NCBI GenBank assembly: GCA_001244265.2
Contig: CDLV01000009.1
Span: 372,001-436,000 of the forward strand
Reading direction: 5' to 3'
From: Microbotryum violaceum
Taxonomy: Eukaryota
Length of the DNA stretch: 64,000 nt
Shown: positions 1 to 64,000 of the stretch, in pieces
How the letters are laid out: each line of letters begins with the position of its first letter
Numbering within the stretch: position 1 is the stretch's first letter
The notes under the pieces: model-generated
Databases searched by the model: none
What the model saw: the letters and a program-made list of their open reading frames with translations, nothing else
Told to the model about the DNA's origin: nothing
Program-made: the position numbers and the translations under genes

Positions 1-43
1 ATGGTCGCCGCAAAGACCCATCGTCGAATCGGGTGGGTGGACG

Positions 44-761
44 TCATCCGGTAGAGATGCCTAAGGACTGAGCCTCCGCTGCATACCATTCCCCACGGGT
101 GCTCTTCAGCTCCATGAAAGCGAACACCTCGTTCAGCGTACAATAGTCCGCCAGCTTGAGCCCAGTTCTCGCCTCAATCGCCTCGATCTCCTGCTTTGTT
201 ATGGCCCACCTCCTCAGCTTATCCGCTGCCGCTCCATGCGGGAACAGTTGCGAAAGAGTATTCACTCGAAAGAGGTGAACGACGTCGGGGCAGTTGTCGT
301 TGGACGGGACCTGACCAGCGGAGGTGGGAAAGGGAACTTGAGAGTTGCAGCAGACCACGACTTTGGTTTGGCTGGACACTTGAGTATCGAAATGTCCGTA
401 ACATAAGTTGTGTGCTGCCGGGTTCAAAGAAAGAGTACATTGCAGGCGCATGTTTTACCCCGCGTAAAACGTCAGCAACGAAGATCTTGAAACCATCCTC
501 CGAACCCCACTTCTGGCCCGCCGACCATTGGACCCCTACCGCCAGCGCGTCGAGTTCGCTGTCGTCTGAGATGATGTAGGCTTTCAAGGCCTCTGACCGT
601 AGCACAAGCCCTTTGGTGTCGTGTTCGAGACGAGAAGCAGCGCGCCACTTGAGGTTTGTGTTGTGATCGAATGCCACCATCACAGTGGCGTAAGGACGCG
701 GTCTCGACCTCGGCAGGGGTCGCGGCGGCGGCGGCACGGAGTCGGAGTAGTTGGACGACGA
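44..761 (-). CDS. Hypothetical spliced protein; 5' end uncertain
   Basis: Two overlapping protein-like ORFs (219..737, 44..451) probably joined by an intron; a CTGAC...TAG acceptor lies near 762. No recognisable family. Confidence 0.4.
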
Positions 762-907
762 CTAGAGTCAGCGGCTGGGCCTCCGAATGAACTCCAAGAC
801 ACGCTGAATCGAAGCACTACAATGCCACTGCTCGGCGGATTCACTGGCAGAGTATGTAGAGGAGTGGCACAGACGAGGGGTCCAGGCTTAGGGCGTCGTT
901 AAAAGAA

Positions 908-993
908 CCGCGACTGATGACCGCGACTGATGTACTGATGTACTGATGACCGCGACGGTGACCGCGGCCGCGATGATGACCGCGACGATGACC
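908..993. repeat. Degenerate minisatellite (CGCGACTGATGAC / TACTGATG units)
   Basis: Tandem imperfect copies visible directly in the sequence. Confidence 0.85.
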
Positions 994-1911
994 ACTGCGG
1001 TCCAACGGCCTGTTAAGCCCAGCGTTAATTGGAAGCAGTGTTTACTCTGACAGGCAGATGGTTCGACAGAATACGTGCCCAGAAATTCGAATGTGTAATC
1101 AAGTGAGCCGAAAGAGCGCGAGCAATGGAGCGTGGCTGAGCGCTGAGGCCGAGGCTTGAGCCTTGAAGCTTGGCGCTTCCACCGCCTCGAGGTAAGCGTG
1201 TGAGCGCACGCGCCCCTGAAGGTTTGTCTGCTTACATAGACGCATCAGACCACGCTTGTGCCGCTTTCTAAGGACCCAACAGCATCGCTCGGAGAAGCGA
1301 TCAGACTGAATCCTCGATCCGGCTCACACTGGGAAATTATTCCCCCACAGTCAGCAAAAAGCGCCCATGGTAGTGGCGAGTCTCCCCGAGGACTCGAGCC
1401 GAACATGTCGCACGGAGGACAACTGAGCTTCGTGCTCCGTGCTCCGACTCGGTGAACCGCACAGCCAGTAATCGTCGACGTTCCCCACGCATGCCGTTTC
1501 TGCCTTCACGTGTGCAACCCGGGCCGCGCATCGCCCAAGCTGCCCAAAGATTGACGGAGGAGTCTGAGCATCAAACAAGTCGCGATCGGAGCGCGCTAAG
1601 GGAAACTCGGGAGTCACTCGACTTGAAAAACCTACCCCGCCGGGTTATATGAGTCTAACAGGGTTACCCAGAAGGTCGATTACATAATATATTAAAGTGA
1701 ATTCAGAATGGGAAAATCAACAATCTCAGCCGGTTCTTTCTCTCGGCCACTGGCAATGATTGTGATTTAGGCATTGCACGAGACCGCCGACCGAAATTCG
1801 ATCTCGGACGATTCGCGACGATTCGCGCCGCGACTTGTCTTGCCACTCAACAACTCTACATCTTGCTCTCCCCTGTCCCCTAGCCTTTCACACCTCAACT
1901 CTCGATTAACC

Positions 1912-2900
1912 AGTGAGTACTAGACTCATCCCCTCTCTGCACTTGTGGTTCTGCACTGATCGCCACCCATGACTCTTGCCTCCCATCTCGGCGACCTTTC
2001 GCCCTCGCTCGCTCACAGTGTCAACGACGTCACCGTCCGCTTCGGCCATCGTGCGCGCCGTCTTCAGCGTAAAGGGCCAATACGGTCTCATGCAAGTACC
2101 TGGCGATACCTTGCGGAATTGCCTCCTTCAAAATAAAATTTGAATTTTTGATTGTCCTTTCTCATTGTAGCCTCGGTACGGTGCTTGGCTCGACGATCTG
2201 GCACTCGTTCCTCGCCGGTCCCGTGAGTTTACGCACACGACCATAGACCTTCGAGTCCCCCCCACAACTCACCTTCCACATCTTACCGCGCCCTCCCCAG
2301 CTGGCCTACTCCCACCTCCCGCGCCAACAATTCGGCAACCTCCAATCCAAACTGTTTCCCCCCTTTTTCGCCCTCCAATCCGCCGGATCCTTGGCCTTGT
2401 TGGGGCTCTACAAGAGAGCAGGCCATGTCCTTTCACGACATGATTCGACGAGTTGGGTTCTCGGTGGGATGAGTGTGGCGGCTTTGTTGAACTTATTGTT
2501 GGTGGGACCTTGGACGACGGGTGAGTAAGGTAAAAACTTGGATCTGGCCGGGGGGGGTGATGAATCTGATCGTGTCCGGAAGTCTGCTCTCACAGCTATC
2601 ATGTTCCGTCGTCATCGCGTCGAACGTCTCGAAAACACGACCTACTCTGCACCTGACCCTTCCGTAAGTGAATATTCTCCCCCAATCGCTCCGATCTTTT
2701 TCGGCTCGAAAACCTTTGCCAAATGCCCGCCCGCCCTCTGACAAATTTTCTCTTTGCCCCTTACACAGTCCAAGATGAAGTCGCTCAACAGGCGCTTCGC
2801 GATCGCGCATTCCGTCTCGTCCCTACTCAATCTCGGGTTTGTGTTCGCCGTCGTTGGGCATGCGGCTTGGATCGCTCAGAATGGGCTTACGATGGTGTAA
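1912..2900 (+). CDS. TMEM205 / DUF4149 family membrane protein
   Basis: Spliced translation MSTTSPSASAIVRAVFSVKGQYGLILGTVLGSTIWHSFLAGP-LAYSHLPRQQFGNLQSKLFP...NLLLVGPWTT...KSLNRRFAIAHSVSSLLNL. The LPRxQFGxLQxKLFP and FxxxHxxSSLxNL motifs are typical of the family. Confidence 0.85.
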
Positions 2901-3235
2901 CCGAGAAAGCCCCGATCGAACGCTGGATTGAGAGGAGGAGCAAGCTTTGTTTCTAATAAAATGACAGCCCGAGGAGGCTAGTAACTTTGTTGAGACGCTA
3001 TTGTACACGCTGACAAGCTATCATGTAACCGCACTGCTTGATGAAGACCTCTGACTGTCTGGTGGTGCGTATTCCCAGCAAAGCAATTCGTCGCTCGAAA
3101 GAGAAAGGGGAGAGTCCCCTTTTGGCACGTTTGCTTTCTGAATTGATCATGTCAACAATGGGATTTACCCTCGAGCCTTCTTCTTCGTTTCGCCTCATTC
3201 TACTCTGAAACTCTGCAGTTCCGAGTCGACTGATC

Positions 3236-4045
3236 TCACATCAGCCCCTTGCCCCTTCTCTCCCAATCCCTCATCCCCCCCATCCCCGACCCAACCCTCT
3301 GCTCCAATGCGCCTCGCATTCCCAAAAACCTCTCCGACAAGGCTCCGACATTCTTTCTCGTCTGCCCGCTCACTGCAAGTGACGAAGAAGGAACGGGAGG
3401 TAATCCGATCGCGGTTCCTTTGGCGATTTCCAACTCGGCCCATTCGCGCATGGTGAGCCCGTCGGTACGAATGACGGTGCCGATCGACATGAAGAAGCCG
3501 AAACTAGATTATCAAAAAGAGAAAAGTTCAACTCAGCGGTCGGGAATCAAATCGGAGATTTCTTTTTGTTGGATCCATAGCCCCGCAGCGGGTTTCAATT
3601 TGGAAGGTGGTTGGTTCACTTACGTCGCTGCAGAACTCAACATGTACGTCGACAGACTGGGCAAGAAACCTCTCGGTCCTGCGCCGTTACGAAGGATCGC
3701 GAACGATCCGAACAAAAACCCGATGGTGAGGCCGACCCTATTACGAAAGAGATGGAGCAGGGGCAGGTGGAGGTTAGTCAGGTGAGATCGGGTAGTGAAG
3801 GGGAGGGACAGAGAGGGACGAAGATGCGTACATGGTTCCCATCGTGGCTCCCATCTTGACTAGGTAGGGGAAGGCAACGTCAGTGAGTGGAATTTGCCGT
3901 AGTATGAACACAAGTCCGCGGGGAAGTGCCGCATGCCAAGTGGGGAGGAGGGGGGAAACTCCGTCATGGCGAGAGAGAACGTACGCTTGGACCAGACAGA
4001 GGGCTCTTCAGCTCCTGGAGGAAGCGCTTTAGGAGGAGGTGGCAT
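3236..4045 (-). CDS. MGR2: Mgr2/ROMO1 mitochondrial TIM23-associated protein (4 exons)
   Basis: Spliced MPPPP...SVWSKLKMGATMGTMVGLTIGFLFGSFAILRNGAGPRG...YMLSSAATFGFFMSIGTVIR, the Romo1 family signature. Confidence 0.9.
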
Positions 4046-4363
4046 CGTACAGGTTCAAACTGGCGGGAAGGGCGGGTGCGATGGACGGATAAAGTTGGCG
4101 TGTGGGGCGGCAGAGAAAGGAACGAAAGAAAAAACGGAGCCGCTCAGATTTTTTTGATGACTAGCACCGTCTGTAACACCACGCGAGACCACGCGCTGGA
4201 ATTGTAATGAGAGCTTCGCACCAGTTTGACTCGCACCACGTCAGCCCCACTCTGAACTCACTTTCAACTCATATACACCCCGACTGGCTCTACGGGTACG
4301 ATGCCTCATCCGACCCAACAGTAATCAGTACCAGTTGGACGCACACCGTCATTGCAAAGGTGC

Positions 4364-6651
4364 ATGTGGGGCCGCCGCTTGCTCATCACCACCTCCAGTG
4401 TCCGTCTCTGCCGATTCACGTCCACTCGCCAACTCCCAGCTCCACTTTCATCCCGACCACCAACACCCCTTTACCCTCAGTTCCGCATGTCATCCTCCAC
4501 CTGTTCACCCCATCCACATGTCCCCTCGACCTCCACCTCTTCGACCGCCGTGATCCAGCTCACGCCAGACGAAGCGCACCTGTGCTCCCTACTCGTCTCC
4601 TGCGCCGACTGGGTTGACTCGAACCCCCAACTCGTCGATGCCTTGCGTCTCAAGGACCTCTCCACGGGGAAATGGATCGGCAAGACGAGGGGGGACGAAC
4701 CTGTTGAATTGAGAATCGCTGGCGGTTGGGTTAGAGATAAGGTTCGTCTTTGGACTTGAGGCAGGGTTTTCCATAAAAAAAGAATCGAGCAATTGACCCC
4801 CTTTTCCCGCCTCGCTTTAGCTTTTGGGGCTCACATCGGATGATATCGACGTGTCGACGTCACCTGATCCTATCACGGGGCTGAAATTCGCAACCTTGTT
4901 CGAGCAATACCTCGCTTCGATTGGTCAACGCGATTTGGTACGTCTTCTCGGATACCGACCCCAAGATCTCGTCAGGCCATTGAGCGCTCCCTCGTATTTC
5001 TCAGATGGGTCGTCTGACCAAGATCGAGGCCAAGCCCGAACAATCGAAACATTTGGAAACTGCGACGGCCAAAGTCTGTGGCCTGTCCGTCGACTGGGTT
5101 CAACAGAGGGGGCAGGAGGTCTACACTCAAGGCAGCAGGATACCGACTGTGGTAAGCTTTGTCTGTTTATTTCCAAGCTTCGCGGGGTCGCATAACTCAC
5201 ATTCGTTACAACCGTACACGCGTGTACCAGGAGTTTGGTACCCCACTCGAGGATGCCGAACGCCGCGACCTAACCATCAACGCGCTCTTCTACAACCTGC
5301 GCACCCAACAAATTGAAGACCAAACCCAAAAAGGCCTCGCCGACCTCGGCCTAGTCCCAGGCCAGCCCAAACGCATCCGAACGCCTCTTGAATCCTTCCG
5401 AACGTTCCATGATGATCCTTTGAGGGTGATCAGGGCCGTCCGATTCGCGGCGAGGTTTGGGGACACGTTCGAGCTGGATACGGCCTTGGTCGAGGCCATC
5501 AAAAGGGATGAGATTAGGGCGGCTTTGAGGGATCCGAAGAAGATTAGTCGCGAGAGGGTCGGGATCGAGTTGGATAAGATGCTGATGGGTCAGTACGGTA
5601 TCCAAAAAGCCTGCTCGTCTAGCCATGTTTCTGACGCATTCCCTTCCCTTTCGTGCGTCGATCAGGCAAAGATCCACATCTCGCCATGAAGTTGATCATG
5701 TCACTTGACCTGCACGAGCTCATCTTTTACTACGACGCATCGGTGATCCCTACATCGACCTCTTCTGAACCTCAGCTCCCTCTCAACTCTGTGATCGAAG
5801 CCTCCTCAACCCTCACAACTTTGCTCGATCCTTCCTTCGCCTCCGCTTTACACCCCTTACTACGCCTCCGCGTTGTACCCCTCGACCCAACCCTTATCAA
5901 CCCACACTTCCCCACCCCCACCCCACCAATGTCTCCCCCCTCCCCACCCCTAGACCACTTCCCCATTTACCCGCACACCAAACGTCGCCTTTACCTCGCC
6001 TGCGCCCTCGTCCCTTTCACCTCCCAACACCTCACCGACACCAAAGGCAAGACGCTTTCCGTCGCCGAAAAAATCGTCCGCGATGGTCTCAAATGGTCAT
6101 CGAACGATGCGCTATGGGTTCGGAAAGTGATGGAAGCGCAGGAACCTATCCGGGAGATGGTAGAACGATCGGAAGGGGATTGGAAGAGGGAGCAAGTGGG
6201 TTTATTGTTAAGGGGTTTGAACGTCGATGACCGAGGTCATACGAGGTGGAATGTCTCACTCCTCTGGTCCTTGGTTTACGAATTCACCAAGTTCCGATGC
6301 GCTCGTCCGGAATGGTCGAAAGAACAAAAGTACGAAAGTTTGCATTCGTTGATCACGAGATACAATGCCTTCGTCGTTCACACCCTTGAATCGGGTCTCG
6401 ATACTCAAGCTTTCGAACCCCCCATCTTGGACGGCAAAACTGTCAATGCACTTTTACCCCAATCCAAGAACTCTCCCGCGATGGTCAAGATCCTCGAAAT
6501 GGTCGTCAAGCGACAATTGACCTATCCCGAGGCGACGGAGGAAGAAATTTCACAATGGTTGACGGAGGATCCGGAGGCGCAGGAAGAGGTGGAGACGGCG
6601 TTGAAGAGTTTTGAGAAGAAGAGGGTCGTGAAGAAGAAAGGGGCCAAGTGA
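4364..6651 (+). CDS. CCA1: CCA-adding tRNA nucleotidyltransferase (class II)
   Basis: Motifs RIAGGWVRDK, SDDIDV, EQSKHLETA, GTPLEDAERRDLTINALFYN, DDPLRVIRAVRFAARF, KISRERVGIELDKML across exons. Confidence 0.95.
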
Positions 6652-6960
6652 GAGAAAACGTGTTCTGCAATCACAACTCGCATATTTCGCAGCATGTGAA
6701 GTGAAGACGAGAGTAAAAAGAGAAATGTCTTTGGGATTGCGAGTGCAGCATTAATCATCAGAAAAGAGGAGAGATCGAGAAATGCTGTACTAAAAGGTAC
6801 GGCTGGGGAAAGAGAGCTACTAGACAATACACTACTGATGACACAAATAGACAGAACAGGCTATTGTAACGTGACTGGCGACAGGAGCCAGAAGAGAAAG
6901 GCGTAGGGCAGGGAGGAGGAATTCACCTTAGTACTCGCGACGCGACCGACTATCATTGTA

Positions 6961-8780
6961 TCATCGAACGAGCTTGAATTCCCCGGCGGTGGCAGTAAGG
7001 ACGTAGAGCTCGTAACGGGAGATGAAGAAGTTGGCGAGCGAGCTGTACCAAAACGAGGTATAGGCGAACTTCCATGACGTCTCACGCGAGACCGAAGGCC
7101 AGTCGTCCTCAATCTGTTCGCGCAGCTTGAGGAACTCGGCCGTACGGTCCGTCAGAATCGCCTTGACGCCCCATTTGGTCGCTTCGATCATCTCGCGGCG
7201 CTCGTTGACGGTCCAGACGTCTGCATGAAATTGGGGAAGAGGACAAGAGTCAGAGAGTCATCCAAGGTCCAATAATTACCAATGCCCTGCCAGCTCACAG
7301 AGATCCTTGCCAGCGGCCTTGCATTCGCGTCGGAACGCCTCGCCGTCTCCACCGACCAAACAAGAAAAGTTCATTGAAAAGGACGAGCACGCCTCCCAAA
7401 AGTACTTGCGCGCCAAGCCGGGGCTCAACCCAATATGGGCTCGCTTCATGTAAGGCAACAACCGCACAGCCGGCTCGACGTATTTGGGGTGCCACAGGCC
7501 GAGGACGAGGCGAGGGCCGAGCACGGTCTCGTAGTCGGGGTATTGGGCGATGATCTCATGCATGAGCTTGAAGAGGCGCTCGGGATCATTGTCAACCTTG
7601 ACGTCAATGTTGAGGAAGACGGATCGGTTATCGGGGCGCATCAACAACTCGATCGTCTCTCGGAACGTGGGGATCTAGAGGCGGGGGCAAGTTCTTCGTC
7701 AGTCACTGAAACCCATAGTGGCGCGCGCGCGGCTCGGCCCACGCGCGGACCGCCGACTCCCAAGACCGACCCACTTTTTGCTGAGGCGACTTGTTGGTCA
7801 CAAGCTTGTCCAGGACGCCATAGTACTTTTGGGTTTGAATGCGACCGGTTCCGTTCGTGGTGCGGTCTGTTGGAATGAAAATGGACACGCAGGCGCATGG
7901 GTATGCATCCTCCAAAGAGAGGGGGGGAGCAGACGAGGGGCTTATGCCCTCGACGAACCAAGATGGGGGTCATGAAACATGACAATTTCCGAGTCTTCGG
8001 TGATGTGAACATCTGTGGGGCGGGCAAGCCAAATGAAAAGAGCGCGCGATCAATTGCGAAAGATGCCGAAGAAGGGAAGGGGCGTGGGTCAGCTCATGTG
8101 ATCTCCAGACAAATACGGGACGGGTGATCGTCAGGGGCGCGCGCGCGGGACATGGAGGCCCAGGTCACGCGGCCGCCAGACCATGGATCAATGAACCACA
8201 CCGCCTCGCGCATCCCAGGACGGAAAAGTCGCCGAAGTAGCGCAGTGTAGTCCGTTCGGCCTCGTCATCGCAATGGACCTGTCCCACCCGTCGCGACAAA
8301 CCCAAGCGTGTTCGGCGAGATGAGAGCCGGGCCCGGGGCTGACAACCACCGCTCCGAGCCGGAGTCCCCGAGTCGCGACTTGCCTGACTCAATACCCTCG
8401 GCGCCATCTCGGATCGCCGCCTCAAAGCTGTCGACATGGTGCAAATTGATGCGCAAGTCAGGACGCGTCCCAGATCAATGAGAGTAAGTTTAGTGCCACG
8501 TACCTGGCCAAAGTGTTCTCGGGGAACGCCGCAGAGGCCTGCAAAACCCGAAATAGGAACGCGGAAAGGGCGAGGGCAGGGGGGCACGTGTTGCGAGAGG
8601 GCGCGCGCGCGGGAACAAGCTTGCGTCGTCAGCTTGCGAACCCGTGTCGGCGATAGGACGACACGCGACTGAGAACACACTTACACCTCGGTGACCCCAG
8701 CATGAGGGAAGTTGGCCTTCGTAGCTGCCTTTCTTGATCAAGGGCGGCTTGACGGGAGCGCGGACAGTGGCGGTGGCCAT
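6961..8780 (-). CDS. Glycerophosphodiester phosphodiesterase (GDPD), Pgc1-like
   Basis: Spliced WGHRG-ASAAFPENTLASFEAAIRDGAEGIESDVHITEDSEIVMFHD...LDRTTNGTG...NIDVK...VWTVNERREM...WGVKAILTD. Confidence 0.9.
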
Positions 8781-9944
8781 GGTCGTCGGACGAACGAGTC
8801 GAGTAGTGCTGCTCGGCGTGCGATAGTGAGCGCGAGCTCGAGCGAGATATCGGGTGGTGGCGCGGGCAGCGATCGCACCAGAGACGGGGGCCAATGTGAA
8901 GTGAAGAAGATGGCAGTCGACCAATGGAGTTAGACTGGTAAGGCGCGTTGTGTGTAAAGCTGGGAGGGGACAAAGGCGGTGTTGCGAGAGTGGTGAGGAG
9001 AAAGAAGAGGGCGGCACGGCTGCCGAGTTCCAACGCGATGAACGTTTCATCAAAGCAGCAGCACTTCAAATAGCGCCCCCGCGCCTGGCCGACCGGAGCC
9101 GAGCTCAGCCGAGAGAAAACCCCTCGCCCGACGGAATTAGAAGTGGGTCGCAATTCACAATCGCCGAATCAAGCGTTATACCGGCCTTGAGCGACATAGT
9201 GTCTCCTGTTCATCTAGTTTCCACCAAGTAGCATAGTCAGTCTACTTGCGTCAAGAACGTGCCCCCGTGCTCACGCGTTGTGTCGCGTAAGTAGTAAATT
9301 AAAGCTGAGGTCGGTGGCGCACCCCACACGTGCGTCGTTCCGCGGCGATGTCTCAGTGTGTGATCTGTTCGCGTGCCCTCGTGTCTCAAGGCTAGAAATT
9401 GTGCGGTCACCACCAGCAGCACGGTCAAGATTATGTATTGCACTACTGTAACGCCTCACATTCGCCCTTCTCTCGCGAAGTACGCCGACGGCGACCGCCG
9501 GCTGGCTGACTGCCACCACTCGACGTATCCTCCCGAGCCGACGACCCCGGGCCATGAGCCCCTGAGTTCAGGAGCATGCCTCGAAGATGGAGGAGCTCAT
9601 GTTTGACACATTCCACTCTTGGCGAGGTGTCGGAACGTGTCAGAAGTGTCTAAGGAAAACAGGCATTCTGGTCTTTTTCGTTGCCCTTGATGACTGCAGT
9701 GAGGTCACCCAGCTGACTCCGGGTCCGAAGTGTAGGACTGGATTGGTCAGCATGCGACTCGTGGCCGAGGGCCAAGTGGAGGCTGGAAGGGCTGCCGCCA
9801 GAGGGCCGGGTCGACGACACCCGCAGAGCGCGCACTTCTCGCCTTCCTTGAGTCCTGATTGCTCTGTTGCTCAGGACCCCCACACTGCCGTTCCACAAGC
9901 ACCTCTCAACAATACTATTTACAGCTTCAAAAAGCTCCGCCACC

Positions 9945-10470
9945 ATGGTCAAAGTTCTCATCAATGGCACCGTCATCGCCGAGAGTGACAAGACGACGAC
10001 GGCCGATGGTAACCATGTCAGTGTGGAGCGTCATTGCGGGCTTTATTGCTGACCAAGCATCGTGTCGGAAGGCGTCGCGGAGCCAAACTGACCACTTGAA
10101 ACCGATTTATTGACCTTTGAACTTTAATCCCAACAGTACTTGTAAGTTCCCACAGGCTTCGAAGCGCTTCACAACCCTGCCACTGAAAGAATTGATGTGG
10201 GGCTCCATACTCATCTGAGTCCGATCTTTCCCACCGTCATATCACAGCCCTCGCGAGGCGCTCAAGCAAGAGTACTTCAAGCCCTCCGCAAGGAATCTAC
10301 ACACCACTTGTCCTTGGAAGGGTGAGGCGTCGTATTGGGACATAGACGTCGGTGATGGCAAGGTCATGAGCGATGCGGCGTGGTACTACCCCAAGGCCAT
10401 CACCGACCGTGCCAAGGATTTAGAGGGTCGTACGGCATTCTACAAAAACAAGGTGCAGATTGTCGAGTAA
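9945..10470 (+). CDS. DUF427 family protein
   Basis: MVKVLINGTVIAESDKTTTADGNH-YF-PREALK...HTTCPWKGEASYWDI...DAAWYYPKA...AFYKNKVQIVE*; includes a 5-nt micro-exon at 10137-10141. Confidence 0.9.
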
Positions 10471-10694
10471 GGCGATATACTTTTCGTAGCGATCATCTGC
10501 AGCCCAACAATTCTGAACTATAGTGCCCGTCAATGATTGAGCCTGGTCCAAAGTCAGAAGCAGAATGTCAGGGGGCACCAAGCACAGAACTAATCTACAC
10601 AAAGGGTAATCTCGTCGTTATTGGACCAAATCGGACTCCAGATGACACGAATACGTATCCAGAGCACTAAGATGAATGGCGCATGCTCGGTCAA

Positions 10695-13222
10695 CTACTG
10701 CGACTCCTTCGACTCCTCCTTCTTCTCCGCGTGCTCCTCCTCCAGCTCCTTTTGTTCCTCCGTCGCGTGCTCCGCGATCCTCTTCTCCTCGAGCTTGAGA
10801 CCTCGTTCGAAAGCCCTCTGGATGAGGGCAACTCCTCTTTCCGTCCTCTCGTTCTCAGTCATGTCCTCGACCTTCTTCCCTTCGCCGGGCAGCTTATCCG
10901 TCAACTTGCGCCGGTGTTTCCTGCCCCTATCCTCCTCATCAAACTCCGAATGGGGATCCGAAGAAGACGAGTCCTCATCCTGCTTCTTTTCCATTTCCAC
11001 GCGTTGGTTCTGCACCAGTTTCTCCTCCTTCTCCCTCTCCTCCTTCTTCTCTTCTTCCTCCGTCTTGCCCATCCCCAACCCAGCCTTAATCTTATCCTTG
11101 AGCGAGGCCTTCTTCTTCGAGAACTTGCCGTACTTCTCTAACGCCCGGATCGTAAGGACGCTCTTGGAGATGGAAACGGAGCTCATATCGACGTTGCGTT
11201 CTTCGAGGCTCCGAACGAAGGCTTTGAAATGCATCGTCCCAGCTCGGTAGTGGCCCGATAGAGGGGAGAGACTGGTCAGGCTGCCGTTGTCGACTTTGAT
11301 CAAGCCGGCCGACATGACGCGCGCGCCGTAGAGGATCGACGAATGTTGCAGCTTGCCAGTGACCTTAAGACTGACGTACAGGTTTCCCTGGAGGATGGGA
11401 AATATAGATTATGTGTTAGCATGGACACGCGCAACGTCAACTCCGTCCCAACAGGTCCCATCACGAGAGCTTGCCTTGAGATCGGCAACATATAGCCACC
11501 TAGAAGAACCCATATGGGAGAAATGTTTCGAGAGTTTGGTAAATGCGTCCACGTCTGGTCGGGTGCTAGGTCTTTTTTCGAGGAGAAGGAAAGGGGGAAT
11601 GGGAAATTAGCTTACGTGTTCTTGCTGACTGTCTTGCGCAGCATTTGGTCCGCCACCGCTCGCGGGCTGGTATAGTAAGAGACTCGCGCTTTGAACTGTC
11701 CGACGCCTTTGCCTGAGCCGGCCGTTCCCCCCTTGTAAGAGAATCGAGTGTCTAGGATTAGCTTTTGCGTGAACGGGATATATACATGAGAAGCGCGGAC
11801 CGACCTTGTCATCGTAGGGCTGAGCACCCTCAAAGATCTCCTCCGCTTCGTCGCTCGAGCTCGAGCTCGAACTCGACGAGCTGCTATCGACCTCTTTGCC
11901 GCCGTTGTCCCGAATCTTTCTCCTCTTCTCCTTCGCCTCTTTCTCCTTCTCCTCATATTCCTCCTTTGATATCTTGACGATGCCCGTCTCGGGTCCACCG
12001 TCCTTGTGGAACTTGCTCGTATCGACGGGTTCGTCGTTCCGAGCCCAGACCAACTTGCCCTCGTCCGTGACGCGGACAAGATAGTTCTTGCGTGTCTCTG
12101 CGGTCAAGTACGTAATACTTTCCTTCTCAAGTCGTGCCCGAGGGCATTGCTCCAGATCGAGCTCTTTGCCCGGTCCTTCGTCGAGCCACTTGAAAAAGTT
12201 CATGGGCGAGTCACTCTCGTTCCATGCTTTGTGGTACCACTGTAGGCGCGTACGTCAACCGGTCAGATTGCGTTCTTCACACAAGCTGGGAGCTGGACTG
12301 GTACCTACCTTGAGATTGGTCCCGTACCGATGCTTGGCGTCGACCATCTCGAGCCAGTACTGCGCCTGCATCTGCTGACTAATTTCTCGCTCATCCCTGA
12401 TCCGCTTGCGCTCTTTCTTGTTCTGAGAATGCCGAAAATGCAGTCGAAATGATGAGTGCACGATCCATAATATGGACATGTGGCGAGTGAACTAACTCTC
12501 CCAAAGCGCTTCATCTCTTCCGCTTCGGTCAACTCGAGAGCCCCCTTCTTCGCATGCTGGCCTTCGGACAACTTGGCGGCATAGACTTCGGACCGCTTCC
12601 ATCGCGAGGCTGTGCAAGACATGATCAGTATAAGCATCCCTGCAAGCTACTAAATTCGGGAGTTCATGCCATATCAGAAGCGGCACTCACTCGCATCGTT
12701 CACACCATCGTCTTGCTCCTTGCCGGCGCCGGATAGTTTCCTGGCTCGCATGCCTTCAGTCCATCGTTCCGAGCTCGTTAGGTTGAGCGGTCGACCAGCC
12801 CTGTCAGCAGTAGTAATGGCGTGAGTATATGCGTGCAAGATAATCCGTGACTTGCGCGATTGAATCGGAATCAACCCCCAGCCCGTGGCACGAGCTTTGT
12901 CGAGTCGTGGAGTCGAACGGCTCAAAATACAGTGGTGGGCTCTTATCATGTGATCCCAGCCATAAAAGCACGGGACTGCCCCCAAGAACACCACCCCATC
13001 CGAGTTCGAACAATCCCCAGCCCAAAAGTACCTATACCGATTTTGCAACACCTTGGTCGCTCTCTCCCTCTCCTGATCATCGCCCTCGGTCTGTTGTTCA
13101 AGCTGCTTGCGTCGGTCCGCGACTCGTTGTTCGACTTCCGAGGCCGCTTTGCGAATGTCGGCGATCGAGGCGTGGGCGTAGTCAAACGGCGCCTTGCGGG
13201 GGACCGCGTTCTCGGTTGGCAT
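10695..13222 (-). CDS. IQ-motif-containing (IQM-like) protein
   Basis: ATKVLQNRYR IQ-like segment, QYWLEMVDAKHRYGTNL, NFFKWLDEGPGKELDLEQCPRARLEKESITYL, FQHSSI, SAGLIKVDNGSLTSLSPLSGHYR. Confidence 0.85.
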
Positions 13223-13672
13223 TGATTGGGATAGAATCTAGTCTCAGTATTCTGGGCTGAACCGAGATGTTGTGGGATCTCGTTCAAAAGTGAGAGCAGA
13301 TGAAGAAGGGCAAAGGGCAAAAGAAGGACGTCAGTTGAAAGGAGAGCTTTTTCCCCTTCGTGAATGACGTTGCTGGTCTGCCCGTCTCGGGGCTTCGGCC
13401 GGGCGGTGCCGCAAGAGGATGCGCCAATAATAGCCATTTGAACTAGGGGATGATCGAGCCTGGTCCGAGTCGCGCCTTGTCGCGGCGCGTGCAGACTAGA
13501 AAGACTCCACCAGAGGACCGGGGTATACGTTTGCAACACTGATTCTGCAACTCCAACTCAATTCAGATGTGACTTGGACTAGGTTCGGCCAAAGCAGGAA
13601 GGCCGTCTTGTTCGAAGGCGAACTCTACTCAAACATCCGGGAAAAGTCTGCCTCTCCCTTCATCACTTTCTC

Positions 13673-14975
13673 TCACTTACTCTCGCCCAACTTGCCCTGC
13701 TCCACAATCTCCCCCTTCAATTCTTTGACGACCTCCTGTGCCAACTCCTTGATTCTCTCCAAGTCCTTCGAAATCAAGCTCACATCCACCCCTTTATCAA
13801 ACTTGGGATAACTGCCAACCCTCACGCCTTCCTTCCTCACTCGTTCATGCAAGGACGTCAAGAATGGCGCGATGGAACTTTCGGGCATGGAGGTATGGAT
13901 CAAGAGACGATAAGGCTTCTCCGACGAGGGGGGGAGGTTGATGTAGCGTGATCCTAGGCCCGTGAGGAGACGTTCGAAGAGCATCGGCACGCCGGGGAGT
14001 ATGCAGACTCGTCCAGCGACACGGACCACGGGAACCCAGAGCTCTTTGTCGACGAAGAGAACTTCAACGGACGTTTTGGATGTCGGCACCGGGAATAAGG
14101 CCATGCGGTTGCGAGCGATCTTTTGTTCTGTGGGACAGGGGAGGACAAGGACTCCGGTGAGCACGTGGAGATTACTCCGAGGATGATAACGGCCGGCTCG
14201 TAGATGGCATGCATACCTTCGGTTTGCTCGTCGATGTTGTAGCGGCGCTTGGATAGTGACACCATTCGTGTCTTGGTCTCTTCGTCGTACTGCAGCGTCG
14301 TATCAAAGGCTTTTGCGATCTGGAAGGAGTCCAGCGCTAAGTCTCAGCATCCAGGAACCTGTAGGCCGCTTTATTCAGCGAGCTCACCGATTCATAAGTG
14401 ATATCATCATGCGTCGGCCCGATCCCACCACTGGTGATGACGAGGTCGTAAGCGCTCGACATGCGCCGAACCGCCTCGACGATCTCCTGCTCGTCATCGG
14501 CAATGACCTCGATCTTTTTGAGATCGATCGCGAGGTCGAATAGAAACTTGGCGAGGAAGTTGGAATTGCTGTCTTTGGTTTTACCTGTGGTGGTGGAGAA
14601 AGCGTGAGGTCATTGGTACGTACGTCCGAGGAGGTTCCGACCACCGGTCATCTAGGATGCCGGTATGGGGAATCTCGCATCGAGGATGGCGTCATGGCAG
14701 TACGTACCGTTGAGAACCTCGTCGCCGATGATAAGACATCCCGCCGTCTTGACATAGTCATCCCCACTCTTCTTGGGTGGGACGGGGGAGATGTCGAATC
14801 GGGGCGACGTAGCCGACGAAGCGCTGCCCGAGGAAGCGGCGACCGAGGAAGCGGCGACCGAGGAGGACATATTGGATCGACGAGAGGGGAGAGGGGAAGG
14901 TGGTGCTGCTGCGAAGTGACGCGAGATGGAGGATAGACGGGCGAGGGTGAGAGCGGAAGCACGCCTTGGTAGCAT
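13673..14975 (-). CDS. Molybdopterin-binding (MoCF/CinA-like) domain protein, Fpy1-like FAD diphosphatase
   Basis: TAGCLIIGDEVLNGKTKDSNSNFLA, KKIEVIADDE, VITSGGIGPTHDDI, ILPGVPMLF, VGSYP; N-terminus looks like a mitochondrial presequence. Confidence 0.88.
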
Positions 14976-15193
14976 TCAACGCAGATCGGAATTCCTCGTC
15001 GGTAGTGGTCAGGGGTTAGGGGCTGAAGTCGAGCGCACTACGGTCGATCGAGGCCGTCAGCTCTTCACGGCGCGCGAGAAGCATCGTCACCGGCTGACTG
15101 GCATGGCAGGCCTGCGTTGGCTCGCCGTGGCTTGGATCTGACCACACTCACGCTCGATTTTGACCTCGAGATCCTCCACGGGCAAGGACGACC

Positions 15194-18166
15194 ATGTCGG
15201 CCGCCAAGACATTGCGTGACTTCCAAGTCCAGGCGTTGACCTCTTTACTCTCGCTCAACAACCCATCGACAGCGAGCCAAGCCTCGAGCAGCGCAGGAGG
15301 AGTTGGGGGTGCTGGCGGGGCAGCAGGCGCGGTCGTGGCCGGGTCGGGGGTGGTGCCAACGTGGAAGGTGTTGGTGATGGACAAGGTTGCGCAGGATATC
15401 GTCGCCACCAGTCTGAGGGTACAGGATCTCAGGGAACAGGGCGTGACGCTGCACATGTAGGTTGGGCACACCTTCCGCCACGCGCCGTTCGGTGATAGGT
15501 GCTGGCGGGCGGGCTCGCTCTCACGTGTCGTGTCACCCATGGCCACCGACACCATCCACACCGCACGGCGCGCCCTTTACGGACTCAATTCGACACGAGG
15601 TCAGCTCGTACACGTCAATCCTGGGCCACTGGGGGTGGTGGCTCGATGTTGTCAATGGGTCGTATGTGGAAACCGAGTGCCCAATAGGATCACTGCCTTG
15701 TCGAGTGATTGACACGCGTCCAGTCAACCGGCGCTACCGGACTACGTACAGCAAACCTTGGAGAAACCATGAACTGATCGACTTGTACTCTGTACACAGG
15801 CAACTGCATGCCGAACGACCAGCACTCACGGACGTACCTGCCATCTACTTTGTCGCACCGACGCAGGCCAACATCCGCCGGATCGCGCTCGACCTGCAAA
15901 AGGGACTGTACGCCTCGACCTATGTCAACTTTACTAGTGCACTTTCGCGGCCGCTGTTGGAAGAGTTTGCCGAGACTGTGGCAAGGGATGGAACGGTGGA
16001 GAATGTCGAGCAGGTAGGTTCTGCTAGCGCGACCGAGTGTTACATCCGCTGCGCCGACCTCACCATTCTGTGATTGGTCGCGCAGATCTACGATCAACAC
16101 CTCGATTACCTTGTCCTCTCTCCGAATCTCTTCTCTCTTGCCCCGTCTCTCGCCACCCCCACCTCGGCTTTGGCCTCGCTTGCGGCTCCCATGGTCGACT
16201 CGTCCCTCGAGAGGAGCACGTACGAAAAGCTCAATGACCCGAAAGCGGCGGAAACCGATATCGAAGAGGTCACCGATCGAATTGCGCGAGGTCTTTTCTC
16301 CGTACTCGCCACAATGGGTGCGTAGTCACTCTGTATCTAAAGAACTTCCATGGTACAAGATCGCTCATACATGCGTGATCATTTAGGTCAATTGCCGATC
16401 ATTCGAGCACCGAGGGGAAATGCCGCCGAGATGATTGCACGCAAGTTGGACGCTCGGTTGCGAGATCACGTTGCAGGTGCTCGAGGTGGGAACGCCTTCT
16501 CGGGAGCAACGGGTGCAGGTGAAGGATTTTTCGGGCGGCCACGTGAGTTGCGCGACGGTTCAAAAAAGGTCAGGCTTTGCGCTGTTTGAGCTGATCGTCG
16601 TCTTGTTCGGCCCGCAGTTCTCGTGCTCATGGACCGAAACGTCGACCTCGTTCCCATGCTGTCTCATTCATGGACGTACCAAGCCCTCGTCAACGATGTG
16701 CTAGGCATGCGACTCAACCGCGTCTCGGTCGAAGCACCCGAATCCGGACGACTACAAAAGAAGCTCTACGACCTCGATGCCAAGGACTTTTTCTGGGCCA
16801 AGAACGCCGCCAGTCCTTTCCCTCAGGTCGCGGAGGAGATTGATCTGCAACTGAACAAGTAGGTTGATTCCCGGACCCTGTGTTGGGATTCAGTGGGGAA
16901 GAAGTGACCACTGACAATCTACCCGTGGCGCACGAATCTACAGATACAAAGCCGACACGAGTGACATCACACGATCCACGGGCGTCGGAGATATCAATGA
17001 CCTTTCACAATTGTAGATTGCCTTCTCCTGGCGACACTAGTAATGCACCTTGTGGTCCGCTAACGTAAGGGTTATCGACCGCAGGGACCTCTCCTCCAAC
17101 GCCGCCAACCTTAAAGCCGCCATCACCGCCTTACCCGAGCTCACGGCTCGAAAACACACGCTCGACACACACATGAACATCGCCACAGCTTTGTTGCAGG
17201 GCATTAAGTCGCGAGGCTTGGACACGCTGTTCCAGATGGAGGAGAGCATCACTAAACAGGTAGGCCACGAATCGCGTAGCCCTTGCCCGGTGGTCCTCCT
17301 CGTGCTAATCGGCTTTGACAACCCCTTCCTGACTACAGACAAAAGCCCAGATCCTCGAGGCGATCCGTGATCCGACAAAGGAGAACCCGGAGGACAAGCT
17401 GCGTTTGTTGCTGTGCTTCTACTTTTCGGCGCCGGACAAGGCCGTCACGAAGGACGATTTGGCCGAGTACGAGCGAGCGCTGGCTCAGACGGGCGTAGAT
17501 ATGGGGCCGTGGGAATACGCGAAAAGGTGAGTCACGGTGCCTTGAATCTCTGTGATACAATTCTTTGGAGCTGATAGTCGATTTTTATGCTGCAGATTGC
17601 GCGATGTAATGCGCATGTCCAACCTCGGTGCGACCCCCGCTGCTCCCACGACAATGACCTCCGGCGGTGACCTGATGCGAGGCTTCTCGTCCCTCTCGAA
17701 CCGACTGACCGATCGTCTTCGAGACGGTGGAATCGGTGGCGTTGGACTCGAAAACCTCATCTCGGGCGTAAAGAACTTTCTTCCCGCGAAGAAGGACTTC
17801 CCCGTCACTCGACTTGTCGAAGCGTTGATGGACCCACCTTCGGCTTCGACGCAAGCGTTGCAGGATACGGACGATTACCTCTTGTTCGATCCTCGTGCTG
17901 GGAGAGGGGCCAGACCTGGTGGAGCGTCAGCAGGGAGGGGACGTCAACCTTTCGGCGACGCGATCGTCTTCGTCGTTGGTGGAGGATCGTACGTTGAATA
18001 TACGAACTTGACGGAATATGCGGCACGTTCAGCTCCTCCCGCTCCGGGGGGCGGAGCAATGGACAAGATGGGCGCACCGACAAGGAAGATCACGTACGGC
18101 GCGACCGAAATTGTGAACGCGTCCGAGTTCTTGAAGAGTTTGGGTAATCTTGCTAGAGCCGGGTAG
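15194..18166 (+). CDS. SLY1: Sec1/Munc18 family ER-Golgi trafficking protein Sly1
   Basis: [104 protein letters not shown]. Confidence 0.96.
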
Positions 18167-18418
18167 ACGAAGAGGGGAACAACAGATGTGAAGTGACATG
18201 CCATCATTCTACTAGTCCTCTCGCGGCTGCCATGAAACAGAATCAACCATCAGGTGGTAAACAAGGTTGGCAAATTGCAGTGCAGACGGACGATAAGAGT
18301 AAATATAGCAACAAACAAGAGTAGAGACGGGGGGGAGGGGGGGGGGGTAACATCGGGGGTAACATCACTAGGAGCCAGGAATAGGAGGTATGTGGTAAGG
18401 GTAAGGGCTCGAAACGAT

Positions 18419-21400
18419 TTAGCCAAGGACGGCTCTTGCGAGGAGGTCGACGTTCTCCTCGTAGCCTGTCGGGGAATGGTCCATGAAGACTGAAGGGAGA
18501 TGAATATGCCTGCGGAGGGTCAGCTCTGATCCGGCCGGTCTACTTATAACGAAGATGAGGAGACTTACGCGTTTTGCCAAACACGGGTTCGGCGAACCGT
18601 TTTTCGACGTCGTCGACCGCGCGCAGCAGGATGCGGCGTCCTTCGCGTCGAGCGTATTGGCCTGGCCTTGATTCGGAGGAGATGAAGACAGTGTGGTTCT
18701 CCACCACAAACACATTGCCTGCGTGGGATGATCGAAGACGCGGCTGTCAGTAAAGCGAAGAGAACTAATTGCTCCAGTCGGAAACTCACCGGGCGGATAT
18801 AACTTGTCATTATCATTATCAGCGCGCAACGTGCGCATGACCGACCACAAGTAATCATTGACGACGACATCTTCAGGTTCCTCCGACTCTTGCAACAACG
18901 TCGGATCACAATACGCCGGATCAAGGGCGCGGTTCTTGCCCCTGCCCGCACTGATCTCCGCTTTGGTCAGAGCAACCAAGCGGGCTTCGTCCGAGACGTC
19001 GTGGAGCGAAGGGATCTCTTTCTCCGACCCACCCGGTAAGCCTCGGTAAAGTCGTTCCGACGTCGCGAGTGTGATTTTGCGTTGGTAAATCCCACACACT
19101 CGACCTATGATCTCGCGCGTCGTCCCTGTCCCTCCATCTTCATGCAAGTTCATCGCCATCGTCTTCAAGTCACGCAAGGTACCGAGCGAGAGCGTCGGGA
19201 CTACATCGTTGTTGTGCGTGGTTGAGGTGACCAAACCTTGGCAATAGCGGCCCAAGTCGGGGGAGGCGACGCAAGGGGGGCCAAAGACGTAACAATGGAT
19301 CGGTCGACCGGCGGGAAGACCTGAAGCATACGACGTGACGAAGGGCGTATGGATCGGAGGGTGGCGACCGATGTCGACGGGGCGGCGATTGCGCTCGAAG
19401 ACGTGCGAGGGTGTGGACCACAACAACGAGAGGAGGGATGACACGCCACCACCGAGACTGTGACCATCACGCAATATCTCAGCAGCAGTTTCCAAGACCC
19501 TGAATGTGTAGTGCGGCTCACCTGTGGCCGGTAAGTACCAAGCCGTAAGAAGGATACTGCTCAAGCGCCTCCTTGATCGTCTTGTGCACCAACCCACGCT
19601 GCAATCGCGTCGCAGCGTGCCACATCCCCGCATGTACTTGATACAAGGCCATGGTATCGCCATCGGGAACATGTATCTGCTCATAAGAGCACACAAGATC
19701 GACGAGCACGTCGGACAGGCCGAGCGATCCGCGACAACTGAGCACGATCGCCTTCATCTCGTGATCGACGGCGAGGTAGGTGACGATGGGCGAAATGCGG
19801 TGGTTGTCAAAGATGCCACCACCAGGCGTCGTATACGAGTCGATCAATATATCATCAACAGGGATGCCAACATGGTGCGCAAAGGCATGACTGTTGGCAT
19901 GGCTTTTGGTATTGGGAAACGAAAAGTCGAGACCGCGGGATTTGCCGAGCCCAAGGATGCGCAAGAAGGCTTGCCCGTACGCAGCTGACGAGTATCGCAT
20001 GAAGCGTTGCAGGTTCGCGACGAGGTGTTGGCGAGGAAAATTTGACGCCTTGGGTTCAGGTTCCTCCATCGGCGTCGCTTGCGAGTGCTTGCACGTCGTA
20101 ACGATTGAGACCATCGATTCGGCGCGTCGCAGCTTGGGGACGGGGCCTGAGCTGGTCGAGATTTGAGCCGGCACCTGGGCCCCTGTCAGGTTCAGAGGCT
20201 CGAGAGGGACTTTCGAACCTCTCCGTGAGGTGGTAGCCAGATCCGAGAGCGATGGCCTCCTAGACGACGCAAAGGAAGCAGTAGCAGACCTCGTGTCGTT
20301 GATTTGAGCCAAAGGTGTCTTGCCAGGCATCTTAGGCGGTGTGGACGGCAGTCTCGACACTTGCTCGGTAGACCCGGCAGAGTTCGTCGACTCCCTCGAC
20401 ACCGTTCGGGAGCTCCGACTTGACACGGGCGGCGACGACGAAGAGACGTTCTCGACCGAGGGGTTGCGCTTGAGCGCCTTCCCTAACGCCTTCAATATCC
20501 GACGAGGGCTCTTGCGACTCGCAGCAGAATCAGGCGAACAGGGCTCCTCGATCTCGCTGCTCACCGCAATACGTCTTGGACGAGGTGTGCTCTCACCCGA
20601 CGACAGAGTCGATGTCGAGGTTGTCGTGACCGTCTCGTTGCGATCAACTCGACGAAAGGTACGTTTACGTTGCGTGAACTTGCTCGTCATCGTTCGAAAC
20701 ACGACTTGTAGTTTGGCGTTACGAGAGCCCTCCCCCGAGGGACCGGCCGCGACCGATTCCTCGGGCCCAAAGACATCGTCGGGCTGCTGCTTGGGTGACT
20801 GTTCGCCGACGTCGACCCACTCATCACTCGAGTTACCAGGACTGGGATCTCCCGCGTCGTCCATGGACACATCACCTTCCTCGACGTCCGAAGCCTGCGG
20901 CACGGCGATCTGGAAGATTGAAGACAAGGGTCGTGTACGCGGTGCGGTCCTCTTCGAGAGCGTACGGGTAGAGTACCCGTCCCCTCCCATCGTCGACGCA
21001 GTCGCCCTGACGGTCGTCGTAGTGGTCGTCGTCGTCTCGGTCACTTCAACCTCATAGTGCGACCCCATAGAAGAGGTGACGATCGTCTTGCCCGCGGCGG
21101 AATGCTTCAACTCCTCGAGCGCCGCACTAACCTCAGGCGGCAACCTAACGAGGGCATCGTCTGCATCAACTTGATCTGACCCAAACGCCATCTGATCCTG
21201 ATCGAGACCACACAACTCGTTCAACTCCTCGACGATCTCCGTCTCCTCTTCCCTCTCGTTCCGCTGCACATCGATTTCCTCGTGACCAATAGATTTGGTC
21301 CGACTTCTCATCAACTTCGGACTAGTCGACCCGAGCAGACTACCGTGCGGGTCCCGTCTAAACTCTTGAGCCACGAGCTCGATACTCGAAGCCCTCGATC

Positions 21401-22584
21401 GTCGATGTTCGCGGACGTAGTGATCCTCCAACGCGGGTGCCGAGGAAGGCTCGTCGGCAGACCCTTGCGTTGTCGTAGGAAAGGGAACGCAACCCGTGAT
21501 CATCTCTTCACCTTCGGCAACGACGGTGCAATCGTACACGACGCGCATCTTCATCTGCCTAGCCGTGCGCTTGCTCGTGGCCGCCTGTTCAAACCGGACG
21601 AAACGAAACATGAATACCACAGAAAATAATGTACGCAACAGAAGGATTCACATGTTAGACTCACTTGTAAACACACAAAAGCCGTCAGCGTCCTGGTCAA
21701 CAATGCCAAAGTCGAGATGACCCCATCATCAATAATCTTAAAATTCGGATCCTCCGCCATCTCCGTCCTCACGAGCGCGATGATGGCCGACAAAGCTCGC
21801 GACGTCTCGCCTGAACCAAGAAGGGAATCGAGCATGCGGACTGATTCTTCGGCGGTCGCGAACGCGAGCGATGTGGTTGACATGGTTAGGGAGAGGCCGG
21901 CGAGGGAGAAGAGCTCGGCTAGGGTGAAAGTGTGGTTGATCTGTGCGCGATAGGGGGTGCAAGCTGAGTACGATGACGAGTTGCATAACATTCATCGACG
22001 ATACTGACAACATAAATTCCGAGATTTGTATATCGATCGAGTAGGCCGAGATAGAGACCGAGATCCCGTTGCCCCTGAGCATTCCTGCCATCCCAATCGA
22101 GACCCTTGGCGACATAGTGCAACGTCCTCGCGCTCGCAACAGCACTAATCAGAGCCCTCCTCGCCAATCCCAGGCCCGCCGTGGTCCCCTGTCGAATACT
22201 CTCAAGGATTGCCTCGATGAACAGAGCGGCCGAACGGATCGATACCCTCGAACAGACCGAGATGGCCGAGATGAGATGCGCGAGAGAACTCGGTAGCAAG
22301 GTCGGACCGTGGGCTAGTCGGGCCAAGATTTCAGACTGGATGAGCAACGAAGGCGGGGCATCGAGGGGAAGATTATCCATCGCTGCTGAGACGGATCTTC
22401 TCCGGCTGCCCGTCATGATTGAATTAGGTGGTGAGGAAGAAGATGAGAAAGGACAAGGGCCGAGCGCATTGGCGGCGGTCATGGCGAACGAATCGGTCCG
22501 AGTGCGCGGGGTCGAACGCGGGGTCGAACGCGGGGCCGGATCGCCGGTGGTTGGGTCGGCGCTGCTCAAGCTGCTCGGGAACAT
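18419..22584 (-). CDS. Lipase class 3 (DAG-lipase-like) with long low-complexity N-terminal region
   Basis: RFMRYSSAAYG, AIVLSCRGSLGLSDVLVDL, VHAGM, LVLTGHSLGGGV (after splicing), CYVFGPP, NNDVVP, MDHSP; Ser-Asp-His triad candidates are present. Confidence 0.9.
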
Positions 22585-23737
22585 GACGGAGCTGGAGCCT
22601 TCACGCGCGTGTTCGCGATCGACCGGGGGTGTGAAGCAGATGAATAAGGTGGAGTGAGGTGTGGAGCGTAATCTTTTCAGTCTTGAAAACCCCCGATGCT
22701 GCGCCCCGTGGCGTCAAGTTGTGGACGCGGTCCACGGTTCAGTACGTTCCGTCGTGGCGACGGCGACGGCGGCTCCTCGTGATCCCGTCGCGTCGAAGCG
22801 AAACGGAGCGTCAGGCGTGTGAGGCGAGGCTTGCAAATGTGGCGAGTCGACGACGAAGTGGGCCCTTACCGTGGTTCAATAGGTGACCTAAGACTGGTAA
22901 CGGTGCATGAAGGATGGACCCTTCCACCCCAACGGCGAGGGTCATTCACCAAAAAGTCACACGTCGACCCACAGTCCAGAGGAGTGGCCGACGACGCCTG
23001 TTTCACGCGCCTTCGCTCCACAATCGTCGGCTGCCGAGGCCCGAGCTGGCGAGGAATCTGCTCGAGTGCGATAAGCGCGACGCGGGCAAGACCCAACCGA
23101 TGCACCGAGAGATGAGGACCAGAAAAACGGAGAAATCTCGTCTAGCTTGAATACAAGCAAAATGTGTAGAACGGACGCTCAAAAGAGAGGAAGCACGAAC
23201 TTCCATCGGGTCGATCGAGCGAGCTTTGCAGGCGGCGGGGCCCGGCCAATTCATGCTTCGGGAGGCGCCTGGGACCAGCTCGATCTCGCGACTGCCGCGC
23301 GCCTAGAACATTTATTCATTGCAGATCCAGAACACACACCGTGGGTCAAGCCCGATAGCCATCGAATCCGAGGGAGAGTTCCGACACGTGTTAGGTTGTA
23401 TAGTCGTACTGCTTCCCTCCGATCCTACTTTGTCATGCCCCCGTCACCTTTGACCATCGCCGATCGTGGTGCCAAGCCAGGACTTTTCGCTTCCGACATG
23501 CCCTCCGAGAGGTACTTGGCCCAAGATGATTGTTCATCATGGCATTAACCAAGTATATGAGGTTGAAGCAGTACTTTTTTTTTGAGTTGTAACGAAATTC
23601 GTATGATCCTATCCAGCGCCGACCCAGCGCAGGAATTCCTCACACCGATGCTCGCGAGAGGTCTGTGCTGCGGACATGATGATCCGTACGAGACCGAAAT
23701 GACACGACGTCGCCGCAGTCATCCGCAGAGTTCCCCA

Positions 23738-24811
23738 TCATTGCGTTGCTCGTTCCTTGAGGTCATACCTTTCTTGTACGAGATGGACGATATCGCTCCA
23801 CTCAAACATCGCCCCCAAACCTGATGCACTTCCGCTCCTTCGGATCAGCAACTCAGAAAGCTGCTCGATCGAGAAATCGGATCCGAACTCACCGACGTCA
23901 CCGCATGCCAAAGTCTTTGCTATCGGACCATGGACTGTGTATCTGAGCTCGTCTTTGACGAATCGGAGCTGTCTCACCGTGAGTGGGTGGGAGTACATGT
24001 GGGTGTTCATGGCCGGGAAGAGGAGCACGGGGACGAAAGTGGGAAGGGCTCGGAGGACAGAAGTCTGCGAGAACCGCGAAGTAACCACATTCAGGTATTT
24101 GAGCTTCCAGATGATATGCAAATCATTTGTGTGAGTTTTGGTAACTGACTAGGGTGTTGTCACAAATCCCATGATTTATCTTGGCGAGTGTGTTGGCCGA
24201 GCAAGGAGAGATGAGCACCACATCGGCCCATCTCCGGAGCTGGAGTTGGCGGCGCACAGTCGCAGAACCGGTAAGAGTCAGTACAGAACTCTGTAGGCGT
24301 ACTTCAGTGATCTCTCACCTCTATATGCAGTACCGGGTCGCCCATCTTGGTCCAAGCCTGCGTGCAAAGCCAGTGATTGCCGACGTCGGCGCTGGAAGCA
24401 AGCACGTGACTTTGACCTGAACTGACCTTCCATTCCTCGACATCGGTCCAGACCTTGACGCGACCTGCGTGCTCTCTTTCGAGCGCAGCCTTGTCAAAGA
24501 AGTGCAAAGAAGATGCTGTTGCGACGACTTGCACCTCGACTCGATCGTACTGCACGTGATGCAGCTCGCACAGGATCAGCCTCGTTCGAGCGTGCACCGC
24601 TCAGCTGCGCTGGTGCGCTGACCTTGAGAAGGTCGCCCACGATCAAAGGAGTCTTTATGCTAGCTACACTGCCACTGACGGCCAGGAGGACATGCAAGCT
24701 GCGTTGTGGGTAGTGTCCCGGGTCGTTGTCGGTGTCGCCGCGTGCGCCGAGACCGTAAGGTTGCAGTCGAGCGATCTCGTCCTGCAGCGAGGGGCGGGCA
24801 GTTCTGGTCAT
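23738..24811 (-). CDS. Phosphopantothenoylcysteine decarboxylase (HFCD flavoprotein, Cab3/Hal3 family)
   Basis: HVLLAVSGSVASIK, GDPVLHIELRRWAD, SPCSANTLAKINHGICDN, PAMNTHMYSHP, KTLACGDVGLGAM; both the catalytic His (VLHI) and Cys (LACGD) are present. Confidence 0.93.
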
Positions 24812-25041
24812 GCTGGAGGTGACGAGGTGTGATCGCATGCGAAATGAACCGAAGCGTTGAGTCGGAGAGCGCGCACGAATGGGATCAAGGCGAGTGTGGG
24901 GCACATTAAGTTAGCGAGAAGCCGAAACAGCAGGAAATAGCTGGGCAGAATTTTGAGTCGGGTGTCACGCGCGGTCAGTCGTGTTCGTTGACTCTGCCCA
25001 GCTCACTCCCAGCACCCTACGCGACCTGAGCCCGGTCAGAA

Positions 25042-27439
25042 ATGGGTCAGTCACCTTTGCAGCAAGCAGACCAAGCGTCTGGTCGACTAACACAGCATCA
25101 TGATCCCTCTACAGCGTTCAACTTTGGTGGCTTTGGCGGCAACCTCGGAGGCCAGCCAGGTTCGTACTCGACTCCCGCTCAACATCCGCACCTGCAAGAC
25201 CCTGAACTGACCTCTTCCCTGCGTCCAGCAGCCTCATCCACTCCAGGCTCCACCTCGAGCTCACTGTTTGGCCAGACCTCATCCTCGATTCCAGCATTCG
25301 GCTCGGCCGCACCTGCCGCGAGTGCACCACCCTTCTCGTTCGGTGCACCGGCCGCGACCTCGACACCCGCACCCGGTGCAGCCGCAGCAGCTCCGACCTA
25401 TCTCTTCGGTGGTGGAGCTGCTGCTGGAGGGGGAGGGGGAGGAGGGGTCTTTGGTGGCACCAAGCCTGCCGCAGCCTCAGGAGGAGGTGGCCTCTTTGGC
25501 GGCGCATCCGCGGCCGCCTCCTCGTTCGCTACACCGGCCAAGCCACCTACATTTGGTGCAGCCGGCGGTGGATTCACCTTTGGAGGTGCGGCCAACCCCG
25601 CTCAAGGTAGCACCACTCCCGCCGGCACACCTGCCCCCTTGTCGTTCGGCGCTCCTGCTCCCGCCGCTGCTTCGACGACCCCGGCTTCGGCCCCTACCTT
25701 CTCCTTCGGCGCACCCGCCGCTGCCGCCCCCGCTGCCCCGGCTGGTGGTCTGTTTGGAGGAGCAAAGCGAGAAGGTGATGCTGGAGCGGAGCAAGGAGCC
25801 AAGAAGCACTCCTTTGGTGGATTCGGTGCCTCGGCAGCCCCGGCGGCGGCCACGACGACGACGGCTGCACCAGCTGCCCCTTCGCTGTTTGGTGGTTTTG
25901 GTGCTGCATCGTCTACCGCAACGACGTCTGCGTCTACTCCTGCAGCTTCTTCGACCGCTCCTGCTCCCGCGGGGGGAATGGCGCCCTCTTTCGGAGCAGC
26001 GCCGACATCGACCCCTCTTTCGTTCGGAGCACCCGTTGCCCCGTCTGCCCCATCCTCGGGTGCTGCCACACCTACCGCCCCCGCCACGACCTCAGCACCT
26101 TTGTCCCTCTTTGGTCAACCGGCAGCATCCGCAGCTTCCAGTGCGGCACCCGCGTCGGCGCAACCGGCTGCAGCAGCGGCCCCTTTGAACCTCTTCGGCT
26201 CGGCACCCAAACCCACCGCGACACCTGCTGCGAGTGGGGCCTCAACTTTGTTCGCTGCTCCTGCTGCGGCATCGACGGCACCAGGTCAGTTCCAATTTCT
26301 CAAGATGTGCTTGACTTGCGACTGACGATCATATTGTCTTCATCAACAGCAGCTGCGACGACGAGTGCGCCGACTCTTTCGTTTGAGGCTCCGGCTGCGA
26401 GTACGACACCCGGAGCGACAGGCGCTGCCACTTCCACAGCGCCCACAACCTTATCGTTTGGCGCCAAACCCGCCACTCCAGCCGCGACGCCTCCTGCAAC
26501 CTCCGCCCCAACTCTCTCACTCGCCAAACCCGCCGACGCCTCCTCGGCTCCGACGACTTCGACGGCGAGTGCTCCGGTCCCTTCGATATTGCGCGGCAAG
26601 ACGCTCGATGAGATTGTGAATGGGTGGACGAATGAATTGGAAGAGAGGACCAGGGAATTTGGAGATTTGGCGGGGGAGGTGAGAGAGTGGGATCGCGTGT
26701 TGAGGGAGAATGGAGAGCAGGTGAGAGCGACTTGACTGTGCTTCTGACCCGATGACGGTGCTGATCACTTGTGTGTGCGATGATGCAGATCTCGAACTTG
26801 TACACGTCGATCCTACCTCTCTCACCGCTCCAATCGCAAATAACTACCTCGCTCGACTATGTCGAGTCGCAACAAAAGGATCTCGCGGCCCTCTTGGACT
26901 CCTACGAATCCCAAGTCGGCGAACTCGTCGAACAATCCACCACCGCATCAGGATGGAGAGGCTCGAACGGAGCAGGCGGAGGAGGCCAAGCGGAGAAGGA
27001 ACGTGAACGCGCTTACTCGCTCGCGACGAACCTCTCCAATTCACTCGATACGACTTCGACGTCGTTGACGTCGTTGATCCAGACTCTTAATGCGTTGTCG
27101 CCTTCGACGATGTCGCAGGCTAATCGATTGGGTACGAATAATGGGGAGGAAGACCCTTTGGCGCAGATTGCTGCCATCCTGAACGCGCATTTGGGGTCGT
27201 TGAAATGGATCGAGGGTACGACGGAGGGGTTGAAGAAGAACGTCGCTGAATTGGAAGGTAGGGTGGGCGAAGTTGGGGCTAGGATGGGATCGGGGAGCAA
27301 GAGGGAGCCGAATGGAGCGTCGGTGGCACCGAGTTCATTGCTGAGGAATATGACGCCGAGTCGATTGGCATTGGGGTCGTCGACTGCGACGAGCGCGAGG
27401 GTCGGAAGTCCGTTTGGCGCGTCGAGTGTTAGGAGGTAG
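25042..27439 (+). CDS. NSP1: FG nucleoporin Nsp1/Nup62
   Basis: Long FSFG/GLFG/SLFG repeat region followed by the Nsp1_C coiled coil LRGKTLDEIVNGWTNELE...VREWDRVLRENG...ERERAYSLA...DPLAQIAAILNAHLGSLKWIE. Confidence 0.95.
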
Positions 27440-27858
27440 CTTTCCGACGGAGTGCTTTGTATCCATTTGAATTCGGACATTCTTCATTTCTCGAGGTGTG
27501 GTGATAGTAATTGATGATGTCGAATATGAGTCCTCACTTCGGCTACTCAATACTGGGCTCAGCTCAGCTCGGCGATACAATGATCTTGCCCAAGCTTCGC
27601 AACTCTTTGCCGATCCGGTTCGTGGGCTCTCCACTCCCCCTCCCCCCACTACCACCTTTCCCTGCCCAGGCTCTACCACCACTCGGGCCCAAGTACGACA
27701 GCTCTCTCATCGACTTCAGTGGGCGTCAAAGTACCTCTCAGATCGTCTGTACGGCCTCGAGACAAGCTTCCACGACCACCTGAGGCACAGCTGAGCAGCA
27801 CGTTGCTCGGCCCGGGCATAGGTTACGAGCTGCTCCTTGAGGGGTGATCGAATTCGCC

Positions 27859-29092
27859 ATGGTCGTCTATCATGAGCAGACGCGTATTTATGAGTAAGCG
27901 TCTGGTCTTGGATTTCAGAGCTCGTTGGTTCGAGCTTGTTGCGCTGCGTAGCCCGTAAAACCTGGGTCTGGGAATGGAGCTCTTCGCGGAGCAGAGTGAT
28001 TCTAGTGTGCATCGAGTGATGAGCCGCAGTGCCAATTCTCAAACCCGCATTAACTATTCCCTCTACCTATCACTTCCAGTATCCCGTTACCCCACCTAAC
28101 CATGGCGCACAACCTCCGCTTCCCCTCACCCTACTCCACCCACGTCATATCCTCCGACGTGATATCTCGCACTTTCCGCGCCCCTTCCACAATCTGCACG
28201 ACCCGCCTCGTCCTCAAACGAGGCAAGATGCCCGCCTGGGCTCCTTCAGCTTTGTACAAGATCGGAACGAGTTGGGTTCTGGAGGAGAGTGAGGTCGATT
28301 TGGAGCGGGAGGACGGCAAACAGTTTCGTACGAGGAGTCGAAATTTGGATCATGTCAAGGCTTTGGAGGTGTTTGAGTGGCAGACGTTTGATCCCGTAGA
28401 GGGGGATCCTTTAAAGTGAGTTATCGAACGGTGGAATCATTTGGTGGTAGGAGCATCGTGTGTGCTGATTGTGTATGGTTCGCCCGGGTCAATTTCTCAC
28501 TCTCACAGGACATCGGGTAAGACATTGACGAGGGTCACGTCCGAGTTTGGATTTTGGCCATTACCGTCACGGATAGAAAAGTTTGGTCTTTCAAGGGTAC
28601 CCAAAGCAGCCGACAAGGTAAGGAAAACAGGACTTCTCAATCGACTCGATCTCTCCTGCTGACAACTCGAGCCACACTCCCACCTCACAGGCGAGTGCAG
28701 GCCTCGAGCACATAGCGACCCTCCTCCTACAACCTTCGACATTCCCTCGCTTACTCGCATCAGGACCTCTTAACCCATACCCCTTCGAACCGGTGCCTTC
28801 GTCCTTGACCTTGGCGATGCGAGCCAAATTTGACGAAGCGCGCTCGATCGTCGCGAGGAGGGAATTGGGTTTCCTCGATGATGAGACGGAGATGGACCTC
28901 GCTCGAAGAGGGAAAGACGATGATGAGTCCTCCAAGCTTTTGGATCGATCAGGGGAGAAGGATTCGGTTGAGCCTGGACGTATTTGGAGGTTGAGGTGGA
29001 GGGCGGCGGCGAAAAGAGGGATCAAGACGTTCAGGGAGAGCGTCTGTCGTACGACGGGGTTGCTCTGCGAGGAGAAATCACAAGATTGTTGA
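27859..29092 (+). CDS. PRELI/MSF1 domain mitochondrial lipid-transfer protein (Ups1-like)
   Basis: Spliced MVVYHEQTRIYDIPLPHLTMAHNLRFPSPYSTHVISSDVISR...TTRLVLKRGKMPAWAP...SWVLEESEVD...SRNLDHVKALEVFE...RIEKFGL. Confidence 0.88.
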
Positions 29093-30469
29093 AGATGATG
29101 ACGTGGTCCTCTTCGACGGGGGTTTTTTTTGTGTCTTGTTGTATCGATTAGAGGATAAATGATGAATCGCCGCCTTTAACCTTTCTCCAGACGAGATTTA
29201 ACCGATGACAAGAGGCCCCTGCGCGGAAGTCAGAGAAGTCTCGAATTCGCTCATCGATTTCATGAAGTGCAGATATCCGAGACAGGCAATGCTTTTGGGT
29301 CTTGCTTGAGATGCTTGAGGGGATCGCACGCGGATTTGGCGCAACTTCGGACACTTATAGGTGGTCTCAACCCAAGCCGATCGGAAACGTCTGCGCTAAG
29401 ATCTGTGTGAGGCCGATGGCCTTACAGAAAGATCGCGAGTACGGGGCTGATCGTTCTGTTAATCGTCCTGGATTTGCCACCCAACGCCCGGATCGAACGC
29501 CGAATGACAAATCCTGCCCCAACGTGCTAGGTTCAGGCGACAAGCGGGCTACGCGAAGGAGTTGACGATCAAACTCACTCGAGACCTCGAGACGCTTTAG
29601 AACTGAGACATCTCACAGCGCAGGGGTCGAAGTCGAAGTCGGCGCTTTTATTCCCGGGAGCCTAGGGGGGGGGGGGTCGGGACTTTAGATGTCGGGGCGA
29701 CTGAATCAAGTTCCTAGATTGCCACGTAGTTGATATGACGCAATGTCTCGGTTTTGTATATCCGATTAACTTCTCAGCAAGATCAGCACCAGGCGATCAG
29801 CACACTCGCCAACGTGAGCTCCCGGCTGAAGACAATAAGCGGAAGATCAAAAGGGACTTGGCGACAGGAGGCCGATCGAGAAACTATTAGAACCTAAAGC
29901 CGAGGCACGAGATACGTTTAGTACGAGAGCCGAGGATGATAGTAAAGACAGTTCGAGAAAGAAGAGAAGCGCAGAGTAGGAGCGCGCGAGGCAAGCAATA
30001 GCCGCGCGAGGCGACTAATATCAACAACTAGTAACTAATCATGATCGGTAATAGAAGTGGGATGAAACAGCAATATACACTATGACAGAAACTAGATCGT
30101 GCTCTAGATCCTGAGCCGCCGTCTGAGAGGCACGAGATCGCTCTCGAGCCTCACTCATTCCGCATCCAAACAGAAAGGACTAAACCGTGTGTTCGCAGGC
30201 GAAGAAAGACTACTAAAAGGACTAAGGTCAAGAGACGCTGCAGCGCCGCGCCCGAGGGCAAGCGTGAGGCCGCTGAGGTTGGCTTGAGGTCGTCGTGAGG
30301 CGAAGGCGGAGCGACGCCTTACACCGTCTGGCGCGCTCTGATGCTCAGAAAACCTTTGCACCCGCGCCTCATTCAATCCAGAGCTTCCTTCTCCTCCGAT
30401 GTCTGACTCTGTCCACCTCAGGCCCCCCATCCCCCTTTCGATCAGCGCTCGCCGAACATCTTGGCGACC

Positions 30470-31914
30470 ATGCCTGTCCAAGCTCGCCGGGTCTCAGTCA
30501 TCACGCTCTGCCTCTCTCTATTCTACATGCTCGCGACGACTTTGCTCGCGACGCTCCTTTCCCTCCGTGCCCTGTCGGGTGACCGCGCCGCGCGCCCTTG
30601 GCCCTTGTTCAAAGTGCTCTCATGCCTTAGCATATTCATGGCCTACCTGTTCGTCCTGGCCGAGGCCATCATGGTTATCGGCTTGGAGAGCGACACGTCG
30701 TTCCTTCAAGTATGCGCTATCGGGACCTACGTCGGGATCGGTCTGTACACCGTGTTCAAGCTAGTGTTCTATGGTGAGTCGCGGGTCCGACAGTAGACTC
30801 GGTCAGCCGGAAGTAGTATTGTGTGTCCGCATTTGCCGGTCACGTCACTGACTCGCTGGTGGCGGTCTCTCCTGCCGGATAATAGTTTTCCTCAGTAAGT
30901 CCGAGCCAAACGTGCGAGGTCCAAAGGGGTTCAGAATCTCATCTTGTCTATCACAGTGGAGCGCGTCCACCTCGTCTACGGCTACAAGACGAACGTCCCC
31001 ATCCGTCGCCTCGAAGCCCCTTGGTACTGGTTCAGCTTGACCGTCGTCGCGGCGTGGACGGTGGTCAGCTTGTCGATGTTGATCGCTCGCATGGCTCACG
31101 CCAAGCGCTTGGAGGAGATCTGCTTCACTACCATCAAGTCTTATGCGTCTATCGTGCTGCTCGTCGTCAACATCGTGGTGTGCACTGTCCTCGTCAGTAC
31201 ACTTCGAGTACCTCTGCCCTTGGCAGCTCTTCTGATGACCTTCTGTGCTCTCGGTGAAACACCTAGACGGCAGCTTTTGCCCTCCCGGTAGTCAGATCAC
31301 GCTTCAGTAGATCTCAGCGACTCGCCTTGACATCGTGCATCGCGACCGCGCTTGGAACACTCGCCTCGGTGACAAACCTGCTATGGATGATGCACGCTGA
31401 AGGTCCCGAACGAGCTTGGAGTCGTGGGATAAGCAGTAGCATGGACGGTGCGTGCTAAAGACAGGGTCGAGAAACATTGGTTAAAACCCGCCCTCACATC
31501 TTATTCCATCTCACAGTCATCTTCAACGCCGTCCTTGCTTTCGCTATTACCACCGCACCAGGTCGAAAAGCCGGTCGAACGATCCGCAAGCAAGTCGAAG
31601 TCGACATATCCAAGATGGACCGACACGACATGTGCCCCCCTTCCAGTCCTCATTCGCTTCATGGTGTCATGATCACGCGACAGACTTCTCAACTGAGGGA
31701 CGACGAAGAGCCCCAGGAAGGGGACGAGCCTGAGAGTGGGAAGGTGCCTGACGTCGGGTGGCTGGATCGGGTCTTCCCTGATCAGCACGGGGCCAAGCTT
31801 AAGGACAGTTCAGGTTTGGGGACCCGGTCTGACTCGTTTTTGTCGGAGAATGAGTACAAAGCGCCATCCTCAAGGCCGAAGACCGCACCAGACCGTATGG
31901 CGACGAGGAGTTGA
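30470..31914 (+). CDS. 7-transmembrane GPCR-like membrane protein, copy A
   Basis: Seven hydrophobic segments after splicing; Cys at start of TM3, FLMERVHLV at end of TM3, Cys in the TM4-TM5 loop, polar tail; 9-nt micro-exon at 30886-30894. Confidence 0.75.
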
Positions 31915-33291
31915 GACAGAATTCCCGCGGTTCTATGATGCTGGAGGCATCGTACCAGAGGGAGAGGGATATTTAGACCTACTTGTACCCGCCGTCTGCT
32001 TTATAATGACACTAGAAATGTAGAAGGCTGCGTCGGGGAGAAGGTTGCTTTCGTGCAGCGATCGGCGGAGCCGGATAAGCCATTAAGGCACCGGATTCCC
32101 CTAGTAGAACTTTCGCTTTCCGACACGATGTCTACGCTTCATTGCCACCATGGGACCGCATAGAGTGCAAGTCGGAATCTCGCTCGTAATACAACCTCAG
32201 TCTTCCCTAAAAGCGTTTCCTTCTTGATGTTGTGATCTTCCGGCACTGGCAGACGAGGCGCGGAGGCTGAAACACGGAAAGACTCGGAACATTTCCTCGA
32301 AGGATCAGATCACAGACGAGCTGCGTTAGCCGCAATTCACAGCTGTGGGTTGTGTCTCAAGTCAGTTATATAGTCGAGGTGTCCATGATTGCGACCGCGA
32401 CGCTTAACTTAGCTACCTAGATACATATGCTCGAAAACGACGCGCTCAATCATGCACGGACGCAGCAATTGACCGACCTCGGCTTAGTCATCCGGGGGCG
32501 CCGCGACGACTGCTATGTGTTAGTGGTCCAACCGGCAACTGTATGACATACCCGAGTCTCATAAAACCCGGTGTCTGGGAGGCAATCTCCGCTGCTCTAA
32601 GAAACACGAGGGCGGCCACTCAAGTGTCTCACCCGGACCTCGGCTCCAACTTTGGAACCAACGGCACCCGGCATATGCCGACCTACTCGTTCGACTCTCC
32701 CCGGGCCCGGGCCTCGAGCTAGTTTCTTGATAGAGCGCGTCTCGCTGGACATCTCGTGTTGAGACATCTGTTGGTCGCGTCACAGTCACTTGTCACACTG
32801 AACCAAAACGAGCTACGTGATCGCACCCTGATTCAAGAAGATATTACGACGCCGTTCCCGGCGACATGTTTCCCACAGCGGTTTGGGGGACCGAGGCAGC
32901 AGCCGATGTAGAGGCCGACACAACGGACGAGTGACATGCTCGTTCGACTTTCGGTCCGGCAAGCCACTGGCAAACTCATAACCCAGTCTCACTCCCCGAG
33001 AGCGATAACTCGAGCTCGTCCCTTTCCCGCCGCACGGCGCGGCAATGCGTCCCGGGCCGTGCCCAGCGCGGTCAACAGGAGACGTCTTGCCGATTGGCTC
33101 AAGGGAGGGCCCGAGGCGGCGCGCGTCGCTTAAGCGGGGCCGAGAGCTCCCACGCGCAAACGCATGGGATACGTGGGATAGCTCGTGTGCGCCGTCTGGC
33201 GCCGTCCAGTCCCCGGCTTGACCGTTCTTTCGTCGTGGCGGGAGCTCTTTTTGGCTTCTTTCCACGAGCGTGCCGTTCAATCTCGTCGGTC

Positions 33292-34941
33292 ATGAGCTTG
33301 ACACTCTACGAGCCTCGAAGCATCTCGGTCACCACCCTGTGCCTTTCGCTGTACTATCTACTCTCGTCCTCGGTCCTAGGGGCGTTGCTCGCGATCAGAG
33401 CGCTCTCGATCGAGAATCTGCAGCGCTGGCCCTTATTTAAGATCCTGACCTGCTTGGCACTCTTGGCGGCTTATCTCTTCGTCTTCGCCGAGGCCATAAT
33501 GGTGCTAGGTTTGCAAGGGGCGCATTCCGTCGTCGCTGTATGCGTGACCGGGACATGGCTGTGCATCATCCTGTACATGATATTCAAGCTCGTATACTAT
33601 GGTACGTCCCTTCGTTCAGCATGTCTTGTGCAAAGCGATGTGTGAAACTGACCTTGAGATCATGCTCTTGCGAAATGACGATGCGCAGTATTCCTCAGTA
33701 AGTCCACGCCGGGCTTCACGATCTAGTTCCCCTCATCGACTTCACTTTCACGGCCTCCCTAATCAGTTGTATCTCCGTCCCAACAGTGGAACGCGTCCAT
33801 CTTGTCTACTCAAGCAAACGTAACATCAAATTGCGCCGCCTCCGTGCCCCCTGGTACCGCATAAGCCTCGTCGTCGTCGTCGCTTGGGCCGGCGTCGCAA
33901 TCGCCATGGTCATCGGTCGAATCGTCGAGACCTCCGGCGAAGGGGATGTCTGCGTCAGTGGTGTACGACAATACGCTTCGATCGCTCTTCTCGTTGTCGA
34001 TGCGAGTGTTTGCACCGTTTTGGTAAGTCCCAGACCAGGCCGGATGAACAATACCGTAGCAGTATCGGCGCCAACGCTTCCGTCACCCCAACCTACCTCA
34101 CACAGACGCTAGCGTTCGCGCTTCCTGTTTGGCGATCGAGGTTCAGTAAAGCTCAACGTCTCGCTTTGACCTCGTGTATCGCCACGGGTATTGGGACGCT
34201 GGCTTCATTCGGCAACCTCCTTTGGATGACCCATGCCGAAGGGCGAGAAAAGCGATGGGTCCGAGGGCTCAGCTCTTCTCTCGATAGTAAGTCGGGTGAC
34301 TGGTAGTACCAGGCCGGATCAAAGCTAACTCCTTCCCACGACCGTATTGCACAGTCTTCATCAGCGCCGTCCTAACCTTCGTGATCACCAACGCCGGCTC
34401 CAAGCCCTCCCGCACGAACGCGACCGCCCACCCTAACGAGGTCAGCGCCGATCACAAAGACGACTCGATCTCATCCCCCGGCTCACACCAAGGCAGAACG
34501 TTGACTCAAGTCGCTGTCCGTCCGCTCGATGGTGTCGTGATCACTTCCCATGTCGTAGAAGCCACGGAGGAAGACGATGACGAGAAAGAAGATGATCATG
34601 ATCTCGGTATGGATAAGTCCGCCGTCGCTTCTTCAGGATGGCTCGATCGGATCCTTTACGAACGCTCCGCCAGACGCAAGAAGTCTCTCGCAACTGTCCC
34701 CACCGCCGAACGACCCTTCACTGCCAACACCATCATGCTCCAAGAAACGTCCTACTCGAAACCCCAGACTGCACCGGCCGAACGATCACGGACGAATTCG
34801 TTGACCAAGGACGCTAGTACCGAGACGCGCAGTCTCAGAGGCGTGGGACTGATTGAACATCGGGCCTGCGATTCGATCTCTAGCTCGAGGACTTCGACGG
34901 TGCGTGATACACGTGAAGAGGAGGGGATGCAGATGTGTTGA
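33292..34941 (+). CDS. 7-transmembrane GPCR-like membrane protein, copy B (tandem paralog)
   Basis: Same exon structure as copy A including a 9-nt micro-exon (33689-33697); shared WPLFKxLxCL, YLFVxAEAIMVxGL, ERVHLVY, RRLxAPWY, RSRFSxxQRLALTSCIAT, GWLDR. Confidence 0.75.
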
Positions 34942-35109
34942 AAGGGTCACTTCTCAAAACTCTGAAAACGCTGGCCAGGGTGTTTGACGACCACCTGACC
35001 ATTTCCCATCTGCAGCACCTCTTCCCCTTCGCTCACCCCACTCGAATGTCATTTCCTGGCTCACATTACTTTGAGCTCCAACCCAACCGTACTATTCCCC
35101 TCTCTTCCG

Positions 35110-37249
35110 CTACTGCACCTGTTTGTGGAATAATATGCCTTCGATCACACGCATTGCCGCGATGACTTCTTCGTCGTGGTACTTCCGCGCGACGAGCTGT
35201 AGTCCAAGAGGAGCGTTGGCGTAGATCTCGGGCGAGTCTACGACACCATGGGAGGTCAGAGATTAGCGTGATTACATTGCGTTGACGGACGGGAGTACAT
35301 ACAATGCTCATGCACGAATCGCTCGTCTTCGTTCTTCCACTCATCGCGAGGTACGGTCGGCTCGACATCGATTGTCGCATCCACGAACAGCCCCGTAGGG
35401 AACACAAGCGCGGGGTGATCAGCGAAGTTCCAATGCGAGGTATAACTGTGCGTAGATCGACCTCCTGGTGAGGGCATAGTTCCTCTTTGTCGAAGAAGCG
35501 AGTCGAGTCTACTCACGACCACCATTTGGCCTCGCCGTGCCTCGGGGGTGGGTTCGGTGCAACGGGGGACAGGACAACGTCCACGCCCGAGTTGTTCCAA
35601 TGTTCTCGGAAGGCGGAGCGGTAATTTTCCCTTTTGATGTTGAGCTGTGAGCGACCGAAAAAGCTTTGACTCTGTCAGCGACAGACTGCATAATCTCTCA
35701 TTTTCCGAGCGACTCCGAGTGCTCACCTCCCATAATTCATGGACCGAATGGTCCTTTAGCGGTTCTGTGCCAGCATCTTCAAGTAGCCACTTGGTCAGAG
35801 GCTTCAAAGGTTCAGCAACTTCGGATTCGTCCAGCAAGTCGCGGATGCGTTTCCCGCCGTCAGCAAAGTACTGCGCCGGTGAAAATGCGGTAGATGTGGT
35901 CAGCCGACAAGACCAAATTGAGACTGCTTGACCCGAGAATGACCAACTGTCTGGTGATCTCCCACCCTTCTCTCATCTTCCAAGGCTCAAAGTCAACCAC
36001 TTCAACCAGCTCACTCTCCGTAAGCCTCTGAACCGCGCCTTCCAACGTCCTCCGTATCGGTCTCGTCGGTCTGACCTCTCCATCATCCCACATCACCCCT
36101 ATCCTCAACTTCCTACTCCCTCCTTCCCAAGCACCTTTCCTCCCTACACCCCAAGCCATCTCCAAAAGACTCGCATCCCTCCGCCACACTCTGGTCTCCT
36201 CGGCCAAAACAAGGCTCAAGAACAAGTCCAAGTCCCTCAAACTAGTTGCGATTGGACCCGCCGTGCCGATGATGGAATGCCTGCCCGGAACGGCCGCCGT
36301 CGCACTCGGCAACCTCGAACTCGTAGGTCTCAAACTCCACAAGCCACAATTCGCAGCGGGCGGTCGGACGGATCCGCCGATATCGGTGCCAAGTCCTAAT
36401 ACGGAGCCTCGCATCGCGATCAAAGCCGATTCGCCGCCTGATGAGCCTCCAGCGGTCAGGGAGGTGTTGTAAGGGTTCAAGACCGTACCCCAAAAGGAAG
36501 AGGATTCAAGATGCATGATCGTTTGAGGGAGATTCGTATGGACGTAGGTGATTGCGCCGAGGGGTTCGAGCAAGGTTACGAAGGAGCAAGATTTTGGAGA
36601 AGGTTTTGCGAGGACGTGTTTGGAGAGGTAGGATAGCGACGTGATTCGGCCTTGGACTTCGAATTGGTCCTGTGAGGCTCAAAAAGACAGGGGTCAGTGA
36701 GAGCCACCCCAGAACGCTATGGGGACCACGGCGCCGGGAAAAGTCTGACCTTGACCGAGATGGGAAGTCCATGTAGGGGGCCGATGGTGGTACCATGCTT
36801 TTCGAGGTAATGATCCAGTTCTCGAGCTCTCTGGACGGCTTTGTCGAGCCACATGCCGGTCAAGCAGCACGTCTGATCGAAATGAAGGTGGAGAGAGCGA
36901 TGCGGGTCAGAGCAGAGTGGGGACAACTGACTTGCTCGTGCTGGCTCGCCCGCCGGCCCGATAACAGGGGACGGGGACTGACCAAACGATGTGCATACGC
37001 AGCTCTATAAGCGAATGCAATCACAACCTCTTCACTCGTGTATGTCCTCGCGGCGATCTGGGCCAGCAAATCGACGGCATCAAGGCCCGTGATGTCGAGC
37101 TGACGCTGACTGAGCAGCTTGAGCTCCGCGACCAGTCGGGTCACGTTCGAGCGCGGGGTCGCATCGAGTCGTGCGCGAAGGACATGTGGGGGCAGCTCGT
37201 CGACCACCTGTTGACGGTACTGCTTGGCGAGCGTGGTGGTGTGCGTCAT
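35110..37249 (-). CDS. Amidase signature family enzyme (acetamidase-like)
   Basis: GPLHGLPISVK, TNLPQTIMHLES, TAGGSSGGESALIA, GLGTDIGGSVRPPAA, YTSHWNFADHPALVFP, APLGLQLVARKYHDE. Confidence 0.93.
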
Positions 37250-37480
37250 GATGCACGGTGATGGGCCCGCGGAGCACGAGGAGACTGATCAGTTATGGTG
37301 CGCGACTCCTTGTGGGGCGCTCGTTGAGTCTCGCTGGGTCCGTGCGAGCCAGTGCGAGCCCCGCGGCGTGTGAAGAGTGAAGCTAGTGAAGAGTGAAGAC
37401 GGCGCTCTTCATCGCGCCACCTGCATCTCTGCCTCTCCTCTTCTCACCCAACTCAACATCTGTGGACTCGGATCCCAACG

Positions 37481-38534
37481 ATGGCCTCCACCTCCACCGC
37501 CTCGACCTCGGGCGACAAGATCGCACCCCGTCAAGTGCTCTACTGCGCCGGTCAGTCTCGCCAGACTAGCCAGACTCGGGCCCTGGCTGTGACTTCACCG
37601 TGCAGCATCTGATCTAAACGGGTGTTCGCTCCACAGTTTGCTCGTTCCCACCAGAGTACTGCGAGTTTTCGAGTAAATCATCAAAGTGCGTTGCCTACCC
37701 GGTCAATTCCTACCGAAGGCTACTCAGCCCAGTTCAGGCACTGACCTTCAACCCCTGTCGCCTCCTCGATCCAGATGCAAGACGTGGCTCCAAGATGCCC
37801 ACCCGGACCTCTACGCCAAGTTCTACTCCGACAGTCAGTCCGAGGCCAAGGGGAAGGGAAGGGCAAGGGGGAGGGGAAGCAGTGCCCGTCCGTCAACCAG
37901 CTCTCAACTGATGCGCTCGTGACTCTTCCTCACCAGCCGCTCTGGAGGACAAGCTGGCGAACCTGACTGTCGAACAATGCGAAGCACTCGATAAGGACCT
38001 CGCCAAGAAGCAGAGGAAGGAAGAGGCCAAGTTGGAGAAGGAGAAGGCTCGGGTAGCCGCAAGTCCGAAACGTCCCCCTTCCGTCCTCTCCTTCCCCTGA
38101 ACCCCTCTCTTCTCCTACACGCAGGCCTCCAAAGTAATCATCACCCGATCCGAACGCAACAAGCGCAAATTCGTCACCACCGTGCATGGCCTGGACCAGT
38201 TCGACATCGATCTCAAGAAAGCCGCCAAGCTTTTTGCCAACAAGTTTGCCACCGGTAGTAGTTTAGGCAAGACACCCCAGGGCGATGACGAGATCGTCAT
38301 TCAAGGCGACGTTTCTGATGAGGTGAGGACGGACACAAGCCTGTTGAGAAATGCGTGATCGTGCACTGACCTCGACGTCCTCCTTCACAGGTCGAGGAAT
38401 TGATTTTGGATGCCGATGACAAGAAGGCGTTCGCCGTCTTTGGCGGCAAGGTTACGGAGGACCAGATTGAATACGTCGAACAAAAGCCAAAAAAGAAGGC
38501 CGGACCACCGCCGATCGCACCTCAATTCGGGTGA
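37481..38534 (+). CDS. TMA22: Density-regulated protein / Tma22 (SUI1-domain translation factor)
   Basis: VLYCAVCSFPPEYCEF...CKTWLQDAHPDLY, RSERNKRKFVTTVHGL, AAKLFANKFATGSS, DEIVIQGDVSDE. Confidence 0.94.
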
Positions 38535-38641
38535 TGCAGTGGTCAAATAGCAAAGTGCTTTGCAATACACCCGATTATGTTAATGTGCGTGGCCGCCCTC
38601 TCTTTGCGCAAGAAGTGCAGCGGTGCTCTCAGTCGCACAGC

Positions 38642-38675
38642 CAGGGTGGTACTCTTACAGGGTGGTACTCTTACA
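38642..38675. repeat. 16-bp perfect tandem duplication (CAGGGTGGTACTCTTA x2)
   Basis: Seen directly between the convergent TMA22 and NUP82 stop codons. Confidence 0.9.
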
Positions 38676-38697
38676 TTCCGACACTTAATTACCACCA

Positions 38698-41600
38698 TCA
38701 AGCCATACTCAACGCCCCGAGCGCCTGACTGAGTTTCTCGACCTTCCTCCTTGCCTCCATGATCAACTCTGCCTCCTCCGCCAACTTCTCCTCAACCTTG
38801 TGCAATTGCGTACCTCCCAAAACCAGATTCCCTGCCCCACTTGGCCCCTCCGTTTTCTTCTTCATCTCCTCCAACCCAGGCTTCAACAACTCTACCTTTT
38901 CCACCAACCGTTCGACCCTCGTCGTCAAACCCGGTCCATCCCCTTCCCCTTCTTTGCCCCCCTCAATCTCCCCCTCTAGCCTTTTCAACTCGTCGAACCA
39001 ATTCCTCTCAAACGTCGACACCGAAGGCGCATGCCTATCCATCAACCCTTGCAAAATCCGATCCGTCCTCTTGAGTAAAACCTCCTGCCTCTCTTTAACT
39101 TTGCCAATCCGATCCTTCAAAACCCTTTCTTCATCCCCCGCGTTCAAACTCGTATCCTGAATCAACCCCCCCGCAATAATCTTTCTCAACTCGTGCACTT
39201 TCGTCAATTGCCTCCCCAATTCGGCCAATTGCAATTCGATCCTATTCTGCACCTGATCCGAAGCGTCGACCAAATCGCTCAACCTCGTTCGAAGAGCTTC
39301 AACGGATTTACCGATGAATCTTAATGAGTCGGGGGTGACGGTTTCTAAAGCGCCTTTATTCGCGAGCGATTTGGGGACGACTTGACGAGGCAGAACGTGT
39401 TGGGACGACGAGGCGAGAATTGAAGGTGTTTTGAAAGGTGATTCGAGTAGGGAGAGGTAAGGTGGTGGTTCGTTCGGGAGCCCTTTGCCGCGGTGGGTGG
39501 AGGAGGATAAGGTCGCTGAGGGTAAGAGGGAGGAATCGACTCGGAGTGAAAGCTCGATCGCGACGAGTTGCAATGACGAGGTGACGAGGAGCATCGTGTA
39601 CCCTAGGTAGACGTCATTGATCAGGTCCATACCCACAACAGGGACCGAAAGAGGCGTCGTCGCATCAGTCGTCGTCGAATCATCGGATGCGGCGATGGGG
39701 TTGACGGTCTTGACGATCCATACGACCTGACTGGGTTCGCTCGCCCGTACGGCCTTGTTCATCTCGTGCGCTTGCTTCTCCTCGTCCTCTTGCCCCTTCT
39801 CCAAGCTCGGGTTGAGCGTATCGACGAGGTCATCCAACCACCCTGATAGGACGATACAGTGCGACCCCAAGGGATGTTGGAGATAGATAATATCGACGTA
39901 AAGTGGATCCTTGATGAAGGAAACCCAACCGCCTTCCAATGACATCGAAGCACGTGGTTGTTGTTCGTCCAACTCGTTTACCAAGCCCAAATCAATCGTT
40001 TCGTAAACGCACAAACTCGGTAATTCGTCCAAGGCGTCCTCCCCCTCCCCTCTCAATTCGGCAAACCCCTCCTCCCACCTCGCCTCGACCTTCTCAACCT
40101 CCAAACATAAATCCACCTTCCCATCCAGATAAGCGATCCCGACCACCCCCAACCCAATCTTGACCTCCTTGTCCCCCTCCCTCATTCGATCCTGCGGCTC
40201 ATAATACAAGTACATCATATCCGTCGCCAGAGTTTCCAACTCGCAATCCTCCCCGTGGTCCAATTCGATCGGTTCGGGTTGCATCAAGAACGGACCTTGC
40301 ACTTTGGGCGTTGCGTTGCCGGCACCGAAGCGTGGGGCCGTGAGATGAACGAGATGATCTTTTAGCGAGTCTTGGATCGTAGGGTCGATGTCTATACCTT
40401 CCGATTCGAAATTAGACGAGGAGGCGCCGGCGCGACTGGCTTGTCGGACCAGTTGGTGCACGTATTGGAGTTGCCGAGCGTAGAGGGACGAAAGGTGCGG
40501 TGCGGCCGCAGATTTGGTCGGAGTCGAATTCTTCAGTGTCAGAGCCATCGAGTCCGACGTGGGCTCGGTGACGTTGAGATAGTCGACTTTGGTAGAGACG
40601 AAGGAGGATAGTGCGTGGATGTACGAAGCCGGGAGGGATCTGTGTATTTGGCACAACCGGACCGGACCGGATCAGTTCAATACGATGCCTCCTACGGTCA
40701 GAATCAGCAAGACCTACGCCTTCTTGGGTAGAAAGGGGCAAATGGCGACTACGTCGCCGTTCCTCATCAATCCAAACAGCGTCAAAGGACCCCAGTCGGC
40801 CTGACCCCCACCCAAGCACATGGCCACCGCTTTCTTGGCGTTCTTATCTTCGGCCGAGAAGCCGCGCGGCCCTCCTGATCGCTTGGACGGGGTCGAGCGA
40901 GATGTTTGTTGTGGATGATCCTCGATGAAGGACAATGTTTGTGTGGGCTCTTCGACGTCGGTCGAAATGTCGTATTCGCGTACGGTGGAGTCGATCGTGA
41001 GCACGAGCAATGAGGACGAGTTCGTTCCCCAGGGATGCCATAGAATTTGGGAGACGAGCGGAGAACCGGACAGTCCGTGGTAGTAGTGACCAACCAGAAG
41101 CGATCTGCGAGTGAAGATCGAATTGATCAGCGTGCATCATTGAGGATGCCCCCCCTCAGCTGTGAAGCGGTCCGGTGAGAAAACCTCCCCAATTGTAATT
41201 GTGAAACTGACCTGCACTCGACGGTCGATCCAACAATCGATGACGAGCCTTTCCTCGGCAGGACAACGACAGCTATCGAATGAGCGCCGACGACGGCGAG
41301 AAAAGTGTTGGTCGGGTTGAGCACGAGTTGCTGGATCTCAAAGTTGATCAGGGGCGTGTGGAGCACCTGGGGCCGGGGAAGCGTGGGTCGCGAGCACCCA
41401 CACGTCACGCGGAGAATCTCGTCAGCTAGTCGGGTAAGACTGAACGGATGTGATCGGGGAACTAACCTTGTACTCCCCTCGATCGTGGTGGGTCTCGTTC
41501 GCGTGCGGTCGCTCATGCTGCATTCTCGCTTTGGCCTGAGTCAGACTGGTGATCCTCAACTCGGTGCCCACAGCCACGATCAAGTCCCTGCCCGCGACCA

Positions 41601-41922
41601 CGACCATCTTGCTCTGCCTTCCCAACCCACCGACTTGGGGCTTTTTCGAACGCGTAGATGCGAGTGCATTGACGGAGGAAGTCGCTGAAGAGGAGCGAGT
41701 CAGGGTCGGGCCGTGGCGACTCGTCTTGGGTGTGGTCGAGAGGTTACCGAACAAGGATGGCCTCGAGGAAGAGGAAGAGGCTTGAGCCAGTGGTGTGAGA
41801 TTCGAAGTGCGATCGTGGTGGGGATGAGGACCCGGTCCAGAGAGGGTCGATGAAGCGGTCGCGGGCCAGTCGGGAAGCTCAAAGATGGGATGGGACGACA
41901 GCGAGGATAGCCAGCTCGGCAT
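38698..41922 (-). CDS. NUP82: Nucleoporin Nup82/Nup88
   Basis: Beta-propeller-type motifs FEIQQLVLNPTNTFLAVVGAHSIAVVVLP, QILWHPWG, LLVLTIDSTVREYD, WGPLTLFGLMRNGDVVAICPFLP, plus a C-terminal coiled coil with ERNWFDELKRL. Confidence 0.88.
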
Positions 41923-42208
41923 GGTGAATGTGTTTTGCTGTGACCGGTGCGGTTCCCGAGACTTCAGCGGCGTACGACGAGCACGACAGCAGACCGAGGT
42001 CAGCGTAATAGCACAAGCGCAAGGCCCAACTTTCGGGCAAGTCTCGTCGGGCATCAGAGTTTGAGGCGAGGTCGACTCAAATCTTCGCGCCTTTCTCGGT
42101 CCTTTCTCCCCCTTCCCCTTTCCCCCTGCTCCCCTCGGCCGTCCAGCGCACCCTCGAATTCGCGCTCCTCCTCGGTACCCCCCATCCTCGTCCCCCTCAT
42201 GCTCTAGC

Positions 42209-43367
42209 ATGGCTCGCAAGTCGTCCTCGTCCCAGCCCAACGCTCACCCCGGCACCAAATCGCCCGCTGTGCCCACCGCTTCGACCCCCGTCGCTTCCAG
42301 GGATGTCTTGCAGAGGCTAAACTACCTTTATCAGGCTTCAACTCTGCTGGGCGGGAGCGCAAGCGGCATGCATAAGGAAGGAACAAGTCGGAGCAAGCGC
42401 AAGCACAAGAAAAAGGGGGAAGCTCGCAAGGGGAGTGATACTACCGGCATCGGTGTGGGGACAGCAAGGTTCCTCCCTACGCAGCCTTCAGCTGCAACGG
42501 TTGCAGTGCAAAATGTCGAGCACTCGCACCCACCTCTCACATCGACATCGGAACCGAATCCCAGCCAGCCGACAACGATCGCGACCGCGACGAGCAAAAC
42601 ACGTGACTCGTCCATGGCCAAGCATGCCTCCACAGGCACGGACCAACACACGGTGCGCGATCGCAAACGACGACGACGTTCGGCTAGATCGGAGGAGACC
42701 AGTCCCCAACAGTCGGGAATGGCCTTGCATGCGGTGTCGTGCTCGTTGGCAGGCTTGATGAACCTCGTCGCGCAGAAAGCGACCGTCAAGATGTGAGTCC
42801 CTGGTCGCTGCCTGCTCGATTCCGGTCGTCTCACATTGCGTTCGACGCATGCTCCCCAGGGACCCCTCGGTGAAGAGGACGGTGTGCAAAACCTGTCGAT
42901 CGGTCCTCGTCGCCGGCATGTCCAGTTCAGTCCGGGTCAAACGTGAGCCTTTTCGGTTCTTCAGACTCAGAGAGAGACGCTGTGTCTTCTGACACCTTTC
43001 GTTTCCACTTCTCGTAACCTTCTTTTTGTCTTCAGGTTCTGGTCCGCATGGGCATCGGATCGTGCATACGTGTTTGGCATGTCGTACGACGCGCAAATTA
43101 CCCGCTCCTCCGATCCGAGAAACGTCGCCGGTCCCCATCTCTGCCAACACAACATCAGATATTCTTCCAACCACCTCAACTTCAGTCACCTCGATCGCAT
43201 CGCCTCCTTCGATGGAAGCAATCATCGCGGAACACTCCCCACTGCCACCGTCCCCGCCGCCGGCGAAGAAGAAGAAGATCTTGACGGCCAAGGAAGAGCG
43301 TCGGCTGCGTGAGCCCGTCTTCTTTGAGCGCAAGGATCACGTGACCATTCCAGGCACGCGGGTCTAG
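42209..43367 (+). CDS. RPR2: RNase P subunit Rpr2/Rpp21 family
   Basis: RDVLQRLNYLYQAS...VAQKATVKMDPSVKRTVCKTCRSVLVAG...HTCLACRTTRKLP, with two CxxC zinc-ribbon pairs. Confidence 0.87.
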
Positions 43368-43848
43368 AGCGTTCTTCTCCTTGGCTGGACTTGTTGTGTT
43401 TGTTCACTGTTGTTATCTTTGTATTTCGATTTTTCTCAACCCTGCTACCTCTACGCCTCCGCTCAGCTGCCAAATTTGATGATGGAAGGAGGAGGCCACA
43501 ACCAGTCGACACGTCCGCTAATCAATTTCGAGGGGCTTCGTTCCCAGTAGTGTACGTAAAAAAGGGTTTTAGTCGGCTTGTGTATGTAGCAGAACTTTCT
43601 CTTAACATGCTCCGAACAGTTTGCACAGCACTGTTTGCGCTCCTCGACTGGTTTAGAGCATGGTTCGCACGAGCCGGCGGCATGGCGGCACCGGTGTCGA
43701 GTATTAAGGCAATGAAGGAGGAACGAAAGACGGAGCGACGTGGCAGGGAGCGCGACAGCAGAATGCGATTACCACAATAAGTACATACAACAGCAGATAT
43801 ATACATAAAACTTCCTTCGTTCCTGGAAATACTTTGACATGCTCCATC

Positions 43849-44359
43849 TCAGCTTCGTTTGGCGAGGTCCCGTTTGGTCTTTTCGATCAATCTCCGTAAC
43901 TCGTCGTTCTGCACCTTGATTGGCTGATTCGGCGTAGGGCGAGACTCGTCCTGCGCCAACGGTTTCGGGGTAGGTTTGGAAGGATCATTCTTCTCCGCTT
44001 CGACTGTGGGGAGAACGAGGAGGGATTAGCTACGTGCGTGAAACCACTGAGAATAGGGCCGCCCATGTAGTTGGCCGAACGGCGGCGTCGCAAGCGCAGG
44101 GACTGACTTGTAGCTTGATACAGAGAGTCGTACGCCTTCTCAGTCGCATTCGAGAACGTTCCATGCAGGCTTTCAACTCCTTTGACGAACGTGGGCGAGT
44201 CCAACAACTGCAAGACGTGTGCACACGCAAGGGGAAACGATGAGCAGCTGACTCGGGACGACGAGTGGCGTTCGAGCCATGGACAATGGTCAGTCGTACG
44301 ATACTCACCTTTTTGGTCAGGAGAGCCACGAGTTGCGCTCTTACGAGTGGACCCAGCAT
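43849..44359 (-). CDS. Small hypothetical protein (about 100 aa, 3 exons), possibly mitochondrial
   Basis: Spliced MLGPLVRAQLVALLTKK-LLDSPTFVKGVESLH...YQAT-IEAEKNDPS...ELRRLIEKTKRDLAKRS* with canonical GT-AG introns. Confidence 0.65.
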
Positions 44360-45525
44360 GGCGAAAGAGGTTTGCAAACGGCCGTACGGAAAGCGTTGTG
44401 CGAGTGTTGAGGGTGAGCCTGAGACGCTCCCACGATCGCGAAGCGCCCAGCTCCAAGGGAAGCCAAGGGGTCCGAGCTCAACTTGGGCATTGCGTACTAC
44501 TAGTACTAGCTCGTCTGTTCGAATCCACGCTGAACATGATGCAAGTCGCTTTAGCTCGATTAATGGCCTATCAGTAGAACACTATTCAACTAGCGACGCA
44601 GATTCAGTCTAGTCGGCCTCGAGCGTCGCCGTCTCACCGATTGTATGCAGGAGACTGTGAATTAGGAGCTGAACCCCAATGTTGCAACGGTGCGGCGTTG
44701 AGTCGGTACTACGACCCGGAACTTGCCCCTCGCGCACTTGCTCCTCCCCCACTCATTCGAATCGAGTATGCCTACCAACATTACTCACTGCCTTCAAGCA
44801 AGGCCACCCACCCCTCCCATTATTTAACACATCATTTCAAAGGCGAGGCGAGCCTCAGAATCGTCGGAGCCTGATCTTGGAGTCGGATCTGAAGAGCTCA
44901 GACAGCAGTGGCGGTGTGGGAAGACGCGCATCTGTATGGCCGACTGGTTCGCACGCATATGATTCTCGCTAGTGCATGACACGGCCACGCGTTCAGCAGA
45001 TAGAGTGTATTCATCTGCGGTGGACCGACTCAATGGACTGCCAGCACGAACGAAGTGGGGGCCCGGTCACGTGACCTTGTGGGCGACCAAGGCTCGGACC
45101 CGGCCGCCGGGTCCTCGAATCAGTCGTAATGAATCACTTCGAGCTCCAAGATCGAGACACTCTCCAAGAAACCCTGAGGAAGTTGGTAGTGGGTTTCAAA
45201 AGGGCGCTTATTACGGCCCAATGCAAGATCACTGGTTCGCCCTACTGTCCCCGGGTCTCGAATCTCGTTCATGCCACCGCACTCCGAGTCCATGGCTCAT
45301 TTCCCCATTGGGACAACGGGGCCGAACCGACTCGTCGGCCTAGATGCAAACCCGCCCTACAGCTACTTTGATTGAACAAGATCTACCTAAAAAATTAGGT
45401 ACATCAGGAGGGCATACAAGCTACTAGTACACAAGCTACTTACCTGCACAAGGTTTGTAGTTAATCAAGCATGATAGCCATCGTACCACTGGGGCTTAGC
45501 GCTCGAGCGAATCAGCTCAGCATAG

Positions 45526-46286
45526 TCCCTGTGCTCCTCGCCCGAACAAGACGCCAGTGTCCTCCTTGCTTCCAGTATGTCCGGAAATTTGCCAACCTCG
45601 CTCCCTGTCCCCTCCAACGGCCCCGCCGATCTGAATCTCCAGGCCTTTCGAGTTCGCCGTCCCCTTCTCTCCGCGACGACCTTGTCACCGCCGCCTCTCT
45701 CCGCGCCGAAATCGGCTCCGCGGTTGCCATTGTCCGCTCGGAATTCGACGTCTTGACCGATGCCGTCCAATTCGCCTTCGACGAGGTAGACGGCGAGCTA
45801 GCCAAGTACCGCCAAGCCTTCAACGACTTGCAAGTGGAGCCTGCGATCATCCGCGAAGTCCAAGCTATCGATCGCCATTGTAAAGTATTCTGTCTTGACA
45901 TGGCAGACCGCCAGAACATGTTCGCCGGGAACCTCGATGCCTTCCTCGAGACCGCCAACGCCAGCGACGAGCTCATCGCGGTATGTGTGTCACGGTCCAG
46001 GCCATGATCGAAACTGAAGGACAGCGACGCGAGGAGATGGTCACTTTTCGCGAGTGGGCTCGGCAATACGTTGAACCCATCTTGACTAGTCCCGAATGAC
46101 ATTCGGCGCGGAGGGAGGCGGCGGTGACAAGGTCGTCGCGGAGAGAAGGGGACGGCGAACTCGAAAGGCCTGGAGATTCAGATCGGCGGGGCCGTTGGAG
46201 GGGACAGGGAGCGAGGTTGGCAAATTTCCGGACATACTGGAAGCAAGGAGGACACTGGCGTCTTGTTCGGGCGAGGAGCACAGGGA
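45526..46286. repeat. Long inverted repeat: 185-bp arms (45526-45710 and 46102-46286), one mismatch, 391-bp spacer
   Basis: Manual reverse-complement comparison; the ORF track also shows identical peptides on opposite strands. Confidence 0.97.
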
Positions 46287-46346
46287 AGGTAGAAGAGAGA
46301 GAGGAGATGGAACAGCAGGCGGGGTTGCTCGTGGACGACCTACCAT
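45526..46346. pseudogene. Rearranged gene for a helical hypothetical protein: ATG and exon 1 on minus strand, body on plus strand
   Basis: ATG at 46346(-) opens a 109-nt exon, then a 68-nt GTATGT...CTGAA...CAG intron present in both arms. The in-phase continuation (SLRAEIGSAVAIVRSEFDVLTDAVQFAFDEVDGELAKYRQAF...) exists only on the plus strand. Confidence 0.6.
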
Positions 46347-47573
46347 ATCGAGGGGGGAGGTGTGGTACTCCGGATCGTGCCCAATAACGACAAACTCGAC
46401 TACCGTGTCCGGCGTACGAAAGGGAATGATATAACACTGGTCTAAATAGCTGGGAGCTCAAAGTGAATAATTGAAGAACCTTTGGCGCGCAATGCCAGCC
46501 CGCGTGAGCGCACCGAAGCTTAGTGAGATTCTTCATACGATGGGCGATCGATGCACGGAGTTGTTTACCACCGATCGGCCGCCATCATATGTGCTCTCAG
46601 ACCCTGGGGTGTCGAGAGTCGAGATCGCTGGCGAGCGACGTGTCACATGGGCAGAAGCCCAGACCGCAAGGTACGCCTAGAACGACCGAATCGGATTCGA
46701 GGTTGCTCCGACCTGCGAAGTCCGGTGGTAACTCGTCGCACCCCTGCATAATGCTTCACGGGTCCCCGCCATCATCGTCCGTCGACCCCAATGCCCTCTG
46801 GACTAGATATCAAGATTCTTCGTAATTGTCGGTGACGAGGGCCAACTCAAATTCGGACCAGGGCTCAGGGTTTTGCGACGGGTACGGCTGCGGACGTCCG
46901 CTGGAAACACAAGTTCGATCACGCTCAAGTTCGCGCGTGCCGGCATAGGACGTAAATCGCAAGTTTTAGGATACCTGTGGTGTCTTGAGTCGCAAGGTAA
47001 TAAGGTGGCAGCATGTCATCGACCCCAGAACACCTCTCAGGACCATGTATGGCGCCTTGGACCCGATTGAAAGCCGCGGGCCAGCGCTCTTCACCCTTGG
47101 TTACCTCCTGTTCCTCTCAATCCTAGCTTGATCCATGGCGCTACGAGCATGCGGACCACAGTCGACCTCATGCAGACTAACATTCTTGGTTCTTTTGGAC
47201 GCCTACGTCTTCGCATTATCCGCCACAGGCTATGCCCCTCCTAAATGAGACCTCCTCGGCAGTAACGCCACACTGGCGCGAATGGGGTCTGTCACCTACG
47301 CTTCGGCATCCATTCGACGATCACAGGTCTGGCGATGGAGGTCCTCCACAACATTTACGGGAGCAACACCCCATTATCTCATAGTGCGGGGGAAAGAAGA
47401 ATGTATTAATCGGTAAAGTACTCCTATACTGTGCCATTATCTTGACATTGGTTGCACGATAACAGCAGAAGCATCAACACATTGTATCCGATTACAGGCG
47501 ATAGAGTTGGGATGTTTAAATTTCTTTCATTCGAACGGCAATGTCGAACCCCTATTCTAATAGCGCTCCCTCC

Positions 47574-50044
47574 TCATTCCTTCGGCTCCTTCCCTGTTTC
47601 CCTCACAACGGGTTCGTCCTTGTCGGTATTCTTCTTCTTCGACTTGGTCGAGTTCTTCTCCTTCGGTGTTGTTGCGGTCGAAGCTTCGGATTCGTCGCAA
47701 CCCAACGCCTCTTTCACTTTATCTTTCCCTGCTACAAGAGCAAGCCACGGGAAACAAAAAAACGAGTCAATTCCATCATTCTAACGAGTTCTTCATCGAC
47801 GAGGTAGCCAACGTTTCACACCATTCCATAGGTCACCCAACAGCGACTCGCCGTCTTCCTTGCCCTTCGTGTCGGCGGTCTCAGGGGTTGGTTTGTGTGA
47901 GGTTGCTTGGGGCGGTGGTGTTGTTGAGGTGGAGGGCTTGGCCGCGGCTTCATCGAGAGGTTTTGAGGGATCGTTTTCATCCATTGTCGACCACCACTTT
48001 CCCGACACTGCGAAAGGGGAACCGTACACAAGTATCAGCACATCAATTATCCACGAGTGCGATCCACAGCCCACTCGGAAACGTACCGGCATCGGATGGT
48101 GGGGGTTTGGCTTGGTGCGTAAAGCCAGGCGAGTTCTCGTCGGGCAGCTTGGAGGCCTTTTTGGATGAGGTAGACTGGGCCGATGCGGCTTGGGACTCGG
48201 TCGAGCCTCCGTCGTTGGATGACGGTGGCGCCGACGACGGCGAATATGACGACGATCCGGGAGATTCAGTTTCGGAAACGTACATCTGCAAGATACGTCG
48301 TTGGGCCGGAGTCAAAGTGCTGTAGGGAGGTAGGGAGGATTCAGTCAGGACATCCGTTTGCCTGTCATAAACATAGCTCAAACTCGAAGCACTTACCGAG
48401 GCATTTGAACTCCGAACCTGACCACAAGATCACCATATTCGTCCTTGTACAGCTTCTTAACACCTCGGCCTCGCAGGACCATCTCCTCGCCGGGCTGCGT
48501 ACCCTGAGGCACCTTGACCTCCACTTCCCGATCAAGCGTCGCGACCCTTGCTCGACCACCCAAGATGGCCGTGTAGAAGGGCACGCCAACGTCTTGGTAG
48601 AGGTTCGAGCCCTGGCGCTGGAAGGTTTTGCTGGGCAGGACCGAAACTCGGACGTAGAGGTCTCCAACTCGACCCTTGCCTCCGAGAGGGGCATCGCCCT
48701 GGCCGTCGATTCGAATCTTCATTCCATCGTCGACACCAGGCGGGATGCGCACCTCAACTGACTTGCGCTCGCGCACCTTGCCGACGCCGTTGCAAGTGCC
48801 GCAGCCCGAGCCGTACGGTGTGGTCGAGCCCGAACCGCCGCAGACGTTGCAAGTCGACGCCATTTGGAAGCCGGACTGGATCGTAAATGTCCTCGTCCCG
48901 CTTCCTCCACACGCTCGGCAGCTCGATTTCTGTGCTCCTTCCTTCAAGCCGGATCCCTTGCAAGTCCCGCAGTCGACCACCGGGGAGATGGTAACGGTCT
49001 TGCTCGTGCCCTTGGCCGCTTCGACGAAAGGCAGCGTGATGCCGATCTCGATGTCTTCACCCGGTTGCATCCCTTGACCCGGTCGGGCTGAACCACCCCT
49101 TCCACCACCGAATGCGCCGAACAATGACTCGAAGATGTCGGGTCCAGCTCCACCGGCCCCACCGGTGGCCCCTCCGCCGAAGAAGTCGGAGAACCCAGCA
49201 CCCCCGAACGAGGACGAGGCGCGGGCGTACGCATCCGAGTCAAAGCCTTGCTGCGTCGATGCAGGTCCAAAGCGATCGAAATCGGCACGTTTCTTTTCGT
49301 CAGATAGGATCTGCGCGCAGCGAAATTAATTGCGATTGTCAGCTCCAGCGCCAGCCTCACCGAGCAGGGGGACACCATCTCAGGCGAAGGTCTCACATCG
49401 TATGCTTCCTGGATCTCTACAAATCTCTCTTTGGCACCCTTGTCCTTGTTGGTATCAGGATGGAACTTTTTGGCGAGCTGCGAGATCAAAAACAGGATGT
49501 AGGGTGCCATCGTCAGCTGAGGGAAGCCCGTAGAAGGTCAAGGAAAGAGCTTCGCGCTCCGCCGTACCTGGTAGTAGGCTCGCTTGATCTCGCTCGCGGA
49601 TGCATCCTTGGCCACACCAATCGCCTTGTACGGGTCTTGGACGAGCGAGGTCGATGAAGCATGGAACGTGCGCTGTGGGGAAGGCAGGCAGTAGGCGGCG
49701 TCAGCGAGCGGCCGGCCATGACATAACGATCGCAGTAACGGCCGGGTGGGCACGCAGCACACAGCACGTACCTGATGTAGTTTGTTCCCAGCCCGACGGC
49801 TCAAAGCCGATGAGACCAGATTCCATCCAAGTCGTTGACGAGGTGCAGCGGCGGTACTTAGTCGGCGGGTTGACGACGGTGCCTTTGATGCGACCGCGAA
49901 TGAGCGTTGCGAAGGGCCGTCCCTGCTCCCGCTGGCGACCGGTGATGCAGTGACTGCAGACGAGACCGTGCGACAGACGCAGGGTGATATGCCACTGCCA
50001 TTCAGGAGGCTCAGCAGCGAAGGTGTACGCGCTAGGGGCGCCAT
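47574..50044 (-). CDS. MDJ1: Mitochondrial type I DnaJ co-chaperone
   Basis: Presequence-like N-terminus, J domain (DPYKAIGV...EIKRAYYQLAKKFHPD), G/F region, four CxxCxGxG repeats, DnaJ C-terminal domain. Confidence 0.94.
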
Positions 50045-50584
50045 CAATCTTGCGGCGTTTCAACCAGATGCTCGTGACGGAATGTCGAGGAAGCAGAGAG
50101 CGATTCCGGCGCACGTACCCCTACGTACCCCCGCAGCTTGGGAAGCCGACGGTCAACTCTGGTAAACTCAAGGCCTATCGAGGCCGTCGCCGATCGAGTC
50201 AGAAACCGGCATCCTTCACTGGATGGCAAACCTCATATTGTATTGAGAGCACAGAGCTACCTTGCCCGTCAACAATTTTGTCCTGAGCCACTGCTAAATA
50301 CCGATGGCATGTCGGCGAAACTTCTCGGCTTCGCAAAATTTGTCAAATCGAGGGCACTGTTGGGCAGGCTTTGATCGCATGTCACCGACACTTTCCACTT
50401 CATCTCTGTGTTCGCGAGTAGCATGAACGACAGCGGTCAACAAGCGGGTACCCAGGAGCTGCCTCCGCGACCGTTATTAATTAGCCAACGAATCAAAGTC
50501 GGGGTTCTTCGGCCATCGTTCGACTCGACCAGATCCGCGTCTCCTTCAGCCTACTGCTCCGAGCTTCGAACGAGTGTTAACACC

Positions 50585-51980
50585 ATGGTTCACAGTCCTC
50601 CCTTTTGGGTCAAAGCTTGTACGTTTCGTCTCTCACCGTCTTTACAAGAGGCAGGAGGCAGGTTCATGACTATAAGCACGCGGGAGCTCACCGTACGTTC
50701 ACCCTCGGAACTGCGCCTCCTCCTTTCATCCAATTTAGGGTTCATCATTAGTACCATCCTCGTCTTCTGGGATGCTGGCTACTGCCTGCTCCGACCGCAT
50801 ACTTTTGAGGGAGGCAAATACCATACCCTGTGGACGTGAGTTGCAGATCCACCCCGCCTCTGCGGGCGCCTCGTCGGAGTCCGGTCATGTCAACGTCATG
50901 TGGCCGTGGTGTGGGGCGCTGTGTGGGGCGCTGTGTGGGCTCGACGGAACGCTGATCCCGGACCCTACTTGTTTTGGATGAGGCTTGCAGACCCTATGTT
51001 TTGTATGCAAGTGAGTTGACCTTCAATTCCCAAGTCGTTGCTGAGCAGCACTAAGCATGACTCCTCCCATGTTCCAGGCGTCGACTACCTTTACGGCCAT
51101 GCAGGTAAGCGCTCCCCACGCGGAGGTCAAACCATACCTCACATGTCTGACGAAATGCCTGCCCGATACCTGTTCACGAAACACCAGTCTTCAAAGCCGG
51201 CGAAGGCTTCACCTCAGCGCAAGCGATCCTAAACGTTGTTGAAAACTTCATGAACATTACTTATCTGCTCTTGCTTCGAGCCGGATCGGCGAACGCCATT
51301 CTGGTGGGATTTTTTGCTGTCACATGCACGTTTTGGGTCAGTTGGTCCTTGCGTATCGAGAGAGTCATGACTTTGTTCTGCATGACTGACTTTGAGAACT
51401 GCTCTTCGTTCGCGGCGGTATCAGAAAACGGCAAGTTTTTGGGGAGGATCTGAGCACGGGTCGCCGAGCAAACCTGCCGAGTTTGACGACGCGCTAATCG
51501 GCAAGCTTTCCTCGTGATCAGGTGCTCTACTGGCTCATGGATCAACAATGTGGATGGTGCCAAACGTAAGTTACATTTTCAGATCATGACCCTAAAGGCC
51601 TAACCTACTGGCTGCTGATCCACGCCTTCCGCACACCTCCCCTAATCCCGTCCGACGAGATATGCAGCGGCCACAATAGCCTGTACAAGTGGATCATGTT
51701 ATTCGGTATCCCTAATGGGTTCTGGCTAGTAGTCCCGTGAGTCTTGTCCCACTTTCACATCTCACACCTGTTACGCACCCTCTTGAAATGGTCGTCGAGC
51801 CTGACTTGCGCACCCTCGAATGGCCCATTCAGTTTCTCCATCATCATCCTCTTCGGGTCCGAGATCTCGTCCAACTTGAGGACGCTGCAGAACGCTGCAG
51901 AACGCTGCGGAACGCTGCAGAACGCTGCGGAACGCTGCAGAACGCCAAGGCAAAGACGATTTAAGTGGAAAACGAGGTGA
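50585..51980 (+). CDS. EBP-like / EXPERA-type ER membrane protein
   Basis: Spliced WFIISTILVFWDAGYCLLRPH...WTPYVLYASVDYLYG...GFTSAQAILNVVE...TFW-KT-VLYWL...GHN...IPNGFWLVVP; many short exons. Confidence 0.8.
51881..51945 (+). repeat. 10-bp coding tandem repeat AACGCTGC(A/G)G, 6 copies plus a partial copy
   Basis: Seen directly inside the last exon of the EBP-like gene. Confidence 0.95.
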
Positions 51981-52137
51981 GAAAGGGATATAGTGGGCGG
52001 CAAAGTGTGTACACCTGAGGCGAAATAGAACTCGCATGAGGCAAACCAAACGTGCATGAGAAGGGATGTATTTCGTCAATTGGAGAGTTACCAAAGCCAC
52101 TGCTATATATCATTCGAAAGTCATAACAAGAAAAACA

Positions 52138-54525
52138 TCACGATCCTCCACCATTGAAAGCCAAATTGTTCCGTAGCGCCGCCAAGACCCCCTGAGCAGT
52201 CATTTGCAACGTCCACAAACTGACGACCTGCAACCTTTGCTGATTCGCATTCTGGACGTGATGAGCCAAAGCCGCATAGGTCTGTTCGGACATGCGGTCC
52301 AACAAGCCGACGTCGTAGGTCGTCCATGAGCCGTCGAATTCGTCGAGATCGAGATCGAGATGACAATGGATCGGAACAAGCGTATGATGCGAGTTGATGA
52401 AAGCCACGATCGGTCGGATCAAGGCGTTGTTGACGTAGGATAGGTCCGAGGTGAAGTAAGGGACCGAGGCCTTGAGGTCTTTGAACCGAATGTCGAGGTC
52501 GATCGAGACCGTGTGATCGAACCCTTCGGGCTTCGTCACTTGGGTATCTTCTTTGTCCTCTTCTTCCATCGCTTCAGCGACAACTCGCGCATTCCGCTCG
52601 GCCCGTCGGACCTCTTTCCTCAGTTCGGCTTGTTTACGCTTCTCGACTTGCCATTCTTCCGGGGCACTGAGTGCTTCCCTCGTCAATGTACCTCGACCAG
52701 GGATGCGATCGCCCTTGCTGGAGACGCCGGTCGTGGAAGTCGCAGAGGCAGGTTCACCCCCATTGGTAGCGATCTGCAACCTCCCACCGATCTCATCGAC
52801 CAGATCCGCCACGAGCGTCGACAGATCAAGCTCATCGTCGTCCCTAGGGAAGCGAATATCGGCGACAATATCGCACCGGCCCGAGGTGATCCAAGACAGG
52901 ACGCCGGTGTCCTTCGCGGACTGCATGTGGTCGATCGGTACGCCGTCAATCCTGAACCTCGACATGCGTCCCCACCTTGCATCCCTGAGGTCCATTTCGG
53001 ACGTGCGTCCGATCGATTGAGGGGTGTGTAACGAGAACAGGCAGTTGTCGACTTGGCCGACGACGGATTCGGCCGACATGAGGTCGTAGAACAACCACTG
53101 CTTGCGGAAGCGGCGGATGTCGGCGTTGAAAATGGAGAACGTGTAAGGTCGGAATTGATCGGGTTGGTAGATGGTCACGAGAAAGTCCTGGATCTGCAAC
53201 GACTCGAGCCAAAAATCGCCCGGGTGGGCTGTGTGCCGGTACGCGAACCGATCTCGTGGTGCTGCAGGATCGTAGATGATGTGCGATCGATCTGTAAACC
53301 CCATCATCTTGGCTATCAGTGTCCCATCAGGACGACGCTGGGGCAGCAGCTAAGGCTCACCGACGATGCCCCTAACTCCTTTGACGACGGCCTCCTTGAC
53401 AAGCCCCTTCCCGTCCAACCACCTCCTCAGACTAAGCGTCACTTCGATGGTATCGATACTGAGGTGGAAGTGAGTCCACTTGGCCATCTGTTCGTCTTCC
53501 AAACTCGTCTGGTCCGATTGCGCATGCGCCTCGTCCTCGTCTTTGGAACCAGAGCGGTCCAAATCAGTTATGGCCAAGGTCTTGGACGTCGTCGCCGGGG
53601 TGTAGTGGTCTGCGGTCGTACCCCTCGACACGAAGACGTTTTTGAACACGATCTTGCTGGTGCCCCCCAGCACACCCCACTTGGGCACGATCGCCGACTC
53701 GAAGACAACTCTGACCCCGGTTGACTTGGTGAGGTAGTTGCCGAGCTTGGTGCCGAGCCAGTTTTGAGAACTGATCGAGTTGACGACGAGGAAGCAGAAC
53801 GAAAGGAAACTCGTCGTCGAGAGCAAAAACCAACCCAAGGTACCGAGAATGCCGAACGAGAAGAAGGCCGAATAGTCATCGGCTCGGAAACGACGATACG
53901 AGCGGATCGTCAGCCACTTGAAGCGGATGCGCAGACGCTCAAAGAAGCCGTGGGTCACCTCGAGCAGCTGATCGCGCGATGGAGGTCGACCCGGTGCATA
54001 GGAAGGGAGCGTGACGGCCAGTCGACGCAACGAGGCTGGTAAGGACGAAAGGTAGGACGGTGAGGACTTTGAGAGCGCTGTCGGAACCTGGGGTGTAGGC
54101 TTGGATAGGGCCGGAGAGGGGGTCGTCGTTGTTGCTGGTGGGGGCGGTGAGCCTTTGTCCTGGCTAGGGTTGTCGGGTGCTTTCGGCGAATCGGTGGATG
54201 AGGATGTCGACGAAGAAGCATTTGCCGCATTTTGAGGACAATGGGGTGATGGGCACGACGTATAGGCTCGTTTCCAGGTCGCCGAGGTGGAGATTGAGGC
54301 GACTGAGGGTCGACTGGAAGCTAGTCGAACGAGTGTGCCGGGTCGATGTGATGCCTTCGTCCAGCCCCGAGGATGGTGTAGAGCATCGGGGGGCGTGGAC
54401 GACAAAGAAACGTGTCGTTGTTGATGGCCGAGTTTGGTGAAGAAGCGATGTATTTCGGTGTAGCTGTGTCCGAGCGTGCGGGGAGCCAAGCCGACCTGCT
54501 TCAAGGCGACCGCGACGGTCGTCAT
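52138..54525 (-). CDS. MDM31: Mitochondrial distribution and morphology protein Mdm31/32 family
   Basis: FFERLRIRFKWLTIRSYRRF..DDYSAFFS, VVFESAIVPKW, IVFKNVFVSR, GKGLVKEAVVKGVRGIV, RKQWLFYDLMSA, RFRIDGVPIDH, NNALIRPIVAFIN, EFDGSWT. Confidence 0.95.
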
Positions 54526-55201
54526 GGCTTTTTGGCGTGGCCTGCGATTGCGATCGAGGTCGCTCGCAAGCTTCGGCGAGTGGGGTGCTTCACGCTGCCA
54601 GCTGGTGCAACCGACACCACGCCTGCTCCTCCGTCTGGATCGAGTTGATGGAAGTTGGTCCTCCTGTTTTGTTGACTGCCTGTCTGGTGGCTGAAGGAGG
54701 CGTACGAGCTGAGGAGCCCCGACGGTCGATGTAAATTACTCTTGCCTAAATCCGCCTTAAGCGCGCTTCACTATAATACTTTTTGTCGTAGTCACTGCAC
54801 GCGCTCGTCTTCACTCCATTACAGTTTGGATAATCTTCGATGAGCCTCAGACCCCAAAATAACAGCATGGTGATATTAAAAAGTCGGATGAGATGCATTT
54901 AAACACACTGGCTGCAGTGCTGCGCCAGTAGGGTAAGACAAATTCGACCCCGTGACACCCGCTAAACCCCGTACTAGCTTTGGCTGGCTTTGGTTGGTGT
55001 TGCAAAGATATGAGGTAGGCGCGGACGAGTGAACTGCGTCTGCTCACCGTATCACAACGAGCGTTTTCGACTGAGCCAGTGAGCCAACTGCCCTTCACGC
55101 CCCCCGGTCGCGCACCCCGGCGTCGATCGACCCCTGACCATCACGTCCCCACTCGCGATGGTCGACCCCTCCTCAGCATCCATGTAGACCTCGAACCAGT
55201 C

Positions 55202-56137
55202 ATGACGACAAAGCGACCTGTTCTCGCGTTGCAAACGTTGTTGCACGACCAACAGCAGCAGGAGCAGCAGACACCCCAACGCCTACGAAGCACGTCAGCC
55301 TCGAACGATGCACGTCCCACGACCTTTAGACCACAAGCACATTCACTCGATCAATCCATTTTGAAATCCCCGATCCAATTCGTCGCTTCACCCGGGGCCT
55401 TGTCTCCCGTTCAAGCCGACTTTCAATTCCCCTTTCATCCTTCGTCGACCTCGTTGTCGAGACCGGCTTCACGTCATGGATCACCGCGTTCTAAGAGCAC
55501 GTCAGCGAGGAGAGAGGGTAACGACACTTCAACGTTCAAGCAGATCTTTGGTCAACTTGACCGGATAGATCAGCTCCAAAAGCAGTTGGCGATACGCCAT
55601 GCCGAACTCGAAAAGGTCGGGTCTGGCTCCGCTAGTCTGTCATCTCCGCAACCCCCACCACCCCAGCCAGCATCAGTCGAGGCGTCGCTCAAGTCGTCTT
55701 CAGCCACCGCCGCAACCGAGGAAGGCTCGGTCCATACAGAGAAGCCGGATGATGAGTCGAGCAAGTGTCGCGCCGATTATGATAAGCTCAAAAAGTCATT
55801 GGACGATCGGAGACCTCGTACGGACCAATTGATGGCCATGGTCAGTTCTTTGACGCGAAGCCCCACATCGCTCGCGCACCATTCCTTCCCGGGACTGACA
55901 AGCCATCTTGAACTCCTACAGCTCGAAGAGCTATCAACGACACTCAAAACATTCCACGCCTTACCTACGCCTATGACATGCCCGCAAACCTCTTCGGCGC
56001 CTATGTCACCCGTGTACCCCCCATTCGCACCGAGCAAAGACCGGAACGAGGCTGCTCGGAGCAGGACGATCATAGAGCCTAGTGCGGGGCTGCCCGATCG
56101 AAGAAGAGGTGTACAGAGGCATTTAAGCTATTCTTAA
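55202..56137 (+). CDS. Hypothetical protein, disordered with two short coiled-coil helices
   Basis: Long ORF with ATG at 55202 and a likely 81-nt in-frame intron at 55841-55921. Confidence 0.7.
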   Translation: MTTKRPVLALQTLLHDQQQQEQQTPQRLRSTSASNDARPTTFRPQAHSLDQSILKSPIQFVASPGALSPVQADFQFPFHPSSTSLSRPASRHGSPRSKSTSARREGNDTSTFKQIFGQLDRIDQLQKQLAIRHAELEKVGSGSASLSSPQPPPPQPASVEASLKSSSATAATEEGSVHTEKPDDESSKCRADYDKLKKSLDDRRPRTDQLMAMVSSLTRSPTSLAHHSFPGLTSHLELLQLEELSTTLKTFHALPTPMTCPQTSSAPMSPVYPPFAPSKDRNEAARSRTIIEPSAGLPDRRRGVQRHLSYS

Positions 56138-57628
56138 GGTTCACATTGAAGCACTCAATTCTCGAGAGTACGTGAGCTTCACATCGACAGAGGGACAGAA
56201 GGTAAAATGGTCGATCTACGGGCAATGTTAGGGTGTTTATCAGATTTTCATGTCGGGTCTTATTCTTCTCGGTAATGTATCATGTTGTAGGAGTAGGCAA
56301 GACCGCGGCTCTCTGTACTGGCATCGATAACTATTGAGGCGGGATAGAATCGATAGGGCAGTTTTTGGTGTTGTTCGCTGTTCTGGTTTGCTTCTTGTTG
56401 ATCATGTTCCTTCAGGATCAATAGGAATCAGGGGACGAAAGGGAGGTGGATCGATCGTCCTCGAGGGACCACGTCGACGGAACTCACGTGGTGCAAGGAT
56501 CGTCATTGGACTCGTTGCGGAACATGCAATAAATCCGCCGCTTCTATTACCATTGAAAATGTGTGATACCTTATCGCTCGCTGAGAGGGTGTACATTTTT
56601 CGGATCGCCTTCTAGAATCGGACGGATTCGTCGCTGGGAAAGTGGCACGCGCAGTTCTCGTTAGTTACACGACGCGCAGCACTGTTCTTGGCTGAATGTG
56701 AATATGAAGACTTCAGTATACACAATAGTACGGGCTGGGAGGATGGGAGACTGTCCCCGCAACGCGAATTCACTAGTGACGTTCAACGATTGAGTCACAC
56801 ACCAACGATGGCAGAGGTTGTCGCCGAGACTATGATCATCCTCATCGTCTCCTCTTGATGATAAATCGGGTTGGAGCGTCGTTCGTAGCAGAGAAGGTCG
56901 TTCGTGGCTACGTAGGTTGGTTTCTCATGACCTTATATGCCCTCCTTTGATTGATAATAAAATAAGGCTTGTTTTCAGTTGAACACCGAGTGCCTCCGGA
57001 AGCAATTCCGTTCCTAGTCGACTAACTGATAGGGGCGAGGATGCGGCTATCCGCACCCAAGTTGCGCTTTTCAGCTCGTATTCGACGACTTGGTGCGGGA
57101 ATTATATGTAGCTCCTACGTCATGGCATTCTCCCTCCACCCTTGTGAGCACTACCAGGCTCTATGGACTAGGTCTGGAGATTTTCAGTATTAGAATCATC
57201 CGCACAGGTGGATCGCTCTTCCGACTCGGATGAAATCGGAAACTGATGCCCGGCTATGAGTGCTTGAGCTCTAGCTCTAGCTCTGAGGTCTGTACATGTG
57301 GGCCGTGGATATTCCCGAGTCTGAATTTCTCCATTCTCCACTCAAGCACCCTTCGAAGTCCACGTATGTACTATTATTGTCTCCGCGTAATCAGAAAAGT
57401 AAGGAAAACAAGCTGAGCGGTCGATGTAGCTCGCGATACTTGCTGCCTCAAGGCGATCGGGTTGAAGCCAGCCGGCCAGCCGATGCCCGACGTGGCCAAT
57501 TGCAGGGCGGCCAAACCAACGAGGCGAAGAGCGGCCTTGACTCTGGACTGCACAGGCGCCGCCCATCCCCTTTCGCTTTCAGCCCATACCCACCGCCGTC
57601 GCTGCCGATCTCAAAACTAAATCCAACC

Positions 57629-58853
57629 ATGACTGACACGACTGAATTCACGTTCGATGACCTCAAGGCGCGCTCGTCCAAGAAGGACCTGCACATGCTC
57701 ATCCACGGCAAAGGTCAGTCGTGTGTGACGTTGGTGTCGTGCATGGCTTGTTAACACGTGCAAACGAGGACACCGGAGCTGATCGCGAATCATCTGGCCC
57801 ATGTGTTGCCACCCCCGCCGTTTCGCCCTCGTCCGCGTTGTCGTACGGTGATCGTGATACGTCCTACAGTCTATGCCATCGCCGGATTCCTGGACGAGGT
57901 ACTTTCCCGTCTCACTTGTCGCGTTATTTCACCCTTGCATGTCACTGACCCACTTGGCTCTGACTGGTGTTCCACGTCGCGTACAGCACCCGGGAGGTGA
58001 CGAGGTTTTATTGGGCGAGGCCGGAAAGGATGCAACCGAGGCGTTCGAGGATGTTGGACACTCGGACGAGGCGAGGGCCATCTTGGACAAGTACTTTGTT
58101 GGCAACGGTCCCGCCGTAAGTTGGTCCTGGCCTCTCCTCCTGCCGCGTCAGGGTTTTTGGTGCTCGATCGCGCGACATTTGTCCGGAGCGGTAACGAGTC
58201 TTGTCTCATCACTCAATTCTGGTGTGATGTTGATCAATTTCCGCCGTCGCCCCGTCGTATGCTTGCCCGAGCTAGCATTCACAACTGCTGACTTCCCGCG
58301 CCGCTGGGCCTGCTCCATCTCAGAGCTCTTCGAAAGAGCCCCCCAAGCGGGCAACCCGAACGAACGGTGGCCTCGGTGATCAACCTCAGTAAGTGTTTGC
58401 ACATCTTAATCCATGGCGATATTTTTGACAACCTTTTGTCAAGCACGGGGCGGCTTCCATCCCGTGGAACGGCCGTGTGACTCGATTTTGGAAGCGCAGG
58501 CAGGGGAAGCCGCGGCTTCGGCGATGAACGGACGCGAAGGACGTCGGCGCGTGACACTCTGCTCGCCTCAGTCGGCCGAGTTGAGCTTGGTGGCCGACCC
58601 GTTCTCGGAACTTTGCCCATCCCGACGTAATTTGGCTTTCTTGCGTGTGCTGACCAGCGCTCTCTCGTTGTGTCTGTAGATCTTATGCCTACCTCTACCC
58701 CCTTGCCGGCGTCGTCGCCTACGCTGCTTACCGGTCAGTCTGGCTCGTGCTTGCTCGCTTCGTCGGCCTTCCGCGCACCTTATGAGCTCGCCAATTGACC
58801 TGGTCCCGGCCCCTCTTCAATACAGCATCTACGAGAACTACGTTGCCAAGTAG
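57629..58853 (+). CDS. CYB5: Cytochrome b5, tail-anchored (6 exons)
   Basis: [45 protein letters not shown]-terminal anchor [26 protein letters not shown]. Confidence 0.95.
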
Positions 58854-59220
58854 ATTGCCCGACCTCCGGACTTCTTTCCTCTCTTCATTCATACCCATCT
58901 ATCCGCCATCGACATGCCACCTCTGGCAGAAATCTAGAGCCTCGATGGATCGGTAGACCCACCGCCAACCCCATTCCCCTGGCCGCCCGTCATTTCTCTC
59001 CTTGTTTTTCTGTGTGTGCTGCTGCATGCGTGTGTGTAATGCTGAAAATGCAATAGGTTCTTACAACATTTCACGAAATCAGCCGGCGAGAGAGAGCCGA
59101 ACGCGCCCTCCATTTCAGGACATTCGAGTGCACCACAGATTGCCATGTCGCCGCCCCATGGTATTTTTGCATTCCAACACCCGCGTATGTGCCCTACGCA
59201 CCTCACAACTACCAACGAGA

Positions 59221-61991
59221 TCATTTCGGGATCCGATACTGGTTATCCAAGCATTCGATCAACTCGGGTCTCAACTCGTTCAACTTTTTGACGCCTAACA
59301 ACCTCATCCCCGTCAGAATCTCTTCTTCCATGACTGTATCGAAGAATTCGTAGAGGAGGGAATCAGTCTTGGAACAGGGTCTGTGAAGAGGTCGAGGGGT
59401 TGGGGTTTTGGCCGAAACAACTCTCCTCTCTTCAGGGGAATGTAACTCACTTCTCACAGCCCTCACCACCCCATCCTCCCCATAAGCCGTCTGAGCATAC
59501 AAGAACGGTCGACCCAATCCCACACCTTTGGCACCCAAGCATAAAGCCTTGAGCACATCCGTGCCTCGTCGTACACCGCCATCGACGTAGACTTCGAGAT
59601 CGGTCAAAAGGGTTGGGTCTATCCGGCGGATTTCGAGGAGGGTGTCGAGGGGAGATCGGACGCTGGATTTTGTGGGACAGAGGAAAGGTTCAGTATGGGT
59701 CCGAGAAGGGTAAGCGGGTGGGTTGTTGAGATTTGCCGTACCTGTCAAGTTGACGCCCACCGTGGTTCGAGAGAACCACCCCCGCGACGCCGGCCTTTCG
59801 GGCCAACTCGACATCCTGCATTCATCCAATTGGACGTCAGACATATGTGCAACGCACAAAAGGAAGATTCGAATTCACTGCGCACCTCATGTGTTGCAAC
59901 ACCTTTGATATAGACGGGCAGTCCACCGGCCGCCTGCTTGACCCATGCGACGTCCTTCCATTCGACCGAAGTGTCGTAATACGAATACGTCGACTTGTTG
60001 GGATGGTCATGCGGTCGGTCATCCATCTGTACATGTATGCACCCCCCAAAATCAGAAGGCTACTCTAGTGAGGAGGAACAGCCGTGGACGTACCGATCCA
60101 GCTAGCCCCTGAGCCCTCGCATCCTCTTCTCGGTTACCCAATGTCGGTGAATCAACAGTCAGGAAGAACGCCTTGCACCCTCCTTCACGCGCTTGTCTCA
60201 TAATTGCTTCCGTTTGTCTTCGATCTCGATTGACGTAGACCTAAAAGCGAACGCAATCCCAGAACGAAGAAGGAAAGAAGAAATGTCCGCAGTCATCGAA
60301 AAAAAAAAAAAAAATCAGTACAGCGAGCCGATCGAATCTCCGTCGGAGTGCAGTACACGCACCTGGTAAACCATCCCAACAGGTGCCCTCCCTGATTTAT
60401 CCATCGTTGCTTTCTCCGCCAAGATGTCATCGAACGATTGACTCGCATTCGCCGAGATGCCTTGCACGATCCCCGTTTTGGAAGCGCCTCTTGTCAAGTT
60501 GAACTGTGGTCAAGGCGAAATAAAATCGATCAGATCGAGTTTATACAAATCGCTCATAACAGAATCACCTCTCCCAGGTCATGTCCTAATCGAGCATAAG
60601 CGGCAGGTGCGATATCTGATTTCGGGGAGAGAGCGCATCGAAGTCAGTTGCTCAAGCTTGAGCTTTGACTTTCCCCAAGGCCAAGACCGCAAGACTGACA
60701 GATGGGTAATGTCGAGGGGCAGTTCAACAAGGTTGTTCGTGGATCGACCTCGGAAACATCAACAAGGACTCGAGGTCGGAAGCGACACCTCTGGTAGGAT
60801 GCGAACGAATCTCGCAAAGCTAGAGGAGGAAGATTCGGAAAACCAAGTGAGCGGTGCGGTTGTACAGGTATTGAAGTAGGTCACTTGAAAGCACTTACTT
60901 TGCTCATTATCGGATCCACCCGCGTAATAAATCTTGGCTCGGGGAGCCAGCAAGGTGTTTGCGAGCCTCTGTAGGGTCATGGACGAATTTTTCGATCAAT
61001 TTCTTATGCACATGCAACCTCCCAGCTGATGTGCCACTCACCTCCATCTCGGCCAGACCCCTGACCAGTTCGACAGCTGGTAGTGCTTCTCGGGCTTTCT
61101 AAAGGCGCAAGAGGAAGAGGCGCGAGTCGATTCAGTATTTGTCCTTTCGTATGAGGGAGCGTCAACAGGGACGCCGAGACCGTCATCACTGACCTTATTC
61201 CTCGCCTTCTCCTGCACTGCTTCTTCGCTCTCTTCATTCTTGGGTCTTGTTGCCGGGTCGACGAGTCCAACAGGTGCTCCAAGAAGGTCCTGATTTTTCT
61301 CGAGCGTCTTGGGCGGGTGAATCTTGTCGAACAAAGTCGTGACATCCGTGCCGGCGGCTTTGAGGATGACAGCTTCTCCCCCGGGCTGTTGATGTACGCA
61401 ATAAACGAAAGAGGTCAAGGAGTGTCAACTCAAGGCACAGATAGATTGGACAATCAGATCCGCCTCCTTTGAACTTGCATGAGCCTCCAAGAATTCCGTA
61501 ACACTGTTGTGAGCCAAAATCGGAGCCGAAAGGGGAGATGACAACCCGAGCGGAAGCGGACCGCCGGCCGACAAGTACGTTACGGGGTTCAGTTTCCTTT
61601 GCTCGGGCAAACTGGCCCAGTGGGAACAGAAACTGACTCGTAGACATGATCACCCAGGACGACCCAACAGTCCGCCTTACTTCGATGTGTCCTCACTTCC
61701 TCCATCGAGATGACGCGGGGTTTGTTCTTCTCGCCGACGAGCACCGTCGGGACCTTCAACGCGTGTAGGGCCTCAAGCCGCAGCGGTTCATGGTACGACG
61801 CCTGTACTGCCCAGACCTGAGGAATAGGGGCGACGCTTGGTTCGAGTCTAAAAATACGTCTATCAAAGTCGTCGACAGCCTAAAATCAGACTCACAGCCA
61901 AACCAAGCGTCGTTGCGGAGACCCCCACACTGAGCGAGGTGAAGAGCAGCCCTCGCCGAGCCCGCAACGCGCCACGAAGGGCCGCGCACAT
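59221..61991 (-). CDS. CYB2: Flavocytochrome b2 (L-lactate/L-mandelate dehydrogenase family): cytochrome b5 domain plus FMN-dependent alpha-hydroxy acid dehydrogenase
   Basis: FLEAHPGG...[69 protein letters not shown]; presequence-like N-terminus. Confidence 0.92.
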
Positions 61992-62916
61992 GGTTTCTAG
62001 GGAAGTGGCTGCGGTTTGACAGTCGGCGGTGGAAATTGAGAGACCTCGAGCGACTGTGAGTGCTGTTACCTGCTAGGTCTCGGATTGTTTGTGATCTTGG
62101 TGAGAAGCGCGCCAGATAGTCGAGTCGAGCGCGTCGCAATTCGTCGCACTGACCCGCTGTGAACGCGGCTACGCGGGCAAACAACGACCGGACCGTCTGG
62201 CCCGTCGCATCTTCCCAGCCGAATCATTCCTCCCACGTGGGGGGTTGTCATAGTTTTGGAAACTAACAGGAGTAGCTCACAGAACCGGATCTTCTGTACG
62301 ACACGCCTCACTACGGTGGTGCATAAAGGAGTCTGGACGACCCGATTATTGGAAAGGGGCTGGTGAGGTCAGAGCGCACAGTCGCCGAGCGCGCGGCGCG
62401 GGCCGTCGCGCCGGGCTAGAGAGAAATGATGATTGTTCGTTGCAAAGCGCCACGACTTACGAGAGAGTAGTAGCTCATTACTCTTTCCGACGAGCTGCTT
62501 CCCATCTTTTCCGATTCGCACCCCGCTGTTCTTTCGTGGAACTCCTGCTTCTGCCCCGGACTGTCTCGGGTGGTTTTTCCGACTTCTCTAGTACTTTGGC
62601 GGGGTCTGATTTTCGAGCGTGGGGTCCAAAGCTGCAGCTCCGTCGTTGCCCGACAACTTTCTGGGGTTCGCGTACCTGCTCCACGGTCCACCTCGGAGAC
62701 AACCGCTATACCCACAGCGGTCGCACCCACCTCACCACTCGTGTTGATAGCCGACGGGCTGGGGTGTAGTGTGTCGTGTTTAAGTGTGACTACATACTTT
62801 CAGACGAGTGCGCGGCCACGTCTCTCTCAGCTCCACGCCCTCTCGACGACAAGTCCCAGCGTCGCGGCTCGACACTTGCTACGCCCGGCGTGGCCAGCAG
62901 CTGCCCGTAGCCCGTC

Positions 62917-64000
62917 ATGTCCTCCACCTCAGCGACGACCCAGCGCAAGATCGCACCCTCGACTACGCCTTCAAGCGCCATAGCCGCGGCCAATGCAGCC
63001 AAAGCGGCCAAGGAGACGATGCGCTCAGCTAGGGCCTGTGTAGCTTGTCGCAAGCTGTGAGTAGTGGTCGCACGCTCGACTACCATGTGCTCTGGCCCCA
63101 GAGTTGGCGACAGCTCGGGTGCCTCGCCCCACCTCCGCTTTCGGGTACTCGTCCCTTAGCGAACCATCGTGTTGCTCGTACAGGAAAACCAAATGCATTA
63201 CAAACGACAACCCAGACCTGCCCTGCAAGGTGAGCTCGCAGGCGGCAGCGGCAATCCTCGTCTCGAGGAAGGCGTGATTGAGAGGATCCCCACATGAGCT
63301 ATCGCCCCGCGCCCGCTGCGGCCGAACTGATCGCAACGAGCTCTGTACCACAGCGATGCACCGCCAATAACCTTGAATGCGTGTTCGAGGAGATCATGCC
63401 CAGTGTCTCGACTATCAAGTAAGTAGCTCTCGTGGTCATCGTTTGAAACTCGGGGTTCATTCACCCCCTGTGCCGACTCGGGAGAGTCCGAGACCCATCG
63501 ATGACCATCGATGACCTGCGGAGGCGCCCCTGCGCGAGGGCGGAACACCCCGTCATGCCGCAGCAAAACTGATCTTTTCCCTTGCGCGTCCGCTCATTTT
63601 TGAACAGCGCTCGAGTTGAACAACTTGAACGGGAATTTCAAGTCGTCCAGGCCGAGTTGCAACGCCTCCGTCAACTCGAATCCGAGGTCGGCGCAATCAA
63701 GCTCTTAATCCCGAGAGCGTTCGGCATCCCCGGCGCAGGGGATCAAAAATCGCTGGCCATGTCCGGAATGATCCCTTCCCCACCGGCACTTCCAGGGTAT
63801 TTTGCGGGTGGCAACACAAATGGATCTGTTGCCGGATCTACCACCTCCCACGCCGCCTCGAACCCGAGTCCCGTCGGACTGTCGCAGAGTTTGGGCGCTT
63901 CTGTGCGCTCGTTCGGTGGTGAGACGGGAATACGGTCCTCACTGCCCTTGAGAACACCAGCGGACGACCCGGTCGCTTCGACAAACGTTTCCGATGACGA
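62917..64000 (+). CDS. Zn(II)2Cys6 fungal transcription factor, runs off the window end
   Basis: Spliced RACVACRKLKTKCITNDNPDLPCKRCTANNLECVF (six Cys), followed by a coiled-coil-like RVEQLEREFQVVQAELQRLRQLE. Confidence 0.9.

What the first reader, a model, noticed from the sequence alone, without database searches (positions are those of the whole stretch)
45526..46440. Gene split across an invertible-looking cassette: flipping the spacer between 185-bp inverted repeats rebuilds a continuous gene
Seen: arms 45526-45710 and 46102-46286 differ at one base and each carries the same 68-nt intron-like segment. Only the right arm is attached to an ATG (46346, minus strand) with a TATA-like sequence near 46430. 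Only the left arm continues in phase into a protein-like helical ORF in the spacer. Splicing the 109-nt first exon (phase 1) lands exactly in that frame. As assembled, the minus product runs into antisense spacer sequence (..SLRAECHSGL..); after inversion it reads ..SLRAEIGSAVAIVRSEF.. (157 aa). Inference: either an intragenic on/off inversion switch, analogous to bacterial invertons and the inversion-type mating-type switch of methylotrophic yeasts, or a recent one-off inversion with a duplicated breakpoint. No recombinase gene is visible in the window.
Basis: partly seen in the sequence, partly recalled or inferred. Interest (0 to 1): 0.8.

Follow-up and report, generated by a model that had tools for sequence, protein, structure and literature searches.

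The report
Fixed inverted duplication around orphan ORF
A real 185-base inverted duplication brackets the tail of a small, unannotated, protein-coding-looking gene in the anther-smut fungus Microbotryum lychnidis-dioicae, and it looks like the scar of a single past rearrangement, not a working on/off DNA switch.

Summary
The repeat is real. Arms 45526-45710 and 46102-46286 match at 184 of 185 bases around a 391-nt spacer, and this is the only long inverted pair in the window. All junctions, and the one arm mismatch, recur in contigs of four public runs. The host is Microbotryum lychnidis-dioicae.

The spacer holds the most coding-like frame of the 4.4-kb neighbourhood. It has no homologue, family or annotation.

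Two facts were missed. As assembled, the + strand already carries an open 178-codon frame from ATG 45471, read through the unspliced left arm. And the ATG at 46346 lies inside a dispersed repeat fragment.

Nothing supports programmed switching. No recombinase appeared among the long ORFs scanned. The k-mer contigs cannot show spacer orientation, because the arm is longer than their overlaps.

Best reading: a fixed, one-off rearrangement at a young orphan gene, either a template-switch inverted duplication or a micro-inversion with a duplicated breakpoint. Passive side effects would be rare homologous flips and a 185-bp dsRNA stem in read-through transcripts. Interest is low to moderate.

The parts
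45526..45710 (.). Left arm of the inverted repeat (185 nt). It continues without a break into the coding-like spacer frame.
   Evidence: The arm contig 45526-45697 has depth 316 in run X1, against 211-228 for the flanks.
46102..46286 (.). Right arm of the inverted repeat (185 nt, 184 of 185 identical to the left arm; mismatch at 46114 against 45698).
   Evidence: The junction contigs 46257-46331 (X1, X4) and 46115-46343 (X20) tie it to the right flank.
45711..46101 (+). Unique 391-nt spacer: the 3' part of a coding-like orphan ORF on the + strand.
   Evidence: Single-copy depth 225.7 in X1.
45669..45980 (+). Best coding-potential segment (104 codons, LRDDLV...SDELIA). It starts 42 nt inside the left arm.
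   Evidence: 31.0 bits, top of all stop-free segments in 43300-47700. 0 of 1000 dinucleotide shuffles reach it. GC1/2/3 = 0.66/0.39/0.74.
45989..46099 (+). Second coding-like piece, in another frame (VTVQAMIETEGQRREEMVTFREWARQYVEPILTSPE). Its TGA at 46097-46099 lies 2 nt before the right arm.
   Evidence: 8.9 bits over 36 codons. Coordinates read.
45981..46024 (+). Either a 44-nt GTATGT..ACAG intron (short for this genome) or a frameshift site in a GTATGTGTGT run. It joins the two coding-like frames.
   Evidence: Read. Removing it gives 173 aa after the flip. The three introns of the neighbouring gene MVLG_03787 are 100, 107 and 78 nt.
45471..46007 (+). The 178-codon ORF open in the assembled orientation, from ATG 45471 through the unspliced left arm.
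   Evidence: The N-terminal 58 codons score -0.12 bits per codon, which is not coding-like.
46238..46346 (-).
   Evidence: It scores -0.18 bits per codon with GC3 0.42. Its first 15 codons lie in the dispersed repeat.
46170..46237 (-). 68-nt intron-like segment in the right arm. The twin in the left arm is 45575-45642 on +.
   Evidence: GTATGT...CTCCAG. No RNA evidence is available.
46302..46419 (.). Fragment of a dispersed, multi-copy repeat, 16 nt outside the right arm. It holds ATG 46346 and the sequence upstream of it.
   Evidence: Summed depth in bin 46318-46418 is 2320 against about 225 (X1), 715 against 72 (X4) and 20 against 5.4 (X13). Several single-copy-depth contigs match 35-60 nt here at 1-3 differences and then run on into unlike sequence (tables 7 and 8).
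46092..46106 (.). Small palindrome CCGAATG-a-CATTCGG spanning the spacer/right-arm junction. It is a possible microhomology for a template switch.
   Evidence: Read. This is inference only.
45661..45720 (+). Two 30-nt tandem units (73% alike) spanning the left-arm/spacer junction, encoding SLRDDLVTAA / SLRAEIGSAV. This argues that the junction is the ancestral, unbroken one.
   Evidence: (family D1).

Best explanation
This is a real, fixed, single-locus rearrangement scar in Microbotryum lychnidis-dioicae.

One event, shortly before the common ancestor of the sampled strains, left two inverted copies of a 185-bp piece of the 5' part of a small lineage-restricted gene. That piece holds non-coding-looking sequence, a 68-nt intron-like segment and about 14-22 codons. 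The two copies now sit on either side of the gene's last 391 bp.

Two one-step origins give exactly this structure, and I cannot separate them without an outgroup.
(a) A replication template switch, or fold-back repair, pasted an inverted copy of the 5' piece just behind the stop codon of a + strand gene. The 178-codon + ORF was left intact.
(b) A 576-bp micro-inversion with a staggered, and therefore duplicated, breakpoint split a minus-strand gene that started at ATG 46346.

Neither origin makes it a programmed switch. Its present properties are passive and inferred, not shown:
- Rare homologous recombination between the arms can flip the spacer.
- Any transcript crossing both arms folds into a 185-bp double-stranded stem. 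This fungus has the RNAi machinery to process such a stem.
For: Structure is real and shared:
- The repeat is confirmed.
- Contigs of X1 and X4 cover all four junctions. X13 and X20 cover three each, including both inner junctions. The four runs carry four coded organism labels and four studies.
- The same 477-nt contig 45668-46144, with 0 differences, is in X1, X4 and X13. Contig ends at 45668, 46115 and 46144 mark the same arm mismatch in all four runs.

Single locus, not a mobile family:
- In X1 the spacer has depth 225.7 and the arm contig 316, against 211-228 for the flanks.
- There is no other copy in the window.
- No target-site duplication is seen: the flanks read ...CAGCATAG and AGGTAGAA....

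Age:
- The arms differ at 1 of 185 bases (0.5%).
- Run X20 differs from the window at 6 listed places in the laid stretch.
- An event just before the strains' common ancestor therefore needs no ongoing homogenisation.

The spacer is coding sequence:
- It scores 31.0 bits, against shuffles of 8.6 +/- 2.1 (maximum 20.6; 0 of 1000 reach it). It is in the top 11% of 140 tiles of this gene-dense window.
- Per codon it scores 0.26-0.30, against 0.178 +/- 0.099 for training exons and an off-frame maximum of 0.159.
- The coding signal and a 10-codon tandem motif cross the left-arm/spacer junction.

Nothing points to a switch:
- No recombinase or transposase domain in the 14 long ORFs scanned. The neighbours are housekeeping genes: Nup82, Nsp1, DnaJ, MDM31/32, amidase and lipase.

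Passive dsRNA potential:
- The RNA fold is -589 kcal/mol, against -318 +/- 8.6 for shuffles, z = -31.5.
- Dicer, two Argonautes and RdRP are present and expressed in this species (PMC4469406, passages read).
Against: - The orientation of the spacer, and whether both orientations coexist, was not measurable. Switching is therefore unsupported, not refuted.
That favours a real minus-strand gene, origin (b), over pure accident.
- Neither candidate N-terminus looks coding: -0.18 and -0.12 bits per codon. The true start of the gene is unknown.
- No homologue, family, annotation or RNA evidence shows that the ORF is expressed.
- The zero-hit protein searches did not even return the species' own copy. 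They say only that the ORF is unannotated, not that relatives lack it.
- The arm depth ratio is about 1.4-1.5 in X1, not 2. It is irregular in X4 (86.5 for the arm, 142.7 for the spacer, 26-72 for the flanks).
Confidence: 0.65

Rival explanations
1. Reversible intragenic inversion switch. Recombination between the arms flips the 391-bp spacer. This toggles between a spliced 157-aa minus-strand product and the present state.
For: The geometry fits. Inverted arms bracket the gene's 3' part, and the flip restores one continuous frame of 157 aa. The arms are kept at 184 of 185. The spacer is genuinely coding-like.
Against: - No recombinase or transposase domain among the 14 long ORFs scanned.
- Exon 1 is not coding-like, and its ATG lies in a dispersed repeat fragment.
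- The 'off' state has its own open 178-codon frame.
- The same inner-edge mismatch is kept in all four runs. Arm identity is explained by youth alone.
- I listed no report of such a switch in Microbotryum: searched 'Microbotryum' + 'inverted repeat', found 44 papers and listed 15, none on this by title.
- From recall: the known fungal flip/flop systems use kilobase-scale repeats and regulated recombination.
Confidence: 0.04
2. The spacer is mis-oriented in the assembly. The true genome has the flipped orientation: an intact minus-strand gene (ATG 46346, 68-nt intron, 157 or 173 aa) followed by an inverted copy of its own 5' piece.
For: - A near-perfect 185-nt inverted repeat leaves spacer orientation undetermined for any data shorter than arm plus flanks. 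All k-mer contigs break at the arms.
- The flipped order gives a conventional spliced gene.
Against: - From passages read, the published assembly of this species used 454 reads of three libraries with Newbler. From recall, such reads are about 400 nt long and could span one arm. I do not know which assembly the window comes from.
- Exon 1 scores as non-coding.
Confidence: 0.1
3. Hairpin-RNA (siRNA-producing) locus. The inverted duplication is kept because its transcript forms a 185-bp dsRNA that is diced into small RNAs, silencing the orphan gene itself or related sequence.
For: A very stable stem, z = -31.5. The RNAi core genes are present and expressed in this species (PMC4469406). Template switching is known to create hairpin RNA genes (PMC8794818 and 10.1101/2023.04.19.537475; abstracts seen).
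Against: There is no RNA or small-RNA evidence. No RNA holder was listed, and the one 'RNA?' run looks like thin, even DNA coverage. There is no Rfam match. The arm sequence is single-locus, so it has no obvious trans target.
Confidence: 0.08
4. Non-autonomous DNA transposon (a foldback or MITE-like element with 185-bp terminal inverted repeats) that captured a gene fragment.
For: Terminal inverted repeats with a short internal segment. TIR elements make up 12% of transposable-element sequence in this genome (PMC4469406). A dispersed repeat fragment lies 16 nt away.
Against: - Arm and spacer are at single-locus depth.
- There is no target-site duplication at 45525/46287.
- Coding signal and a tandem motif run across the arm/spacer boundary. 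The 'terminal repeat' is therefore part of the gene.
Confidence: 0.02

Closest known systems
Inverted duplications at inversion breakpoints made by staggered breaks (Drosophila; Ranz et al. 2007, PMC1885836; listing and abstract seen)
   Same: An inverted segment is flanked by inverted copies of sequence that was single-copy before the event. No transposon or recombinase is needed, and the result is fixed.
   Different: Here the inverted segment would be only 391 bp and lies within one small gene. The ancestral state is not available to prove an inversion took place.
Replication template-switch mutations that create or flip inverted repeats (PMC5453318, PMC8794818; spacer inversion and protein change in the Saccharomyces lineage, PMC8604942; abstracts seen)
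   Same: A reverse-complement copy of nearby sequence appears in one step, creating a perfect stem. A short palindrome sits at the junction (46092-46106).
   Different: From recall, described events are mostly tens of bases long. This copy is 185 nt. No outgroup is available to reconstruct the four switch points.
Bacterial intragenic invertons (10.1101/2023.03.11.532203; abstract seen)
   Same: Inverted repeats lie inside or around a coding region, so flipping recodes the product.
   Different: Those are enzyme-mediated, have short repeats, and both orientations are seen in reads. Here no invertase was found, the arms are long, the host is a eukaryote, and orientation could not be measured.
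Flip/flop mating-type switching of Ogataea polymorpha (PMC5720833, PMC5701183) and the Saccharomyces chromosome XIV flip/flop polymorphism (PMC9731477); abstracts seen
   Same: Fungal chromosomal inversion by recombination between inverted repeats.
   Different: Those invert 19-24 kb carrying whole genes. The O. polymorpha system is induced by nutrient signals and acts through position relative to the centromere. This unit is 761 bp, intragenic, and shows no sign of regulation.

Membership tests
Programmed DNA inversion switch (inverton, flip/flop) | Inverted repeats flanking the invertible segment | tested here: met
   185-nt arms, 184 of 185 identical, with a 391-nt spacer.
Programmed DNA inversion switch (inverton, flip/flop) | Both orientations coexist within a population or among close strains | tested here: inconclusive
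   Four runs were laid, but all are k-mer contigs that break at the arms. A flip creates no new junction shorter than the arm.
Programmed DNA inversion switch (inverton, flip/flop) | A dedicated recombinase or a regulated break/recombination pathway linked to the locus | tested here: not met
   No recombinase, integrase or transposase domain in 14 of the 16 ORFs of 250 aa or more; the other two are Nup82. Shorter or intron-split genes, and the rest of the genome, were not scanned.
Programmed DNA inversion switch (inverton, flip/flop) | Each orientation gives a defined functional output | tested here: inconclusive
   The flip gives a 157-aa frame, and the assembled state gives a 178-codon + frame. 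No homologue or RNA supports either.
Template-switch or staggered-break inverted duplication (one-off rearrangement) | The duplicated segment is single-copy elsewhere, and the two copies are adjacent and inverted | tested here: met
   Depths. No other copy in the window.
Template-switch or staggered-break inverted duplication (one-off rearrangement) | An ancestral un-duplicated state exists in an outgroup | not testable with these tools
   No eukaryote genome is held. Protein orthologues of the neighbouring gene exist in M. saponariae and M. intermedium.
TIR DNA transposon / MITE | Multiple genomic copies and a target-site duplication | tested here: not met
   Single-locus depth. The flanks CAGCATAG and AGGTAGAA show no duplication.
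Hairpin-RNA / siRNA locus | A transcript across both arms and small RNAs from the stem | not testable with these tools
   Only the fold could be computed. No RNA holder was listed.

The most novel reading that the evidence does not exclude
A recombinase-free, homologous-recombination-driven intragenic inverton in a basidiomycete. Flipping the 391-bp tail between the 185-bp arms would toggle a young orphan gene between a spliced 157-aa minus-strand product and a 178-aa plus-strand product. The same arms would make any read-through RNA an RNAi trigger, coupling DNA orientation to silencing.
Probability: 0.04. Interest if true: 0.85.

Novelty: new member of a known kind. Interest (0 to 1): 0.25.

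Why it matters
If it is a scar, as I think, its value is modest. It would be a clean natural example, in a fungus, of a small inverted duplication reshaping a young gene. It also flags an unannotated coding-like ORF in M. lychnidis-dioicae.

It is also a caution for assemblies. The orientation of a short spacer between near-perfect inverted repeats is not determined by short-read data.

If both orientations turned out to coexist at appreciable frequency, it would be the first intragenic inversion switch in a fungus. That would be a notable finding, and the test is cheap: PCR or long reads.

Tried and rejected
- **Whole-genome search:** no genome is held for this window.
- **Homology for the spacer ORF:** the word-index search gave 0 hits from 12 candidates. 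Exhaustive phmmer over 1.84 billion representatives gave 0 hits. Pfam gave 0.
- **Homology for the minus ORF holding exon 1 (46089-46457):** 0 hits from 59 candidates. Pfam gave only a sub-threshold SMN_YG-box match, E = 0.18, which I dismiss.
- **RNA evidence:** no RNA holder was listed. Run X20, labelled 'RNA?' as a guess, gave thin coverage at depth about 3-5 over 25 of 30 bins including intergenic sequence. I read this as DNA and draw nothing on expression from it.
- **Spacer orientation from contigs:** impossible, because contigs end at the arm edges.
- **Rfam (E up to 1) on 44000-48000 and ARAGORN on the whole window:** nothing.
- **Structure:** the single-sequence AlphaFold2 model of the 178-aa ORF was poor, with mean pLDDT 55.8 and pTM 0.34. 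It shows two long helices at 65-120 and 124-176. It is too weak for a fold search, so none was run.
- **Transposon reading:** rejected on copy number and the lack of a target-site duplication.
- **RIP-like origin of the arm mismatch:** the T/C site at 45698 is not in a TCG context (read). That TCG is the target of the RIP-like process in this fungus is my recollection.
- **Earlier findings of this scan:** none for this genome or these sequences. The word search returned only bacterial and phage inversion systems, which do not bear on this locus.
- **Supplements of PMC4469406** (TE consensus library, gene tables) are closed. They might name the dispersed repeat at 46302-46419, or show RNA-seq cover here.
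Full report
**1. The observation**

The arms are 45526-45710 and 46102-46286: 185 nt, 99% complementary, 391 nt apart. The single mismatch is at 45698 (T) against 46114, 13 nt from the inner edge.

It is the only inverted pair of 40 nt or more in the 64-kb window. A sensitive blastn finds no other copy of arm, spacer or flanks in the window.

- The minus-strand ATG at 46346 opens a 109-nt phase-1 exon.
- A 68-nt GTATGT...CTCCAG segment follows, at 46237-46170. Its twin in the left arm is 45575-45642.
- As assembled, the spliced product ends after 101 aa in antisense spacer.
- With the spacer flipped it runs to 157 aa.

**2.

First, the left arm does have a start codon. ATG 45471 is in frame with the unspliced left arm and the spacer frame. 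The assembled + strand therefore already carries an open 178-codon ORF, 45471-46007. Only in the spliced frame is the left arm closed, by TAG at 45523-45525 directly before it.

Second, the ATG at 46346 and the sequence upstream of it lie in a dispersed repeat:
- In the laid contigs, bin 46318-46418 has summed depth 2320 against about 225 in X1, 715 against 72 in X4 and 20 against 5.4 in X13.
- Several contigs of ordinary single-copy depth match 35-60 nt within 46302-46419, with 1-3 differences, and then run on into unrelated sequence.

Third, an intron-like GTRNGT..YAG segment occurs in 13.8% of random 185-nt pieces of this window. Combined with a roughly one-in-four chance of an in-frame ATG before a stop (my estimate), the flip-and-splice model is suggestive but not compelling.

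**3. Is the repeat real DNA?**

Yes. I laid contigs of four public runs with four coded organism labels from four studies.
- X1 and X4 each cover left flank/arm, arm/spacer at both ends, and arm/right flank. X13 and X20, at about 5x depth or less, each cover three of these four junctions: X13 lacks arm/right flank and X20 lacks left flank/arm.
- An identical 477-nt contig 45668-46144, with 0 differences, occurs in X1, X4 and X13.
- In X20, pieces starting at 45668 and 46115 and one ending at 46144 mark the same arm mismatch.
- In X1 the collapsed arm contig has depth 316, against 211-228 for the flanks and 225.7 for the spacer. That is roughly two copies of the arm and one of everything else, though the ratio is 1.4-1.5, not 2. 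X4 depths are irregular.

What these data cannot show is spacer orientation. A flip between arms longer than the contig word creates no new junction, and all contigs stop at the arm edges.

**4. Host and setting**

The 657-aa ORF at 38701-40671 (-) is 100% identical over the queried 301 residues to MVLG_03787 of Microbotryum lychnidis-dioicae p1A1 Lamole. Its orthologues are 94% identical in M. saponariae and 82% in M. intermedium.

That gene maps to 42054-38701 with three introns of 100, 107 and 78 nt.

The window is ordinary gene-dense sequence. It holds a Nup82-like gene, Nsp1-like, class-3 lipase, amidase, MDM31/32 and DnaJ genes. None of the 14 long ORFs scanned shows a recombinase or transposase domain. 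No tRNA or Rfam family lies near the repeat.

**5. Is there a gene?**

The + frame 45669-45980 is the best coding-potential segment in 43300-47700.
- It scores 31.0 bits, or 0.26-0.30 bits per codon. Training exons score 0.178 +/- 0.099, and no off-frame chunk exceeds 0.159.
- GC1/2/3 is 0.66/0.39/0.74.
- 0 of 1000 dinucleotide shuffles reach it. It sits in the top 11% of 140 tiles of the window.

A second coding-like piece, 45989-46096 (8.9 bits over 36 codons), continues in another frame. It ends at TGA 46097-46099, two bases before the right arm. The two pieces are joined either by a 44-nt GT..AG segment, which is short beside the 78-107-nt introns seen here, or by a frameshift in a GTATGTGTGT run.

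The coding signal starts 42 nt inside the arm. A 30-nt tandem unit encoding SLRDDLVTAA / SLRAEIGSAV spans the left-arm/spacer junction, so that junction is the ancestral one.

Neither proposed N-terminus looks coding. The minus-strand exon 1 scores -0.18 bits per codon. The + strand stretch from ATG 45471 scores -0.12.

The ORF has no homologue in 1.84 billion representatives or in the word-index search. It has no Pfam family, and the minus ORF carrying exon 1 has none either.

Not even a self-hit came back. That means only that nobody has annotated it. According to passages read, the published annotation of this species predicted ORFs of at least 600 nt from transcripts. A 537-nt ORF could therefore be missed.

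A single-sequence AlphaFold2 model is weak (pLDDT 55.8). It suggests a two-helix hairpin.

**6. What it most likely is**

I read it as a fixed rearrangement scar at a young orphan gene.

The arms differ by 0.5%. The most divergent laid run differs from the window at 6 listed places in 3 kb. All four runs share the same mismatch. An event just before the strains' common ancestor therefore explains the near-identity without any ongoing homogenisation.

Two single-step origins produce this exact structure.
- (a) Template switch or fold-back repair copies 185 nt of the gene's 5' part in reverse, just behind the stop codon of a + strand gene. The palindrome CCGAATG-a-CATTCGG across the right inner junction may be the microhomology (inference). 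The kind of event is described in PMC5453318, PMC8794818 and PMC8604942 (abstracts).
- (b) A micro-inversion with a staggered, duplicated breakpoint, as described for Drosophila inversions (PMC1885836; abstract), splits a minus-strand gene that began at ATG 46346.

I hold them about equal. An outgroup would decide.

**7. Rivals**

*Programmed switch (0.04).* It lacks every feature beyond the geometry. The two alternatives below account for the same geometry.

*Mis-oriented spacer in the assembly (0.10).* This cannot be excluded, because orientation is invisible to short data.

*Functional hairpin-RNA locus (0.08).* It is physically possible. The fold is -589 kcal/mol with z = -31.5, and Dicer, two Argonautes and RdRP are present and expressed in this species (PMC4469406). 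There are no RNA data.

*Transposon with 185-bp terminal repeats (0.02).* It fails on copy number and on the missing target-site duplication.

**8. Comparison and verdict**

It works, if at all, like any pair of inverted repeats: as a passive substrate for homologous flipping.

It is not a demonstrated member of the inverton or flip/flop class (10.1101/2023.03.11.532203; PMC5720833, PMC9731477). The recombinase or regulation criterion was not met in what I could scan, and the two-orientation criterion was untestable.

A search for 'Microbotryum' with 'inverted repeat' found 44 papers and listed 15. None addresses such a locus by title.

It is a new instance of a known kind of small structural mutation. 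Interest is 0.25. The cheap decisive tests are orientation-specific PCR or long reads, synteny with sister species, and mapping of existing stranded RNA-seq.

Noticed in passing
window 46302-46419: Fragment of a dispersed, multi-copy repeat (about 10x summed contig depth in two runs). Other genomic copies match sub-segments at 1-3 differences and then diverge.
   Followed up: partly
window 45384-45440: Run X4 carries a 57-bp deletion between two TACCT words (5-nt microhomology), about 30 nt upstream of ATG 45471. This is a strain-level indel in the putative 5' region of the + strand ORF (table 5).
   Followed up: no
window 45981-46024: A GTATGTGTGT run where the coding-like signal changes frame. 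It is either an unusually short 44-nt intron or a frameshift that truncates the ORF at TGA 46005-46007.
   Followed up: partly
window 46092-46106: 15-nt palindrome CCGAATG-a-CATTCGG exactly across the spacer/right-arm junction. It may be the microhomology of the event that made the repeat.
   Followed up: no
window 45512-46177 (-): A 221-codon open frame antisense to the coding-like ORF. Its codon score of -0.05 bits per codon suggests it is only the usual antisense shadow of a GC3-rich coding frame.
   Followed up: partly
window 25030-26735 (+): Three overlapping long open frames in all three + frames. One ends in an Nsp1-like C-terminal domain. The skewed per-position GC (for example 0.84 at codon position 1 in one frame) suggests a low-complexity FG-repeat nucleoporin.
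   Followed up: no
window 43858-44219 (-): Coding-like minus-strand segments (13-15 bits) of an unidentified neighbouring gene to the left of the repeat. It was not characterised.
   Followed up: no
window 46351: One-base difference in the G run at 46350-46356, seen in contigs of three runs. It probably comes from paralogous copies of the dispersed repeat, not from this locus (table 4).
   Followed up: no
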